Translations under genes and position numbers: made by a program
Assembly: GCA_964574145.1 (NCBI GenBank)
Contig: CAZNKJ010000005.1
Coordinates: 1 to 53,376, forward strand
DNA from: an uncultured Candidatus Saccharibacteria bacterium
GTDB lineage: Bacteria > Patescibacteriota > Minisyncoccia > Phycocordibacterales > CAZNKJ01
Length of the DNA stretch: 53,376 nucleotides
Direction of reading: 5' to 3'
The notes under the pieces: model-generated
Database searches by the model: none
The model's input: the letters and a program-made list of their open reading frames with translations, nothing else
What the model was told of the DNA's origin: nothing
Shown: positions 1 to 53,376 of the stretch, piece after piece
How the letters are laid out: each line of letters opens with the position of its first letter
How positions within the stretch are numbered: the first letter of the stretch is position 1

Positions 1-38
1 AGAGTTTTGAGTAAAAAAGTAGTAAAGTAGTAAAACAT

Positions 39-109
39 TGCCGGATCGTCTAATGGTAGGACACATGCCTCTGGAGCATGGTATCTAGGTTCGAGTCCTA
101 GTCCGGCAG
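39..109 (+). tRNA. tRNA-Gln (anticodon CUG)
   Basis: Hand-folded cloverleaf. Acceptor TGCCGGA/TCCGGCA, D stem GTCT/GGAC, anticodon stem CATGC/GCATG with loop CTCTGGA (CTG at 71-73), T arm CTAGG-TTCGAGT-CCTAG, discriminator G109. No encoded CCA. Confidence 0.85.
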
Positions 110-341
110 CAGCTTAGTGAGACAGACCGAGACGCTTTATTTCCAAGGTTTTTTGAAAATAAAGATGTCTAAATAAGGTGTCCTAGACTCCTGAAATTAT
201 GGTCAAAGTCACAAGTTCTATTCCGAAAATTACATACCTGCTGAGAGCAGTAACCAGAAAGAAAAATCACTCAAAAATGGGGTGATTTTTCTTTTGCTTC
301 CTTAAGTTGAGTTAGTCTTTTATTTATGTGTATACTCAAGC

Positions 342-2267
342 ATGGCTTGGAATGATGAATTAGAAAATGGGACTCCTGCGCATGGAATAGCGGCGTCAAC
401 GCACAACCGTATTCGCGTTTTGGCGGGTCCTGGTACTGGAAAATCGTTTGCTATGAAGCGTCGTGTCGCACGCATTCTAGAGGTCGAGGAAGTCAGACCG
501 AATCAGGTATTAGCTGTAACCTTTACTCGTATCGCTGCAGAGGATCTTCATCGCGAACTAGTGTCCTTAGGAGTTAACGGCGCTGATTCGTTGAAGGGTA
601 AGACTTTACATAGTTTAGCTATGTCTATATTGATGCGGAATCATGTTCTCACTGCACTAGGACGAACTCCGCGCCCGTTGAATAAGTTTGAGCTTGAGCC
701 GTTACTCTCTGATTTAAGTAATATACATGGTAATAAATACATGCGTAAGCGCAGGGTGCTTGCTTATGGCGCAGCTTGGGCTCGCTTGCAGACACAGGAG
801 CCAGGGTATACACGGACTCCTGAGGATCAGGCATTTGTTGATGAGTTAGTTTTATGGCTTCGATTCCATAAAGCCATGCTAATGGATGAAGTCATACCTC
901 ATCTGTATCAATATTTACAGACAAACCCAGGTGCTCCTGAGAGAGATGAGTACACACATTTACTGGTTGATGAGTATCAGGATTTAAATAGAGCTGAGCA
1001 AGACGTTTTACATTTCTTAGGAGAGAGAGGATCTATTTGTGTTATAGGAGATGATGATCAGTCTATATATAGCTTTAGACATGCTCACCCTGATGGAATT
1101 CGAGATTGGATTATATTACATACCGCAGAGGAACATCAAATTGCCGAATGTAGGCGTAGCCCGACAACAGTAGTAAGAATGGCGAATACGCTTATAGCAC
1201 ATAACACAGGACGACCGGCAGCTCGAGTGATGGTGGAACTCGAGTCTAAAGGAGTGGGGGAGATTGTAGTTCGACAATACAGAACTGCGGAGGAAGAAGC
1301 AGAAGCTGTCGCTTCAAAAATTGCCGCACTCGTTGAAAGTGGGGTATCGCCAGGTGAGATTATAGTTCTCACGCAACGTGAGATCTTTGCGACTCCAATA
1401 TTTAACAAACTAAGGACAAAGGATGTTCCTGTAAGGTCGTATTATGCTGAATCGGATTTAGATACAGTCGAAGCACAGGAACGTTTCGCAATACTTAAGT
1501 TGCTTTTAAATAAGGAGGATCGTGTTGCACTCAGATGGCTTCTGGGGCGTGGGATTGCTGATTGGAGGACTAAATCGTATAAACGTTTAATGAACTACGT
1601 GAGCACCAGTGGTACTTCTCCTTGGGACGCACTAAGCTCACTGGCTATTGGCACTGTTACCTTACCGTACACAGGTCCACTTGTTACGAGGTTTAAAGAA
1701 ATTCAGGCAGATATTATTGCTTTGGAAGCTGTTTCCGATTTAGATGAGTTTGTTCAACTCTGGCTTTCTGAGTCTGAAGCGACATCTCTACTGACTGAGA
1801 CAGTATCACGTTGTATGGAAGGACTTACTACATCGCAGGAACTCTATGATGCTCTGTACGAGATAATAACTAATCCAGAAGTTCCGACAGAAATAGCAGA
1901 AGTTCGTGTTATGAGCGTGCATAAGAGCAAGGGTCTAAGTTCACCGTTTGTATTTATCGTTGGTTGCATAGAAGGCTTGTTGCCTGCTCGTGCGGACATA
2001 AACATGTCGGAAGATGAACAACTTGCGAAATTAGAAGAAGATCGCAGGCTTTTCTATGTTGGTATAACGCGCGTTAAAGCTGACTTGCCAAATCATACAG
2101 GTTACCTCGCCCTTACACATGCGCAGACAATGAACGCAGCAGACGCGCATAAGAGCCAAATTACTCCCGTGCGAACTGTTCTAGGTATTGCGTATTTGCA
2201 AGCAAGTCGATTTATAGGAGAGATGGCACCTCATGTTCCCATCACTCAATTCAATACACCCCTTTAG
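342..2267 (+). CDS. UvrD/Rep/PcrA-like superfamily 1 DNA helicase
   Basis: Walker A GPGTGKS, TFTRIAAEDL, DEYQD (motif II), VIGDDDQSIYSFR, C-terminal VHKSKGL and YVGITRV motifs. Confidence 0.85.
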   Translation: MAWNDELENGTPAHGIAASTHNRIRVLAGPGTGKSFAMKRRVARILEVEEVRPNQVLAVTFTRIAAEDLHRELVSLGVNGADSLKGKTLHSLAMSILMRNHVLTALGRTPRPLNKFELEPLLSDLSNIHGNKYMRKRRVLAYGAAWARLQTQEPGYTRTPEDQAFVDELVLWLRFHKAMLMDEVIPHLYQYLQTNPGAPERDEYTHLLVDEYQDLNRAEQDVLHFLGERGSICVIGDDDQSIYSFRHAHPDGIRDWIILHTAEEHQIAECRRSPTTVVRMANTLIAHNTGRPAARVMVELESKGVGEIVVRQYRTAEEEAEAVASKIAALVESGVSPGEIIVLTQREIFATPIFNKLRTKDVPVRSYYAESDLDTVEAQERFAILKLLLNKEDRVALRWLLGRGIADWRTKSYKRLMNYVSTSGTSPWDALSSLAIGTVTLPYTGPLVTRFKEIQADIIALEAVSDLDEFVQLWLSESEATSLLTETVSRCMEGLTTSQELYDALYEIITNPEVPTEIAEVRVMSVHKSKGLSSPFVFIVGCIEGLLPARADINMSEDEQLAKLEEDRRLFYVGITRVKADLPNHTGYLALTHAQTMNAADAHKSQITPVRTVLGIAYLQASRFIGEMAPHVPITQFNTPL

Positions 2268-2448
2268 GTTGTTATGACTCATTAATATATTTAGGGAACC
2301 CATGTCTAGTTTAAAAAGTGTAGAAAAAAAGAAGATGTTGCTTGGCAAGCCATATCATTCAACGACGAACCCGGCGATGAGGAAATTGATGCTGCGGGTG
2401 ATGCGTGGATTCAATTGGAGATTGACAAAAGAAGAGGGAAATAGCTAA

Positions 2449-3779
2449 TTAGGAGAGCAACGCAAGTTGCTTTTCCTTGAGTACCATTTTGCTTCTCAAA
2501 TGAGTAAGTAACTCACGCTTTTCCCACATCGATCTTTTGCGTAAGATATGTTTCGCATAATTTCTGATATCTATCTCTTTTATTTTTATACTTTCTTGCA
2601 CAGTCTGCCCAAGAACTGATTCCTGGAATTCTTGATGTTTTTTGATTTCAGCCTTGATTTGATTCTGCATACCTATCTTATCAAGTGATACAATATCCAA
2701 TATATTTACAAGCTGTTCAATTAAGTCTTCCTCTCGTATATATCCACATGGACAGTTTTTATCTTTAAACTTTGTACAGCCGTAGTACACGTAATGACTC
2801 ATTGCTCCATCTTTAAGTTTCTTAAATTTCTCGTCAGCAGTGACACCTGAGCCACATAGTCCACAGATAAGCATCTTTGTGAAAGCAAATTCTTTGCTCT
2901 GAGTACATACTGCATACTCATTTCTCATCTTGTTCTGCACGGTATCAAATAATTCTTTGCTGATAATCGGGGTATGTTTGCCTTTATATAATAGCCCCTC
3001 TTTTTTAGGATAGATGAATTCACCCGTATAAAATAAATTTCTAAGAATTGTATAAACATTACTTAACGAGAGAGGCTTTCCATTTTTAGTCTTAAATTGC
3101 ATATCTTCTATAAGCCATTTGAAGAGCTTACGACCTGACCATCCGTTGTATGCCACTTTTTCATACATTTGCTTGATTATCTCTGCTCGCAATTCATCAA
3201 TTATTACTTCACATTTCTTCTCTCTATTTGGGTTACTGAGATACCCTGTAGGAGGCACACTGAAGGCCAGAGTCCCATCTGGCATCGTGCGCGAAGTCCA
3301 CGCTTCACATTTACCATTTTATTATCATTCTCTAGTTTTGCTTGTGATCCAAGGATCATCAGAAGGAATTTCTCATTTGGATTGTTTGAGAATTGTTGTC
3401 CGTAAGTACGTATATCATGCAATAATTTTTGGTCCATTAAATCAACTACTGCACCAAGGTCTCCTGCATTACGAGACAGACGATCGGGTGCCCATGTCAA
3501 AATTCCATTAAACTTACCTTGTTTAATTTCAGATATCATCTCGTTGTATATAGGTCTTTGCCCTACATCTTTAGATGAGTGTGATTCTCTCTTAATTTCG
3601 GTTACATTAAGCTCCTCTCTTTTAGCTAAAGCAACCATCTCATTTACTTGGGATTCTATTGATAGTGCTTGCTTATCTTCCTGCTCTGTTGATTTGCGTG
3701 CGTATAGGCAGTATTTAACCTTTACAGGGGTTGTTTTTGGAGCAGTATCCTCTATGTGTATTTTTGTTACATCCCTCAT
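2449..3779 (-). pseudogene. Large serine recombinase, split by a 1-nt frameshift near 3262-3270
   Basis: ORF 3204-3779 gives the resolvase catalytic domain (YARKSTEQED..SIESQ, WAPDRLSRN). ORF 2449-3285 continues in another frame with the recombinase domain and a zinc-ribbon (CGLCG...YYGCTKFKDKNCPCG). The frames overlap at ..RCQMGLWPS / VPPTGYLSN. Confidence 0.8.
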
Positions 3780-3847
3780 ATAGACAAGGGATGACGCAAT
3801 CTTCTATAGGAGTCTAGAGCGTCCTAAGTTGGTAAGAAGTAGGTAAG

Positions 3848-4309
3848 TTATTTAGCGTGTTCGCGCCCTTTGAATAGGCTTAAGACCCTCTTTAACTCAT
3901 CAGTTTGTTCTTGCGTTAGATCAGTGTTTGGATTGTCTCTAAGCGATTCGTTTAATTTTTCTAGTAATTTAATAGGGATGTACGCAGGATGCCTGTTTCG
4001 TAGCCAAAACATAATAGCTCCGAGTTTTCCATCTTTTGCATTCTTGATAAGGAGAGATTCCATCATGTCATTCATGACGGACACTCCTTCTTTCATAGCT
4101 TGTCCAAGCATCTTCTCAAAATCCTTATCCTCACTTATCCATCTGTAGATAGTGGTACGATCAACACCAATTTGCCTTGATGCCCATGTAATGTTTGGAT
4201 TCCTGTGCATATGTTCCAAGAATTCATTTTGCTGTTTCCATTTTCTTCTCGCTATTGTTGCTTCTCTCTTACTTACAGCCTCATTGGATTTCTTCTTCCT
4301 ACGAGACAT
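3848..4309 (-). CDS. Phage-type helix-turn-helix protein (terminase-small-subunit / phBC6A51-like HTH)
   Basis: Basic N-terminus, then NITWASRQIGVDRTTIYRWISEDKDFEK, a typical HTH followed by a helical tail. It ends 2 nt from the ParB-methylase gene. Confidence 0.6.
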   Translation of the reverse strand: MSRRKKKSNEAVSKREATIARRKWKQQNEFLEHMHRNPNITWASRQIGVDRTTIYRWISEDKDFEKMLGQAMKEGVSVMNDMMESLLIKNAKDGKLGAIMFWLRNRHPAYIPIKLLEKLNESLRDNPNTDLTQEQTDELKRVLSLFKGREHAK

Positions 4310-4311
4310 GT

Positions 4312-5664
4312 TTATTTTTTGTTAGAGCTGATAAGTTTAGCCTTTTTGCCTGTTAACGATTCCATCCTTTTTACGCACACCATTGTGTATGCCGGAACTT
4401 TTTCCATTGCATAGCAACGTCTGCCCATTTTTTCTGAGGCTATCAGAGTACTTCCACTACCAGAAAATGGTTCAACGATAAGATCTCCTCGTTTGGTTAA
4501 GACTTTTATATATGGAATCAAGATATCTAACGGTTTTGTACCGAATACTACTCCTTGCCCAGAGTTCTTCTCGTCAGAAGCTATGTGCTCAATGAAGTCA
4601 GTAGGACAATACTTACTCCCTTTCTTATACGGCTCCCAGTGTGGTTTACCTGAAGTAGCAAATATCGCATTTTGATATTCATTTTGAATAAGTTCATCCT
4701 CATCCTCCATATTTAGCTCAACATCACCTTGGGTTCCAAGCAGTGCAACATCATGTTTATTGAAGAACTTGTACTTTGCTGCGAATCCTTGAACACGATT
4801 TGGTACTCTCCAGATAATGGTATTTCGGTACCGCCAGTGCTTTTCCATCTCTGTCCATAGAAGCTTCAAGTTCTTCGGATGCTCATAAGCAATGATTGAG
4901 AAGTCTTCCTTTTGGATCCTCGCTACATTAGCCATCCATTTTTCAATAAAGTCATCGGGAATTTCGTCTGTTTCAAGATACTGTCTGTCACGTTTGTATC
5001 CAAAACCTTTTGTTGCTTTCCCTCCTTTACGTTTCTTTCCGTGTAAATAATCCAAAATGTAAGGTTCGTCAGTCAGGCACATATCGGCTTTCTCACCATC
5101 CATGAGCTTGAGCATGTCAGCTTCAATGGTGCTGTCGCCACACATTATTCGGGAACCACTACCAATTTCATACACATCTCCTTTTTGTACCGTTATCTCT
5201 GTAATGTCGAGTTTTGCAAGAGCCTCCTTAAGATCAAATGTCTCAGGATTGTCTTCATCTGGGAATATGTCGTCTAAGTCTTCAGAAGAAAATCCAACGT
5301 CTTCAAGGAATGATTCGTCAAACTCCGCAAGAAGTTCGAGGTCCCATGTGCCTTGATTTTTATTAAGACGAAGATTTAGTTCCTTCTCTTTCTCAATATC
5401 AGCGATGTGAACATACACCGCAGGCACTTCTTTATACCCAAGCTCTTTTAAGGCTTGATGCCTCATGTGACCGCCTAGAATAATGTTTAGACGCTTTGGT
5501 GCTTTATTTACCACCAACGGGTCGACCATTCCGAAAATTTTTATACTCTCTTGAAGATCTGATAATTGTCCCTTACTCCACTTTCGGGGATTGTATGTCG
5601 TTGCTTTCAGAGAGCCGATAGCAACGTAGGTGACCTTAAGGTCACAAGTCTTAGTGTTTGTCAT
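4312..5664 (-). CDS. ParB-N domain fused to N4/N6 DNA methyltransferase (beta class)
   Basis: N-terminal ParB-like nuclease domain (LVVN..ILGGHMRHQALKELG). Catalytic TDEPY (DPPY-type) motif precedes the SAM motif VEPFSGSGSTLIA. Confidence 0.8.
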   Translation of the reverse strand: MTNTKTCDLKVTYVAIGSLKATTYNPRKWSKGQLSDLQESIKIFGMVDPLVVNKAPKRLNIILGGHMRHQALKELGYKEVPAVYVHIADIEKEKELNLRLNKNQGTWDLELLAEFDESFLEDVGFSSEDLDDIFPDEDNPETFDLKEALAKLDITEITVQKGDVYEIGSGSRIMCGDSTIEADMLKLMDGEKADMCLTDEPYILDYLHGKKRKGGKATKGFGYKRDRQYLETDEIPDDFIEKWMANVARIQKEDFSIIAYEHPKNLKLLWTEMEKHWRYRNTIIWRVPNRVQGFAAKYKFFNKHDVALLGTQGDVELNMEDEDELIQNEYQNAIFATSGKPHWEPYKKGSKYCPTDFIEHIASDEKNSGQGVVFGTKPLDILIPYIKVLTKRGDLIVEPFSGSGSTLIASEKMGRRCYAMEKVPAYTMVCVKRMESLTGKKAKLISSNKK

Positions 5665-5844
5665 AATTATAGACAGTTAGCTACTAATTCAGTTAGTTGC
5701 CGTAAGTTACTGTAAGTTGCCTATAATCTCGTTACTCTTAGATTAGCGAAAAATGGTGTGACATGCAAAGAGGGGGTGTGGAAGCAATCGCGTCAATGGA
5801 GACAACCGACTTTTCAAACTCTCAAGATCGAGCTAGGATGCCAA

Positions 5845-5866
5845 ATGATAGCTATTTTGCTATCAT
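5845..5866. promoter_or_regulatory. Perfect 8-bp inverted repeat (ATGATAGC-N6-GCTATCAT), candidate operator in the divergent methylase/HNH intergenic region
   Basis: Read directly. It abuts TTGACT/TTGACA hexamers at 5866-5877. Confidence 0.4.
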
Positions 5867-5929
5867 TGACTTTGACAACTGAATATTGGTAATGACCTAA
5901 CCCTCTAGATTCCTAGAGATATGGTCGAC

Positions 5930-6066
5930 AATCGCACGACACAAGAGAACCCATCATATAGGGCGTGTCGTGCGTTACCAGGGGAAACCCTGGTAGAGGA
6001 AACCGTGAGGTTCCTTCCTATGTGGTGGGCTTTGTTGTATCTACCGCACTAAATCGCACGACACAT
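5930..6066 (+). promoter_or_regulatory. Structured leader upstream of the HNH gene with mutually exclusive 10-bp helices
   Basis: CGCACGACAC occurs at 5933-5942 and 6055-6064, with its complement GTGTCGTGCG at 5965-5974. The downstream alternative encloses two GNRA-capped hairpins: TACCAGGG-GAAA-CCCTGGTA (5976-5995) and AGGAA(A)CC-GTGA-GGTTCCT (5997-6015). It ends 2 nt before ATG 6067. Confidence 0.45.
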
Positions 6067-6492
6067 ATGAAATTTGAATATCCTGAAGACAGGGAGTTCT
6101 TTGTTAATTTACTTAACAAAGGTGACGACAAAACATTTGATGAAAAGTTTGGAGATTACTTTGACTTTAGACACCCAGCTATTAAACGTTGGGAGTTTAA
6201 TAAGGTGCGAAAGAAAATTCTAGAAGAATTAATTGAAAGGTACAAAGGTGAATGTCAGCTTCAATTACATGAAGATTGTAGTGTTGAGAAAGTGTGGCAT
6301 CCAGATCATATTCTCCCTCTTTCCACCAATGAACTTAATAAGAAATTGAGGAATATGAATGGATCTTCAGGCGAAAAAGTTCCTTCTCAAAGCTTTGGAT
6401 CAAATGATATTAAAAATCTTACTCTAGCTTGCAAGAGGTGTAACTATTATAAGAAGCACAGATTGATGTTGCCTAAGAAAATGAAGGTATAG
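6067..6492 (+). CDS. HNH endonuclease (small, stand-alone)
   Basis: HPDHILP...NDIKNLTLACKRCNYYKKH gives the HNH/Cys pattern. ATG 6067 is preferred; the 5' extension from GTG 5965 translates the structured, non-protein-like leader. Confidence 0.75.
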   Translation: MKFEYPEDREFFVNLLNKGDDKTFDEKFGDYFDFRHPAIKRWEFNKVRKKILEELIERYKGECQLQLHEDCSVEKVWHPDHILPLSTNELNKKLRNMNGSSGEKVPSQSFGSNDIKNLTLACKRCNYYKKHRLMLPKKMKV

Positions 6493-6525
6493 TCACGACA
6501 TCTTTGTTTTTGATACAATCTAATT

Positions 6526-7113
6526 ATGTATAAAAGGAAACCAGTATCAAGACTCAGTGGTGACGAAAAATTCACCAATGCAGATAACAAGAAGTTCACT
6601 GTGCTCGATTTTTGGCAGTATGGTCTTTCAAATTTAAATTCAAATGTTACTCGTGGATCTCTTGCAGAGTTTCTTGTTGAGAATGCACTGAAAGATAAAA
6701 AGAGTATAGACATTCGTAATCCTTGGGGAGATTTTGATGTTGAATATAAAGGGAAGAAAATAGAAGTGAAGTGTAGTTCATATCTACAAGACTGGGACCA
6801 AAAGAATTTAAGTAGACCAACTTTTACTAAACTAAAAGCGGAGGAGCTTTATTACAATGACGTTGTAGGAAAAAAGTCAGAGAAAGGCTCAGACTACAAG
6901 GCAGACATTTATGTACTGTGCCTTTTTCACCACAAAGAAACAGAGACATTAAACATTCTAGACATGGATCAGTGGAGTTTTTATGTACTTTCTAAAGATA
7001 AACTAAAGCAGATTTCCAATGACAGTAGTAGCATCTCGCTTGTAAGTTTAGAAAAGCAGAATATAACCCCAGTTTCTTTTAATGAATTGCGGAAAACTGT
7101 AGATGGATTGTAG
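6526..7113 (+). CDS. Hypothetical protein with a PD-(D/E)xK nuclease-like motif
   Basis: GDFDVEYKGKKIEVKCSS matches D-x(n)-E-x-K. Clean ORF 33 nt after the HNH gene. The nuclease assignment is tentative. Confidence 0.45.
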   Translation: MYKRKPVSRLSGDEKFTNADNKKFTVLDFWQYGLSNLNSNVTRGSLAEFLVENALKDKKSIDIRNPWGDFDVEYKGKKIEVKCSSYLQDWDQKNLSRPTFTKLKAEELYYNDVVGKKSEKGSDYKADIYVLCLFHHKETETLNILDMDQWSFYVLSKDKLKQISNDSSSISLVSLEKQNITPVSFNELRKTVDGL

Positions 7114-7160
7114 CTTTACTAAGCCGTATTTTTGTTGTAAACTAATGGTAAGTCACCAAC

Positions 7161-7361
7161 ATGGATAAAAAGGAGGATAAAAACAAGGACTTACCAGACA
7201 TACTCACTCTGCAACAAGCGTGTGAGGTGTTGAACTGCCATCCTAATACACTTCGTAACTGGGATAATGAAGGAACACTCAAAGCAATTCGCTTTGGTAA
7301 GCGTGGTGATCGTAGATATCGCAAAGAGGATATTTTAAATATTTTGAACAACGAAAAATAA
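7161..7361 (+). CDS. MerR/excisionase-family HTH protein (possible controller of the R-M operon)
   Basis: LTLQQACEVLNCHPNTLRNWDNEGTLKAIRFGKRGDRRYRKEDI is HTH_17-like. Its stop is 3 nt before hsdM. Confidence 0.7.
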   Translation: MDKKEDKNKDLPDILTLQQACEVLNCHPNTLRNWDNEGTLKAIRFGKRGDRRYRKEDILNILNNEK

Positions 7362-7364
7362 ATT

Positions 7365-8822
7365 ATGTTTGAGCAAGCTTTTAAAAATATAGACGACACT
7401 CTCTGGAAAGATTCAGGAGTAAGTAACGAACTCGATTATGTGGAGCAAACTTCATGGATTCTTTTTCTTAAGTATCTTAATGACCTTGAGAAAGATAAAG
7501 AAACAGAAGCAAAGCTTGCTGGTAAAAAATATACACATATCATAAAACCTGAATTCCGTTGGGAAACTTGGGCGGTTCCAAAGATATCTGACGGCAAGCT
7601 TGACCACAACAAGGCACTTACTGGAGATGACTTAAAAGATTTTGTAAATAAAGAGCTGTTTCCATATTTAACAAAGTTTCGTGCTGACGCAGACAACTCA
7701 GATACAATCGAATATAAGATTGGTGAAATTTTTAGTGAGGTTAGCAATAAAATCCAAAGTGGATACACTTTGCGTAATATTTTAGATATTGTTGATGGTT
7801 TAAGATTTCGATCTCAAGAAGAAAAACACGAACTATCTCATCTCTATGAAGGCAAGATAAAAAATATGGGTAATGCAGGACGTAATGGTGGAGAATATTA
7901 TACTCCTCGCCCTCTTATTAAGACTATTATAAGAGTGGTTGATCCTAAAATTGGTGAAAGTATTTATGACGGAGCGGTTGGCTCGGCAGGCTTCCTTGTT
8001 GAAGCATTTGAATATTTAAAAGAAAGTAAAAAACTAACTACTAAAGACGTTGAAACGCTCCAGAAAAAAACATTCTATGGAAAGGAGAAAAAATCACTCG
8101 CTTACATTATTGGAGTGATGAATATGATTCTACACGGTATTGAAGCGCCAAACATTGTTCATAAAAACTCATTATCAGAGAATCTAACTGATGTTCAAGA
8201 AAAGGATAGGTATGACATTGTGTTGGCAAATCCTCCATTCGGAGGCAAAGAACGATCAGAAGTGCAACAAAACTTTCCTATAAAAACTGGGGAGACAGCT
8301 TTTCTCTTTCTTCAACATTTTATTAAGCACATGAAAGCAGGGGGAAGAGCAGGTATTATTATTAAAAACACATTCCTTTCAAACGGGGACGCTGTTCGTT
8401 TACGAGAGTTATTATTACAAAGCTGTGACTTACACACTATCCTAGACTTACCAAGGGGTACATTTACAGGAGCTGGTGTAAAAACAGTTGTGCTTTTCTT
8501 TAAAAAAGGAATGCCTACTAAAAAAATATGGTACTACCAATTTGATCCTGGGCGGAATCTAGGGAAAACAAATCCACTAAATGAAAAGGATCTGGAAGAG
8601 TTTGTTAGTTTGCAAAAGAAAAAAGAAGATTCAGATAATTCATGGACGATAGATTTAAAAAATATTGATAAACAAACCTTTGATCTGTCAGTAAAAAATC
8701 CAAATAAGAATGGTGACTCTTTACTTCGTGAACCTAAAGAAATTTTGAAAGAGATTGAAATGTTGGACAAAGAAGCTTCAAAAATTCTTAAAAACATAAA
8801 TAAACAAATTTATGAAAAATAA
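7365..8822 (+). CDS. hsdM: Type I restriction-modification system, methyltransferase subunit
   Basis: HsdM N-terminal region, SAM motif DGAVGSAGFL, catalytic NPPFGG. Confidence 0.9.
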   Translation: MFEQAFKNIDDTLWKDSGVSNELDYVEQTSWILFLKYLNDLEKDKETEAKLAGKKYTHIIKPEFRWETWAVPKISDGKLDHNKALTGDDLKDFVNKELFPYLTKFRADADNSDTIEYKIGEIFSEVSNKIQSGYTLRNILDIVDGLRFRSQEEKHELSHLYEGKIKNMGNAGRNGGEYYTPRPLIKTIIRVVDPKIGESIYDGAVGSAGFLVEAFEYLKESKKLTTKDVETLQKKTFYGKEKKSLAYIIGVMNMILHGIEAPNIVHKNSLSENLTDVQEKDRYDIVLANPPFGGKERSEVQQNFPIKTGETAFLFLQHFIKHMKAGGRAGIIIKNTFLSNGDAVRLRELLLQSCDLHTILDLPRGTFTGAGVKTVVLFFKKGMPTKKIWYYQFDPGRNLGKTNPLNEKDLEEFVSLQKKKEDSDNSWTIDLKNIDKQTFDLSVKNPNKNGDSLLREPKEILKEIEMLDKEASKILKNINKQIYEK

Positions 8823-10005
8823 TTGGCAAATAAAAAAAATTTCTGATGTAGCCAGGGTATATTCTGGTAATAGCATTAATGCTAAGTTGAAAATGGAGAG
8901 ATTTTTAGGGTATCGGGGTGGTCTACCTTATATAGCAACGAAAGATGTGGGCTTTAATGGGGTTGTAAATTATGAGAATGGTGTGAGGATACCATTCTCA
9001 GAAAAAGATTATAAAATAGCTCATACTAAAACTACCTTGATATGTGCTGAGGGTGGAAGTGCTGGTAGAAAATTAGCTTTTTTGAGTCATGACGTTTGCT
9101 TTGTTAACAAATTATTTGCATTGGAATCAACAGGATTAATTGAATCTAAATATATTTATTACTATTTGAGATCTGTTACTTTTAAGGAAGATTTTAATAA
9201 AAGAATGTCAGGAATAATTGGTGGAGTGTCATTGAGTAAGTTTAAAGAAATCAAGATATCATACCCAGAATCCCTTACTGAACAAAAGCGAATCGTAAAA
9301 ATGTTGGATAATATTTTTAAAAAAACATCGGAAGTAAATAATAAGGTCGAAATGAATCTTCAAAATTCAAAGGATTTTTTTGAATCTTATTTACAGATGA
9401 TGTTATTGCAAAATAATGAGGAGTGGAACAGAAAAACTTTGAAAGAAATCTCTATTGATTTTGGTAGAGGAAAATCTAAACATCGTCCAAGGAATGATAA
9501 AAAGCTTTATGGCGGGGAATATCCATTTATTCAGACTGGGGATGTAAGGAATTCAGACCATTACATAACAAAATATACAAAAACGTATAATGAGGTAGGT
9601 CTTTCACAGAGTAAGTTATGGAAGAAAGGCACAATATGTATTACTATCGCAGCAAATATAGCTGAAACTGGCATTCTAGATTTCGATGCATGTTTTCCCG
9701 ATAGTATAATTGGGCTTGTTGTAGACCCCAAAAAAGCCGACGTTGATTTTATGGAATATCTGCTACAGGCATATCAGTCTGTTCTTAAAGCGAAAGGTAA
9801 AGGAAGTGCTCAAGATAATATAAATATGGGCACATTTGAAAATGAACTTTTTGCGATTCCCTCACTGTCGGAGCAGAAAAAAATAGTTAAAAAATTACAT
9901 GTAGTATTTACTCAAAGTAAAAACCTTGGCAATATATATAAAAGGAAGCTGGTGATATTTCCAGAGTTAGAGAAATCCCTACTCAGTAAGTCTTTAGTAA
10001 ATTAA
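8812..10005 (+). CDS. hsdS: Type I R-M specificity subunit
   Basis: Two target-recognition halves separated by conserved helical spacers (LTEQKRIVKMLD / LSEQKKIVKKLH). It overlaps hsdM by 11 nt. Confidence 0.85.
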   Translation: MKNNWQIKKISDVARVYSGNSINAKLKMERFLGYRGGLPYIATKDVGFNGVVNYENGVRIPFSEKDYKIAHTKTTLICAEGGSAGRKLAFLSHDVCFVNKLFALESTGLIESKYIYYYLRSVTFKEDFNKRMSGIIGGVSLSKFKEIKISYPESLTEQKRIVKMLDNIFKKTSEVNNKVEMNLQNSKDFFESYLQMMLLQNNEEWNRKTLKEISIDFGRGKSKHRPRNDKKLYGGEYPFIQTGDVRNSDHYITKYTKTYNEVGLSQSKLWKKGTICITIAANIAETGILDFDACFPDSIIGLVVDPKKADVDFMEYLLQAYQSVLKAKGKGSAQDNINMGTFENELFAIPSLSEQKKIVKKLHVVFTQSKNLGNIYKRKLVIFPELEKSLLSKSLVN

Positions 10006-10010
10006 TAATT

Positions 10011-12305
10011 ATGAACGAAGCAGAAACAAGAGCAGAATACATAGACGTGCAACTCAGAGAAGCTGGGTGGGGTATTCTTGATAACACTAGAGTTCGTCGA
10101 GAGTTTTATATCACAGATGGGCGAATACAGGCTGGTGGTAAAAGAGGTGAAAGAGAATTTGCAGACTACATTTTAGAATACAAGAATAAAAAACTTGCTG
10201 TTATTGAAGCTAAAAGTGTTGGTAATCACCCTACAGAAGGAGTAGCTCAAGCAAAGGGGTATGCTGAGAAATTACATTTGAACTATACCTATGCAACAAA
10301 TGGTAAAGAGATATATCAAATCTCAATGGAAACCGGGAAAGAGGAGTATGTAGATAAATATCCTACCCCAGATGAGCTTTGGAATAAGATTTATTTAAAT
10401 GAGAACGAATGGAAAGATAAGTTCAGTGAAATTCCTTTAGAAAGCGGGTATGGACGAAGGTACTATCAAGAAATTGCTGTAGAAAAAACTCTTGATGCAA
10501 TAGCAGAAGATAAAAATAGAATTCTTCTTACTATGGCAACAGGTACTGGTAAGACCGCTGTCTCGTTTCAGATAGCATGGAAACTTTTTGAAGCTCGATG
10601 GAATTTATCAAAAGACGGAAAGCGACGACCTCGTATTCTATTTCTTGCTGATAGAAATATACTTGCAGACCAAGCGTTCAACTCATTCTCTGCTTTTCCA
10701 GAAGATGCACTTGTGCGTATTAATCCGTTAGACATTCGTAAAAAAGGAAGTGTTCCAACAAATGGAAGTATCTTCTTTACTATATTTCAGACATTTATGA
10801 GCGGTAAGGATAATACTCCGTACTATGGTGAATACCCATCAGATTTCTTTGACTTCATTATCATTGACGAGTGTCACCGTGGTGGTGCCAATGATGAGAG
10901 TAATTGGCGTGGAATCTTGGAGTATTTCTCTCCAGCAGTACAGCTAGGACTTACAGCTACTCCAAAAAGAAAAGACAATGTAGACACATATAAATACTTC
11001 GGAGAACCTATATACACTTACTCTCTCAAAGAAGGTATTAATGATGGTTTCCTTACACCATTCAAAGTGAAGCGTATCCAGACAACTATTGATGATTATA
11101 TATACACTTCAGACGATCAAGTTGTTGAGGGTGAGGTTGAAGAAGGAAAAGTATACGAGGAAGAAGATTTCAATAAAATTATCGAGATTAAAGAACGTGA
11201 AGTAAAACGAGTTAGGGTTGTTCTTGATGAAATAGATCAAAGTGAAAAAACTATTATTTTCTGTGCCACTCAAGATCATGCACTTGCTGTTCGTGATTTA
11301 GTAAATCAAATGAAAGATAGTAAGGATGTAAATTACTGCGTGCGAGTTACTGCAAATGATGGTGCTCGTGGTGAACAATACCTAAGAGAGTTCCAAGACA
11401 ATGAAAAAACTATTCCAACTATCCTAACTACTTCTCAAAAACTTTCTACTGGAGTGGATGCCCGCAACATACGAAATATTGTTTTGATGCGTCCAGTAAA
11501 CTCAATGATTGAGTTTAAGCAAATTGTAGGACGAGGAACTCGATTATTTGATGGAAAAGAATATTTCACTGTTCTTGATTTTGTTGATGCGTACAAGCAC
11601 TTCTCTGATCCTGAATGGGATGGTGACCCAATAGATGAGACTATCGAAGAGCCTACTGAACCTAAAGAACCCAAGGAACCAAAAGATCCTAAAACTCCCC
11701 CAGAACTACCCGAGGAACCAAAGAAGCGATTGAAGATTAAGTTGCGAGACGGAAAAGAACGTGAGATTAAACACATGGTAAGTACTTCATTTTGGGGTGC
11801 TGACGGTAAACCAATTTCAGTTCAGGAATTCATGGATAATCTTTTTGGTGCCATGCCAGAATTCTTTAAAAACGAAGAAGAACTGAGAAAAATTTGGTCT
11901 AATCCAGTTACGAGAAAAACTTTTCTTCATAAAATTGCAGAGTTAGGTTATGGGAGAGACGAGTTAGAGATTTTGCAGAAAATGATTGATGCAGAGCAGA
12001 GTGATTTGTTTGACGTTCTGGCTTATGTTTCTTTTATGACCACACCAGTTACAAGGAAGCAGAGGGTTGAACTTGCAAAGGATAAGATTTTTAAAGACTT
12101 AGACGACAAACAGAAAGAGTTTATTGATTTTGTGTTATCCAAATATGAAGAAAGAGGCTTTGCTGAGTTGGGTGAAGACAAACTTCCTATACTCTTAAAC
12201 CTTAAATACCACGCAATCGCTGATGCAGAAGAGATGTTGGGTGGGGTCGATCGTATACGTTCTACATTCTTTGATTTTCAAGAGAATTTGTATACGAAGG
12301 TGTAA
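10011..12305 (+). CDS. hsdR: Type I R-M restriction subunit (EcoEI-type C-terminal domain)
   Basis: N-terminal nuclease region (ADYIL..VIEAKS), helicase motifs MATGTGKT and DECHRG, QIVGRGTR. A PK-rich linker (EPTEPKEPKEPKDPKTP) precedes the C-terminal helical domain. Confidence 0.9.
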   Translation: MNEAETRAEYIDVQLREAGWGILDNTRVRREFYITDGRIQAGGKRGEREFADYILEYKNKKLAVIEAKSVGNHPTEGVAQAKGYAEKLHLNYTYATNGKEIYQISMETGKEEYVDKYPTPDELWNKIYLNENEWKDKFSEIPLESGYGRRYYQEIAVEKTLDAIAEDKNRILLTMATGTGKTAVSFQIAWKLFEARWNLSKDGKRRPRILFLADRNILADQAFNSFSAFPEDALVRINPLDIRKKGSVPTNGSIFFTIFQTFMSGKDNTPYYGEYPSDFFDFIIIDECHRGGANDESNWRGILEYFSPAVQLGLTATPKRKDNVDTYKYFGEPIYTYSLKEGINDGFLTPFKVKRIQTTIDDYIYTSDDQVVEGEVEEGKVYEEEDFNKIIEIKEREVKRVRVVLDEIDQSEKTIIFCATQDHALAVRDLVNQMKDSKDVNYCVRVTANDGARGEQYLREFQDNEKTIPTILTTSQKLSTGVDARNIRNIVLMRPVNSMIEFKQIVGRGTRLFDGKEYFTVLDFVDAYKHFSDPEWDGDPIDETIEEPTEPKEPKEPKDPKTPPELPEEPKKRLKIKLRDGKEREIKHMVSTSFWGADGKPISVQEFMDNLFGAMPEFFKNEEELRKIWSNPVTRKTFLHKIAELGYGRDELEILQKMIDAEQSDLFDVLAYVSFMTTPVTRKQRVELAKDKIFKDLDDKQKEFIDFVLSKYEERGFAELGEDKLPILLNLKYHAIADAEEMLGGVDRIRSTFFDFQENLYTKV

Positions 12306-12329
12306 GTTTGTATCTATTTTGTAACTACC

Positions 12330-15170
12330 ATGGCTAAATCAAAAGATAAGAAAGAAGAAAATATTTCAGATCCACATTTTGAGATTCTAGTTGATAAACC
12401 ATTAGAAAATGGCGACAAGGATCGATTTGGACATAGAGATATTGCTAACTCACTACTTAAGATGGTTAGGAAAGCACCTCGTCCCTTTAATATAGGTTTG
12501 TATGGGCAGTGGGGTGTTGGGAAAAGTACGATTTGTAAGATAATTCAAGATCAACTAGAGAAGGGGTTAGACTATGAAGTTGTCTATTTTGATACCTGGA
12601 AATATGAGAGAGACTCGTTCCGTAGACAGTTCTTAATAAATTTGGATGAGGAACTAAAATTAGACCTTAATTATAAAGAAATACTCAACCAGTCTCTGAC
12701 TGTTCCTGTAATTCCAGAATGGCGTGAGAGATTGAAACAAATCTTTGATGATTTTTTATTGAGATCAGCGTTTCTAATTATTGTGTCTCTTGTTGTGATA
12801 ATCATCTTTAGAGAACTTGTATTCCCGCTTATCATTTCATCTGAATATGTAAAGATTGCCGAGAAGCTAGCAGATATTGGAATCATAGGAATACTTGTAT
12901 CATTTATTTTAAATTCAGTTAAGCAGTTTAACCAAACAAAAACTACAGATAAAACTGATTCTGCTGAAGGGTTTGAAGACCATTTTATTGAGGTACTTGA
13001 GAAAGTCAAAACAGAAAACCTTGTGATTATTGTCGATAATCTCGATCGTTTGTCTAGTAAAAATGCTGTAAGTTTACTCAGTGATATAAAAACATTTTTA
13101 TCGAATGAAAAGTATGATTCAGATGGCCATAAAATAAGCAACAAGGCTTCTTTTATTGTCCCTTGTGATAATAAAGCAATCAATGACCAGCTAATTGATC
13201 AATATGGTGACGATTTTGATTCCGAAGAGTATCTAAGAAAGTTTTTTAATCACTCAATTCAGATACCAAAGTTTCTTGATATAGAGCTCGACGATTTCAT
13301 CGTTGAAAAATTAAATGAAACAAAAATTGAAGAATTCTCAAGCAATTATGACTTGGCATTTATTTTGAACTCTGCTTTTAGAAATAATCCACGAGAGATT
13401 ATACAGTTTATTAACTCCTTAACGTCTTTGTATTTATTAGCTAAAGAAAGAAAAATTGATCGTATTACCCAGAAGGACAGGATTGCTTTTCTTGCGAAAA
13501 TCCTAGTTCTAAGAGTCAAATGGTCACGCTTATATGATCATATTGAAGATCAAATTCTTAGAACAGGAGATAAGCTAAAAGAAATAAGTAAATCATTTGG
13601 AGACGATGTTGATAAAATCAAACTGTTAGGATTTCTAAAGGCTACTTCACATATCAATGACGATGAATACGAAGATATATATTTCTCTTTGAGGCAAAGC
13701 GACGCTCAAAAATCAATTCCTGAATGGAATAGTTTTGTTTTGACACTACTTGAAAACAGACAAAAAGACGCTCAAAAAGTCTACGACTCAGTAAAGTCAA
13801 ATAAAAAATTGTCTAATCTCGGACAACTCCTTACTGCTTACTGTAGAAGAAATGAGAAAAATGAAAATTCATTGTTCAATATTTTCTTGTCTTTACATAA
13901 AATTATTAAACCTGAGGATCTAAAACATTTTCAAGACGTATTTCTTTTGACCTTTACAAATGTTGCTGATTCAAAGTTTGTTAATAATTTTAATGATGTA
14001 GACCTTAATAAACTTTTTTCAAAAAGCCTTGATGGTGCTTCACCATCAAATAAAAAACGCTTTAGTGAATATCTCATATCTATTCTGAAACATTTTTCAG
14101 CATTGGAAAAAATGGAAAGGGACCAGGTTAAAAAAGTTTATGAATTGTTTGGAATTGTGAATTCGTCTGAAAATAAAAATAATTTTCAAAATAAACTGAA
14201 TGATTTAGGAGAAATAAAGAAAGATTTTATTAATCATCTTCAATATCAGGAGTTATTCCCTGAAGAAGAAAAGGGTGAAGATTTTCGTGAAGACATTCTG
14301 GACGATTTGTTATCTATCATTGTTTCCTCAGAACCAGTACTTAAAAAACATTATTTTGATACATTGTCATTTTTGGGGTATCTATTACAGTGGGCACCTG
14401 TTGTTGAAGATGACGATTTAAGGATTAAGGTTTTACAAAAGAGTTATGAATTTTTAGAGAAAGTTAGCCCACCTTCTTCTACAAATGAAACTTTAAGACA
14501 AGTTCTTAATACATTTACTACTCGTATTTCTACTTGGTATCAAGCCAATAAGGCTGATGGTGAAAGATCTCTTTGTGTGAAAATTTTTGAGAAAATTAAC
14601 CTCAAAATAAATCCAAATGTTGAACCAAAATCTTCAATACGTCAGTTTATTACTGAAACAGGGAACGATGCTGATGAAATCTTGGATACTTTGGGTAAGG
14701 AGTATTTAACGAACAATGAAAATGCACGCGAAGCTCTTATCACTAGGAGTAGGACAAACATAGATTTGCTTAGTAAGTTGCCATTGAAAAGAAAACTGAC
14801 CTCAGATGAAAAAGCTAATGTTTTCAGTAATCTTATAGGTAATCCAGAAGAAGCACTGGTCTTTCTTGATTATGTAAGTTTTTCCATACCTAGTGAGCAT
14901 AAAGAAGATCCTAATTTTCTTAAGGGAATTGTATTAAGAATGATAAATGGTGCAAGTTTTTCTGATACGGAATTACAGATCAGATGGTTAGATGCTATTA
15001 GCAAATTGGGCATTCACTCTGATCAAGTGGATACTTTCGTACAAAAGTTACGACAAGTTCGTGACCTTTCTGATAAGCATAAGGAAGTCATTTCTCAATT
15101 TGTGTCAAAAAACAAAAAAGCGTTCGGAGAGCTTATTGTAGATGAATTTAAATATAGCGAAGAATCATAA
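12330..15170 (+). CDS. KAP-family P-loop NTPase with long helical C-terminal extension
   Basis: Walker A GQWGVGKST. Two hydrophobic helices are inserted into the P-loop domain (SAFLIIVSLVVIIIF..., IGIIGILVSFILN). Walker B is LVIIVDNLDRL. A roughly 600-aa alpha-helical tail follows. The gene starts 24 nt after hsdR. Confidence 0.8.
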   Translation: MAKSKDKKEENISDPHFEILVDKPLENGDKDRFGHRDIANSLLKMVRKAPRPFNIGLYGQWGVGKSTICKIIQDQLEKGLDYEVVYFDTWKYERDSFRRQFLINLDEELKLDLNYKEILNQSLTVPVIPEWRERLKQIFDDFLLRSAFLIIVSLVVIIIFRELVFPLIISSEYVKIAEKLADIGIIGILVSFILNSVKQFNQTKTTDKTDSAEGFEDHFIEVLEKVKTENLVIIVDNLDRLSSKNAVSLLSDIKTFLSNEKYDSDGHKISNKASFIVPCDNKAINDQLIDQYGDDFDSEEYLRKFFNHSIQIPKFLDIELDDFIVEKLNETKIEEFSSNYDLAFILNSAFRNNPREIIQFINSLTSLYLLAKERKIDRITQKDRIAFLAKILVLRVKWSRLYDHIEDQILRTGDKLKEISKSFGDDVDKIKLLGFLKATSHINDDEYEDIYFSLRQSDAQKSIPEWNSFVLTLLENRQKDAQKVYDSVKSNKKLSNLGQLLTAYCRRNEKNENSLFNIFLSLHKIIKPEDLKHFQDVFLLTFTNVADSKFVNNFNDVDLNKLFSKSLDGASPSNKKRFSEYLISILKHFSALEKMERDQVKKVYELFGIVNSSENKNNFQNKLNDLGEIKKDFINHLQYQELFPEEEKGEDFREDILDDLLSIIVSSEPVLKKHYFDTLSFLGYLLQWAPVVEDDDLRIKVLQKSYEFLEKVSPPSSTNETLRQVLNTFTTRISTWYQANKADGERSLCVKIFEKINLKINPNVEPKSSIRQFITETGNDADEILDTLGKEYLTNNENAREALITRSRTNIDLLSKLPLKRKLTSDEKANVFSNLIGNPEEALVFLDYVSFSIPSEHKEDPNFLKGIVLRMINGASFSDTELQIRWLDAISKLGIHSDQVDTFVQKLRQVRDLSDKHKEVISQFVSKNKKAFGELIVDEFKYSEES

Positions 15171-15238
15171 AAACTGAAAATACGCTGTGTTGTATAATGT
15201 AGACGGTCGTACATTATTAACCACTAACAATCAACGTT

Positions 15239-15460
15239 ATGTCACATCGTAAAGGTCCACGCCCAAAGCGTGAGAACACTCATTGGACACCTTCAGAGGT
15301 GCAGAAGATGAGGAAGATGGCTAAAGGAAATACTCCTACTCCGCTCATTGCAGATGCTCTCGGTAGAACACCGTCAGCTATTTACAACAAGGCTCAGGAG
15401 AAGAATCTTACCCTAAAGCCGACGAATCAGTCTCCTTACAATCGACGTAAGAAGAAATAG
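15239..15460 (+). CDS. Small basic SANT/Myb-like HTH protein
   Basis: HWTPSEVQKMRKMAKGNTPTPLIADALGRTPSAIYNKAQE with basic termini. More GC-rich than its neighbours. Confidence 0.5.
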   Translation: MSHRKGPRPKRENTHWTPSEVQKMRKMAKGNTPTPLIADALGRTPSAIYNKAQEKNLTLKPTNQSPYNRRKKK

Positions 15461-15577
15461 GTTAATGGAAAAGTGTCTGGTTTAGATAGAGCCAAAGTAC
15501 CCGATGCAGGAATTCAGAATTCAGTGATCCAGAACGGCATGTATAGAGGCGATCGAAAAGTCACACCTACCACGCAA

Positions 15578-15602
15578 ACAACCCCAAACATGGGGTTGTT
15601 TT
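15578..15602 (+). terminator. Rho-independent terminator
   Basis: ACAACCCC-AAACAT-GGGGTTGT followed by TTT. Confidence 0.7.
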
Positions 15603-15845
15603 GTAAATGAGGTCAATGGAGTCAATGACACCGATTTCTCAAGTAGTGTAGTATTTGTAGTATTCACAGCTAGACCGAGACACGTCATTATCATTTAAAT
15701 CTAGTCTCCCAAAAACCCTTACAGGGCTTGGAACAGACAAAACCGAGACCATGCCAGCCAGCCCGAACAAACCAAAGCGGATTTTTCCTATGGATAAAAT
15801 AAGTCTTTTCGCTTATAATCTTAAATAAGTTAAGGAATTTTATTT

Positions 15846-17300
15846 ATGTCTGTTGATGATATACGATCTGAGCGTTTAAAAAAACTCACGATACTTAAAG
15901 AAAATGGAATTGATCCATACCCTGTTGAGTCATTTCGAACACACGAAAATGCTTCTTTTTTGAAGTCTTTTCAGACTATAGCTGATTCTCAGGAGAAAGT
16001 GACCTTAGCTGGTAGGGTTATGTCAGTTAGAGGTCAGGGAGGAATAATATTTATTGATTTGTTTGATGGCTCAGCTCGTGTTCAGGCGTTAATAAAAAAA
16101 GACGATATAGGAGAGCAATCTTTTGGTCTTTTTTCAGAGGTTGTGGGAGTGAGTGATTTCTTAGAGGTTTCAGGTGTCGCATTTGTGACTAAGAGGGGGG
16201 CTAATTCTTTACTTGCAGAATCTTGGCGCATGCTTGCGAAAAGTTTGCGACAAGTCCCAGATGAATGGTTTGGAATTAAAGATGAAGACGAACGTTACCG
16301 TAAACGATATCTTGACATGCTTCTCAATACAGAAGTTGCCGACATTGTGAGAAAACGTTCATTGTTTTGGAACACAATACGTTCTTTTATGTTAGAACGT
16401 GGTTTTGTTGAAGTGGAAACACCTATTTTAGAAACAAAGACCGGTGGAGCGGAAGCACGTCCGTTCGTTACTCACCACAATGCGTTGGATATGGATGTTT
16501 ATTTAAGAATTTCTCATGAATTGTGGCATAAAAAACTAATCATTGCTGGTTTCCCGAAAGTTTTTGAGATTGGAAGAGTGTTTAGGAATGAGGGTATGTC
16601 TTATGAACATGCTCAAGATTATACTCATTTTGAATTTTATGAAGCTTACCAAGATGCGGGAGATGGAATGCCGATGCTTGTTGAACTGTATCGTACAGTT
16701 GCACAAAAAACGTTTGGAACTTTAAAGTTTAAAATGGGTGAGTTTGATGTAGACCTAGGCGTTGAATGGGAGAAATATGATTTCAGTCAGTTGATGCTAG
16801 AAAAATATGGTTTTGATCCTAAGGATGTAGATTTAAAGAAAGTGCAGGAAATTCTTAAAAAAGAGGAAATAAAATTTGATTCAAATATTGATATAGGTAG
16901 AGGAGTTGATTTACTTTGGAAGAAGATAAGAAAAAACATTGGAGGTCCTGCTATTTTGACCGGTATACCTGCTTATCTTGAACCTCTTGCTAAAAAATCA
17001 AAGAATGACGAGCGTATTGTAGATCGTTTCCAGATTCTTTTAGGAGGTAGCGAGGTGGGAAAAGCATTTAACGAACTTAATGATCCCGTTGACCAACTAC
17101 AGCGTTTTGAAAAACAGCAGGCACTTAGAGATGCGGGAGACGAAGAGGCGCAGATGGCTGATTTTGATTACGTAGAAGCGATGGAATATGGGATGCCTCC
17201 GACATTTGGTTTTGGTGTGTCGGAACGCCTTTTCAGTTTTTTAGCAGGAAAGAGTATTCGAGAATCTCAGCTGTTTCCTTTAATGAGACCTAGAGGGTAG
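15846..17300 (+). CDS. lysS: Lysyl-tRNA synthetase, class II
   Basis: N-terminal OB anticodon-binding region and class II motifs (FRNEG, GGSEVGKAFNELNDP, MEYGMPPTFGFGVS). Confidence 0.95.
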   Translation: MSVDDIRSERLKKLTILKENGIDPYPVESFRTHENASFLKSFQTIADSQEKVTLAGRVMSVRGQGGIIFIDLFDGSARVQALIKKDDIGEQSFGLFSEVVGVSDFLEVSGVAFVTKRGANSLLAESWRMLAKSLRQVPDEWFGIKDEDERYRKRYLDMLLNTEVADIVRKRSLFWNTIRSFMLERGFVEVETPILETKTGGAEARPFVTHHNALDMDVYLRISHELWHKKLIIAGFPKVFEIGRVFRNEGMSYEHAQDYTHFEFYEAYQDAGDGMPMLVELYRTVAQKTFGTLKFKMGEFDVDLGVEWEKYDFSQLMLEKYGFDPKDVDLKKVQEILKKEEIKFDSNIDIGRGVDLLWKKIRKNIGGPAILTGIPAYLEPLAKKSKNDERIVDRFQILLGGSEVGKAFNELNDPVDQLQRFEKQQALRDAGDEEAQMADFDYVEAMEYGMPPTFGFGVSERLFSFLAGKSIRESQLFPLMRPRG

Positions 17301-17358
17301 TCGGGTATTTAGTTTTAGTATTTGATCCGAAATTAAAAGTAAATTTTTTATTGAGGTT

Positions 17359-17613
17359 TTGAACAATTACGTATATATACTGGAATGTTGTGATGGTACT
17401 TTGTATACTGGGTCAACTATAAATATAATAAAGAGACTTCGTGAACATAATGAGCAGAAAAAAGGTGCAAAATATACTCGTGCTCGTCGTCCTGTGGAGT
17501 TGGTTTATAAAGAGGAGTGTAAAACATTTGCAAAAGCTTGTGCTCGTGAAGCGGAGATTAAACGTATGGGTAGGAGGGAAAAACTTCTGCTTATAGAGAA
17601 AAAGGTTGTATAA
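17359..17613 (+). CDS. GIY-YIG nuclease superfamily protein (UPF0213-like)
   Basis: YVYILECCDGTLYTGSTINIIKRLREHN...YTRARRP. Uses a non-ATG start. Confidence 0.8.
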   Translation: MNNYVYILECCDGTLYTGSTINIIKRLREHNEQKKGAKYTRARRPVELVYKEECKTFAKACAREAEIKRMGRREKLLLIEKKVV

Positions 17614-17676
17614 AAAGATTATTTGAAGTAGTGTTGTTTTTGTTAGAGCACTAAGTGCTCTTTTTATATGTAAAAT

Positions 17677-19137
17677 ATGGCAAAAGAAGAAACAATAGTA
17701 AGATTTGAAGAAGTTTCATTTGAACACAGTGTTAATAAGCCTATTCTAGATGAGGTGAGTTTTTCAGTACGTCGAGGGTCAAAGGTTGCTCTTATGGGTC
17801 AAAACGGTGCTGGTAAAAGTACTTTACTTAAACTAATTACAAAAGAGGTTTCTCCAGCAGATGGGGACATTCACCTAGCTGCCCGTTTGTCTATAGCGAC
17901 AGCTAAGCAAGTTATCTCTAGAGACAATCTTGATCTTACAGTGCGATTATTTTTTGAAGAGTGTTTTGATTCTAAGATCTATGACATAGACCCCAGGATA
18001 GATGGTGTTTTGGAGGCAGTGAATCTAGTAGCTTCTAAAGATAAAAAAATAAAAGATTTTTCAGGTGGACAGCAGGCAAGATTACTTTTAGCTTCTGCTT
18101 TGATTCAAAAGCCGGATCTACTTCTTCTGGATGAGCCAACGAATAATTTGGATAAAGATGGAGTAGCTCATCTGAGAAATTTTTTGGCTGACTATAAAGG
18201 GACTGTCATTGTTATTTCACACGACGCAGATTTTTTGAATGCTTTTACAGAGAAAGTGCTGTATCTAGATGTCTTTACCAGAAAGATAGAACAGTATGTT
18301 GGTAATTATAAAGACGTGGTACGAGACATCGCTATTCGGGTTGAAAAAGAGCGAAGAAAAAATGCTCAATTTGAGAAACATATTCAGGAGAAAAAAGATA
18401 AAGCAAACTTTTTTGCCAATAAAGGGGGTCGTATGAGGGTTTTGGCGAAACGTATGCGTGAGTCAGCGGCTGAAGCTGAAGAATCTAAAGTGGATATTCG
18501 GCGTGAAGATAAGACGATACGAAAATTTGATATTGAGATTAAAAAACATCACATAGGTGAGATATTACGTATTGAGTCGCTTTCTATCATTAAGGAGCAC
18601 AAGTTAGTTAAAAGGTCAGCTAATATTTCTTTGGTAAAAAACAGACATTTGTTGCTAGTCGGACCTAATGGTATAGGGAAGAGTACCTTGTTGGAACACT
18701 TAGCTCACAATACCGAGAAGGGTGCAAAAATTATGGAAGGTGTAGACGTGGGTTATTACAAGCAAGATTTTTCTATGCTTGATTTCAATGAGACTGTATA
18801 TAAAACGCTTGAATCTGTGATGGACAAACCTGACGAACAGCATATGCGTTCTGTTGCTGCAGGTTTTCTTATTACAGGAGAGCTTATGTATGTAAAAGTA
18901 GGCAATCTTTCAGAGGGACAGAAAGGACTTGTTGCGTTTGCTCAGCTTGTTTTGATGAAACCAAATTTGTTGATACTGGATGAGCCCACCAATCATATAA
19001 ATTTCCGGCACTTACCTGTGATAGCTAAAGCATTAGATCGATATGAGGGAGCGATGGTGATTGTGTCCCATGTACCTGATTTTATAAGTAAGATTCGTAT
19101 TGACGAGATTCTTGACTTAGACTTGTTAAAGAAATAG
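17677..19137 (+). CDS. ABC-F family ATPase (two ABC domains, no TMD)
   Basis: Two Walker A sites (GQNGAGKST, GPNGIGKST), two signature motifs (FSGGQQ, LSEGQK), LLLLDEPTN / LLILDEPTN, and a charged inter-domain linker. Confidence 0.85.
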   Translation: MAKEETIVRFEEVSFEHSVNKPILDEVSFSVRRGSKVALMGQNGAGKSTLLKLITKEVSPADGDIHLAARLSIATAKQVISRDNLDLTVRLFFEECFDSKIYDIDPRIDGVLEAVNLVASKDKKIKDFSGGQQARLLLASALIQKPDLLLLDEPTNNLDKDGVAHLRNFLADYKGTVIVISHDADFLNAFTEKVLYLDVFTRKIEQYVGNYKDVVRDIAIRVEKERRKNAQFEKHIQEKKDKANFFANKGGRMRVLAKRMRESAAEAEESKVDIRREDKTIRKFDIEIKKHHIGEILRIESLSIIKEHKLVKRSANISLVKNRHLLLVGPNGIGKSTLLEHLAHNTEKGAKIMEGVDVGYYKQDFSMLDFNETVYKTLESVMDKPDEQHMRSVAAGFLITGELMYVKVGNLSEGQKGLVAFAQLVLMKPNLLILDEPTNHINFRHLPVIAKALDRYEGAMVIVSHVPDFISKIRIDEILDLDLLKK

Positions 19138-19207
19138 AGAATTTAAATAATATTGAGGTGATAGGTAAGGATTAAAAAGGATTGAGTTAACTTAGTTAAA
19201 GAATTTT

Positions 19208-19513
19208 TTACAAAGATAACTCCTTTATAATAGGCACAACTCTCAGTACACGGAGTCCTTTTTTCGTAATACTGTATTCTACATGGGGAGGTATTTTTTT
19301 GTAGTCTTTTCTCTCAATCAGCTTATGATGTGCTAAAAGACGTAATGTTTGAATAAGCATCTTTTCAGAAATATCAGGAATTTCTTTTTTGAGTTCGCCA
19401 TAGCGAAAAGTATGTGTAAGAGTAGATAGTACAATAAGAGACCAACGTCCACCGAGTATTTTGATACCTCTTCTGAGAGGGCAGTTTGTTACTGTATTAT
19501 TTTTTGATGTCAT
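19208..19513 (-). CDS. HxlR-family transcriptional regulator
   Basis: CPLRRGIKILGGRWSLIVL...FRYGELKKEIPDISEKMLIQTLRLL...VEYSITKKG. Confidence 0.85.
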   Translation of the reverse strand: MTSKNNTVTNCPLRRGIKILGGRWSLIVLSTLTHTFRYGELKKEIPDISEKMLIQTLRLLAHHKLIERKDYKKIPPHVEYSITKKGLRVLRVVPIIKELSL

Positions 19514-19603
19514 ATAACCATGCTAACCAAAAAGTAGGTACTTGTCAAAAATAATGTATTTGATTAAAATAAATCATTATTTGAATAACTTAAAACTATT
19601 AAG

Positions 19604-20236
19604 ATGATTAAATTATATTATGGTCCTAATACATGTGCGATGTCTGAGCACATAGTACTTGAATGGATAGGAGAAGAGTATGAGGCTGTTAAGTCAGATT
19701 ATAGTGATCCAGAATTTCTCAAGATTAACCCAAAAGGCGCTGTGCCGGCCATGCAAGATGACAATGGTCCAATTATGACGCAAAATGACGCGTTATTAAA
19801 TTATCTTGCGCAGAAATATCCAAAGGCGCAAATAGCCGGAGATGGTTCTCTAGAGCAGACTTACCAAATGAACCATTGGCTTGCGTACGTTGGGAGCGAC
19901 CTTCATCCAGCATTCAAACCACTTTTTTCAGTTGAACGTTATACTACTGAGAATGATGAGGAATCTCTTGAGGCAGTTAAGGAAGCCGCGAAGAAACGTA
20001 TTGATGCAGAACTTGCACATCTTGAAAAAGGTCTAGAAGGACGTGAATATCTTGTTACTGACAAACCAACTATCGCTGATGCCTATGCTTTTGTTGTGTC
20101 TCGCTGGTATGAATTTACAACAGGTAAAGATCTTTTAGAGAATTTTCCAAATGTAGCCGCTTTTCGGGAGCGTATGATGAAAGACGAGGCTGTTGCTAAA
20201 GTAGTTGGTATACACAATCCAAGTGAGGAAAACTAG
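19604..20236 (+). CDS. Glutathione S-transferase (beta-class-like)
   Basis: MIKLYYGPNTCAMSEHIVLEW...INPKGAVPAM N-terminal thioredoxin-like fold and a C-terminal helical domain. Divergent from the HxlR gene. Confidence 0.85.
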   Translation: MIKLYYGPNTCAMSEHIVLEWIGEEYEAVKSDYSDPEFLKINPKGAVPAMQDDNGPIMTQNDALLNYLAQKYPKAQIAGDGSLEQTYQMNHWLAYVGSDLHPAFKPLFSVERYTTENDEESLEAVKEAAKKRIDAELAHLEKGLEGREYLVTDKPTIADAYAFVVSRWYEFTTGKDLLENFPNVAAFRERMMKDEAVAKVVGIHNPSEEN

Positions 20237-20296
20237 ATTTCTAGTTTCAGAACTCTAACAGGTTTTGTGCACTATTTTTGTGTGTGGAGATGTTAA

Positions 20297-20330
20297 GAAA
20301 AAAACCATCTTTGTAAAGATGGTTTTTTTC
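20297..20330. terminator. Bidirectional terminator hairpin between convergent genes
   Basis: GAAAAAAACCATCTTT-GT-AAAGATGGTTTTTTTC. Confidence 0.75.
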
Positions 20331-20359
20331 TTAGACGACAACTATTCGCGGTATTTGTT

Positions 20360-20743
20360 TTAGAGAGAGTCTATAACTTTTTTGAGTTTCTTTTCTGCTT
20401 CTTGAGATATGTCTGCTAATTTAGGGTTTTCTACCATACCCATAGCCACAGATGGAACTATTGCAGAAATGGACACTTTTTCGTTATTTTCATATACGAT
20501 AACGTTGCAGGGCAACAAAAGTCCTATCTCTTTTTCTGCCTGAAGGGCTTTGTACGCAAACTGTGGGTTGCAGGCGCCAAGAATAATGTAATTGTCGTAA
20601 TCTACATCAATTTTCTTCTTTAGGGTTGTTTTAACATCTATTTCGGTTAATACCCCAAACCCTTCTTTAGAGAGTTCCTCTTTTATTTTTTCTACCGTTT
20701 TCTCAAAAGTGGAATCTACTTGTTTAGAATATCCGTAATTCAT
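20360..20743 (-). CDS. DUF302 domain protein
   Basis: FGVLTEIDVKTTLKKK...YIILGACNPQFAYKAL...LLPCNVIVYE. Confidence 0.8.
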   Translation of the reverse strand: MNYGYSKQVDSTFEKTVEKIKEELSKEGFGVLTEIDVKTTLKKKIDVDYDNYIILGACNPQFAYKALQAEKEIGLLLPCNVIVYENNEKVSISAIVPSVAMGMVENPKLADISQEAEKKLKKVIDSL

Positions 20744-20744
20744 A

Positions 20745-21002
20745 TTACCCTTCGTTTTTTACTGCAAATATGTTGTACAACCAGCCAAAAATCCAGAGAA
20801 TTATAAAACTCCAAATAGCTGACTCAATCATGCCACCGATAATTCCACTTGCTGATAGTGAAAAAAAGACATGCCAGTTTTGCATACTCGCTACTGCTTT
20901 AGTATAAATACCAAGATTTCCCAGTATTCCCATTGTAAGCATGCCAAGTGCGGATAATATTGCTCCTGTGTATCCAAGAGCGAGAGCATTAAGTGGTTTC
21001 AT
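20745..21002 (-). CDS. Small integral membrane protein (paralog of 23426-23704)
   Basis: Three hydrophobic helices. Shares the ...GG.IE..I/VYGW.FGWL.. pattern with the 23426 ORF. Confidence 0.6.
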   Translation of the reverse strand: MKPLNALALGYTGAILSALGMLTMGILGNLGIYTKAVASMQNWHVFFSLSASGIIGGMIESAIWSFIILWIFGWLYNIFAVKNEG

Positions 21003-21197
21003 ATTATTTTCTTGATTAACTAATTAATAATAAATATTATAAACCTTTCCCTTATTTTAAATTATACCTCATATATTAGTAATATTTATAAAATTTGGTA
21101 TCAAAAATAATTAGGCAGGAACCTGTCTTCCAGGTAATGTTAGTTTTGTTTTTTACCCCGCAAGAAGCATTCAATCCTTTCTTTAAGCAAGAGAGGG

Positions 21198-21227
21198 TTG
21201 ACATCCAATACCCCATGGGGGTATCAT
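21198..21227 (+). promoter_or_regulatory. Promoter with CsoR-type operator
   Basis: TTGACA (21198-21203), then 18 nt to TATCAT (21222-27). The spacer holds the perfect inverted repeat ATACCCC-ATG-GGGGTAT (21208-21224). Confidence 0.65.
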
Positions 21228-21233
21228 ACTAGA

Positions 21234-21503
21234 ATGAAATCTGAAGTTAAGAATCAGTTGTCTCGTAGGTTAAAAATTATTGAGGGACAGGTTAAAGGTC
21301 TACAGAGATTGGTTGAGAATGATATGTACTGTATAGATGTTATTACTCAAACTTCTGCGGTTCGGCAAGCTCTTTCTTCTATAGAGGACGTGATGCTTAA
21401 AAATCATCTCTCTACACATGTAATTGACCAGATGAAGAGTGGGAAACATGAAAAAGCTGTTGATGAAATTTTATCTGTTTATAAAATCTCAAAAAGAAAA
21501 TAA
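21234..21503 (+). CDS. CsoR/RcnR-family metal-sensing repressor
   Basis: LSRRLKIIEGQVKGLQRLVEND.YCIDVITQ...A..AL and the NHLSTH segment. ATG 21234 is preferred; the TTG start at 21198 lies inside the promoter/operator. Confidence 0.85.
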   Translation: MKSEVKNQLSRRLKIIEGQVKGLQRLVENDMYCIDVITQTSAVRQALSSIEDVMLKNHLSTHVIDQMKSGKHEKAVDEILSVYKISKRK

Positions 21504-21516
21504 TTAAGGTGTCAAT

Positions 21517-21930
21517 ATGTCTAACGAGAAATGTAAAAATAACTTAATAGAAGAGTATGAAGTTTCTCCAAGTAGTGTGGTAGAGCTAGTCAAAAATGGT
21601 AAGTCTCCAGTTATTCTTGACGTGCGTGACAAGGAGGAATATGAAAAGTCTCATCTTGAAAATTCTATTTTACTGTCTGTACATAAGCTTTCACAAAAAT
21701 CACTTACAGACATTGGGCTTGGAGAGAAATCTAAGGACAATGAAATAATTATTTATTGTAGAAGTGGGGTACGAAGTAAAACAGCTTATGAGATAATAAA
21801 ATCACTTGGGTATACAAATATAAAAAGTATGGCTGGTGGGATAGTTCTCTGGGAGGAAAGCGGGTATCAGTTTACAGAAACTGACTCAAAGGTGAGAGAA
21901 AGAGATATTGATAAGGGCAGTATACTATAA
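21517..21930 (+). CDS. Rhodanese-domain sulfurtransferase
   Basis: Active-site loop IIYCRSGVRS, followed by GG..LW. Confidence 0.85.
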   Translation: MSNEKCKNNLIEEYEVSPSSVVELVKNGKSPVILDVRDKEEYEKSHLENSILLSVHKLSQKSLTDIGLGEKSKDNEIIIYCRSGVRSKTAYEIIKSLGYTNIKSMAGGIVLWEESGYQFTETDSKVRERDIDKGSIL

Positions 21931-21956
21931 ATAGTATTATAATATATAATAAATAT

Positions 21957-22919
21957 ATGAAAGGTAATGTGTTAAAAATTTGGCTAGTGTTCTCAGCGTT
22001 TGTTCTTCTATCGATTATCCTTATTGGGATCTTTAGTTTTATGACTTCGTCGGAGTTTATTCCAGGATATTCACTTGCGTTTTTAGCAGGGCTCTCAATG
22101 ATAGTGCTACCTTGTACCTTTCCTCTTGTGTTTATTATAGTTCCATTAGCTCTCTCTAGAGAAAAGGGGAAAGGACTTATGATGGCGCTTTTGTTCGGAC
22201 TTGGTCTTATCGTCACATTTACCATCTACGGAGTGGTGTTAGGGTGGCTTGGAGGTTTTGTTGCCTTATATAAAATTATAAGTGCAATGCTTCTGATTGG
22301 AGGTATTGCTGCACTCTTTTTTGGTATTTCAGAATTAAATCTGGTTGAATTTAAGTTACCGTTCAAGCAGACGATTATGCCAAAGTCTCTACAAGGTAAA
22401 AATGATTATCTACGTAGCTTTTTTCTAGGTTTCTTCCTAGGAAATGCTGGGGTTGGTTGCCCGAATCCAGCGTTCTATATTTTGTTTGGCTATGTTGCTA
22501 CTTTGGGTATTCCTTCTGTTGGCGCCTCTCTGGGTGCTATTCATGGTCTTGGTAGGGTAGTGCCGTTACTTTTTCTTGTAGTTTTGGCGGTCTTAGGTAT
22601 TAACGCCATGAATAAAGTTGGAGAATATCAAGAGAAGGTGAAGAAGTGGGTGGCGTGGTCGTTGGTTGGTTTAGGGGCATTTATTCTGAATTATGGAATA
22701 TTTGGAATGGCTTGGTTTGAGGATTCTATTATTCATCAGACTTGGAATCATGTCCTTGACTGGGCATTTCCAAGGATAGCAGAGTCCGGATCCATAGAAG
22801 CGTCTCTTAGTATACCTTCCGGCACAGGAGGTGTTATTCCTTGGTTGGTATTTGGAGGAATTATTGGAGTAATTATACTTTGGGATGCTATTCGTTCCCG
22901 AAGAACACAAACAGTATGA
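21957..22919 (+). CDS. CcdA/DsbD-family thiol:disulfide transmembrane electron transporter
   Basis: Polytopic membrane protein with the two conserved membrane cysteines (VLPCTFPL, GVGCPNP). Confidence 0.8.
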   Translation: MKGNVLKIWLVFSAFVLLSIILIGIFSFMTSSEFIPGYSLAFLAGLSMIVLPCTFPLVFIIVPLALSREKGKGLMMALLFGLGLIVTFTIYGVVLGWLGGFVALYKIISAMLLIGGIAALFFGISELNLVEFKLPFKQTIMPKSLQGKNDYLRSFFLGFFLGNAGVGCPNPAFYILFGYVATLGIPSVGASLGAIHGLGRVVPLLFLVVLAVLGINAMNKVGEYQEKVKKWVAWSLVGLGAFILNYGIFGMAWFEDSIIHQTWNHVLDWAFPRIAESGSIEASLSIPSGTGGVIPWLVFGGIIGVIILWDAIRSRRTQTV

Positions 22920-23089
22920 GATTAATACCAATTATCCTTATAGGATTATTATTAATTTTACCCACAGCTTTTGTTAATGCGGGTGGAAGTAGTTCAACTA
23001 TTGCCTCTGCGGCTAGTTGGGAAGGTCCTCTTGTTGCGGTTCTTATCATTATTGCGGCGGTAATGATTGCAAAGGAGATTAAGAAATAA
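22916..23089 (+). CDS. Small secreted/membrane-anchored protein
   Basis: ATGA start/stop overlap with the preceding gene. Signal-like N-terminus MRLIPIILIGLLLILPTAFVNA and a C-terminal helix. Confidence 0.4.
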   Translation: MRLIPIILIGLLLILPTAFVNAGGSSSTIASAASWEGPLVAVLIIIAAVMIAKEIKK

Positions 23090-23117
23090 TTTCGTTTATC
23101 AAATAATTAATTAAATT

Positions 23118-23381
23118 ATGTTTAAAGTTACACTTATTCATCCAGACGGATGTGCACATTGTGAGGCAGTAAAGACAACTCTTGAAGAAATGAAGTCAGA
23201 ATATCCAGATATTACAATAGAAGAGATAGATATGGTTACTCCAGAAGGGCAGGAGTTGGTTAAGAAATACGGAATACTTTCAAGTCCTGGTATCTTGGTT
23301 AACGATGATTTCTTTGCATTTGGTGGTGCTACCAAAGAGCAATTTAAGGAAAAATTTGACGAATTGAAACAGGCTCAGTAG
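23118..23381 (+). CDS. Thioredoxin-fold (glutaredoxin-like) protein, CxxC
   Basis: HPDGCAHCEAVK active-site motif in an 87-aa thioredoxin-like layout. Confidence 0.75.
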   Translation: MFKVTLIHPDGCAHCEAVKTTLEEMKSEYPDITIEEIDMVTPEGQELVKKYGILSSPGILVNDDFFAFGGATKEQFKEKFDELKQAQ

Positions 23382-23425
23382 AATTTCCTACTTAGTAGTT
23401 TATTAACGTATTCAATAAATATATT

Positions 23426-23704
23426 ATGAAACACCTTAATATGGTTAAAACAGGGTACTTGGTCGGAATATTTTCATTTGTTTTCTTTGTTTTGTGTATG
23501 TTTTGGGGTTTGGTTCTTTCTGATCCCATTCTAAAAGAACTTCATCAGAATATCCTGCGTATAGTTTATCCAGGATTTGGTTTTAGTGCTCAAGGAGTTC
23601 TTCTTGCTGGAGTTGAAGCATTCGTATATGGGTGGTTCTTTGGAGTATTGCTAGCTTGGTTGTGTAAAAAAATGTGCATTGTAGATACAGTTGAGGTTAA
23701 TTAG
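23426..23704 (+). CDS. Small integral membrane protein (paralog of 20745-21002)
   Basis: Hydrophobic helices and the shared C-terminal motif VEAFVYGWFFGVLLAWL. Confidence 0.55.
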   Translation: MKHLNMVKTGYLVGIFSFVFFVLCMFWGLVLSDPILKELHQNILRIVYPGFGFSAQGVLLAGVEAFVYGWFFGVLLAWLCKKMCIVDTVEVN

Positions 23705-23718
23705 TAAAGATAAAATTC

Positions 23719-24414
23719 ATGCCACACGTTTGGTTTATTTGGAGTTTGCTGTTGTTGTTGATATGGTGTGTTCTTTATTTATCTTTGCGCGATAGTGAGA
23801 GTAGGAAAGAGATGTTCATTGTAAGTCTTTGGACATCTCTCCTTGGTTTTACTGAACCATTTTTTGTTCCAGAGTATTGGAATCCTCCGTCATTGTTTAA
23901 TTTAGCAGCCAATACAGGCTTTGATATAGAAAGCCTTTTGTTTGCATTTGGGATAGGAGGAATAGCTGTTATTTTGTATGGGAGGCTGTTTAAGATACAG
24001 CATATTAAAATGAGCGTTGGAGAGAAATTGCAGTCCCGACATAGTATTCATCTATTTACTTTGCTCTCAGCACCTATTACTTTCATTTTTTTATATTTTA
24101 TAACGGATATAAACCCAATCTATTCAACAATTATAGCTCTTACTATTGGAGGGGTTTTTACTTGGTATTGTCGCCCAGACCTTAAAGTAAAGATGTTCGT
24201 GAGTGCTGTTTTGTTTGTAGTAATCTACTATATATATTTCTTAACTCTGATTATCTATACACCAGGTTATGTTGGAGAGGTGTGGAATTTTAGTACAATT
24301 TCTGGAATTCTTGTAACGGGAGTTCCTCTTGAAGAGTTGTTGTTTGCTGCAAGTTTTGGTTTTATCTGGTCCAGTATTTATGAACATATTACTTGGGAGA
24401 AAATAGTTGCTTAA
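23719..24414 (+). CDS. Polytopic membrane protein, lycopene-cyclase-domain-like
   Basis: Seven or so helices. TEPFFVPEYW and GVPLEELLF resemble the PxEE motifs of CrtYc/d-type domains. Tentative. Confidence 0.45.
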   Translation: MPHVWFIWSLLLLLIWCVLYLSLRDSESRKEMFIVSLWTSLLGFTEPFFVPEYWNPPSLFNLAANTGFDIESLLFAFGIGGIAVILYGRLFKIQHIKMSVGEKLQSRHSIHLFTLLSAPITFIFLYFITDINPIYSTIIALTIGGVFTWYCRPDLKVKMFVSAVLFVVIYYIYFLTLIIYTPGYVGEVWNFSTISGILVTGVPLEELLFAASFGFIWSSIYEHITWEKIVA

Positions 24415-24445
24415 TACATTAGAAACATCTAAATAATTACTTATT

Positions 24446-26539
24446 ATGAACAATAAACATATACATTCTAATCATGAGGATGCACTGGCGTGCTGTCCTG
24501 TCTGTAGAGTATGTTCGCTGTCTGAAAAAGAAGGTGGACATGATGATAACGGATCACAAAAAAAACACCACAATATGGCTGGGGAAGGAGTCGCGCAAAT
24601 GTTTCTTAGAAGGTTTTGGGTAGTTACTTTTCTTCTTATCCCTCTTCTTTTTACAAACGAATTCGTTACAGGTTTTTTTGGAGTAGGTATGTTGCCTTTT
24701 GGTAGGTGGATAGGTTTTGGTATTGCTACGGTGATTTTTGGTTTTTCCCTTGTTTTCTTTCAACACGCTTGGCATGAGATAAAGTCCCGCGCGTATGGGA
24801 TGATGACGTTAGTTTCTCTTGCTGTTGGGGCGGGGTATGCTTTTTCTGTTGTTTCTACTTTTCTCCCCTCTCTAGGTGTGGAGTTTTATCTAGAAATCTC
24901 GACACTTATCTGGGTTCTTCTTTTTGGACACTACCTTGAGGCTCGATCAAGTTCTGCCGCTGGTGATGCTTTGCAGGAGGTTGCTAAATTATTGCCCAAA
25001 AAGTCACATCTTATTGTGGAAGGCAAAGAACAAGAAGTAGATGTTGAAGATCTGAAAGAGGGAGATATTGTTCTCATAAAACCTGGTGAGAAAGTTCCAG
25101 CAGATGGCTTTATTGAGAAAGGTGAGGCAAATGTGGACGAAGCTCTTATTAGCGGAGAATCAAAACCAGTACATAAAACAAATGGTGACGAAGTGGTGGC
25201 GGGGTCAATAGTTCTTGACGGATCTCTTACTGTTAAACTTAGTAGGGTGGGGGAGCATTCTACTATAGGACAGATTCAGAAATTAATAGCTCAAGCACAA
25301 AATACAAAACCAAAAACTCAACGTATAGCGGACAAGGCGTCGGCAGTTCTAACTTTTGTGGCTGGTATTACGGCGCTCCTTACCATACTTGTATGGACGT
25401 TTTTTATTGGAAATACTTTTGTATTTGCAATTACGTTAGCTATTACGGTCCTAGTTATAGCCTGTCCTCATGCTTTGGGTCTTGCGATACCAACAGTTAC
25501 GACAATCACAACGTCTCTTGCTGTAAAAAATGGTATTTTTATAAAAAATCTTGCGAAGATAGAGGTGATACGAAAAGCTGATTATGTTGTTTTTGATAAG
25601 ACAGGGACCTTAACAAAAGGAGAATTTGGGGTAACTGACTTACTTCCATTTGGAAAAAGTACAAAAAATGAAATATTGCAAATAGCGGCGTCTTTAGAAC
25701 AACATTCATCTCATATCATTGGGCAGTCTATTGTGTTGTACGCAGGTAAACAGGAAGTCTCTTTGAAAGAGATATCTAATTTTAAAAATATTGCAGGTAA
25801 GGGGATAGTTGCAGATTTTGGTAATACAACTTACATAGTTGGAAACATTGCACTAATGCAGGATAAGAATATTTTAGTTGATAAAGTTGTGGAGAGCGCA
25901 AGAAAACTATCAGCTCAAGGAAAAACTGCTATCTATGTTGCGGATACAGACAAAATAATTGGCGTTATCGGATTGTCTGATCAGATAAAAGACGAGTCAA
26001 GGACAGCTATCGACAAATTGCATAAACTAGGAGTTAAGGTAGCAATGCTTACGGGCGATAACAATGATGTGGCAAAAGGAGTGGCAGAAGAGTTGGGTAT
26101 TGATACGTATTTTGCCGAAGTTTTGCCAGAAGATAAATATGGACACATTAAAGAGATACAGCAAGAAGGTAATGTTGTGCTTATGGTTGGTGATGGAGTA
26201 AATGACGCACCTGCTCTTACTCAAGCAGATGCTGGTATCGCTATTGGAGCGGGGACAGATGTTGCTGTTGAGGCAGGAGATATTGTTTTAACACGAAACA
26301 ATCCAGAAGATATTGCCAGACTTCTTGTTTTATCAAAAAAAGTGTATGGGAAAATGATACAGAATTTAGTGTGGGCTCTTGGATATAACATAGTTGCGAT
26401 TCCTGCTGCAGCTGGAGTATTTGCTATTTGGGGATTCTTTCTGCGTCCAGAGGTGGGAGCTCTTCTTATGAGTCTTTCAACCGTTATTGTTGTCATCAAT
26501 GCTATGATGTTGAAGAGGATTGATTTGAATAAAGTCTAA
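24446..26539 (+). CDS. Heavy-metal P1B-type ATPase, CopB-like (CPH motif, His-rich N-terminus)
   Basis: TGES-type SGESKP, transmembrane CPHALGLAIP, phosphorylation site FDKTGTLT, hinge GDGVNDAP. The N-terminus is HIHSNHED...CCPVCRVC...HDDNG..KKHHN. Confidence 0.9.
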   Translation: MNNKHIHSNHEDALACCPVCRVCSLSEKEGGHDDNGSQKKHHNMAGEGVAQMFLRRFWVVTFLLIPLLFTNEFVTGFFGVGMLPFGRWIGFGIATVIFGFSLVFFQHAWHEIKSRAYGMMTLVSLAVGAGYAFSVVSTFLPSLGVEFYLEISTLIWVLLFGHYLEARSSSAAGDALQEVAKLLPKKSHLIVEGKEQEVDVEDLKEGDIVLIKPGEKVPADGFIEKGEANVDEALISGESKPVHKTNGDEVVAGSIVLDGSLTVKLSRVGEHSTIGQIQKLIAQAQNTKPKTQRIADKASAVLTFVAGITALLTILVWTFFIGNTFVFAITLAITVLVIACPHALGLAIPTVTTITTSLAVKNGIFIKNLAKIEVIRKADYVVFDKTGTLTKGEFGVTDLLPFGKSTKNEILQIAASLEQHSSHIIGQSIVLYAGKQEVSLKEISNFKNIAGKGIVADFGNTTYIVGNIALMQDKNILVDKVVESARKLSAQGKTAIYVADTDKIIGVIGLSDQIKDESRTAIDKLHKLGVKVAMLTGDNNDVAKGVAEELGIDTYFAEVLPEDKYGHIKEIQQEGNVVLMVGDGVNDAPALTQADAGIAIGAGTDVAVEAGDIVLTRNNPEDIARLLVLSKKVYGKMIQNLVWALGYNIVAIPAAAGVFAIWGFFLRPEVGALLMSLSTVIVVINAMMLKRIDLNKV

Positions 26540-26617
26540 ATCATTAGAGAGGTTCGTTTCAGTCTATTTTCTGTTTCGTGTGTGGAACAATCTGTATGTT
26601 ATAATTTAATAAACTCT

Positions 26618-26788
26618 ATGAAAGAAATAATAAATAAAAAGGAGCAAAAATTATATCAGTGTGAGGAGTGTGGTTTGTATTACTCAGATAGAGAGTGGGC
26701 GGGAAAGTGTGAAGCATGGTGTAGAGAGCGTCATAGTTGTAATTTGGACATTATTGATCATGCTGAGAAAGATTCTACTATTGGCTAA
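26618..26788 (+). CDS. Small cysteine-rich (zinc-ribbon-like) protein
   Basis: YQCEECGLYY...GKCEAWCRERHSC. ATG 26618 chosen over the upstream GTG. Confidence 0.5.
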   Translation: MKEIINKKEQKLYQCEECGLYYSDREWAGKCEAWCRERHSCNLDIIDHAEKDSTIG

Positions 26789-26841
26789 TACTAATTTTTG
26801 AATCTATCTAGTCTAACATTAAAAATTTAAGTATTCTGATT

Positions 26842-27567
26842 ATGAACGAAACTCATGTAAAAACTAATAATCTTATGATTCCTTTGGCTATTGTCATAGC
26901 TGGAGGGCTGATAGCGGGGGCTGTATTCTTTGGAAACCAAGGAGGAGTGTCAAATAGACAGCAGGCGAAGACAATTACTCAACCGACTGGGTCTGTCGAC
27001 AAAGTTAATCCAGTTATAGATAGCGACCATATTCGTGGAAATCCTGACGCGCAGGTAAAAATAGTGGAGTACTCCGATTTCGAGTGTCCTTTTTGTAAAA
27101 GATTTCATAATACTATGAATCAGGTAATGGATGAATATGGTAAAGATGGACGAGTTGCTTGGATATATAGACAATTTCCTCTTGATCAGCTCCATCCAAA
27201 AAATGGTAGAAAAGTAGCTCTTGCTTCTGAGTGTGTTAATGAAATAGCTGGTAACGATGCGTTTTGGAATTTTGCGGATAATTTTTTTAGACTCACCACC
27301 TCAAATGACAGTACTAATCTTGCAATAGTGTTACCTCAAATATATAGCGAAATAGCAGTTGATCAGGTGAAGGTTGAAAGATGTATTGCAAGTGGAAAAT
27401 ATGATAAGCACGTTCAAGATGACATTGATAATGCTATAGCTTCTGGAGGGCGTGGTACTCCGTGGAGTATAGTCATTAGTTCAAATGGCGAGACCCTTCC
27501 TCTTTCTGGAGCGCAACCATATCAGTCAGTGAAACAACTAATAGAGATTGCACTTAAGGTAAAATAA
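26842..27567 (+). CDS. DsbA-family thiol:disulfide oxidoreductase, membrane-anchored
   Basis: N-terminal anchor helix, VEYSDFECPFCKRFH (CxxC), YRQFPL. Confidence 0.85.
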   Translation: MNETHVKTNNLMIPLAIVIAGGLIAGAVFFGNQGGVSNRQQAKTITQPTGSVDKVNPVIDSDHIRGNPDAQVKIVEYSDFECPFCKRFHNTMNQVMDEYGKDGRVAWIYRQFPLDQLHPKNGRKVALASECVNEIAGNDAFWNFADNFFRLTTSNDSTNLAIVLPQIYSEIAVDQVKVERCIASGKYDKHVQDDIDNAIASGGRGTPWSIVISSNGETLPLSGAQPYQSVKQLIEIALKVK

Positions 27568-27572
27568 ATTAT

Positions 27573-28106
27573 ATGGCTTATAAAGCTCTGTTGCGAGTTT
27601 TTTCTATACCTTCGTATGTGGTGACAGCGGTTACGGTCGCTGTAGCTGTTTTTTCACTTTCTGTATGGCTGCCTAACTGGCGTTTAATTTTTATTGTATT
27701 TACATCAACTTCTGTAAGTTTTACTGAAGCATTAAATATAGTGTTTGGTTTGTTTCTTTCAATCAAGACAAATTTTACAGTTGTGTCTGCTTCTTATACA
27801 GTCGCCATCGCAGTATTATTTGGCGCGAATGTTTCTCTACTTAGATACTATATGTATAAGAGAAGATCTTTTCAAAAAAGGGGAGGGGTTTTTAGTATAG
27901 GTGGTCTTATAAGTGGAATTTTTGGTATTGGTTGTTCTGCTTGCGGGACATTTATACTTACGTCGGTATTGGCACTTATTGGCGCGGGAGGGATTATCTC
28001 TTTCCTGCCTTTTGGAGGAGAGGAGTTCGGTATTCTTGGAGTTGTTTTGATAGGGTACGCAACTTATTGGACTGCTGTAAAAATAGAAGAACCTGCTGTG
28101 TGCTAA
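27573..28106 (+). CDS. Integral membrane protein with membrane CxxC (GIGCSACG)
   Basis: Four to five hydrophobic helices. Starts 5 nt after the dsbA-like gene. Confidence 0.6.
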   Translation: MAYKALLRVFSIPSYVVTAVTVAVAVFSLSVWLPNWRLIFIVFTSTSVSFTEALNIVFGLFLSIKTNFTVVSASYTVAIAVLFGANVSLLRYYMYKRRSFQKRGGVFSIGGLISGIFGIGCSACGTFILTSVLALIGAGGIISFLPFGGEEFGILGVVLIGYATYWTAVKIEEPAVC

Positions 28107-28281
28107 TCAAATTTTTACTGAATAAGAAATTTTTGCAGAGTTAATTAGAATGATTGAAGTATTATTTTGCCGAAGGTAGAAAATCTACTAAGCAGATGTG
28201 GTGATAAATTAAAATAATTACAAAAATAACGAAGTTAAAAAGATAAATGGCGGGACGTGTCTTGTATTTTTAGTATAAAAC

Positions 28282-28313
28282 AACGCCATACGGAAAAATT
28301 CTCGTATGGCGTT
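28282..28313. terminator. Terminator hairpin
   Basis: AACGCCATACG-N10-CGTATGGCGTT, with T-rich sequence on both sides. Confidence 0.6.
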
Positions 28314-28594
28314 TCAAGTTTAAGCTTAGTGATATATCAGTTTTTTACCGCTGAATCCTAAGCAGATTCTTAATGTAGAATTCTTTTTTTGAGGTGTGAT
28401 TCTGTTACATTCTTGCGCAAGTATTTCATATCTCTTGGCTTCCTTATATCTATGACACTAAATAAGATTTTTGCTTTTGAACACAGGATATTATTTAATT
28501 TTTTAAAAAGCAAACTAGGCCTTATTCTTTGCTTAAATATACAATTCACACTATTAGTATGTACAGGAATTAGCCCTCTGTTAAAATAAAGATA

Positions 28595-28972
28595 ATGGAG
28601 AAAAAAACATACCACATTCTTATAGTAGAAGATGACGACCTTATGCGTGACGAGCTCTCGCATACTTTTTCAGAAAATGGTTATGGTGTTTCAACAGCAA
28701 GAAATGGAGATGAAGCTCTAAATATCGCTTTCAATAAAAAGCCAGAACTTATAATTCTTGATGTACTGATGCCAAACACGAACGGTTTGGATATTTTACG
28801 TCAACTTCGTAGTGATGACCGTGGGAAAAATATCCCCGTACTTATTTTAAGTAACGTAAGAGATGAAGCCTCTGTGGCGGAAGCTGTTGAACTTGGAGGA
28901 TGTGACTATTTACTTAAGACGGATTGGAGTTTGGAGGATGTTCTTAAAAAAGTAAATGAGAAACTTAAGTAG
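28595..28972 (+). CDS. Stand-alone response-regulator receiver domain (CheY-like)
   Basis: ILIVEDDD..., LIILDVLMP (phospho-acceptor Asp), ILSN, and a K near the C-terminus. Confidence 0.85.
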   Translation: MEKKTYHILIVEDDDLMRDELSHTFSENGYGVSTARNGDEALNIAFNKKPELIILDVLMPNTNGLDILRQLRSDDRGKNIPVLILSNVRDEASVAEAVELGGCDYLLKTDWSLEDVLKKVNEKLK

Positions 28973-29108
28973 AGAAATAGTGTTTTTTTGATATACAAAA
29001 AGAATAGGTTGACACAAGACTGGTTACACATTATCTTTTCATTTAGTGCTCTGCTAGAGCAGTTTGAATTACATTACGCTCTCAAGAAACAAAAGGGATT
29101 TCGCTTAA

Positions 29109-29390
29109 ATGGAACATTGTGAAGATGACGAGGAGTATAAATTTATTCCAGGAATATTTTATGAATTTACTCCGCCTATCAAAATTGAATGTGTTGTTAG
29201 TGATAGAGATGATTGGATAATAAGAACATTTCGTTTTGCTCAGTGTCTAGAAAAAATATCATGTTTTGATGCATATCTTTTTATAGGAAGGTCTGTTGAT
29301 GAAGACGATATTTGTTGGTTTTTCTTGAAAATACCCCATGATCTTCTTGGTGGTGTTGTGTTGCCTTCATATTTGCGAGTCATTAAATGA
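29109..29390 (+). CDS. Hypothetical protein
   Basis: ORF only. TTGACA-type promoter candidate near 29010. No recognisable motif. Confidence 0.35.
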   Translation: MEHCEDDEEYKFIPGIFYEFTPPIKIECVVSDRDDWIIRTFRFAQCLEKISCFDAYLFIGRSVDEDDICWFFLKIPHDLLGGVVLPSYLRVIK

Positions 29391-29493
29391 AGATAAGAAC
29401 TGGTTTCAACTGTAGTTGGACCAGTTCTTTTTTAGACAGAAAAATATATTGGAGAGGCTTTGTTGCAGACTGTTGTCAGAATAATGTCGAACA

Positions 29494-29633
29494 GTGTCAA
29501 AGAACAGAAAGGTGTCAAAGTCCGCCTTCGACAGAGAGGGTCCAAAGGTGTCAAAGTCCGCCTTCGACATATGACATAGAAGGTTCTGGTTGTTTTTTGT
29601 GTCAAAGGCGTCGTGTCAAAGGCGGACTTTGAC
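29494..29633. repeat. Cluster of GTGTCAAAG-containing repeats (two 26-bp direct copies, one inverted copy, two half sites)
   Basis: AAAGGTGTCAAAGTCCGCCTTCGACA occurs at 29508-29533 and 29544-29569 (36-bp period). GTCAAAGGCGGACTTTGAC at 29615-29633 is the inverse. Half sites lie at about 29494 and 29599. Confidence 0.75.
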
Positions 29634-29799
29634 TGGGGGTGGTTTGATGCTATTTCTTGCTATTTAGTTGTTTTGTGGTAGTATTTACTGTACTTTGAGT
29701 GAGGTTTTTTCTCAAGTGCAGAACGTCGGCTTTTCCGAACGGTACAGGAGAGAAGGTCGTTCTTGCGCAAAGATATTGAAAAGTTAGATAAAAAGAAAA

Positions 29800-30063
29800 A
29801 TGGAAAACAAGAAGTTATATGTTGGTGGTCTTCCGTATTCTACAACTGACACTGAACTTGCTGAAGCATTTGGCAAGGCTGGTACAGTGGAGTCTGCTAC
29901 CGTTATCTCTGATCGCATGACAGGTCGCTCAAAAGGTTTCGGCTTTGTTGAGATGGCAAGCGCTGATGAAGCAAAAGCAGCGATAGACATGTGGAATGAC
30001 AAAGACTTTGGAGGTCGTACCCTTCTAGTTGATGTTGCTCGTCCTATGAAGGAAAGAGAGTAA
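29800..30063 (+). CDS. RRM-type RNA-binding protein
   Basis: RNP-2 KLYVGGL and RNP-1 KGFGFVEM. Confidence 0.9.
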   Translation: MENKKLYVGGLPYSTTDTELAEAFGKAGTVESATVISDRMTGRSKGFGFVEMASADEAKAAIDMWNDKDFGGRTLLVDVARPMKERE

Positions 30064-30094
30064 GTAGTTATTTATTTATAACTACTTATATAAT

Positions 30095-30130
30095 AAAAGA
30101 CGTCTTGGGTTTAAACCCAAGACGTCTTTT
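30095..30130 (+). terminator. Rho-independent terminator
   Basis: AAAAGACGTCTTGGGTTTAAACCCAAGACGTCTTTT, then ATT. Confidence 0.8.
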
Positions 30131-30233
30131 ATTATATAGTTTGAAAATAGAATATGAGTTTTGTTGCGTCCTTTTGATCTCTCGGTATAATGCAGATATA
30201 AAATATTTTAAGTATTCATCATTTTAGAAAGTC

Positions 30234-30908
30234 ATGGATGAACAAAAAAAAATCTATAAATTCAAAACTATATCATTTAGTATAATTATTATACTTGTAA
30301 TAATTACTGGTATTTTTTTTATTTTTTTGTCACGGACTGCTGATGATGCAAATAAAATAGTGGCTAAGGTAGGTGAAGAAATTATAACGCAAAATGACGT
30401 TGATACGCGCGTTAGACAAATTATAGTAAGCAGTAAAGACGAGGGTCTTACAGTTCCCGAAGACGTTTTATTTGGTAGTTCTCTTGATGATCTTATAACG
30501 GAGTCGCTTCTTTTTCAGGATGCGTCAAGACAAGGTTTCTTTGTAGACTCTGATATTGTTGATGAGCGTTATGAATATGCTAAAAAAGAGTATGAAAAAA
30601 TCCAGAAAAAGTCTGGCTTGACTCAAACATTTCTTGAGCGCATGGCAGTAAACTTAATGACACCAGAAGATTTTCGACGTAATATAGGTAGACAGATGAT
30701 ACTTTTTGCTTATCTTGAGGATCTTAAGCGTAAGGAAATGGATAAAGTGTTAAGTGCGGCTTTAAATAGGGGAAATGAGGATAGTACACGTATAGAAGTT
30801 ACTTCAGAGCGCACTCAAGTTACTTCTGATGATATTTCAAGAATCTCTAAAGAGAGGGCAGCTGAGCTTAAAAAAGAGTATTTTGTTGAGATTTATCTTG
30901 ATAAATAG
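30234..30908 (+). CDS. Membrane-anchored SurA-N-like chaperone-domain protein
   Basis: N-terminal anchor, then VAKVGEEIITQNDVD... and a helical, charged body. Paralogous layout to 31060-31806. Confidence 0.5.
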   Translation: MDEQKKIYKFKTISFSIIIILVIITGIFFIFLSRTADDANKIVAKVGEEIITQNDVDTRVRQIIVSSKDEGLTVPEDVLFGSSLDDLITESLLFQDASRQGFFVDSDIVDERYEYAKKEYEKIQKKSGLTQTFLERMAVNLMTPEDFRRNIGRQMILFAYLEDLKRKEMDKVLSAALNRGNEDSTRIEVTSERTQVTSDDISRISKERAAELKKEYFVEIYLDK

Positions 30909-31059
30909 AAAATTCGGAGAGCCCTAAACTTAAATTAAAGTAGGGCTTTTTCTATAATATTAAGCTACTGTCCTCTTTTAATATATTGCACTTAGTGACA
31001 AATATCTGGTACACTTGTACGGTATACTTTATTATTAGGATTAAAGACTTTTTATCAAT

Positions 31060-31806
31060 ATGGATACTCAGACACAGACGACAGAAGAGGCTGTAACATC
31101 AACTTCTAGTAACGGTGGGAAGGGAAACAGATCTCTTCTAGTAGGTATTATAATTATAATTCTTGTTTTAGCCGCTGGCGCATTTGTATATTTGAAACCT
31201 TTTAATTCTACAAAGGGCACAAGTGCAGTTGCCGCGACTGTTGATGGTGTAGAAATTACACAACAGGATATAGATAATAGAATTACTCGTAATAAGGATG
31301 CCTTGGAGGCGCAAGGAAAAGATCTTAATGATTCGGCAGTGCTAGTACAATTGAAAGATCAGATTATAAACCAAATCATTAATGAGACTCTTGCTATCGA
31401 AGCTGCTAAAAAATCAGGTCTTTCAGTAGAGTCTTCAGAAATAGATGCTCAGTATAAGACTATCTTTGATAGATTTGATTCAGAAGAGGCTTTTCGCGCA
31501 GAATTGGAAAAGAATCGTTTCACTGATGAAAGTTTGCGAAAAAATATTGAACGAGAACTTCTTACACAAAAGTACATAGAGCAGATCACTACTAATCAGA
31601 ATGTTGAAGTGACTGAAGAAGAGATCTCTTCTCTTTACGATCAATTGGTAGCTAAAAGTGATAAGGGAGTGGAAATTCCAAAGCTTGAGGATGTTAGTTC
31701 TCAGCTCAAAGATCAGATTAGGAATCAGAAACTTTCTCAGATTGTAAGTGATGCCATTGCTAAGTTAAAGGACGGTGCTGTGATTGTTATCACGGAGAAA
31801 AAATAG
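31060..31806 (+). CDS. Membrane-anchored SurA-N-like chaperone-domain protein
   Basis: Anchor helix, then VAATVDGVEITQQDIDNRI... and a helical body. Confidence 0.55.
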   Translation: MDTQTQTTEEAVTSTSSNGGKGNRSLLVGIIIIILVLAAGAFVYLKPFNSTKGTSAVAATVDGVEITQQDIDNRITRNKDALEAQGKDLNDSAVLVQLKDQIINQIINETLAIEAAKKSGLSVESSEIDAQYKTIFDRFDSEEAFRAELEKNRFTDESLRKNIERELLTQKYIEQITTNQNVEVTEEEISSLYDQLVAKSDKGVEIPKLEDVSSQLKDQIRNQKLSQIVSDAIAKLKDGAVIVITEKK

Positions 31807-31843
31807 TCCTCGTTGATTCTAGAATTCTACAGGTTTTCGAATA

Positions 31844-31880
31844 AAATACGCTGTCTTCTTAAAAGGACTGCGTATTTTAT
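31844..31880 (+). terminator. Terminator hairpin
   Basis: AAAATACGCTGTC-N9-GACTGCGTATTTT, then ATT. Confidence 0.65.
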
Positions 31881-32017
31881 TATTAGTATGTGATAATAAT
31901 TGTGGGTAGAGTGACTAGAGAATATAAAAGAAGATTAGGTGTTGTATTTAAATATTGAGTGTTCTCATCACTGTGATTTGAATGGATTTCATGAGTTTCT
32001 AGAATTGTTATTTCAAT

Positions 32018-32686
32018 ATGATTGCACAAGATAAAAAAGAAAGGGAGATACGAGCACGTAAAATGACACTAATACTTCAGAGTCTTTTTCCTAATGCTGC
32101 AATTGCGCTTAATTATTCAAATAATATAGAATTATTGTTCGCTGTTATCTTATCTGCTCAGTGTACAGACAAACGTGTTAATGAGGTAACTAAAATCTTA
32201 TTTAAAAAGTACAAGACTTTAGACGATTATCTGGGAGTAAGACAAAGAGATTTTGAGAAAGATATTCATTCATGCGGTTTTTTTAGAAATAAGGCAAAAA
32301 ATATTCTAGGTTCCGCAAAAATGTTAAAAAAAGAATTTAATGGAGAAATTCCTCGTACAATGAAGGAGGCACTTCTTTTGCCAGGAGTGGCGAGAAAGAC
32401 GGCAAACGTTGTTTTATCAAATGCTTATGGGATTAATGAGGGAATTGCTGTTGATACTCATGTTAGGCGTTTTTCGATACGTTTTAATCTCTCTGATTAT
32501 ACTGATCCAGTTCGTATTGAGAAAGATCTTATGGAGGTTCTTTCGAAAGATTCATGGGCTTTATTTAATCATCAGTTGGTCTTGTATGGTAGGGAGGTTT
32601 GTCCTGCGCGTAAGCACGATTGTGTAGATCACCAGTTAACAAATATATACCCACAATCAAAAGATATATGGCCCTCTTCTCAGTAG
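32018..32686 (+). CDS. nth: Endonuclease III (HhH-GPD glycosylase/lyase), Fe-S cysteine motif incomplete
   Basis: LSAQCTD, LPGVARKTANVVL (catalytic Lys), AVDTHV (Asp). The C-terminus CPARKHDCVDHQL retains only 2 of the 4 cluster cysteines. Confidence 0.9.
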   Translation: MIAQDKKEREIRARKMTLILQSLFPNAAIALNYSNNIELLFAVILSAQCTDKRVNEVTKILFKKYKTLDDYLGVRQRDFEKDIHSCGFFRNKAKNILGSAKMLKKEFNGEIPRTMKEALLLPGVARKTANVVLSNAYGINEGIAVDTHVRRFSIRFNLSDYTDPVRIEKDLMEVLSKDSWALFNHQLVLYGREVCPARKHDCVDHQLTNIYPQSKDIWPSSQ

Positions 32687-32780
32687 TTTTTTATGTGAGT
32701 GTATTAACTGACTTTGTCAGTTAATACATAATAAATATTGATATAATTTAATAAACACTTTGTTTTATTTATAAATTATA

Positions 32781-32810
32781 AAAACGCCGCAGGATGATCC
32801 TTGGCGTTTA
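32781..32810 (-). terminator. Terminator for the minus-strand gene 32831-33118
   Basis: On the minus strand: AAACGCC-N14-GGCGTTT followed by a T-run. Confidence 0.55.
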
Positions 32811-32830
32811 GTTGTCGTTATACTTTCTAT

Positions 32831-33118
32831 TTATTTTTTTGAATGTTTTTTCTCATACATTTCTCGTTCTTGTCTTTCCATATCTGTTGCTACTTTTTTT
32901 ACAATCTCCAGATGTTTGAGTCCCAGTACGGCAGCAAAATTTGCAAATCCTCTCGCGAGTTTATTAAAACCCCTACTAAACTTTTTAGACAAAAGATAAA
33001 AAGCATAACTATTTAAGATTCGTACTTTATCTTCTTCTTGAAGGGTTGTGTATTCTTTAGCGCGTTCTGCAAGTTGTGCCAGCCTTTCCATACTAGTTTC
33101 TGTATTTAGGTTCTGCAT
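32831..33118 (-). CDS. Hypothetical helical protein
   Basis: ORF with a downstream terminator. No recognisable motif. Confidence 0.45.
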   Translation of the reverse strand: MQNLNTETSMERLAQLAERAKEYTTLQEEDKVRILNSYAFYLLSKKFSRGFNKLARGFANFAAVLGLKHLEIVKKVATDMERQEREMYEKKHSKK

Positions 33119-33265
33119 TACTAACCTCCCTTACAAACTAAGATTAAAAGTAGTCTCTTGTTACATGATCTATATTAATCATAATGGGATATGTAACCCA
33201 TGTCTACTACAAAGGTTGTTTATTTTATTTTTTTAACCCAATTAACTTAATGATACAATGAGTTT

Positions 33266-33949
33266 ATGAAAAAAGTAGCCATTTTTGATATTGACGGAAC
33301 AATCTTTCGTTCCAGTTTACTTATAGAAATTGTTAATGTATTAATTGAGCGTGGTATTTTTCCAGAAGAAGTATGGGTGGGTTATGGTGAGAAAGAAAAG
33401 TTGTGGTTGGAAAGAAAGGGAGGCTATGATGAATATATACACGCAGTAGTAGAAGTATTTGAGAAAAATATAAAAGGTGTTTACTATAAAGAGTTTGCTG
33501 AAGTCTCCGAAGAAGTAACTTCTCGATACCAACATCATGTGTACACGTATACTCGTGACTTTATTAAACAGCTTAAAAAAGAAAAATATTATCTCTTAGC
33601 TATTTCACAATCTCCGAAGAAGACAGTCGAGGATTTTTGCAGAAATATTGGATTTAATAAAGTATATGGTCGTATTTATGAACTTGGTCCGGAGAATAGA
33701 TTTACTGGTACTATTATCGATCAACATCTGATTGAAAATAAATCAAATATAGTACGTCGTGCAGTTGAAAAAGAAAACCTTACTTTAGATGGTTCGTATG
33801 GAGTCGGAGATACGGAGGGTGATATTTCCATGCTTGAGCTTGTAAAAAATCCAATTGTTTTTAATCCAAATAAAAAATTGCTTAGATATGCTCGAATGAT
33901 GGGATGGAAAATTGTTGTAGAGCGAAAAGACGTTGTCTATGAATTATAG
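33266..33949 (+). CDS. HAD-superfamily hydrolase, subfamily IB (SerB-like)
   Basis: Motif I FDIDGTI, motif II ISQS, motif III/IV K...GVGDTEGD. Confidence 0.8.
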   Translation: MKKVAIFDIDGTIFRSSLLIEIVNVLIERGIFPEEVWVGYGEKEKLWLERKGGYDEYIHAVVEVFEKNIKGVYYKEFAEVSEEVTSRYQHHVYTYTRDFIKQLKKEKYYLLAISQSPKKTVEDFCRNIGFNKVYGRIYELGPENRFTGTIIDQHLIENKSNIVRRAVEKENLTLDGSYGVGDTEGDISMLELVKNPIVFNPNKKLLRYARMMGWKIVVERKDVVYEL

Positions 33950-33981
33950 TTAGATTATTTAATTGTAACTATTGTAATTAT

Positions 33982-35172
33982 CTATCTTGTGTCTTTTATA
34001 GCTAAGCTGTAACGTAAACCATAAAGAATGATAATTGCAAAAATAAGGAAGATATATTGGATGTCTACAAAGAAAAGAGCTAAGGTTCCAAGGATGGAGC
34101 CGCATATGTAAGAAAGTGGACGAATCATACGGAAACAACTAATAGTGTTTATATCGTTCTCGTCCACATGCTTGAAGAAATGGGTCTCAGTCATACTCTC
34201 AAGGAGAGCTGCTCCTATTCGAGTTATAAATAAAAGAGCAGCCCACTCAAAAGGATTCGCTGAGGTTAGAAAAGAAATACCCATTACTGAAAAGGCTGTA
34301 ATTATAAATCCTATTGAAATAAGTTCTTTTTCACCAAACCATTTATCAGCTATCTTTCCAGCTGGTAGTTCAAAGAGAATAAATGGTAAAAGCATTATTG
34401 TAAAAATTACACCGATTACTGTCCAATCAAAACCTATGTATTCGTGAAGATATATTGGAATATATATAACCATCCATACAAAAAATAAACGCATAATGAA
34501 GTGCGCTTTAAACACCGCAGAGAGAGGAGCGTTATTTTTTAGACAACCTAGTGTTTCCCTTAGCTTAAGAGGTCTGTATATAGGTTCTTCAAAATTACTA
34601 AGGTGTTTAGATATTATGATAATAAATGGGATTAAAAATACAGCAGACGAGATGAATACACGCCAGTATGCTGTTTCATCTCCTAAAATAAACCCTGCTA
34701 AAAGAGGAGATATTATAAGAGCAGCGTTGGTGGTGGTTAAGAAAGCTCCCCGCACACTACCAGTGGAGTCTTCTTTCTTAGTTTGGCTTTCCAGTAAAAG
34801 GTCTAATATAAACAAAATAGGGAGGTATAATGTTAAATATAAAATAAAGAGGATAATCGCTGAGGTTGCATTTCCAGATAAGGCGAGTCCGATAAAGACA
34901 AAAAATTCAAGTGTTGTTAGCGAAAGAATAGTTTTTGCATTTCCAAAGCGTTTTAATATGCGTGAGATAAATATTAGAGAAAATATTCCTCCAGTAGATC
35001 CAGCTATGTATACGAGCCCAACTAGGTTTACAGGGATGAATGTTGAGAGATAGCTTGAGTTTATATAAATTACAAGAAATAAATGGAAAGCAATAAAAAA
35101 ATCAGCAGCGTAAAGTACTTTAAATGTATCTAGAGAAAGTGGTCTACGCAGAAAGAGTTTTATTTTTTCCAT
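33982..35172 (-). CDS. MFS-type transporter
   Basis: Approximately 12 hydrophobic helices with a charged loop after TM2 (SRILKRFGNAK). Confidence 0.7.
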   Translation of the reverse strand: MEKIKLFLRRPLSLDTFKVLYAADFFIAFHLFLVIYINSSYLSTFIPVNLVGLVYIAGSTGGIFSLIFISRILKRFGNAKTILSLTTLEFFVFIGLALSGNATSAIILFILYLTLYLPILFILDLLLESQTKKEDSTGSVRGAFLTTTNAALIISPLLAGFILGDETAYWRVFISSAVFLIPFIIIISKHLSNFEEPIYRPLKLRETLGCLKNNAPLSAVFKAHFIMRLFFVWMVIYIPIYLHEYIGFDWTVIGVIFTIMLLPFILFELPAGKIADKWFGEKELISIGFIITAFSVMGISFLTSANPFEWAALLFITRIGAALLESMTETHFFKHVDENDINTISCFRMIRPLSYICGSILGTLALFFVDIQYIFLIFAIIILYGLRYSLAIKDTR

Positions 35173-35189
35173 ATTTTTTTCGTACTAAT

Positions 35190-37103
35190 TTATAGTCCTA
35201 ATAGTACAGGAATTACTATCGGATGTTTGTTTGTTTTTTGAAATAGAAAAGCTGCTACAGTGTCTGCGAGCTCAGCTTTAATCATATCAAAATTAATAGG
35301 GTGCATGTTATGTGTAGAACTCTCTATTGTTTTTTTAATAAGAACACGTGTTTCTTGAAGTAATCCTTGTGATTCTCGCAGGTATACAAAACCACGAGAA
35401 ATCAAGTCAGGGGATTTGCGTAATTTACCTGTTTTGAAATTAAGTGTAGCTACAATTACAAACATACCGTCTTGGGCGAGTGCTTTTCTGTCGCGTATAA
35501 CAACATCTTGGACACCCCCAACTGAGAATCCATCTACCATGACCATGGAAGAGGGAGCTTTTTCTTTGCGAATGAGCATTTTTTTTCCTTCAATAATATC
35601 TATAACAGTTCCGTTATCTGGTATCACAATATTTTCTTTTGGGAAACCTGAATCCATAACAGCCTGAGCATGACATCGTAACATTGAATGATAGCCATAG
35701 GCTGGCATGAAGAACTTTGGTTTTACTTGGTTGTTAATCCATGTAAGTTCTCCTGAGTTACCATGTCCTGTTGAGTGTACGTCTGAAGCTCTGTAATGGA
35801 TGAGACGTACACCATTTCTGTATAGATTATCTTTAAGTTTCTGAACAGAAATTTCATTACCTGGAATTACGGAAGAGGATAATACTACAGTGTCTCTTTC
35901 ATTTAGGCGAACAAATTTATGCTGTTTAGTCGCTATACGCATTAGGGCAGCAAATTCTTCACCCTGCGCTCCCGTAGCGAGTATAATTATCTTATGAGCA
36001 GGGTAATTATCTATGTCCTGTGCGGTAATAAGTGTACCTTCTTTGGGTTTTAGCAAACCTGCTTTCTGAGCAATCTCAATATTTACACGGATACTTCTTC
36101 CCTCCGATACAATTTTTTTCCCGCTTTTTTCGGCAGAATTAATAATACGAATAATTCTTTCAAATTGAGACGCGAATGTTCCTATAATCAGGCGTCCTTT
36201 AGTGTTTCTAACAATTTCACTGAGTGTGTCATGGACCTTTGACTCTGGTATGGAAAACCCATCTTTTTCTGCATTAGTAGAATCTGCAATAAAGAATAGA
36301 TTATTTTCTTTTCCAAGTGCAGACCATTTCTTCTTTTCTTCTTCTACAGGAATGCCATCTTCGTGAGCTAGTTTTAGGTCTCCTGTCAAAATAACATTAC
36401 CGTATTTGGTCTCTATCTTAATTCCCATTGAGTCTGGTATAGAGTGTGTAACAGGGAATGTAGTTATGTACGTGTTTCCTATTTTAATTCGATCATCAGT
36501 CTCTATTATTTTTAGATTAATCTTTGGGAGGTGTGGGAATTCTTCTTGACGTTTCTTGATCATGATTGCAGTCAAGTTGCGAGTATAAACAGGAGGATTA
36601 CCTATACGATCAAGTATGAATGGAATACCCCCAATATGATCCAGATGTCCATGCGTAATAATAACACCGCGTAATTTATCTTTACGTTCTTCTATATAGG
36701 TGATGTTTGGTAATATGTAATCAATACCAGGTGCGTCGCTTTCTCCAACAAATTGAAATCCCGCATCTATAACAAACATGTCGGTAGGGGTCTCAATGAT
36801 TGTCATATTTCGACCCACTTCTTCTACTCCTCCAATGGGTATTATTCGTACTCCTTCTGGATGAAGAGGGGGGACAATATTATTTTCTTTCTTTTGCCGT
36901 ATGGGAGCTGATCTCCTTCTTTGTACATGTTGTCGAGAGCGTATTGATATAGACTGTGAAGAGTGTCCACTAGACATTTTTTTTCTGGGATGATGAGAGG
37001 GTCTATTATTTTTATTAGTATGTTTTGGTTTGTTGGTTGTGTGAATAGGTGAATATGTCCTACGTACACGTTTGGTATTAGATGGTATTTTTTTTTCTAT
37101 CAT
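35190..37103 (-). CDS. rnj: Ribonuclease J with basic N-terminal extension
   Basis: Metallo-beta-lactamase motif THGHLDHIGG and a beta-CASP/RNase J layout (HVSGH-type STGHG). About 80 K/R/H/S-rich residues precede the catalytic core. Confidence 0.9.
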   Translation of the reverse strand: MIEKKIPSNTKRVRRTYSPIHTTNKPKHTNKNNRPSHHPRKKMSSGHSSQSISIRSRQHVQRRRSAPIRQKKENNIVPPLHPEGVRIIPIGGVEEVGRNMTIIETPTDMFVIDAGFQFVGESDAPGIDYILPNITYIEERKDKLRGVIITHGHLDHIGGIPFILDRIGNPPVYTRNLTAIMIKKRQEEFPHLPKINLKIIETDDRIKIGNTYITTFPVTHSIPDSMGIKIETKYGNVILTGDLKLAHEDGIPVEEEKKKWSALGKENNLFFIADSTNAEKDGFSIPESKVHDTLSEIVRNTKGRLIIGTFASQFERIIRIINSAEKSGKKIVSEGRSIRVNIEIAQKAGLLKPKEGTLITAQDIDNYPAHKIIILATGAQGEEFAALMRIATKQHKFVRLNERDTVVLSSSVIPGNEISVQKLKDNLYRNGVRLIHYRASDVHSTGHGNSGELTWINNQVKPKFFMPAYGYHSMLRCHAQAVMDSGFPKENIVIPDNGTVIDIIEGKKMLIRKEKAPSSMVMVDGFSVGGVQDVVIRDRKALAQDGMFVIVATLNFKTGKLRKSPDLISRGFVYLRESQGLLQETRVLIKKTIESSTHNMHPINFDMIKAELADTVAAFLFQKTNKHPIVIPVLLGL

Positions 37104-37144
37104 AATGTTTAATTTGAATTAAGTTAAATTTTAGTTAATTGGAT

Positions 37145-38860
37145 TTATTTTTTAAGAAAGATAGGCCACACATGATCTGTTTCTATATACCATTTGTATA
37201 TATTTAAAAACCGTTCTCCTGAAGTTGTTAGAGATCCGAGCTCTATACCTTTTATTTTTTCTGGAACGATATAAATGAATAATGGAGAATATAAAAAGAT
37301 TGCTGGTATGTCATTTTTTATTTCTTTTTCAAATTCTTTATACAGACTTTCTCTTTTTGCATTATCAGATGTTTTGCGTGCACGTACCAGAAGGTCATCA
37401 GCCGTTATATTTGCGTAGAGAGCTATGTTTAGTCCAGGGTCATTTCTTTGTGAGGAATGCCAAAAAGAAAATAAGTCTAACTCTCTTCCTACGATTTCTC
37501 CGAAGAGCAGAGCTTCGTATCGTCGTGAACGTATAACATTTTGATTCAGGTCACTAGTCTCAAAAAATTTTGCTTCAACTTTCACCCCAAGGTCTTTCCA
37601 AGCCTTGGTAATTATTTGAGCCACCCCCTTAAGCTCGGGCGTATTAGAAGTGAGTATAGAAAAAGACAGTTCCTGTTTTTTCCCCTTTTTCTCTCGAGTA
37701 AGGACTCCAGTTTCTTTATCTAGTTCCCATCCATTTGCAGTAAGGATATTTTTTGCTTCCTCTTTACGTTCATTAAAATCTTTTTTTGAGGGTTCTGAAT
37801 ATAAATCTTTTGACATGACTCCAGGCGGGATAGGTCCGTCAATTATTACAGCATATCCTTTTAAGATTTTATCCACTATTTGTTTTTTAGGTGTTGCAAG
37901 TGCTAGAGCTTTCCGTACTGTTTTATTAATAAATAAGTCTGTTTGGTTTTGATTGAAAAAGATACCAAAAATCCGTGGCAGGGGGGTTGTTAGAGTGCGC
38001 GCACCGCTTTGTTTAAGTTCGGTTGCTTTAGTGGGAGAGATACTGCCTAGGGATTCGATTTCTCCATGCTCATATGCTCGGGTTAGTTTATCTTCATTTG
38101 TATAAAATTTTATTTTTAGGGAAGAGATAAAAGGAGTGCCGAGCATGTAATTTTTGAAAGGAGAAAATATGTACGAAGTTGGAAAACCATAGCTATTACT
38201 ATTGATTTCAGATATTGCGAAAGGTCCTGAACCAATAGGTTCAATATTTAGCTGACTGAAAGGGAACTGCTCTATGGGGACATTTTTCCAGAGATGTTTT
38301 GGTAAAATCCCTATGGATGTATTTTCTATAAAAGGAGCATAGGGTTGAGGTAGTGTAAAACGTACTGTTTTTTCATTAATTTTTTCAACCTTAACTCCGT
38401 CCCAACTTGCGCGACGCGGACTTTTTAGCATAGGATCTTGAGCCATCGTAATTGTGAAAATGATATCATCTGCAGACACAGGAGTTCCATCTTGGAAAGT
38501 GGCTTCTTCTTTGATCACAAAAGTATAGGTTCGTCCATCGTCTGAGACCTCATATCCATTCGCTAGGTCTGGAATCATCTTGCCTTCCGGTGTTGCTCGC
38601 ATAAGGCCTGAATATATAAGAGCTGTTAAATCTCTGTCGGAGTTGGATATTGCGAGGAGTGGATTTATAAAACGAGGAGACCCGAAAATACCCTCAGTCA
38701 ATGATCCTCCTTGAGTAGGGATTTCAATTAGAAAACGCGAATTGATATTACCTAACATGAATATCGCACTGACTATAAATACTATTGCAAATATCCAATA
38801 AAAAACACGTTCTGTTGGAGAGAATGATAGGAATATCTTATAGATTTCTTTTTTTAGCAT
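37145..38860 (-). CDS. ABC transporter substrate-binding protein, family 5 (peptide/nickel type)
   Basis: N-terminal anchor. The length and motifs (GSGPF, LNPLL-like INPLLA) are typical of OppA/DppA-type SBPs. Confidence 0.8.
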   Translation of the reverse strand: MLKKEIYKIFLSFSPTERVFYWIFAIVFIVSAIFMLGNINSRFLIEIPTQGGSLTEGIFGSPRFINPLLAISNSDRDLTALIYSGLMRATPEGKMIPDLANGYEVSDDGRTYTFVIKEEATFQDGTPVSADDIIFTITMAQDPMLKSPRRASWDGVKVEKINEKTVRFTLPQPYAPFIENTSIGILPKHLWKNVPIEQFPFSQLNIEPIGSGPFAISEINSNSYGFPTSYIFSPFKNYMLGTPFISSLKIKFYTNEDKLTRAYEHGEIESLGSISPTKATELKQSGARTLTTPLPRIFGIFFNQNQTDLFINKTVRKALALATPKKQIVDKILKGYAVIIDGPIPPGVMSKDLYSEPSKKDFNERKEEAKNILTANGWELDKETGVLTREKKGKKQELSFSILTSNTPELKGVAQIITKAWKDLGVKVEAKFFETSDLNQNVIRSRRYEALLFGEIVGRELDLFSFWHSSQRNDPGLNIALYANITADDLLVRARKTSDNAKRESLYKEFEKEIKNDIPAIFLYSPLFIYIVPEKIKGIELGSLTTSGERFLNIYKWYIETDHVWPIFLKK

Positions 38861-38956
38861 GAAATGATGGGCCCAATGTGATATTGCCGGAAATAATATC
38901 AGAGCCTGGTTATTTTAAACATTAGTTATAAGAGTCTATTTGAATCAATTTAGAAT

Positions 38957-39190
38957 TTAAATAATGAGTGCAATAAATGCTGACAATACGAATAGAATAC
39001 CTAAGATAACTGAAGTGTTAAAAAGAATTTTTTCAGACCCTCTACGTGTATGGAAACCAGCGCTAAAATTGTCTCCTGCTCCAAAAGCCCCGCCGATTCC
39101 CGTTCCCGTTTGTTGAAGGAGAATTGATATGGCAAGAAGAATAGCAAGTCCTATCTGTATATACGGCAATGCCGTGGTTAGAAGATCCAT
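38957..39190 (-). CDS. secG: Preprotein translocase subunit SecG
   Basis: ILLAISILLQQTGTGIGGAFG....F, then a second helix. The internal ATG at 39190 is preferred. Confidence 0.8.
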   Translation of the reverse strand: MDLLTTALPYIQIGLAILLAISILLQQTGTGIGGAFGAGDNFSAGFHTRRGSEKILFNTSVILGILFVLSAFIALII

Positions 39191-39286
39191 TTGCGAAGAG
39201 TATAGCAGACATGTTTTTTTATGCAAGCAAGGAAGAGTTATCAACGGTTAATTTTGGTTACTCGTTTCAGACTTTATTTGCAGAAT

Positions 39287-39315
39287 TTGACAACACAGGT
39301 CTGTGTCCATATACT
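39287..39315 (+). promoter_or_regulatory. groESL promoter with palindromic spacer
   Basis: TTGACA-17 nt-TATACT. The spacer contains ACACAG-GT-CTGTGT (39293-39306). No CIRCE consensus was seen. Confidence 0.6.
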
Positions 39316-39450
39316 ACATACACTTAAATCATAGTTGGTAAGGCAGTTCTTAAATAGAATTATGAGATAAATTAAGATATTGCCCAGCAGACGACTTACT
39401 TAAAGGTCTTGATATTAATAGGTGTTAGTTACAAATTATAGTATTTTCGT

Positions 39451-39762
39451 ATGACAAAAAGTGTAAAAAATAAAACAAATATAGTTCCTTTGGCGGACAG
39501 GGTATTAGTAAGCCTTCCTCCTCGAGAAGAGAAAACAGCATCTGGTATTATTATTCCTGATACAGTAAACGAAGAACAGAAAGAGAGTAAGGAGGGCGAA
39601 GTAATTGCAGTTGGTAAAGGTAAATATGACGATGGTATTTTGGTTCCTATGCAGGTAAAAAAAGGAGACACAATACTTTTTCAGTGGGGCGACAAAATTG
39701 AAATTGATGATACTGAGTATTATGTAGTGAGTGAATCAAACATACTAGCGGTTGTTAAATAA
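39451..39762 (+). CDS. groES: Co-chaperonin GroES
   Basis: PLADRVLV...EKTASGIIIPDT...GEVIAVG. Confidence 0.95.
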   Translation: MTKSVKNKTNIVPLADRVLVSLPPREEKTASGIIIPDTVNEEQKESKEGEVIAVGKGKYDDGILVPMQVKKGDTILFQWGDKIEIDDTEYYVVSESNILAVVK

Positions 39763-39801
39763 AACGAGGGATTAATTTTTAGAAAGGATATAAAAACATA
39801 A

Positions 39802-41490
<1,689 letters not shown>

Positions 41491-41526
41491 TAAACAATAC
41501 TTTACTTTGAATAAAGTTTTTAAAAA

Positions 41527-41552
41527 AGTGACTCTTTTGAGTCGCTTTTTTA
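41527..41552 (+). terminator. groEL terminator
   Basis: GTGACTC-TTTT-GAGTCGC followed by TTTTTT. Confidence 0.75.
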
Positions 41553-41579
41553 AAAGACGAAGTTGTATACAAATAGGTC

Positions 41580-41608
41580 TTGACAAAAAGATAATAATAT
41601 GTGATACT
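41580..41608 (+). promoter_or_regulatory. Near-consensus sigma-70-type promoter (extended -10)
   Basis: TTGACA-17 nt-GATACT, with TG at 41600-41601. Confidence 0.6.
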
Positions 41609-41634
41609 TCTAATCAGAAGGTAAGGTTTTTGTG

Positions 41635-41701
41635 GGCAGGCGTGAGCGTTGGTTGCCACCGGATGATAGCCTGCTGGGTTCAAATCCCAGGCTTGCCCCC
41701 A
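41635..41701 (+). ncRNA. tRNA-like minihelix RNA lacking an anticodon arm, with encoded CCA
   Basis: Acceptor GGCAGGC/GCTTGCC (one G-U). Canonical T arm CTGGG-TTCAAAT-CCCAG is directly stacked on the acceptor 3' strand. Discriminator C, then CCA (41699-41701). Only 32 nt sit between the acceptor and the T stem, with a GTTGGTT D-loop-like segment and no foldable anticodon stem. Confidence 0.45.
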
Positions 41702-41753
41702 TCCCCTTTTTAGGGCTTACAATTCTCGTGAATGCAGTAGTAGAAAATAGAGC

Positions 41754-41782
41754 TTGACAAGATAGATGAAATATGCTATTAT
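41754..41782 (+). promoter_or_regulatory. Consensus promoter (TTGACA-17-TATTAT with TG extension)
   Basis: Read directly. TG at 41774-41775. Confidence 0.7.
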
Positions 41783-41788
41783 ATATAG

Positions 41789-41957
41789 AGAGTAAGATAC
41801 AGTTACGAAAGTAAAGTACTTTAAAACAAACAAATATTTGATTCTTTGAGGAGAGAGTCTTATTACACAATCTAGAAGATTATGTGATAAGTTAAGAGCG
41901 ATTATGAGAACACTCCTTTTCCTTTGGAAAGAGTAGCGCTCTCATAATCGTTTTTTT
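41789..41957 (+). ncRNA. Unclassified ~170-nt small RNA bounded by promoter and intrinsic terminator
   Basis: Start inferred from the promoter. Internal 14-bp hairpin CTTATTACACAATC-TAGAA-GATTATGTGATAAG. Terminator CGATTATGAGA...TCTCATAATCG plus T7 (41899-41957). No plausible ORF. Confidence 0.55.
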
Positions 41958-41963
41958 GTCGGT

Positions 41964-42047
41964 AGAGTGATGGAGTGGATAGATAAGTTGATTCAGGTAT
42001 AAAGTATTAAAATTTAACCTTGTAATCCACATCTTCTCCACCACTCT
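41964..42047 (+). other. Long imperfect hairpin (12-bp basal helix with one A.C mismatch, plus 5 bp) with AT-rich 44-nt apical region
   Basis: AGAGTGATGGAG/CTCCACCACTCT and TGGAT/ATCCA. Confidence 0.55.
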
Positions 42048-42118
42048 CTCGAGGAAGAGAACATTGGGCATAATATCCAATGAAAAGTTCATTAGAAAAT
42101 GTGTCAACCGTTCTCATT

Positions 42119-42180
42119 ATGGAGATCGGCTGGAGAGAAAGAGACTAAACCAATCTTTCTTTCTCTCCAGAAATCTCCAT
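42119..42180 (+). other. 23-bp purine/pyrimidine-asymmetric hairpin
   Basis: ATGGAGAT/ATCTCCAT closes CTGGAGAGAAAGAGA/TTTCTTTCTCTCCAG with an 11-nt loop. Confidence 0.6.
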
Positions 42181-42639
42181 GCGAGGAGGAAAAAGAAGTG
42201 GTCAGGTAAAGCCAGTCAACGAGAGACCACTAATTGATCCGCCAGCGAGCAGGAAGTTGTTTGAAAATAGAATAGAGAAGTTAAAAGGATAATGCAGAAC
42301 AATTTTTGCTTAGGTAAAGACTGCAATGTTATTCCTCTTCTCCGGCGGTATGGTATGTAGTATATCTAATGCTGGAAAGAGGGTTTGCAAAGAGCAATCC
42401 TAACCCATATCTGCCGGGTTTGAGGCGGAAGGTCATGAAGGAGAAAATTATGGCAACTATTGGACGATTAAATGAAATTTTAGCCAATCGTGGCGCAAAC
42501 GCCGCTATTGCCTATGCCTTGGCGAGCATTGAGCTCGCTTGGGCGGCAGAAAAAATCCGCAACGGATCGTGGGATTCGTCGCAAAGGGAAATTCGCGTAC
42601 AAGGTATGTACGTGAGTTTTTCCCCGCCCGCGGTGCGGA

Positions 42640-42978
42640 AGGGTAAGACTGCACGAAAGCGCGAAGCGCTTCGTGCAGGAACCCGTGGGATTGCCCCCAC
42701 AAATGTGGGCAATCCCTGTGCAAAAGGGAGATCGGGTGGAAAGTCCGAGCTCCGGACAAATTCCGAGCGCACTGCAAAGAGTGCTCGCAAACAAGCTCAG
42801 CGCAAATAGCACTGGGCGCAGACTTCCATGCAGATTTTTTGATAACAGGAAATCAGAGCATGGTCTGGTTTCTAAAGAAAGGAGAGGGTCATGTATGTTG
42901 ATTCTCGCGGGTGTGCACATCGCACCCTAGCCGTGTATCTTGCGGCAGAACGCGGCTATAAGTAGTCGCTTGGTAAAA
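42640..42978 (+). ncRNA. rnpB: RNase P RNA (bacterial type, atypical; boundaries approximate)
   Basis: CR-I GGAAAGTCCGAGCTCC (42738-42753). CR-V CAGAACGCGGCTATAAG (42946-42962). P4 pairing AAG(U)CCG with CGGCT, including the bulged U. P3-like helix ACCCG...CGGGT (42681-42737) ends directly at CR-I. GCAAAC and GCAAATAGC elements are present. The region is GC-rich with all reading frames open. Confidence 0.72.
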
Positions 42979-43123
42979 AATTCCCAGTCTACCACTTGGT
43001 TAGATGTGGGGATGGTGACGTAGAAAAAAGTTTCAAGGTAGGTTCTTTTCAAAAACCTCCACATCGGCGGATGTAAAATGTAGGTTAAGGTTCGGAGGGG
43101 TACCTATTGGTTTAAAACTCCTC

Positions 43124-43175
43124 TCTTTCGCAGAGTGTGTACTCTGCCTGATGAGTCCAAAAGGACGAAAAAGAA
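43124..43175 (+). ncRNA. Type III hammerhead self-cleaving ribozyme motif
   Basis: TCTTTC^GCAGAGT-GTGT-ACTCTGC-CTGATGA-GTCC-AAAA-GGAC-GAAA-AAGA. All invariant core nucleotides are present. Stems I and II are capped and stem III is open. Predicted cleavage after C43129. Confidence 0.85.
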
Positions 43176-43332
43176 TGTTCTAGAAAATTCAACTATTCTC
43201 TGCAATGCGGGGTATCTTGAATAAGGTAAAACTTAGTATGCAAATCTTTGCCTTTCGGCAAAAACTCTCTCCTCGAGATGTTGTGTGTTGGGTTTTTACT
43301 ATAATTCTATTTGGATATCCCACATTGAAGAG

Positions 43333-43382
43333 AAACAAGAAAACACTCAGCGCCGAAAGGCGCTGGGTGTTTTCTTGTTTTT
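43333..43382 (+). terminator. 22-bp GNRA-capped terminator hairpin ending the ncRNA locus
   Basis: AAACAAGAAAACACTCAGCGCC-GAAA-GGCGCTGGGTGTTTTCTTGTTT, then TT. Confidence 0.8.
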
Positions 43383-43385
43383 AAT

Positions 43386-43416
43386 AAAAAACGGCCCGCA
43401 GGTTGTGCGAGCCGAG
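43386..43416 (-). terminator. Terminator of the minus-strand HD-domain gene
   Basis: On the minus strand: CGGCTCGCA-CAAC-CTGCGGGCCG followed by TTTTTT. Confidence 0.65.
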
Positions 43417-43422
43417 TTGTTT

Positions 43423-44082
43423 TTAAGTGGATTGTTTAATAGCCCACTTGAGATTGTTTCGAGCCTGTTCTTCAAGATGTTTGAAATGCTTGGTTTTGAA
43501 AATAGTGTCTCTTTCAAGCATTTTTCTGCAAAACATCGCGCGTCCAGAATTGAAATCATCTTCTGACACGCCAAGAGCTTCTTGACGAAGCTGTGTACCC
43601 ACTTTGACGAATAGGTCATGAGGGTCACCGAGGCCTGACAGATCTATGTCAAGCAAAATTGCTAGATCGTCTTTATAACCTGAATAATTATCAGGAATGA
43701 GATGGTCCTTGGTTGCACAAATACTCTCATAAGCTACCTGTACGACTTCTGCAGGTAGCCCAAGCAATTTCAGCTCATGTTCTGCAAGCTTTGCACTACA
43801 GAGCTCATTTGTTGGAGCCAACGGCACGTACACACTGTCATGATAGAGCCATGTCCAGTATATAACGAGAGGGTTATTGATATGCTCGAACACCGTAGCT
43901 ATTTTTCTGAAGCCATCTGCAATATGGGCTTCAGTGTGATAACTTCTCCAAACTTCTCTGTATCTTTCGAGAATCGGTTGAAGGTGGCACAGGTTTCCTG
44001 AGTACATGGATGACGATTTCTTCGAAAGCATGTGAAGGGTCATATATGCACAAAAGATGGTTGTTTCATCATCATGAGTCAT
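43423..44082 (-). CDS. HD-superfamily metal-dependent phosphohydrolase (COG4339-like)
   Basis: ERYREVWRSYHTEAHI...WLYHDSVY pattern. The true start may be an internal Met. Confidence 0.6.
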   Translation of the reverse strand: MTHDDETTIFCAYMTLHMLSKKSSSMYSGNLCHLQPILERYREVWRSYHTEAHIADGFRKIATVFEHINNPLVIYWTWLYHDSVYVPLAPTNELCSAKLAEHELKLLGLPAEVVQVAYESICATKDHLIPDNYSGYKDDLAILLDIDLSGLGDPHDLFVKVGTQLRQEALGVSEDDFNSGRAMFCRKMLERDTIFKTKHFKHLEEQARNNLKWAIKQST

Positions 44083-44165
44083 CTTACCCGTTCCTTATTT
44101 AATTGTGGTGAACTTCCGTTTCTAATTTTATAGATAGTTATATATTTATACAATATTGTTGTATA

Positions 44166-44948
44166 ATGACTATACAATTTATTATGAAACTTGCTAACAC
44201 CACTCTTGAAAAGATGGGACTTTCTGAAATAGAGTCAAAAATTTTTATTGCAATGCTTGAGGGTTATTTGCGGGTTAAAGATATCCAAAATATCACAAGT
44301 GTTAAACGTCCTTCTGTTTATTATGCTATTTCTAATCTGGAAAAAAGAGGTTTAGTGGGGCGTATTCAGGTAGGGGAGTATAATCAGTGGAAAGTAAGTC
44401 CACTTTCAAAGCTTTACCATATTCTTGATGAAAGGAAACAATCTTTAGAGGCACTTACTCATGATGTGGATGATTTTGTTGCTTCGGTTCCCATTCTTAA
44501 GAATACTTCTGAAACGAAAGTTACATATTATGAAGGAACATCTGGGATAGAATCAATAGTATTTAATAGTTTATATTGTAAAGATAAAGAAATATGGTCA
44601 ATTGCTCCAGATAAAAATTTCTTTTTTGAGAGAGGGGCAAAGTTTGCCACAAAGTATGTATCAGAGCGTAGGAAAAGAGGTATCAAAACTCGGAATCTTT
44701 GGGAGAATATTTTTGATCGTGAGGTGGTCAAAGTGCTCTATGAAGATGTGTCTGAAATCAGGATTATGCCGAAGAGTATGCATGGAAAATTTCAAACTAC
44801 TGTTTTTATATATGATGACAAGGTAATGTATATCGCTCCGCAGAAGAGTAATTATGCTGTTATTTTTCAATCAAAAGATCATTCGTCTTTTATGAGGGCT
44901 GTATATGAGGCAGTATGGAACGTCTCAAAAAAACGAGGCAGTTGTTGA
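44166..44948 (+). CDS. TrmB-family transcriptional regulator
   Basis: N-terminal winged HTH LEKMGLSEIESKIFIAMLE...VKRPSVYYAISNLEKRGLV and a C-terminal effector-type domain. Confidence 0.75.
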   Translation: MTIQFIMKLANTTLEKMGLSEIESKIFIAMLEGYLRVKDIQNITSVKRPSVYYAISNLEKRGLVGRIQVGEYNQWKVSPLSKLYHILDERKQSLEALTHDVDDFVASVPILKNTSETKVTYYEGTSGIESIVFNSLYCKDKEIWSIAPDKNFFFERGAKFATKYVSERRKRGIKTRNLWENIFDREVVKVLYEDVSEIRIMPKSMHGKFQTTVFIYDDKVMYIAPQKSNYAVIFQSKDHSSFMRAVYEAVWNVSKKRGSC

Positions 44949-45005
44949 TGTTTTTTTTGAGCATTGTATACTGAGGAAACTTGTAATATTAAACTAATCA
45001 AACTT

Positions 45006-45566
45006 ATGTTATCTGTATATATAGTTGTTGGAGCTGTTGTAGTGGTTGTGTTGTGGGCTATTTTTGCATACAACAGGTTTGTAACTCTTAAGAACCGTGT
45101 TGCTGAAGCGTGGGCCGATATAGATGTACAGCTTAAACGACGTTATAATTTAATTCCCAATCTTATAAATACTGTTAAGGGCTATGCTAAGCATGAGGAA
45201 GGAACTTTATCTAAAGTAACAGAGATGCGAGCTAAAGCCATTACTGCTACAGGGACAGCGGATAAGGCACAGGCAGAAAATATGCTTACGCAGGCGTTGC
45301 GTTCAGTTTTTGCAGTGGCTGAAAATTATCCCAATCTTAAAGCAAATGAAAATTTTCTAGAGTTACAGCGTGAGCTTAGTGACACAGAAAATAAAATTCA
45401 AGCAGCGCGTCGTTTTTACAACACAAATGTGCGTGACATGAACACAGCACTTGAGAGTTTCCCACAAAACGTAGTAGGGAATATGTTCAAGTTTGAGAAT
45501 AAAGAATTCTTTGAGCTTGACGAAAATGATACAGAAGCGAGAGAGCCTGTGAATGTTAAGTTTTAA
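45006..45566 (+). CDS. LemA-family membrane protein
   Basis: N-terminal helix, then YNRFVTLKNRVAEAWADIDVQLKRRYNLIPNL...ENYPNLKANENF. ATG 45006 is preferred over the upstream non-ATG start. Confidence 0.85.
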   Translation: MLSVYIVVGAVVVVVLWAIFAYNRFVTLKNRVAEAWADIDVQLKRRYNLIPNLINTVKGYAKHEEGTLSKVTEMRAKAITATGTADKAQAENMLTQALRSVFAVAENYPNLKANENFLELQRELSDTENKIQAARRFYNTNVRDMNTALESFPQNVVGNMFKFENKEFFELDENDTEAREPVNVKF

Positions 45567-46447
45567 TGGCGACTCTTTATACGCAACAGAATAGTAATAT
45601 ACGAAAAACGTGGTTTTTAATGGGCACGTTTTTGGTTGTTGTTATTCTCATAGGGTGGGCATTTAGCTGGTATGCTAATTCTCCTATTATTCTCTATGTG
45701 GTGGTAGCGATAGCCTTCTTTATGAATTTCTTTAGTTATTGGTACTCAGATAGGGTGGTTATAAAAATGACTGGAGCAAAGCCTGTGTCGCGGGAGTCGC
45801 ATCGGGAGCTTTGGAATATTATTGAGAACCTGTCTATTACGGCAGGGCTCCCGATACCAAAAATATATATTATTAATGACGCTGCCCCGAATGCTTTTGC
45901 CACTGGACGTGATCCAAAACATGCTGTAATAGCAGTAACAGTTGGGCTTCTTAATCTTTTAGATCGTAGTGAGCTAGAGGGTGTTGTTGCTCATGAACTT
46001 TCTCACATTGGGAATCGTGATATGTTGGTTATGACAGTGGCTGTTGTTTTGGTTGGATTCCTTGCGATTTTAGCAGATATGTTTATGCGCATGACGATGT
46101 TTGGTGGAGGGAACCGTGATCGCGGAGCTTTCTTTTTAATACTTGGTTTAGTTGGAGCAATTTTAGTACCTATTGCCGCGCGCTTAATTCAGTTTGCAAT
46201 TTCACGCAAGCGTGAGTTTTTAGCTGATGCTTCGGGGGTACTTTTAACTCGTTATCCTGAAGGGCTAGCTTCCGCACTGGAAAAAATTTCTGCACAGGGT
46301 AGTCAGATGAAAAAAGCAAACCATGCAACAGCGCATCTTTTTATTGCAAATCCTTTTGGGGGTAATAAAAAGAAGACAAATTGGGTAAATAAAATGTTTA
46401 GCACGCATCCTCCTGTTGCTGAAAGAGTAGCGGCACTTCGCAGCTGA
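45566..46447 (+). CDS. htpX: HtpX-like M48 zinc metalloprotease
   Basis: HELSHIGNRD (HExxH), four TM helices, REFLAD. ATG overlaps the lemA stop. Confidence 0.9.
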   Translation: MATLYTQQNSNIRKTWFLMGTFLVVVILIGWAFSWYANSPIILYVVVAIAFFMNFFSYWYSDRVVIKMTGAKPVSRESHRELWNIIENLSITAGLPIPKIYIINDAAPNAFATGRDPKHAVIAVTVGLLNLLDRSELEGVVAHELSHIGNRDMLVMTVAVVLVGFLAILADMFMRMTMFGGGNRDRGAFFLILGLVGAILVPIAARLIQFAISRKREFLADASGVLLTRYPEGLASALEKISAQGSQMKKANHATAHLFIANPFGGNKKKTNWVNKMFSTHPPVAERVAALRS

Positions 46448-46546
46448 ATATGTCGTAGGAATGTATTTTTGTGGTAGAATGCAAGAGGAGAAATGTTCCA
46501 AATATGTAACCTAAAGAGTAATCTAAACAAAAAAAGGAGGTTAGTC

Positions 46547-46768
46547 GTGGGAGACAAAAAAGATGTTATTGTAACTTTAAATGGGGTACCAATGACGGAG
46601 GTGGAACTTAAGAGATGTGGATTAGATATAAGTAGCGACGACGAGGAGTCAGCTCGCAGGGGGTATTGGAAGAGGCGTCAAAAGGGCAAATCCCATTTTC
46701 CTTCCCAATGCAGTTGTGGTTTTGGGGGACGTAGTAGGCATCCTAAACATCGGACTCGGTGTTATTGA
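46547..46768 (+). CDS. Small hypothetical protein, basic Cys-containing C-terminus
   Basis: AAGGAGG 5 nt upstream of GTG 46547. Terminator downstream. Confidence 0.4.
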   Translation: MGDKKDVIVTLNGVPMTEVELKRCGLDISSDDEESARRGYWKRRQKGKSHFPSQCSCGFGGRSRHPKHRTRCY

Positions 46769-46811
46769 GTAATCTAAGAAAGAATTAAAATTTTTACTTA
46801 TTCCCCCCAGT

Positions 46812-46844
46812 AAAAAGGCCGTACTTTGTTACGCGCCTTTTTTA
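46812..46844 (+). terminator. Terminator hairpin
   Basis: AAAGGCCGT...ACGCGCCTTT, then TTTATT. Confidence 0.6.
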
Positions 46845-46877
46845 TTGAAATAGTGGATATGGTAGACTAGACTTCTT

Positions 46878-46906
46878 GGAGAAGTAGCTGAGTGGTTAAA
46901 AGCGAG
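46878..46906 (+). pseudogene. Truncated tRNA-Ser-like 5' fragment (acceptor 5' strand plus D arm)
   Basis: GGAGAAGTAGCTGAGTGGTTAAAAGCG compared with GGAGAGGTGGCTGAGTGGTTTAAGGCG of the intact gene 51 nt downstream. No anticodon or T arm follows. Confidence 0.45.
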
Positions 46907-46928
46907 AGATTGTTTTCCATCGCAAAGC

Positions 46929-47013
46929 GGAGAGGTGGCTGAGTGGTTTAAGGCGCTCGCTTGGAAAGCGAGTGTGCCGTAAGGTACCGCAGGTTCAAAT
47001 CCTGTCCTCTCCG
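46929..47013 (+). tRNA. tRNA-Ser (anticodon GGA), type II with long variable arm
   Basis: Acceptor GGAGAGG/CCTCTCC, anticodon stem CTCGC/GCGAG with loop TTGGAAA (GGA at 46963-46965), variable arm TGTGCCGTAAGGTACCGC, T arm GCAGG-TTCAAAT-CCTGT, discriminator G. Confidence 0.9.
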
Positions 47014-47224
47014 CTTTGCGATGGAGAAAGCGAGTGTAATGAAACTTCCGCACATGACTAGCGAAGAAAGATAACATATTGCAGGCGCAGGACGATTTGT
47101 TAAGTAAGAGTGAGTTCCAAGCTTTAATATTCAGACATTTTTTTGAGATTTGTTATTATCAGAAAGACTTGATATAAGAAAAGTGTAAAAAGATAAAATC
47201 TATTATTTTATAAAATAAAAAAAT

Positions 47225-47986
47225 ATGGAAGAACAGCAATCATTATCGACCAAACAAGAATGTTATAAAATACGACAACAAGAAAAGTTAAATAAGCAAA
47301 AACAGCTTAAACAGAAAAAGCTCCACAAGCGTATTCTTCTTTGGTCTATTGTTGTTCTGGCGGTAAGTGCGGCAATTTTTGGGATGACTCAACTTGCTCA
47401 AACATCAGAAGATTCTGTTAAGGTTAAGAACAAGTCAGCATTTGTGGCGGATGTTTCAGGTAATGATTGGGTGAAAGGAAATACAAAATCTAATATTGTT
47501 CTTATTGAGTACAGTGATTTTCAGTGTCCTGCGTGTGGAAGATATTACCCAATTCTTAAAGAGCTTTCTCAAGAATTTAAAAATAATATACAGTTTGTTT
47601 ATCGTCATTTTCCTCTAAGACAAATTCACGCTAACGCGCAATTTGCGGCACAGGCAGCTGAAGCTGCGGGTAAACAAGGTAAATTTTGGGAAATGCACGA
47701 TGTAATCTTTGAAAAACAAAGTGAATGGTCTAATCAAAAGCGTGAACAAGTGGAAGAAAATTTTATATCATATGCTAGAGTATTAAATATTGATGTTACT
47801 CAATTTAAAGAAGATCTTAATTCAAAAGAAGTAATAGATAAAGTAAACAATAGTTATCAGGGAGGTATTAAGGCTAGAGTAAATTCCACACCAACTTTCT
47901 TTTTGAATGGGGAAAAGATACAAAATCCTAGAAGTTATGAAGAGTTTAGAAATGTCATCAATAAAGCCCTCGACAGTAGTTCCTAA
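47225..47986 (+). CDS. DsbA-family thiol:disulfide oxidoreductase, membrane-anchored
   Basis: Anchor helix, IEYSDFQCPACGRYYP (CxxC), YRHFPL. Confidence 0.85.
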   Translation: MEEQQSLSTKQECYKIRQQEKLNKQKQLKQKKLHKRILLWSIVVLAVSAAIFGMTQLAQTSEDSVKVKNKSAFVADVSGNDWVKGNTKSNIVLIEYSDFQCPACGRYYPILKELSQEFKNNIQFVYRHFPLRQIHANAQFAAQAAEAAGKQGKFWEMHDVIFEKQSEWSNQKREQVEENFISYARVLNIDVTQFKEDLNSKEVIDKVNNSYQGGIKARVNSTPTFFLNGEKIQNPRSYEEFRNVINKALDSSS

Positions 47987-48401
47987 GTGGATTGTTTCTG
48001 TTCTAATAGTTATAAGTTTTGTTGGTTTCTTAAATGCAACTTATCTTACAGCGAAGCACTACATTGGCACACCGCTTCCATGTTCAATTCTTGAGGGCTG
48101 TGAACAGGTAACTAATAGTAAATATTCTATTGTTTTTGGTGTCCCTGTTGCTTTAGGTGGTGTGTTTTATTATCTTTCTATTTTTATTCTATTAATTATT
48201 TATCTAGATATAAGAAAAAATAAAGTATTATCTCTGGCCTCTCTACTTACTGTTGTTGGCTTTCTTGCATCAATGTGGTTTGTATATCTTCAACTTTTTA
48301 TTATAAAAGCCATTTGTCTTTACTGTATGGTTTCGGCAGTAATTTCTACTATTCTATTTATTTTAGGAGTTATTATATTAAGTTATAATAAAAAGAGATA
48401 A
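47952..48401 (+). CDS. Vitamin K epoxide reductase (VKOR)-family protein
   Basis: Four helices, loop cysteines PCSILEGCEQV and membrane CLYC (CxxC). Overlaps the dsbA-like gene end. The start could be 47937 or 47952. Confidence 0.75.
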   Translation: MSSIKPSTVVPKWIVSVLIVISFVGFLNATYLTAKHYIGTPLPCSILEGCEQVTNSKYSIVFGVPVALGGVFYYLSIFILLIIYLDIRKNKVLSLASLLTVVGFLASMWFVYLQLFIIKAICLYCMVSAVISTILFILGVIILSYNKKR

Positions 48402-48431
48402 AATTTAAAAATCAAATATTAATAAAATAAA

Positions 48432-50747
48432 ATGACAGAATTTTTAACAAGTATAGATATTCATTTTGTATACCTTTTCATCTTTACGTTAGGTTTATCG
48501 TTTGGTACAGGCTCAGCGCTTCTCAATGGTGTACTTTTTTATGTTGCTGCAAAGGATGAGAAAATTTCACGCAATGAATTTTTAATGCTTAAGAATGCAC
48601 GAAATATCACTTGGTTTGGTGTTTTGCTTTATGCGTTTGGAGGTGTCGGACTGTTTACACTTGCGTATGAGTCAATGCTCCAACTTGGAATATTTTATGC
48701 AAGTATAACCATTTTTACTATTCTCGTTATTAATTCCCTTGTATTTCATTTTTACCATATTCCAAATCTTGAAAAAAAATTAAATGAGAGCAAGGGGGAT
48801 GAGAGCAAGTTTTCATACAATGCTTATATTTTAATTAGTGGGCTGATTTCCATAGTATCGTGGGTGTTTCTTAATCTACATCACTCAATGCATAGGTCGG
48901 ATATTGGATTTTGGATATTTATAACAATGTATATGTTTACCGTGAGTATTGGGGTATATGTTGTGCGATTTTTATTTAATGAAAAATTAAAAAAGAAAGA
49001 CTCTTTTATTTTAAAGAAATTTACTGTGATAACTGCAGTATTTACTATTATTTTATTAATTATCAGTATTATTTTTAGTATAGTTATTTTTGGTAACAAA
49101 AAGGGAACAGGGTTAGAAAAAACCACTAAGATCAGTCTCCCTGTTTATACACAAAAAGAAATTAAATTACACAGCAATACCAAAGACTGCTGGGTGAGTA
49201 TTGATGATATGGTTTTTGATGCTAGCGTGGCTGTAGAGAAATACCCTGAAATATATTCATGTGGAGAGGATGTTACTGAAAAATATCGTAAAGTAATCAC
49301 GGAAGGTGTTAGCAGTAGGATGATGAAATATCAAGTTGGTTTTGTTGGATACACTCGTGAAGAAGTGGCACTTCATAATGAAAATAGGAAAGATTGTTGG
49401 CTTATAATTGATGATTTTGTACTTGATGCAACAAAAGAATCTAAACTCCATCCAGCTGCATTTAATTGTGGAATGGATGCATCTGAAAACTACCATAAAA
49501 ATCATGGTGATGGTATTAGTAATAAGATGATGAAATATAAAATAGGTATTGTGAGTGACAGTACGAGCTCAGTAAGTACTGAGGGTGTTTCAGAAGAAAA
49601 AGGGGTATTAAAACCATACCGAGAATTGTATGTAAAAGAGAGTTCTTGGAAGCCGGAAAATCTTATGGTAATTGTTGAGAAAAAAGCAGAAAGATTGCTT
49701 TTTATTGATGGAAGTACTAATAAAGAAATAGGACGTATTCATAATATTGGTTACCAGCCACATACTTCAGTTTATTCTCCGAAAGCTAAGTATATGTATA
49801 TCATTGCTCGTGATGGATGGCTTACAAAAATAGATTTAGAGACACTAGAGCCAATAAAATCAATTAAAGTTGGAAAGAACTCAAGAGGAACGGCACTCAC
49901 AGATAATGGAAAATATTTAGCTATTGGTAATTATGAGCCAGGAAATATTGTGATTGTTGATCCAACTTCAATGGAAGTTTTAAAAGAAATTCCAACAGTG
50001 GGAGAGATCAATGGAAAACAAGTGGAATCTCGCGTAGGTGCGATGATTGAAGATGGTGATAAAATCATTGCAGCTTTAAAGGATTTAAATAGTGTTTGGA
50101 TAATAGATACATCCAAGAGAGGTTTCCCAGTAATTAAAAAACTTTGGGATATTGGCAATAACAAAACTCCATTACATGATGCGTTTCTAACGCCTGATGG
50201 AAGGTTTTATATCGTGGCATCAATGGGTTCAAATACAGTGTGGGTCATGGATACAAATACTTGGAAAGAGGTGGCGGAAGTAAAGACAGGGAAAACTCCA
50301 CACACAGGACCTGGGGCTACGTGGGGTGATAATGTGTATGTTCCTGCAATGGGGGAAGGTTTAATTACTGTAATAAATATTAAAACTTGGAAGCCTATAA
50401 AGTACATTAAAACAGCAGGGCCTGGGCTGTTCGTACGCGCGTATGGTAAGAATCCAAACTATCCATATGTTTGGGCAGAAACTGCGTTTGGTGATAATAA
50501 TGATGAAATTTATGTTATTGATGCGCGTATAAATGAAATTGTTAAGACGATAATTCCAGTCAAGGGGGAGAGTTCATGGCATCCTGAATTTACGAATAAT
50601 GGTAAGTATGTATATATTGTTTCGCAGACAGCAAATGAGGTAGAGGTCTACGATGCTAATACATTTAAAATTGTAAAGCGGATAGAGGCCAACACACCCT
50701 CGGCAGTATCTAACGTGGGTAACAGAATTGAAGAGTTGGGCTTGTGA
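48432..50747 (+). CDS. Fusion protein: polytopic membrane domain + two cytochrome-b5-like domains + cytochrome cd1 (haem d1)-type eight-bladed beta-propeller-like domain
   Basis: Residues 1-220 carry about 6 helices. There are two repeats of Y(T)..E(I/V).LH....DCW..IDD.V.DA......P....CG.D..E.Y. The C-terminal ~390 aa resemble NirS/NirF/NirN d1 domains (LFIDGSTNKEIGRI..GYQPHTSVYSP..YMYIIARDGWLTKIDL). Confidence 0.75.
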   Translation: MTEFLTSIDIHFVYLFIFTLGLSFGTGSALLNGVLFYVAAKDEKISRNEFLMLKNARNITWFGVLLYAFGGVGLFTLAYESMLQLGIFYASITIFTILVINSLVFHFYHIPNLEKKLNESKGDESKFSYNAYILISGLISIVSWVFLNLHHSMHRSDIGFWIFITMYMFTVSIGVYVVRFLFNEKLKKKDSFILKKFTVITAVFTIILLIISIIFSIVIFGNKKGTGLEKTTKISLPVYTQKEIKLHSNTKDCWVSIDDMVFDASVAVEKYPEIYSCGEDVTEKYRKVITEGVSSRMMKYQVGFVGYTREEVALHNENRKDCWLIIDDFVLDATKESKLHPAAFNCGMDASENYHKNHGDGISNKMMKYKIGIVSDSTSSVSTEGVSEEKGVLKPYRELYVKESSWKPENLMVIVEKKAERLLFIDGSTNKEIGRIHNIGYQPHTSVYSPKAKYMYIIARDGWLTKIDLETLEPIKSIKVGKNSRGTALTDNGKYLAIGNYEPGNIVIVDPTSMEVLKEIPTVGEINGKQVESRVGAMIEDGDKIIAALKDLNSVWIIDTSKRGFPVIKKLWDIGNNKTPLHDAFLTPDGRFYIVASMGSNTVWVMDTNTWKEVAEVKTGKTPHTGPGATWGDNVYVPAMGEGLITVINIKTWKPIKYIKTAGPGLFVRAYGKNPNYPYVWAETAFGDNNDEIYVIDARINEIVKTIIPVKGESSWHPEFTNNGKYVYIVSQTANEVEVYDANTFKIVKRIEANTPSAVSNVGNRIEELGL

Positions 50748-50823
50748 GGTGGTAATAAATTATTCTAATCTGGGAGTGGGGTTTTGTTAGCGAGTGTGAT
50801 TATTTAATAAATTTATTTGAAAT

Positions 50824-51309
50824 ATGCAGAGCGCGTCAAATATGGGAATACTTTTGGTGGTTATTTTTATTCCAGTCATTTTAATTGTCTTGTATTTAGG
50901 GGGTGAGAAAAACACTCTTCCTTATAAAACAGATATGGTGGGAAAGCAAACAATCCATATTGGTAATGTCCCAATAAAGGTTACTGTGGCTGATACTGAA
51001 GCGGAGCGCACACAAGGGCTTTCTGGAAAAAAATCTTTACAAGTAAATGAAGGCCTTTTATTTATTTTTTCCAAAAGCGGAGCTTATGGGATATGGATGA
51101 AAGACATGCAATTTCCTATTGATATTATATGGATTTCAAAAAATGGATATGTCGTGGATATAAAAAAGGGTGTTACCCCACAGACCTTCCCTACGATCTT
51201 TTATCCCAGAGAGCTCGCTTCTTACATACTTGAAGTTAATGCGCTTTTTACAGAGGTGCGTGGAATTAGGGTGGGTGACAAGGTCTCTTTCCCTAAAAAT
51301 TTGTTCTAA
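50824..51309 (+). CDS. DUF192 domain protein
   Basis: VADTEAERTQGLSG...GLLFIF....IWMKDMQFPIDIIW. Confidence 0.8.
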   Translation: MQSASNMGILLVVIFIPVILIVLYLGGEKNTLPYKTDMVGKQTIHIGNVPIKVTVADTEAERTQGLSGKKSLQVNEGLLFIFSKSGAYGIWMKDMQFPIDIIWISKNGYVVDIKKGVTPQTFPTIFYPRELASYILEVNALFTEVRGIRVGDKVSFPKNLF

Positions 51310-51489
51310 ACCAGTTTATAAGACGATTTGGTTTCTTGGTTAGCAACTAGGTAAGTGTATAGGTATATTTAGTGGTTTGGATCGAATACTTGCAATTTAT
51401 TTTTTTTATGGTACTCTATACTTAGTTTTAAAGTATAAGAAAGGGAGTCATTTTGACGACCCTATGGAAAAAAGAGGATTAAGAAACTG

Positions 51490-51729
51490 ATGAAGAAATC
51501 ACAATTTCTTGGTGGCATCTTTCTTGTGTTAGGTGTTGCTTTGGTTTTTTTAGTAACGTATGACGTTACCAAGAAAAACACTCCATTTTCGATAGTTAAC
51601 GAGGTTGGAAAAGGATGCACGGCGGGAGTAGCAATTGATATTCCCGCAGAAGTTGCGTATTGTGCAGACTCGAAAAGGGCATTATATTGGGTCGATTTAT
51701 CAGCCTATGGACCATATGTTAAGCTCTAG
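51490..51729 (+). CDS. Small secreted/anchored hypothetical protein
   Basis: N-terminal hydrophobic helix. ORF only. Confidence 0.4.
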   Translation: MKKSQFLGGIFLVLGVALVFLVTYDVTKKNTPFSIVNEVGKGCTAGVAIDIPAEVAYCADSKRALYWVDLSAYGPYVKL

Positions 51730-51823
51730 AGATTTCTGCAGAAGTTGTTATAAAAGGTCGGACAAAAGGATTATCCTTTGTCCGACCTTTATTTGAATAT
51801 AAATATGATGTACTATATTCATT

Positions 51824-52852
51824 ATGATCTTATGGAGTAATTCTGGTTGGATCTTCTCAAGAACTAATATAATCAGATATATTATTTTTATTATCGGGTT
51901 ATGCGTGACTCTGTTTTTTGTATTTTATTTTTATAAATCTACCCCAGTATATATTCCTGGAAAAGAAGGAGTAATTTATTTTTCAGCTCGAACAAATAAA
52001 CCTGGATATCTTACCTCCGTTTTTATTTTAGATGTTGCTAGTAAGAAAATATTTGGTATTAAGGCGACTAAACCAAATACAATTACTAATACTAATAGTA
52101 TTTCTCCCGAACAAAATAAAAATGTGTATAGTGAAGCGTCTCTTTTAAAAGGCAAAAATGATATATTTTATATTCCTAATATTTTTCAATTGGCAGTTTT
52201 TGATACTGCGGAAGGCACCACTCGATTCATTACTCACTCTAATACTTACAAAACAACACCGGACTGGTCTCCTTCTGGTACGCTCATAGCATTTGCATCT
52301 CGAACTTTGACAAGTGGTGGTCTTTATAAATCTGGAGTGGGGTTGTGGGATATCAAGATTTCAAATCTTTCTGGGGATGAGTCTTTTATTACAAGTGGTT
52401 TCCAGCCACAGTGGTTTCCAGACGGGGTACATTTACTTATTTTGAAAGAGTATGGACTATATATAGTTAATAAAGATACTAAGGACGAACAAAAGCTCTC
52501 TGGTATTGAAGAAATTCCAATGTCTACAAATATGAAGATGGATCTTTCGCGAGATGGATCACGGATAGCTCTTTCGCTTTCTGAATCAGGGAGAGTTTTC
52601 ATTATTGATTTACTCTCATTAGAGAACGCTAGAGCAAAAGTAAATCGTGAAATATCAGGACCTGCGTTTTGGCCTATATTTTCTGAGGATGGTAATAAAT
52701 TGGCATTATATGAAGTGGATATAAATTCATTAACCGTTGGTTCACAATCAAGGATTTCTGTTTACAATCTAGAAACGTCTGAAAGAAAGATTCTTTATGA
52801 TTTATCCGCTTTTGATCCTAGATCTATCGCGATCACTGATTGGCGTAAGTAA
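51824..52852 (+). CDS. Membrane-anchored TolB-like (PD40/WD40-like) beta-propeller protein
   Basis: Anchor helix, then repeated ..PDWSPSG..IAF.., ..PQWFPDG.., ..DLSRDGSRIAL.., ..FSEDGNKLAL.. blades. Confidence 0.65.
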   Translation: MILWSNSGWIFSRTNIIRYIIFIIGLCVTLFFVFYFYKSTPVYIPGKEGVIYFSARTNKPGYLTSVFILDVASKKIFGIKATKPNTITNTNSISPEQNKNVYSEASLLKGKNDIFYIPNIFQLAVFDTAEGTTRFITHSNTYKTTPDWSPSGTLIAFASRTLTSGGLYKSGVGLWDIKISNLSGDESFITSGFQPQWFPDGVHLLILKEYGLYIVNKDTKDEQKLSGIEEIPMSTNMKMDLSRDGSRIALSLSESGRVFIIDLLSLENARAKVNREISGPAFWPIFSEDGNKLALYEVDINSLTVGSQSRISVYNLETSERKILYDLSAFDPRSIAITDWRK

Positions 52853-52898
52853 TTTTTGTTTACTATAAAGTTATGTCTAATTTTAATACACTATAACT

Positions 52899-53376
52899 AT
52901 GATACAAATTGAATCATTCAAAATAAATAAACAGTTATTAATACTCATCTCTATAGTATTTTCTTTTGTTATTATTACTATTGTTTCTGCTGATACTGGA
53001 GGTCCTGATGCAGGTCCTGATGGAAGAGGAACGGTAGCTTTTGATACTACGTTGGGGAAACCTGCACCAGTTAGTACTCTGAGTAATGTTAGTTATGATT
53101 TGGTAGGGCCATTGACAGGACAAAGTTCACCCACTGTGGATAATAATGATTTTGGCTATGATGGAGGAGGTGGTGACACAGGTGGGTCATCTTGCCCCTG
53201 CGGAGCAGTATGGCGGTTTGTCTATATGGGAAGAGGTAGTGGTAATGAGTGGGTCTGTAACACGTGCACTACACCACCACCACCTCCAGGTGGAGGAGGT
53301 GGAGGTGGAGGCGGTGGAGGTGGTAATAACCCACCTCTACCACAATGTTCAAACGGAGCAGATGACGATGACGATG
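52899..53376 (+). CDS. Secreted Gly/Pro-rich protein (partial, runs off the window)
   Basis: ATG 52899 and a signal/anchor helix LLILISIVFSFVIITIVSA. The frame is open to the window end with CPCG..C..C, PPPPP and a G11 run. Not in the supplied ORF track because no stop is reached. Confidence 0.5.
   Translation, partial: MIQIESFKINKQLLILISIVFSFVIITIVSADTGGPDAGPDGRGTVAFDTTLGKPAPVSTLSNVSYDLVGPLTGQSSPTVDNNDFGYDGGGGDTGGSSCPCGAVWRFVYMGRGSGNEWVCNTCTTPPPPPGGGGGGGGGGGGNNPPLPQCSNGADDDDD

What the first reader, a model, noticed from the sequence alone, without database searches (positions are those of the whole stretch)
43124..43175. Complete type III hammerhead ribozyme motif about 150 nt downstream of the RNase P RNA gene
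Read directly on the + strand: 5'-TCTTTC^GCAGAGT-GTGT-ACTCTGC-CTGATGA-GTCC-AAAA-GGAC-GAAA-AAGA-3'.

Every invariant hammerhead position is present. C3-A9 (CUGAUGA) lies at 43148-43154 and G12-A13-A14 at 43167-43169. A15.1:U16.1 pairs 43170 with 43128, and G10.1:C11.1 pairs 43155 with 43166. The cleavage triplet is UUC, with scission predicted after C43129.

Stem I (7 bp, GUGU loop) and stem II (4 bp, AAAA loop) are capped. Stem III (UCUUU/AAAGA, 5 bp) is open, which gives type III topology.

The motif is in protein-free DNA on the same strand as rnpB. It sits about 200 nt before a 22-bp terminator, so it should cut inside a longer non-coding transcript.

A second copy of the stem I 3' strand (CTCTGC, 43198-43203) could compete for GCAGAG (43130-43135). 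That would give an off-state.

A self-cleaving ribozyme embedded in a locus with RNase P RNA and a tRNA-like RNA is not a standard arrangement. It may define a processing module or the end of a new RNA.
Basis: partly seen in the sequence, partly recalled or inferred. Interest (0 to 1): 0.85.

Follow-up and report, generated by a model that had tools for sequence, protein, structure and literature searches.

The report
Hammerhead ribozyme leading a small RNA
The motif is a genuine self-cutting hammerhead RNA from a compact family that turns out to be very common in the tiny "Patescibacteria", and here it sits at the front of a conserved, previously undescribed hairpin-shaped small RNA rather than working with RNase P.

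Summary
Window 43124-43174 (+) is a complete type III hammerhead, predicted to cut between C43129 and G43130.

It is not a chance motif:
- A model built only from 28 phage hammerheads hits it end to end (67.6 bits, the only hit in the window).
- A pattern that fixes only the loops and core found at least 134 copies in 120 genome loci, 96 of them named as Patescibacteria.
- 98% of stem positions pair across 123 aligned copies (122 plus the window's), and 13 of 16 pairs show double (compensatory) changes.

Rfam misses this subfamily (23 bits against a cut-off of 48.5).

The "RNase P RNA" context is not supported. No Rfam RNase P model matches, although 42590-43000 is a strongly structured RNA of unknown type.

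Most family members lie between same-strand genes. This copy does not. It is followed by a 139-nt extended hairpin that displays AAAAACUCUCUCCUC, then by a terminator. Nine other genomes have the same arrangement.

Best reading: the ribozyme makes the 5' end of a conserved small RNA.

It is a new member of a known kind, and it points to a possible new RNA class.

The parts
43095..43123 (+). Upstream hairpin that abuts stem III. Stem is GAGGGG 43095-43100 with CUCCUC 43118-43123. The 17-nt loop is UACCUAUUGGUUUAAAA.
   Evidence: Read. 104 of 159 family members have a hairpin ending 0-2 nt before stem III. L244 has the same loop sequence with a covarying stem, GAGAAGU/ACUUCUC.
43124..43174 (+). 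Type III hammerhead ribozyme. Stem III 43124-28/43170-74; C17 43129; stem-loop I 43130-47; CUGAUGA 43148-54; stem-loop II 43155-66; GAA 43167-69.
   Evidence: Model R1 built from phage copies scores 67.6 bits, E=2.6e-19, positions 1-53/53. Family covariation.
43129..43130 (+). Predicted self-cleavage site, C43129 / G43130. The upstream product would end in a 2',3'-cyclic phosphate and the downstream product would start with a 5'-OH.
   Evidence: Position follows from hammerhead numbering (established chemistry). The UUC triplet is used by 28 of 134 family copies. Cleavage itself was not tested.
43176..43183 (+). 3' flank UGUUCUAG, the window's version of a recurrent (A)UGUUCUUU flank.
   Evidence: TGTTCT/GTTCTT lies within 16 nt after the ribozyme in 23 of 133 copies, against 0 of 133 in the 30 nt before it.
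43196..43334 (+). 139-nt extended (rod-like) hairpin directly after the ribozyme.
   Evidence: 147-nt stretch 43190-43336: MFE -49.3 kcal/mol, z=-6.5 on the + strand, against -41.1 kcal/mol, z=-5.4 on the - strand. The 139-nt hairpin itself: -48.6 kcal/mol, z=-7.1, 51 pairs, 8 of them G-U. Nine other loci have the same arrangement.
43260..43274 (+). Conserved, mostly single-stranded apical motif AAAAACUCUCUCCUC. Family consensus is AAAAYCUCUCUCCUCUAA.
   Evidence: CTCTCTCC lies within 160 nt downstream of 9 of 158 other hammerheads, against 0 of 152 upstream controls. Background is 0.0054 per 160 nt. Motif alignment.
43335..43385 (+). Intrinsic terminator for the + strand transcript: 20-bp stem, GAAA loop, then a T run.
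   Evidence: Terminators also follow the long hairpin in L147, L156 and L157.
42590..43000 (+). It is context only and is not shown to belong to the ribozyme unit.
   Evidence: MFE -177 kcal/mol, z=-8.15. GC is 0.57 against 0.37 for the window. No Rfam RNase P hit. Its CR-I-like 20-mer is shared with three genuine RNase P RNAs.

Best explanation
Window 43124-43174 (+) is a functional, constitutively self-cleaving type III hammerhead ribozyme. It belongs to a compact 53-nt subfamily: a 7-bp stem I capped by (U)GUGU(R), a 4-bp stem II capped by NAAA, and an open 4-7-bp stem III. The subfamily is dispersed through Patescibacteria genomes and also occurs in phage contigs.

How it works here. The ribozyme is transcribed as part of a + strand non-coding transcript. 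Once stems I and II have formed and their loops dock, it cuts between C43129 and G43130.
- The upstream fragment keeps only UCUUUC>p, directly after a protective hairpin (43095-43123). The weak, A-U-rich 5-bp stem III lets this fragment leave.
- The downstream product is about 255 nt and starts with a 5'-OH. It consists of the ribozyme body, a 139-nt rod-like hairpin that displays AAAAACUCUCUCCUC, and an intrinsic terminator.

So in this locus the ribozyme makes, and insulates, the 5' end of a conserved small RNA. It separates that RNA from whatever is transcribed upstream.

Shown: the motif, its family membership, the covariation, the conserved downstream hairpin and motif in nine other genomes, and the terminator.

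Inferred: transcription, cleavage in vivo, and the role of the downstream RNA. That role might be pairing of its pyrimidine-rich loop with purine-rich, Shine-Dalgarno-like sequences, or binding of a protein.
For: Motif and fold.

Independent model. R1 was built from 28 phage hammerheads without the window. It hits 43123-43175 at 67.6 bits over the full length, and this is the only hit in the window.

Genome scan. The pattern fixed only the loops, the core and the G10.1/C11.1 pair. It gave 134 matches in 120 loci. All 134 have a 4-bp stem II, 129 have a 7-bp stem I, and 133 have a stem III of at least 3 bp.

Covariation on the ungapped alignment A6 (123 sequences). 98.0% of cells are paired, against 31-46% when partners are slid. 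13 of 16 pairs show double changes, in 723 cells. No shuffle of 500 reached the observed values.

The closest copy is L244. It differs by two compensatory pairs in stem I and has a covarying upstream hairpin.

Model R1 finds 177 copies in the 120 loci.

Downstream RNA. Ten loci, including the window, have a 104-190-nt hairpin starting 1-26 nt after the ribozyme. Their z-scores run from -5.1 to -11.2, each has 6-13 G-U pairs, and each carries the CUCUCUCC motif just past the apex. The stems share no sequence similarity. A terminator follows in the window, L147, L156 and L157.
Against: - There are no expression or cleavage data.
- No orthologous locus with variation is available. L002 is identical. 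The closest relatives (GroEL 80-85% identical) have GroEL directly followed by LemA, or by one unrelated gene in L006, without this 3.5-kb insert.
- No promoter is predicted between 41782 and the ribozyme, so the transcript's origin is unknown.
- Rfam Hammerhead_3 gives only 23 bits against a cut-off of 48.5.
- R1's score is inflated, because the pattern used to collect its seeds fixed the window's own core and stem II. That accounts for roughly half of the bits.
- In 7 of the 9 sister loci a same-strand ORF starts about 260-350 nt downstream. The hairpin could therefore be a leader or 3' element of an mRNA rather than a free small RNA.
- The covariation of the long hairpin was judged from separate folds, not from a structural alignment.
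Confidence: 0.7

Rival explanations
1. First reader's reading. The hammerhead is part of a dedicated processing module with an RNase P RNA gene and a tRNA-like RNA, for example trimming the 3' end of the RNase P RNA precursor.
For: All elements are on the same strand within about 1.6 kb of non-coding DNA. No + strand terminator is predicted between them. The upstream RNA is strongly structured. It carries a CR-I-like 20-mer that also occurs in three genuine RNase P RNAs.
Against: No Rfam RNase P model matches at E<=10 in searches of 1201, 1651 or 431 nt. Alignment with genuine class A RNAs shows that the P12-P14-like block is missing. Only the ribozyme is shared with the other hammerhead loci. 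None of the nine sister loci has a CR-I string. The family is mostly intercistronic. The ribozyme lies about 130 nt beyond the structured RNA, with its own hairpin in between.
Confidence: 0.08
2. Generic intercistronic cutter. As for most family members, it simply splits a polycistronic mRNA into separate messages. The flanking hairpins stabilise the new ends, and the downstream hairpin has no function of its own.
For: 132 of 161 copies have a same-strand ORF starting within 250 nt downstream, and 135 of 161 have one ending within 250 nt upstream. Perreault et al. 2011 proposed this role for prophage hammerheads. 7 of the 9 sister loci have a same-strand ORF about 260-350 nt downstream.
Against: In the window there is no credible + strand ORF on either side. 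The 59-aa ORF 43205-43384 has no ribosome-binding site and runs through the terminator. The conserved 15-18-nt motif inside long hairpins of unrelated sequence argues for a function of that RNA itself.
Confidence: 0.12
3. Selfish or mobile repeat. The ribozyme with its hairpins is a small dispersed element, MITE-like or phage-derived, that arrived with the lineage-specific 3.5-kb insert and has no role for the host.
For: Close relatives lack the 41491-44964 insert. The insert carries an orphan 219-aa gene with no homologues. Copies are dispersed next to unrelated genes: 267 flanking proteins fall into 229 clusters. Some loci hold near-identical local duplicates or arrays. The same ribozyme type occurs in phage contigs.
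Against: No terminal repeats or target duplications were found around it. Copies differ by compensatory changes rather than being near-identical, which indicates long-term selection on the RNA fold. The composite with the CUCUCUCC hairpin was not found in viral contigs: 0 of 41 motif matches have a hammerhead. Many copies lie next to housekeeping genes.
Confidence: 0.08
4. Chance or decayed motif with no activity, or a switchable ribozyme held in an off-state by the second CTCTGC copy (43198-43203).
For: Rfam's score is below its threshold. The CTCTGC copy exists.
Against: The expected number of chance motifs is about 4e-4 per window. The core is intact and the stems are all Watson-Crick. It matches the family model. 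CTCTGC is paired within the long hairpin. The family shows no enrichment of such copies (5/150 against 2/150).
Confidence: 0.02

Closest known systems
Hammerhead ribozyme, type III (Rfam RF00008, clan CL00010)
   Same: Identical catalytic core (C3-A9 CUGAUGA, G12-A14 GAA, A15.1-U16.1, C17, G10.1-C11.1). Three-way junction with stems I and II capped and stem III open. The stem II sequence GUCC/GGAC equals that of the classical sTRSV-derived ribozyme (my own knowledge).
   Different: It scores only 23 bits against Rfam's cut-off of 48.5. None of the dozens of family copies in 18 further loci reaches the cut-off either. It has its own conserved loops, (U)GUGU(R) and NAAA. It is encoded in the DNA of bacteria and phages, not in a viroid or satellite RNA.
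Bacterial and prophage hammerheads described by Perreault et al. 2011 (PMC3088659)
   Same: Intergenic position. Several copies flank single genes or short gene blocks whose identities are not constant. The proposed role is processing of long transcripts. The family found here behaves the same way.
   Different: That paper stresses proximity to integrases and prophages. Here most copies are in Patescibacteria chromosomes next to diverse genes, housekeeping genes included. The window copy is flanked by non-coding RNA, not by genes. No paper in the searchable library links hammerheads to Patescibacteria, CPR, Saccharibacteria or Parcubacteria as a topic; the single co-occurrence found is an unrelated veterinary paper.
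Synthetic ribozyme insulators such as RiboJ, a hammerhead plus hairpin placed at the 5' end of a transcript (my own knowledge; not tested here)
   Same: A hammerhead that stays attached to the downstream RNA, removes all upstream sequence and leaves a defined, structured 5'-OH end.
   Different: RiboJ is engineered. This would be a natural counterpart that leads a non-coding hairpin RNA. The analogy concerns mechanism only.
Rod-like RNAs with type III hammerheads (viroids of the Avsunviroidae, retrozyme circular RNAs, Obelisks; my own knowledge)
   Same: A type III hammerhead next to a long rod-like hairpin.
   Different: Those are circular, replicate as RNA or are flanked by two ribozymes. 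Here there is a single ribozyme, encoded in DNA, with a terminator at the 3' end. Nothing suggests circularisation in the window.

Membership tests
Hammerhead ribozyme (any type) | Conserved core: C3 U4 G5 A6 N7 G8 A9, G12 A13 A14, A15.1-U16.1 pair, H17 (not G) | tested here: met
   CUGAUGA 43148-54, GAA 43167-69, A43170-U43128, C43129.
Hammerhead ribozyme (any type) | Three helices radiating from the core, supported by covariation among homologues | tested here: met
   Stems of 7, 4 and 5 bp, all Watson-Crick. On 123 sequences, 98% of cells are paired and 13 of 16 pairs show double changes; slid controls give 31-46%. The stems were not fixed by the search pattern.
Hammerhead ribozyme (any type) | Mg2+-dependent self-cleavage 3' of position 17, giving 2',3'-cyclic phosphate and 5'-OH ends | not testable with these tools
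   Needs in vitro transcription or end-specific RNA-seq.
Hammerhead ribozyme (any type) | Tertiary contact between stems I and II (loop-loop) needed for fast cleavage at physiological Mg2+ | tested here: inconclusive
   Loop 1 UG(U/A)GU(R) and loop 2 NAAA recur in most type III copies collected with a pattern that did not fix the loops. This is consistent with a contact, but no structure or mutant was tested.
Type III topology | Stems I and II closed by loops; 5' and 3' ends in stem III | tested here: met
   Loops GUGU and AAAA; stem III is open.
Rfam Hammerhead_3 (RF00008), operational membership | Score at or above the gathering cut-off of 48.5 bits | tested here: not met
   23 bits, model positions 9-47 of 54. 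The same failure holds for other family copies. It reflects the model's seed, not the motif.
Compact Patescibacteria/phage type III subfamily (defined here) | 53-nt unit; 7-bp stem I with a (U)GUGU(R) cap; 4-bp stem II with an NAAA cap; hairpin abutting stem III upstream | tested here: met
   R1 scores 67.6 bits over the full length. The window aligns without gaps in A6. The upstream hairpin is at 43095-43123, and 104 of 159 copies have one.
Bacterial RNase P RNA (claimed for the upstream neighbour) | Match to RNaseP_bact_a/b or another Rfam RNase P model; conserved regions CR-I to CR-V with a P4 helix | tested here: not met
   No hit at E<=10 in three searches. Genuine RNAs that share the same 20-mer score 235-335 bits. 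Only CR-I-like and CR-V-like strings are present.
Hammerhead-led long-hairpin RNA with a CUCUCUCCUC loop (candidate class, defined here) | A type III hammerhead, then within 26 nt or less a 100-190-nt extended hairpin with AAAAYCUCUCUCCUC on the 3' side of its apex | tested here: met
   Window 43196-43334 with the motif at 43260-43274. Nine further loci share the arrangement. No formal covariation test on a structural alignment was done.

The most novel reading that the evidence does not exclude
The hammerhead is the 5' processing module of a previously undescribed class of small RNA in Patescibacteria. The class consists of ribozyme, then a rod-like hairpin that presents a single-stranded AAAAYCUCUCUCCUCUAA motif, then often a terminator.

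More broadly, this compact type III hammerhead is a general and heavily used RNA-processing device in these reduced genomes. It occurs between genes and in arrays of up to about ten copies that cut out about 80-250-nt non-coding units (L158). Standard Rfam annotation misses it.
Probability: 0.5. Interest if true: 0.72.

Novelty: new member of a known kind. Interest (0 to 1): 0.55.

Why it matters
Hammerheads are textbook ribozymes, yet their roles in bacteria are still largely unknown.

This copy gives a concrete, testable case. A ribozyme appears to create the 5' end of a conserved non-coding RNA in an uncultivated, genome-reduced lineage.

The family behind it has at least 177 copies in 120 loci, 80% of them named as Patescibacteria. 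It falls below Rfam's threshold, so it is absent from routine annotation. Correcting that would change how intergenic regions and operon structure are read in a large fraction of bacterial diversity. The literature I could search does not mention it.

The CUCUCUCCUC-loop hairpin RNA and the ribozyme arrays are new candidates for experimental work.

Tried and rejected
1. Synteny through the adjacent 219-aa gene. It has no homologues. The only other contigs that carry it are the same strain and identical over the ribozyme.
2. Synteny through GroEL. The closest relatives (80-85% identity) have GroES-GroEL followed by LemA, directly or after one unrelated gene (L006), and in L003, L004 and L006 by HtpX. 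They have no insert and no hammerhead. Orthologous conservation therefore could not be tested.
3. Metagenome scan with the CR-I-like 20-mer. It returned the same strain, three genuine RNase P RNAs from unrelated organisms and two chance hits in GC-rich coding DNA. None has a hammerhead.
4. Viral scan for AAAYCTCTCTCCTCTA. It gave 41 matches, a number I judge consistent with chance. None has a hammerhead within 300 nt upstream.
5. The 'off-state' idea was rejected.
6. A complement of the loop motif, GGAGAGAG, lies upstream on the same strand at 41850. It is seen in 4 of 10 loci, against about 1.6 expected, which is not significant.
7. My recollection that the Drum RNA motif is associated with hammerheads was not borne out by the main text of the paper that describes it. 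I dropped it.
8. A protein-homology test of the ORF that overlaps the structured RNA failed because of a wrong frame. I did not repeat it, because the fold z-score of -8 and the GC peak already argue for RNA.
9. The flanking genes of family members share no family. There is no conserved protein partner.

Full report
**1. The observation**

All 16 stem pairs are Watson-Crick. The core is canonical: C3-A9, G12-A14, A15.1-U16.1, C17 and G10.1-C11.1.

RNAfold gives the three-way junction as the minimum-energy fold. A descriptor scan of both strands finds no second motif in the 53 kb.

I estimated chance with 400 Markov-1 simulated windows.
- Stems of at least 4/3/3 bp: 0.09 motifs per window.
- Stems of at least 5/4/4 bp: 0.0075 per window.
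- Stems of at least 7/4/5 bp: none in 400.
- Extrapolated expectation: about 4e-4 per window with G-U pairs allowed.

That is rare, but not vanishingly so for a scan of many windows. Comparative evidence was therefore needed.

Rfam does not report the motif at its gathering thresholds. With relaxed thresholds, Hammerhead_3 gives a local 23-bit match against a cut-off of 48.5.

**2. The organism and the locus**

The window comes from a Patescibacteria (Parcubacteria-type) genome. It has 37% GC. Its GroEL is 72-74% identical to Kaiserbacteria proteins, and the closest metagenomic GroELs are 78-85% identical.

In the relatives whose contigs reach past GroEL, the order is GroES-GroEL followed by LemA, directly or (in L006) after one unrelated gene, and in three of them by HtpX. 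GroEL and LemA lie 110-133 nt apart in three of them. In the window, 3.5 kb (41491-44964) lies between GroEL and LemA. This insert holds:
- about 1.9 kb of non-coding DNA with two strong promoter-like sites (41580 and 41754);
- a tRNA-like element;
- a GC-rich structured RNA;
- the hammerhead;
- a terminator;
- a convergent orphan gene of 219 aa with no homologues;
- a TrmB-family regulator.

The only other contigs that carry this stretch are identical to it. Conservation at an orthologous position could not be tested.

**3. Family membership**

A scan of viral contigs for CUGAUGAGUCC-N3-8-GGACGAAA gave at least 120 loci. Of 126 matches, 89 fold as type I hammerheads and 31 as type III.

Most of the type III copies are 53-nt units with the window's architecture:
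- a 7-bp stem I (the innermost pair U-A or U-G) capped by GUGU or GAGU;
- a 4-bp stem II with an NAAA loop.

An alignment of 28 of these shows strong covariation. A covariance model built from them, without the window, hits the window at 43123-43175. The score is 67.6 bits, E=2.6e-19, over the full model length, and it is the only hit.

One caveat applies. The collecting pattern fixed the window's own core and stem II, so roughly half of that score comes by construction. The spacing, the loops and stems I and III are independent.

A second scan, of one genome per species, used TGWGT-N7-CTGATGAG-N4-AAA-N3-CGAAA. This fixes only the loops, the core and the G10.1/C11.1 pair.
- By record title, 96 loci are Patescibacteria lineages: Saccharibacteria, Parcubacteria/Paceibacterota, Kaiser-, Nomura-, Taylor-, Vogel-, Colwell-, Uhr-, Ames-, Woese-, Staskawicz-, Lipton-, Gracilibacteria and Minisyncoccia.
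- 15 loci carry other names and 9 are unspecified.

Of the 134 matches, all 134 have a 4-bp stem II, 129 have a 7-bp stem I, and 133 have a stem III of at least 3 bp. None of these stems was specified in the pattern. The cleavage triplet UUC of the window is as common (28) as GUC (28) and CUC (30).

On the ungapped alignment of 123 distinct sequences, including the window:
- 98.0% of pair cells are standard pairs;
- 13 of 16 pairs show changes on both sides, in 723 cells;
- no shuffle of 500 reaches the observed values;
- sliding the partners by 1-3 columns drops pairing to 31-46%.

The closest copy is L244. It is 88% identical over 73 nt and differs in stem I by two compensatory pairs (C-G to U-A, and A-U to G-C).

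This settles that the window element is a genuine hammerhead.

**4. What the family does elsewhere**

Model R1 finds 177 copies in the 120 genome loci. My descriptor finds 161 type III copies. Of these, 132 have a same-strand ORF starting within 250 nt downstream, and 135 have one ending within 250 nt upstream. The usual position is therefore intercistronic.

The flanking proteins have nothing in common: 267 proteins fall into 229 clusters. Pfam hits range from NUDIX hydrolases and glycosyltransferases to ribosomal proteins S2, S6 and S12, CysRS and peptidyl-tRNA hydrolase. Only a few hits are phage-like.

A hairpin ends 0-2 nt before stem III in 104 of 159 copies.

Some loci hold same-strand arrays:
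- about ten copies in L158;
- six in L132;
- five in L199.

In L158 the units of about 80-250 nt between ribozymes are non-coding and contain repeated hairpins.

This matches the behaviour reported for prophage hammerheads by Perreault et al. 2011. The setting differs, however: it is chromosomal and strongly biased to Patescibacteria. None of the copies in 18 loci reaches an Rfam threshold. No paper in the searchable library treats hammerheads together with Patescibacteria, CPR, Saccharibacteria or Parcubacteria; the one co-occurrence is an unrelated veterinary paper.

**5. What is special about the window copy**

It has no credible + strand ORF on either side.

Upstream hairpin:
- It lies directly before the ribozyme, at 43095-43123.
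- Its 17-nt loop, UACCUAUUGGUUUAAAA, is nearly the same in L244, while the stem covaries.

Long downstream hairpin:
- It spans 139 nt, 43196-43334.
- MFE -49.3 kcal/mol and z=-6.5 on the + strand (147-nt stretch 43190-43336), against -41.1 and z=-5.4 on the - strand.
- 8 of its 51 pairs are G-U.

Terminator:
- A 20-bp terminator follows at 43335-43378, then a T run.

Near its apex the long hairpin shows AAAAACUCUCUCCUC (43260-43274) after a small side hairpin.

The 8-mer CTCTCTCC lies within 160 nt downstream of 9 of the 158 other hammerheads. It occurs in 0 of 152 upstream controls, and its background is 0.0054 per 160 nt. It is the only sequence-specific 8-mer enriched there apart from Shine-Dalgarno-like words and a UGUUCUUU flank.

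In all nine loci (L133, L139, L147, L156, L157, L179, L217, L223, L244):
- the motif reads AAAAYCUCUCUCCUCUAA or a close variant;
- it sits just past the apex of a 104-190-nt hairpin that starts 1-26 nt after the ribozyme;
- the hairpins have z-scores of -5.1 to -11.2 and 6-13 G-U pairs each;
- their stems share no detectable sequence similarity.

Terminators follow in L147, L156 and L157. In 7 of the 9 loci a same-strand ORF begins about 260-350 nt after the ribozyme.

The motif was not linked to hammerheads in viral contigs: 0 of 41 matches.

The window copy thus belongs to a recurrent composite: hairpin, hammerhead, rod-like RNA with a pyrimidine-rich loop, and often a terminator.

**6. How it most likely works**

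Cleavage at C43129/G43130 would leave the upstream RNA ending in ...hairpin-UCUUUC>p. It would release an RNA of about 255 nt with a 5'-OH that carries the ribozyme body, the rod and the terminator.

The short, A-U-rich stem III favours product release.

I infer that the ribozyme defines and insulates the 5' end of this small RNA. The exposed CUCUCUCCUC could pair with purine-rich, Shine-Dalgarno-like sequences, or it could bind a protein. That last step is speculation.

**7. The RNase P claim**

The stretch 42590-43000 is certainly a structured RNA. It has z=-8.15 and GC up to 0.57 in a genome of 0.37.

It contains GGUGGAAAGUCCGAGCUCCGGAC. Its 20-nt core occurs in three genuine class A RNase P RNAs from metagenomes, which score 235-335 bits. 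It also contains a CR-V-like GCAGAACGCGGCUAUAAG.

Against the claim:
- No Rfam RNase P model matches at E<=10, even in a 431-nt search.
- The alignment with genuine RNAs lacks the P12-P14-like block.

I treat it as an unclassified structured RNA with RNase P-like strings. Nothing links it to the hammerhead family.

The proposed CTCTGC off-state is not supported.

**8. Verdict**

The element is a real type III hammerhead, a new member of a known kind.

The added value is twofold:
- a large subfamily, rich in Patescibacteria, that Rfam misses;
- a candidate new small-RNA class led by this ribozyme.

All functional steps remain inferred until cleavage and transcript ends are measured.

Noticed in passing
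window 42590-43000 (+): GC-rich (up to 0.57), very stably folded RNA of about 400 nt (MFE -177 kcal/mol, z=-8.15). It has RNase P CR-I-like and CR-V-like strings, but no Rfam family matches it, including all RNase P models. It could be a strongly reduced RNase P RNA or an unknown large RNA. Gene callers call a 146-aa ORF across it.
   Followed up: partly
window 41580-41705 (+): A strong promoter-like site (TTGACA-17-GATACT with TG) is followed by a tRNA-like element (41635-41697). The element has an acceptor stem and a GGUUCAAAUCC T-arm. ARAGORN does not call it. It gets only weak Rfam hits: mascRNA 23.6 bits and tRNA-Sec 17.5 bits.
   Followed up: partly
window 41754-41962 (+): A second near-consensus promoter (TTGACA-17-TATTAT with TG), then about 170 nt ending in a long hairpin (41894-41955) plus a T run. 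This is a candidate small RNA. It contains GAGGAGAGAGUCUU (41848-41861), which is complementary to the CUCUCUCCUC loop at 43261-43274 in 13 of 14 positions. That may be chance.
   Followed up: partly
window 41491-44964: The whole 3.5-kb block between groEL and lemA is absent from the closest relatives, where GroEL is followed by LemA directly or after one unrelated gene (L003, L004, L006, L008). It includes an orphan 219-aa gene (43423-44082, - strand) with no homologues in 5.8 billion proteins, and a TrmB-family regulator.
   Followed up: partly
L158 2475-3826 and 5888-6529 (+): A Parcubacteria contig with about ten same-strand hammerheads, 135-300 nt apart. The non-coding units between them repeat three hairpins (GGUCGGGG...CCCCGAC, CUUAAGU...ACUUAAGG, CAGUGCUUUCGAAAGAGAGUGCUG). 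The arrays flank a 592-aa helicase-like ORF. Smaller arrays occur in L132, L164, L175, L180, L182 and L199.
   Followed up: partly
Family-wide; window 43176-43183: 23 of 133 hammerheads are followed within 16 nt by (A)UGUUCUUU, against 0 of 133 in the 30 nt before them. The window has UGUUCUAG. A different subset has UCUGCUUGUC upstream (13 loci against 0). The meaning is unknown.
   Followed up: no
window 46878-47028 (+): tRNA-Ser(GGA) at 46929-47014 is embedded in a 23-nt inverted repeat (46913-46935 / 47006-47028) that extends the acceptor stem by about 16 bp. A partial copy of its first 27 nt (85% identical) lies 51 nt upstream, at 46878-46904.
   Followed up: no
window 5894-6014 (+): LOOT RNA (Rfam RF03000): 69.9 bits against a cut-off of 46.4. 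It partly overlaps the start of an ORF listed at 5965-6492.
   Followed up: no
L177 2688-3452 (-): In a Candidatus Amesbacteria contig, a hammerhead of this family lies about 105 nt upstream of a cluster of three tRNA genes on the same strand. This is another case where it precedes non-coding RNA genes.
   Followed up: no
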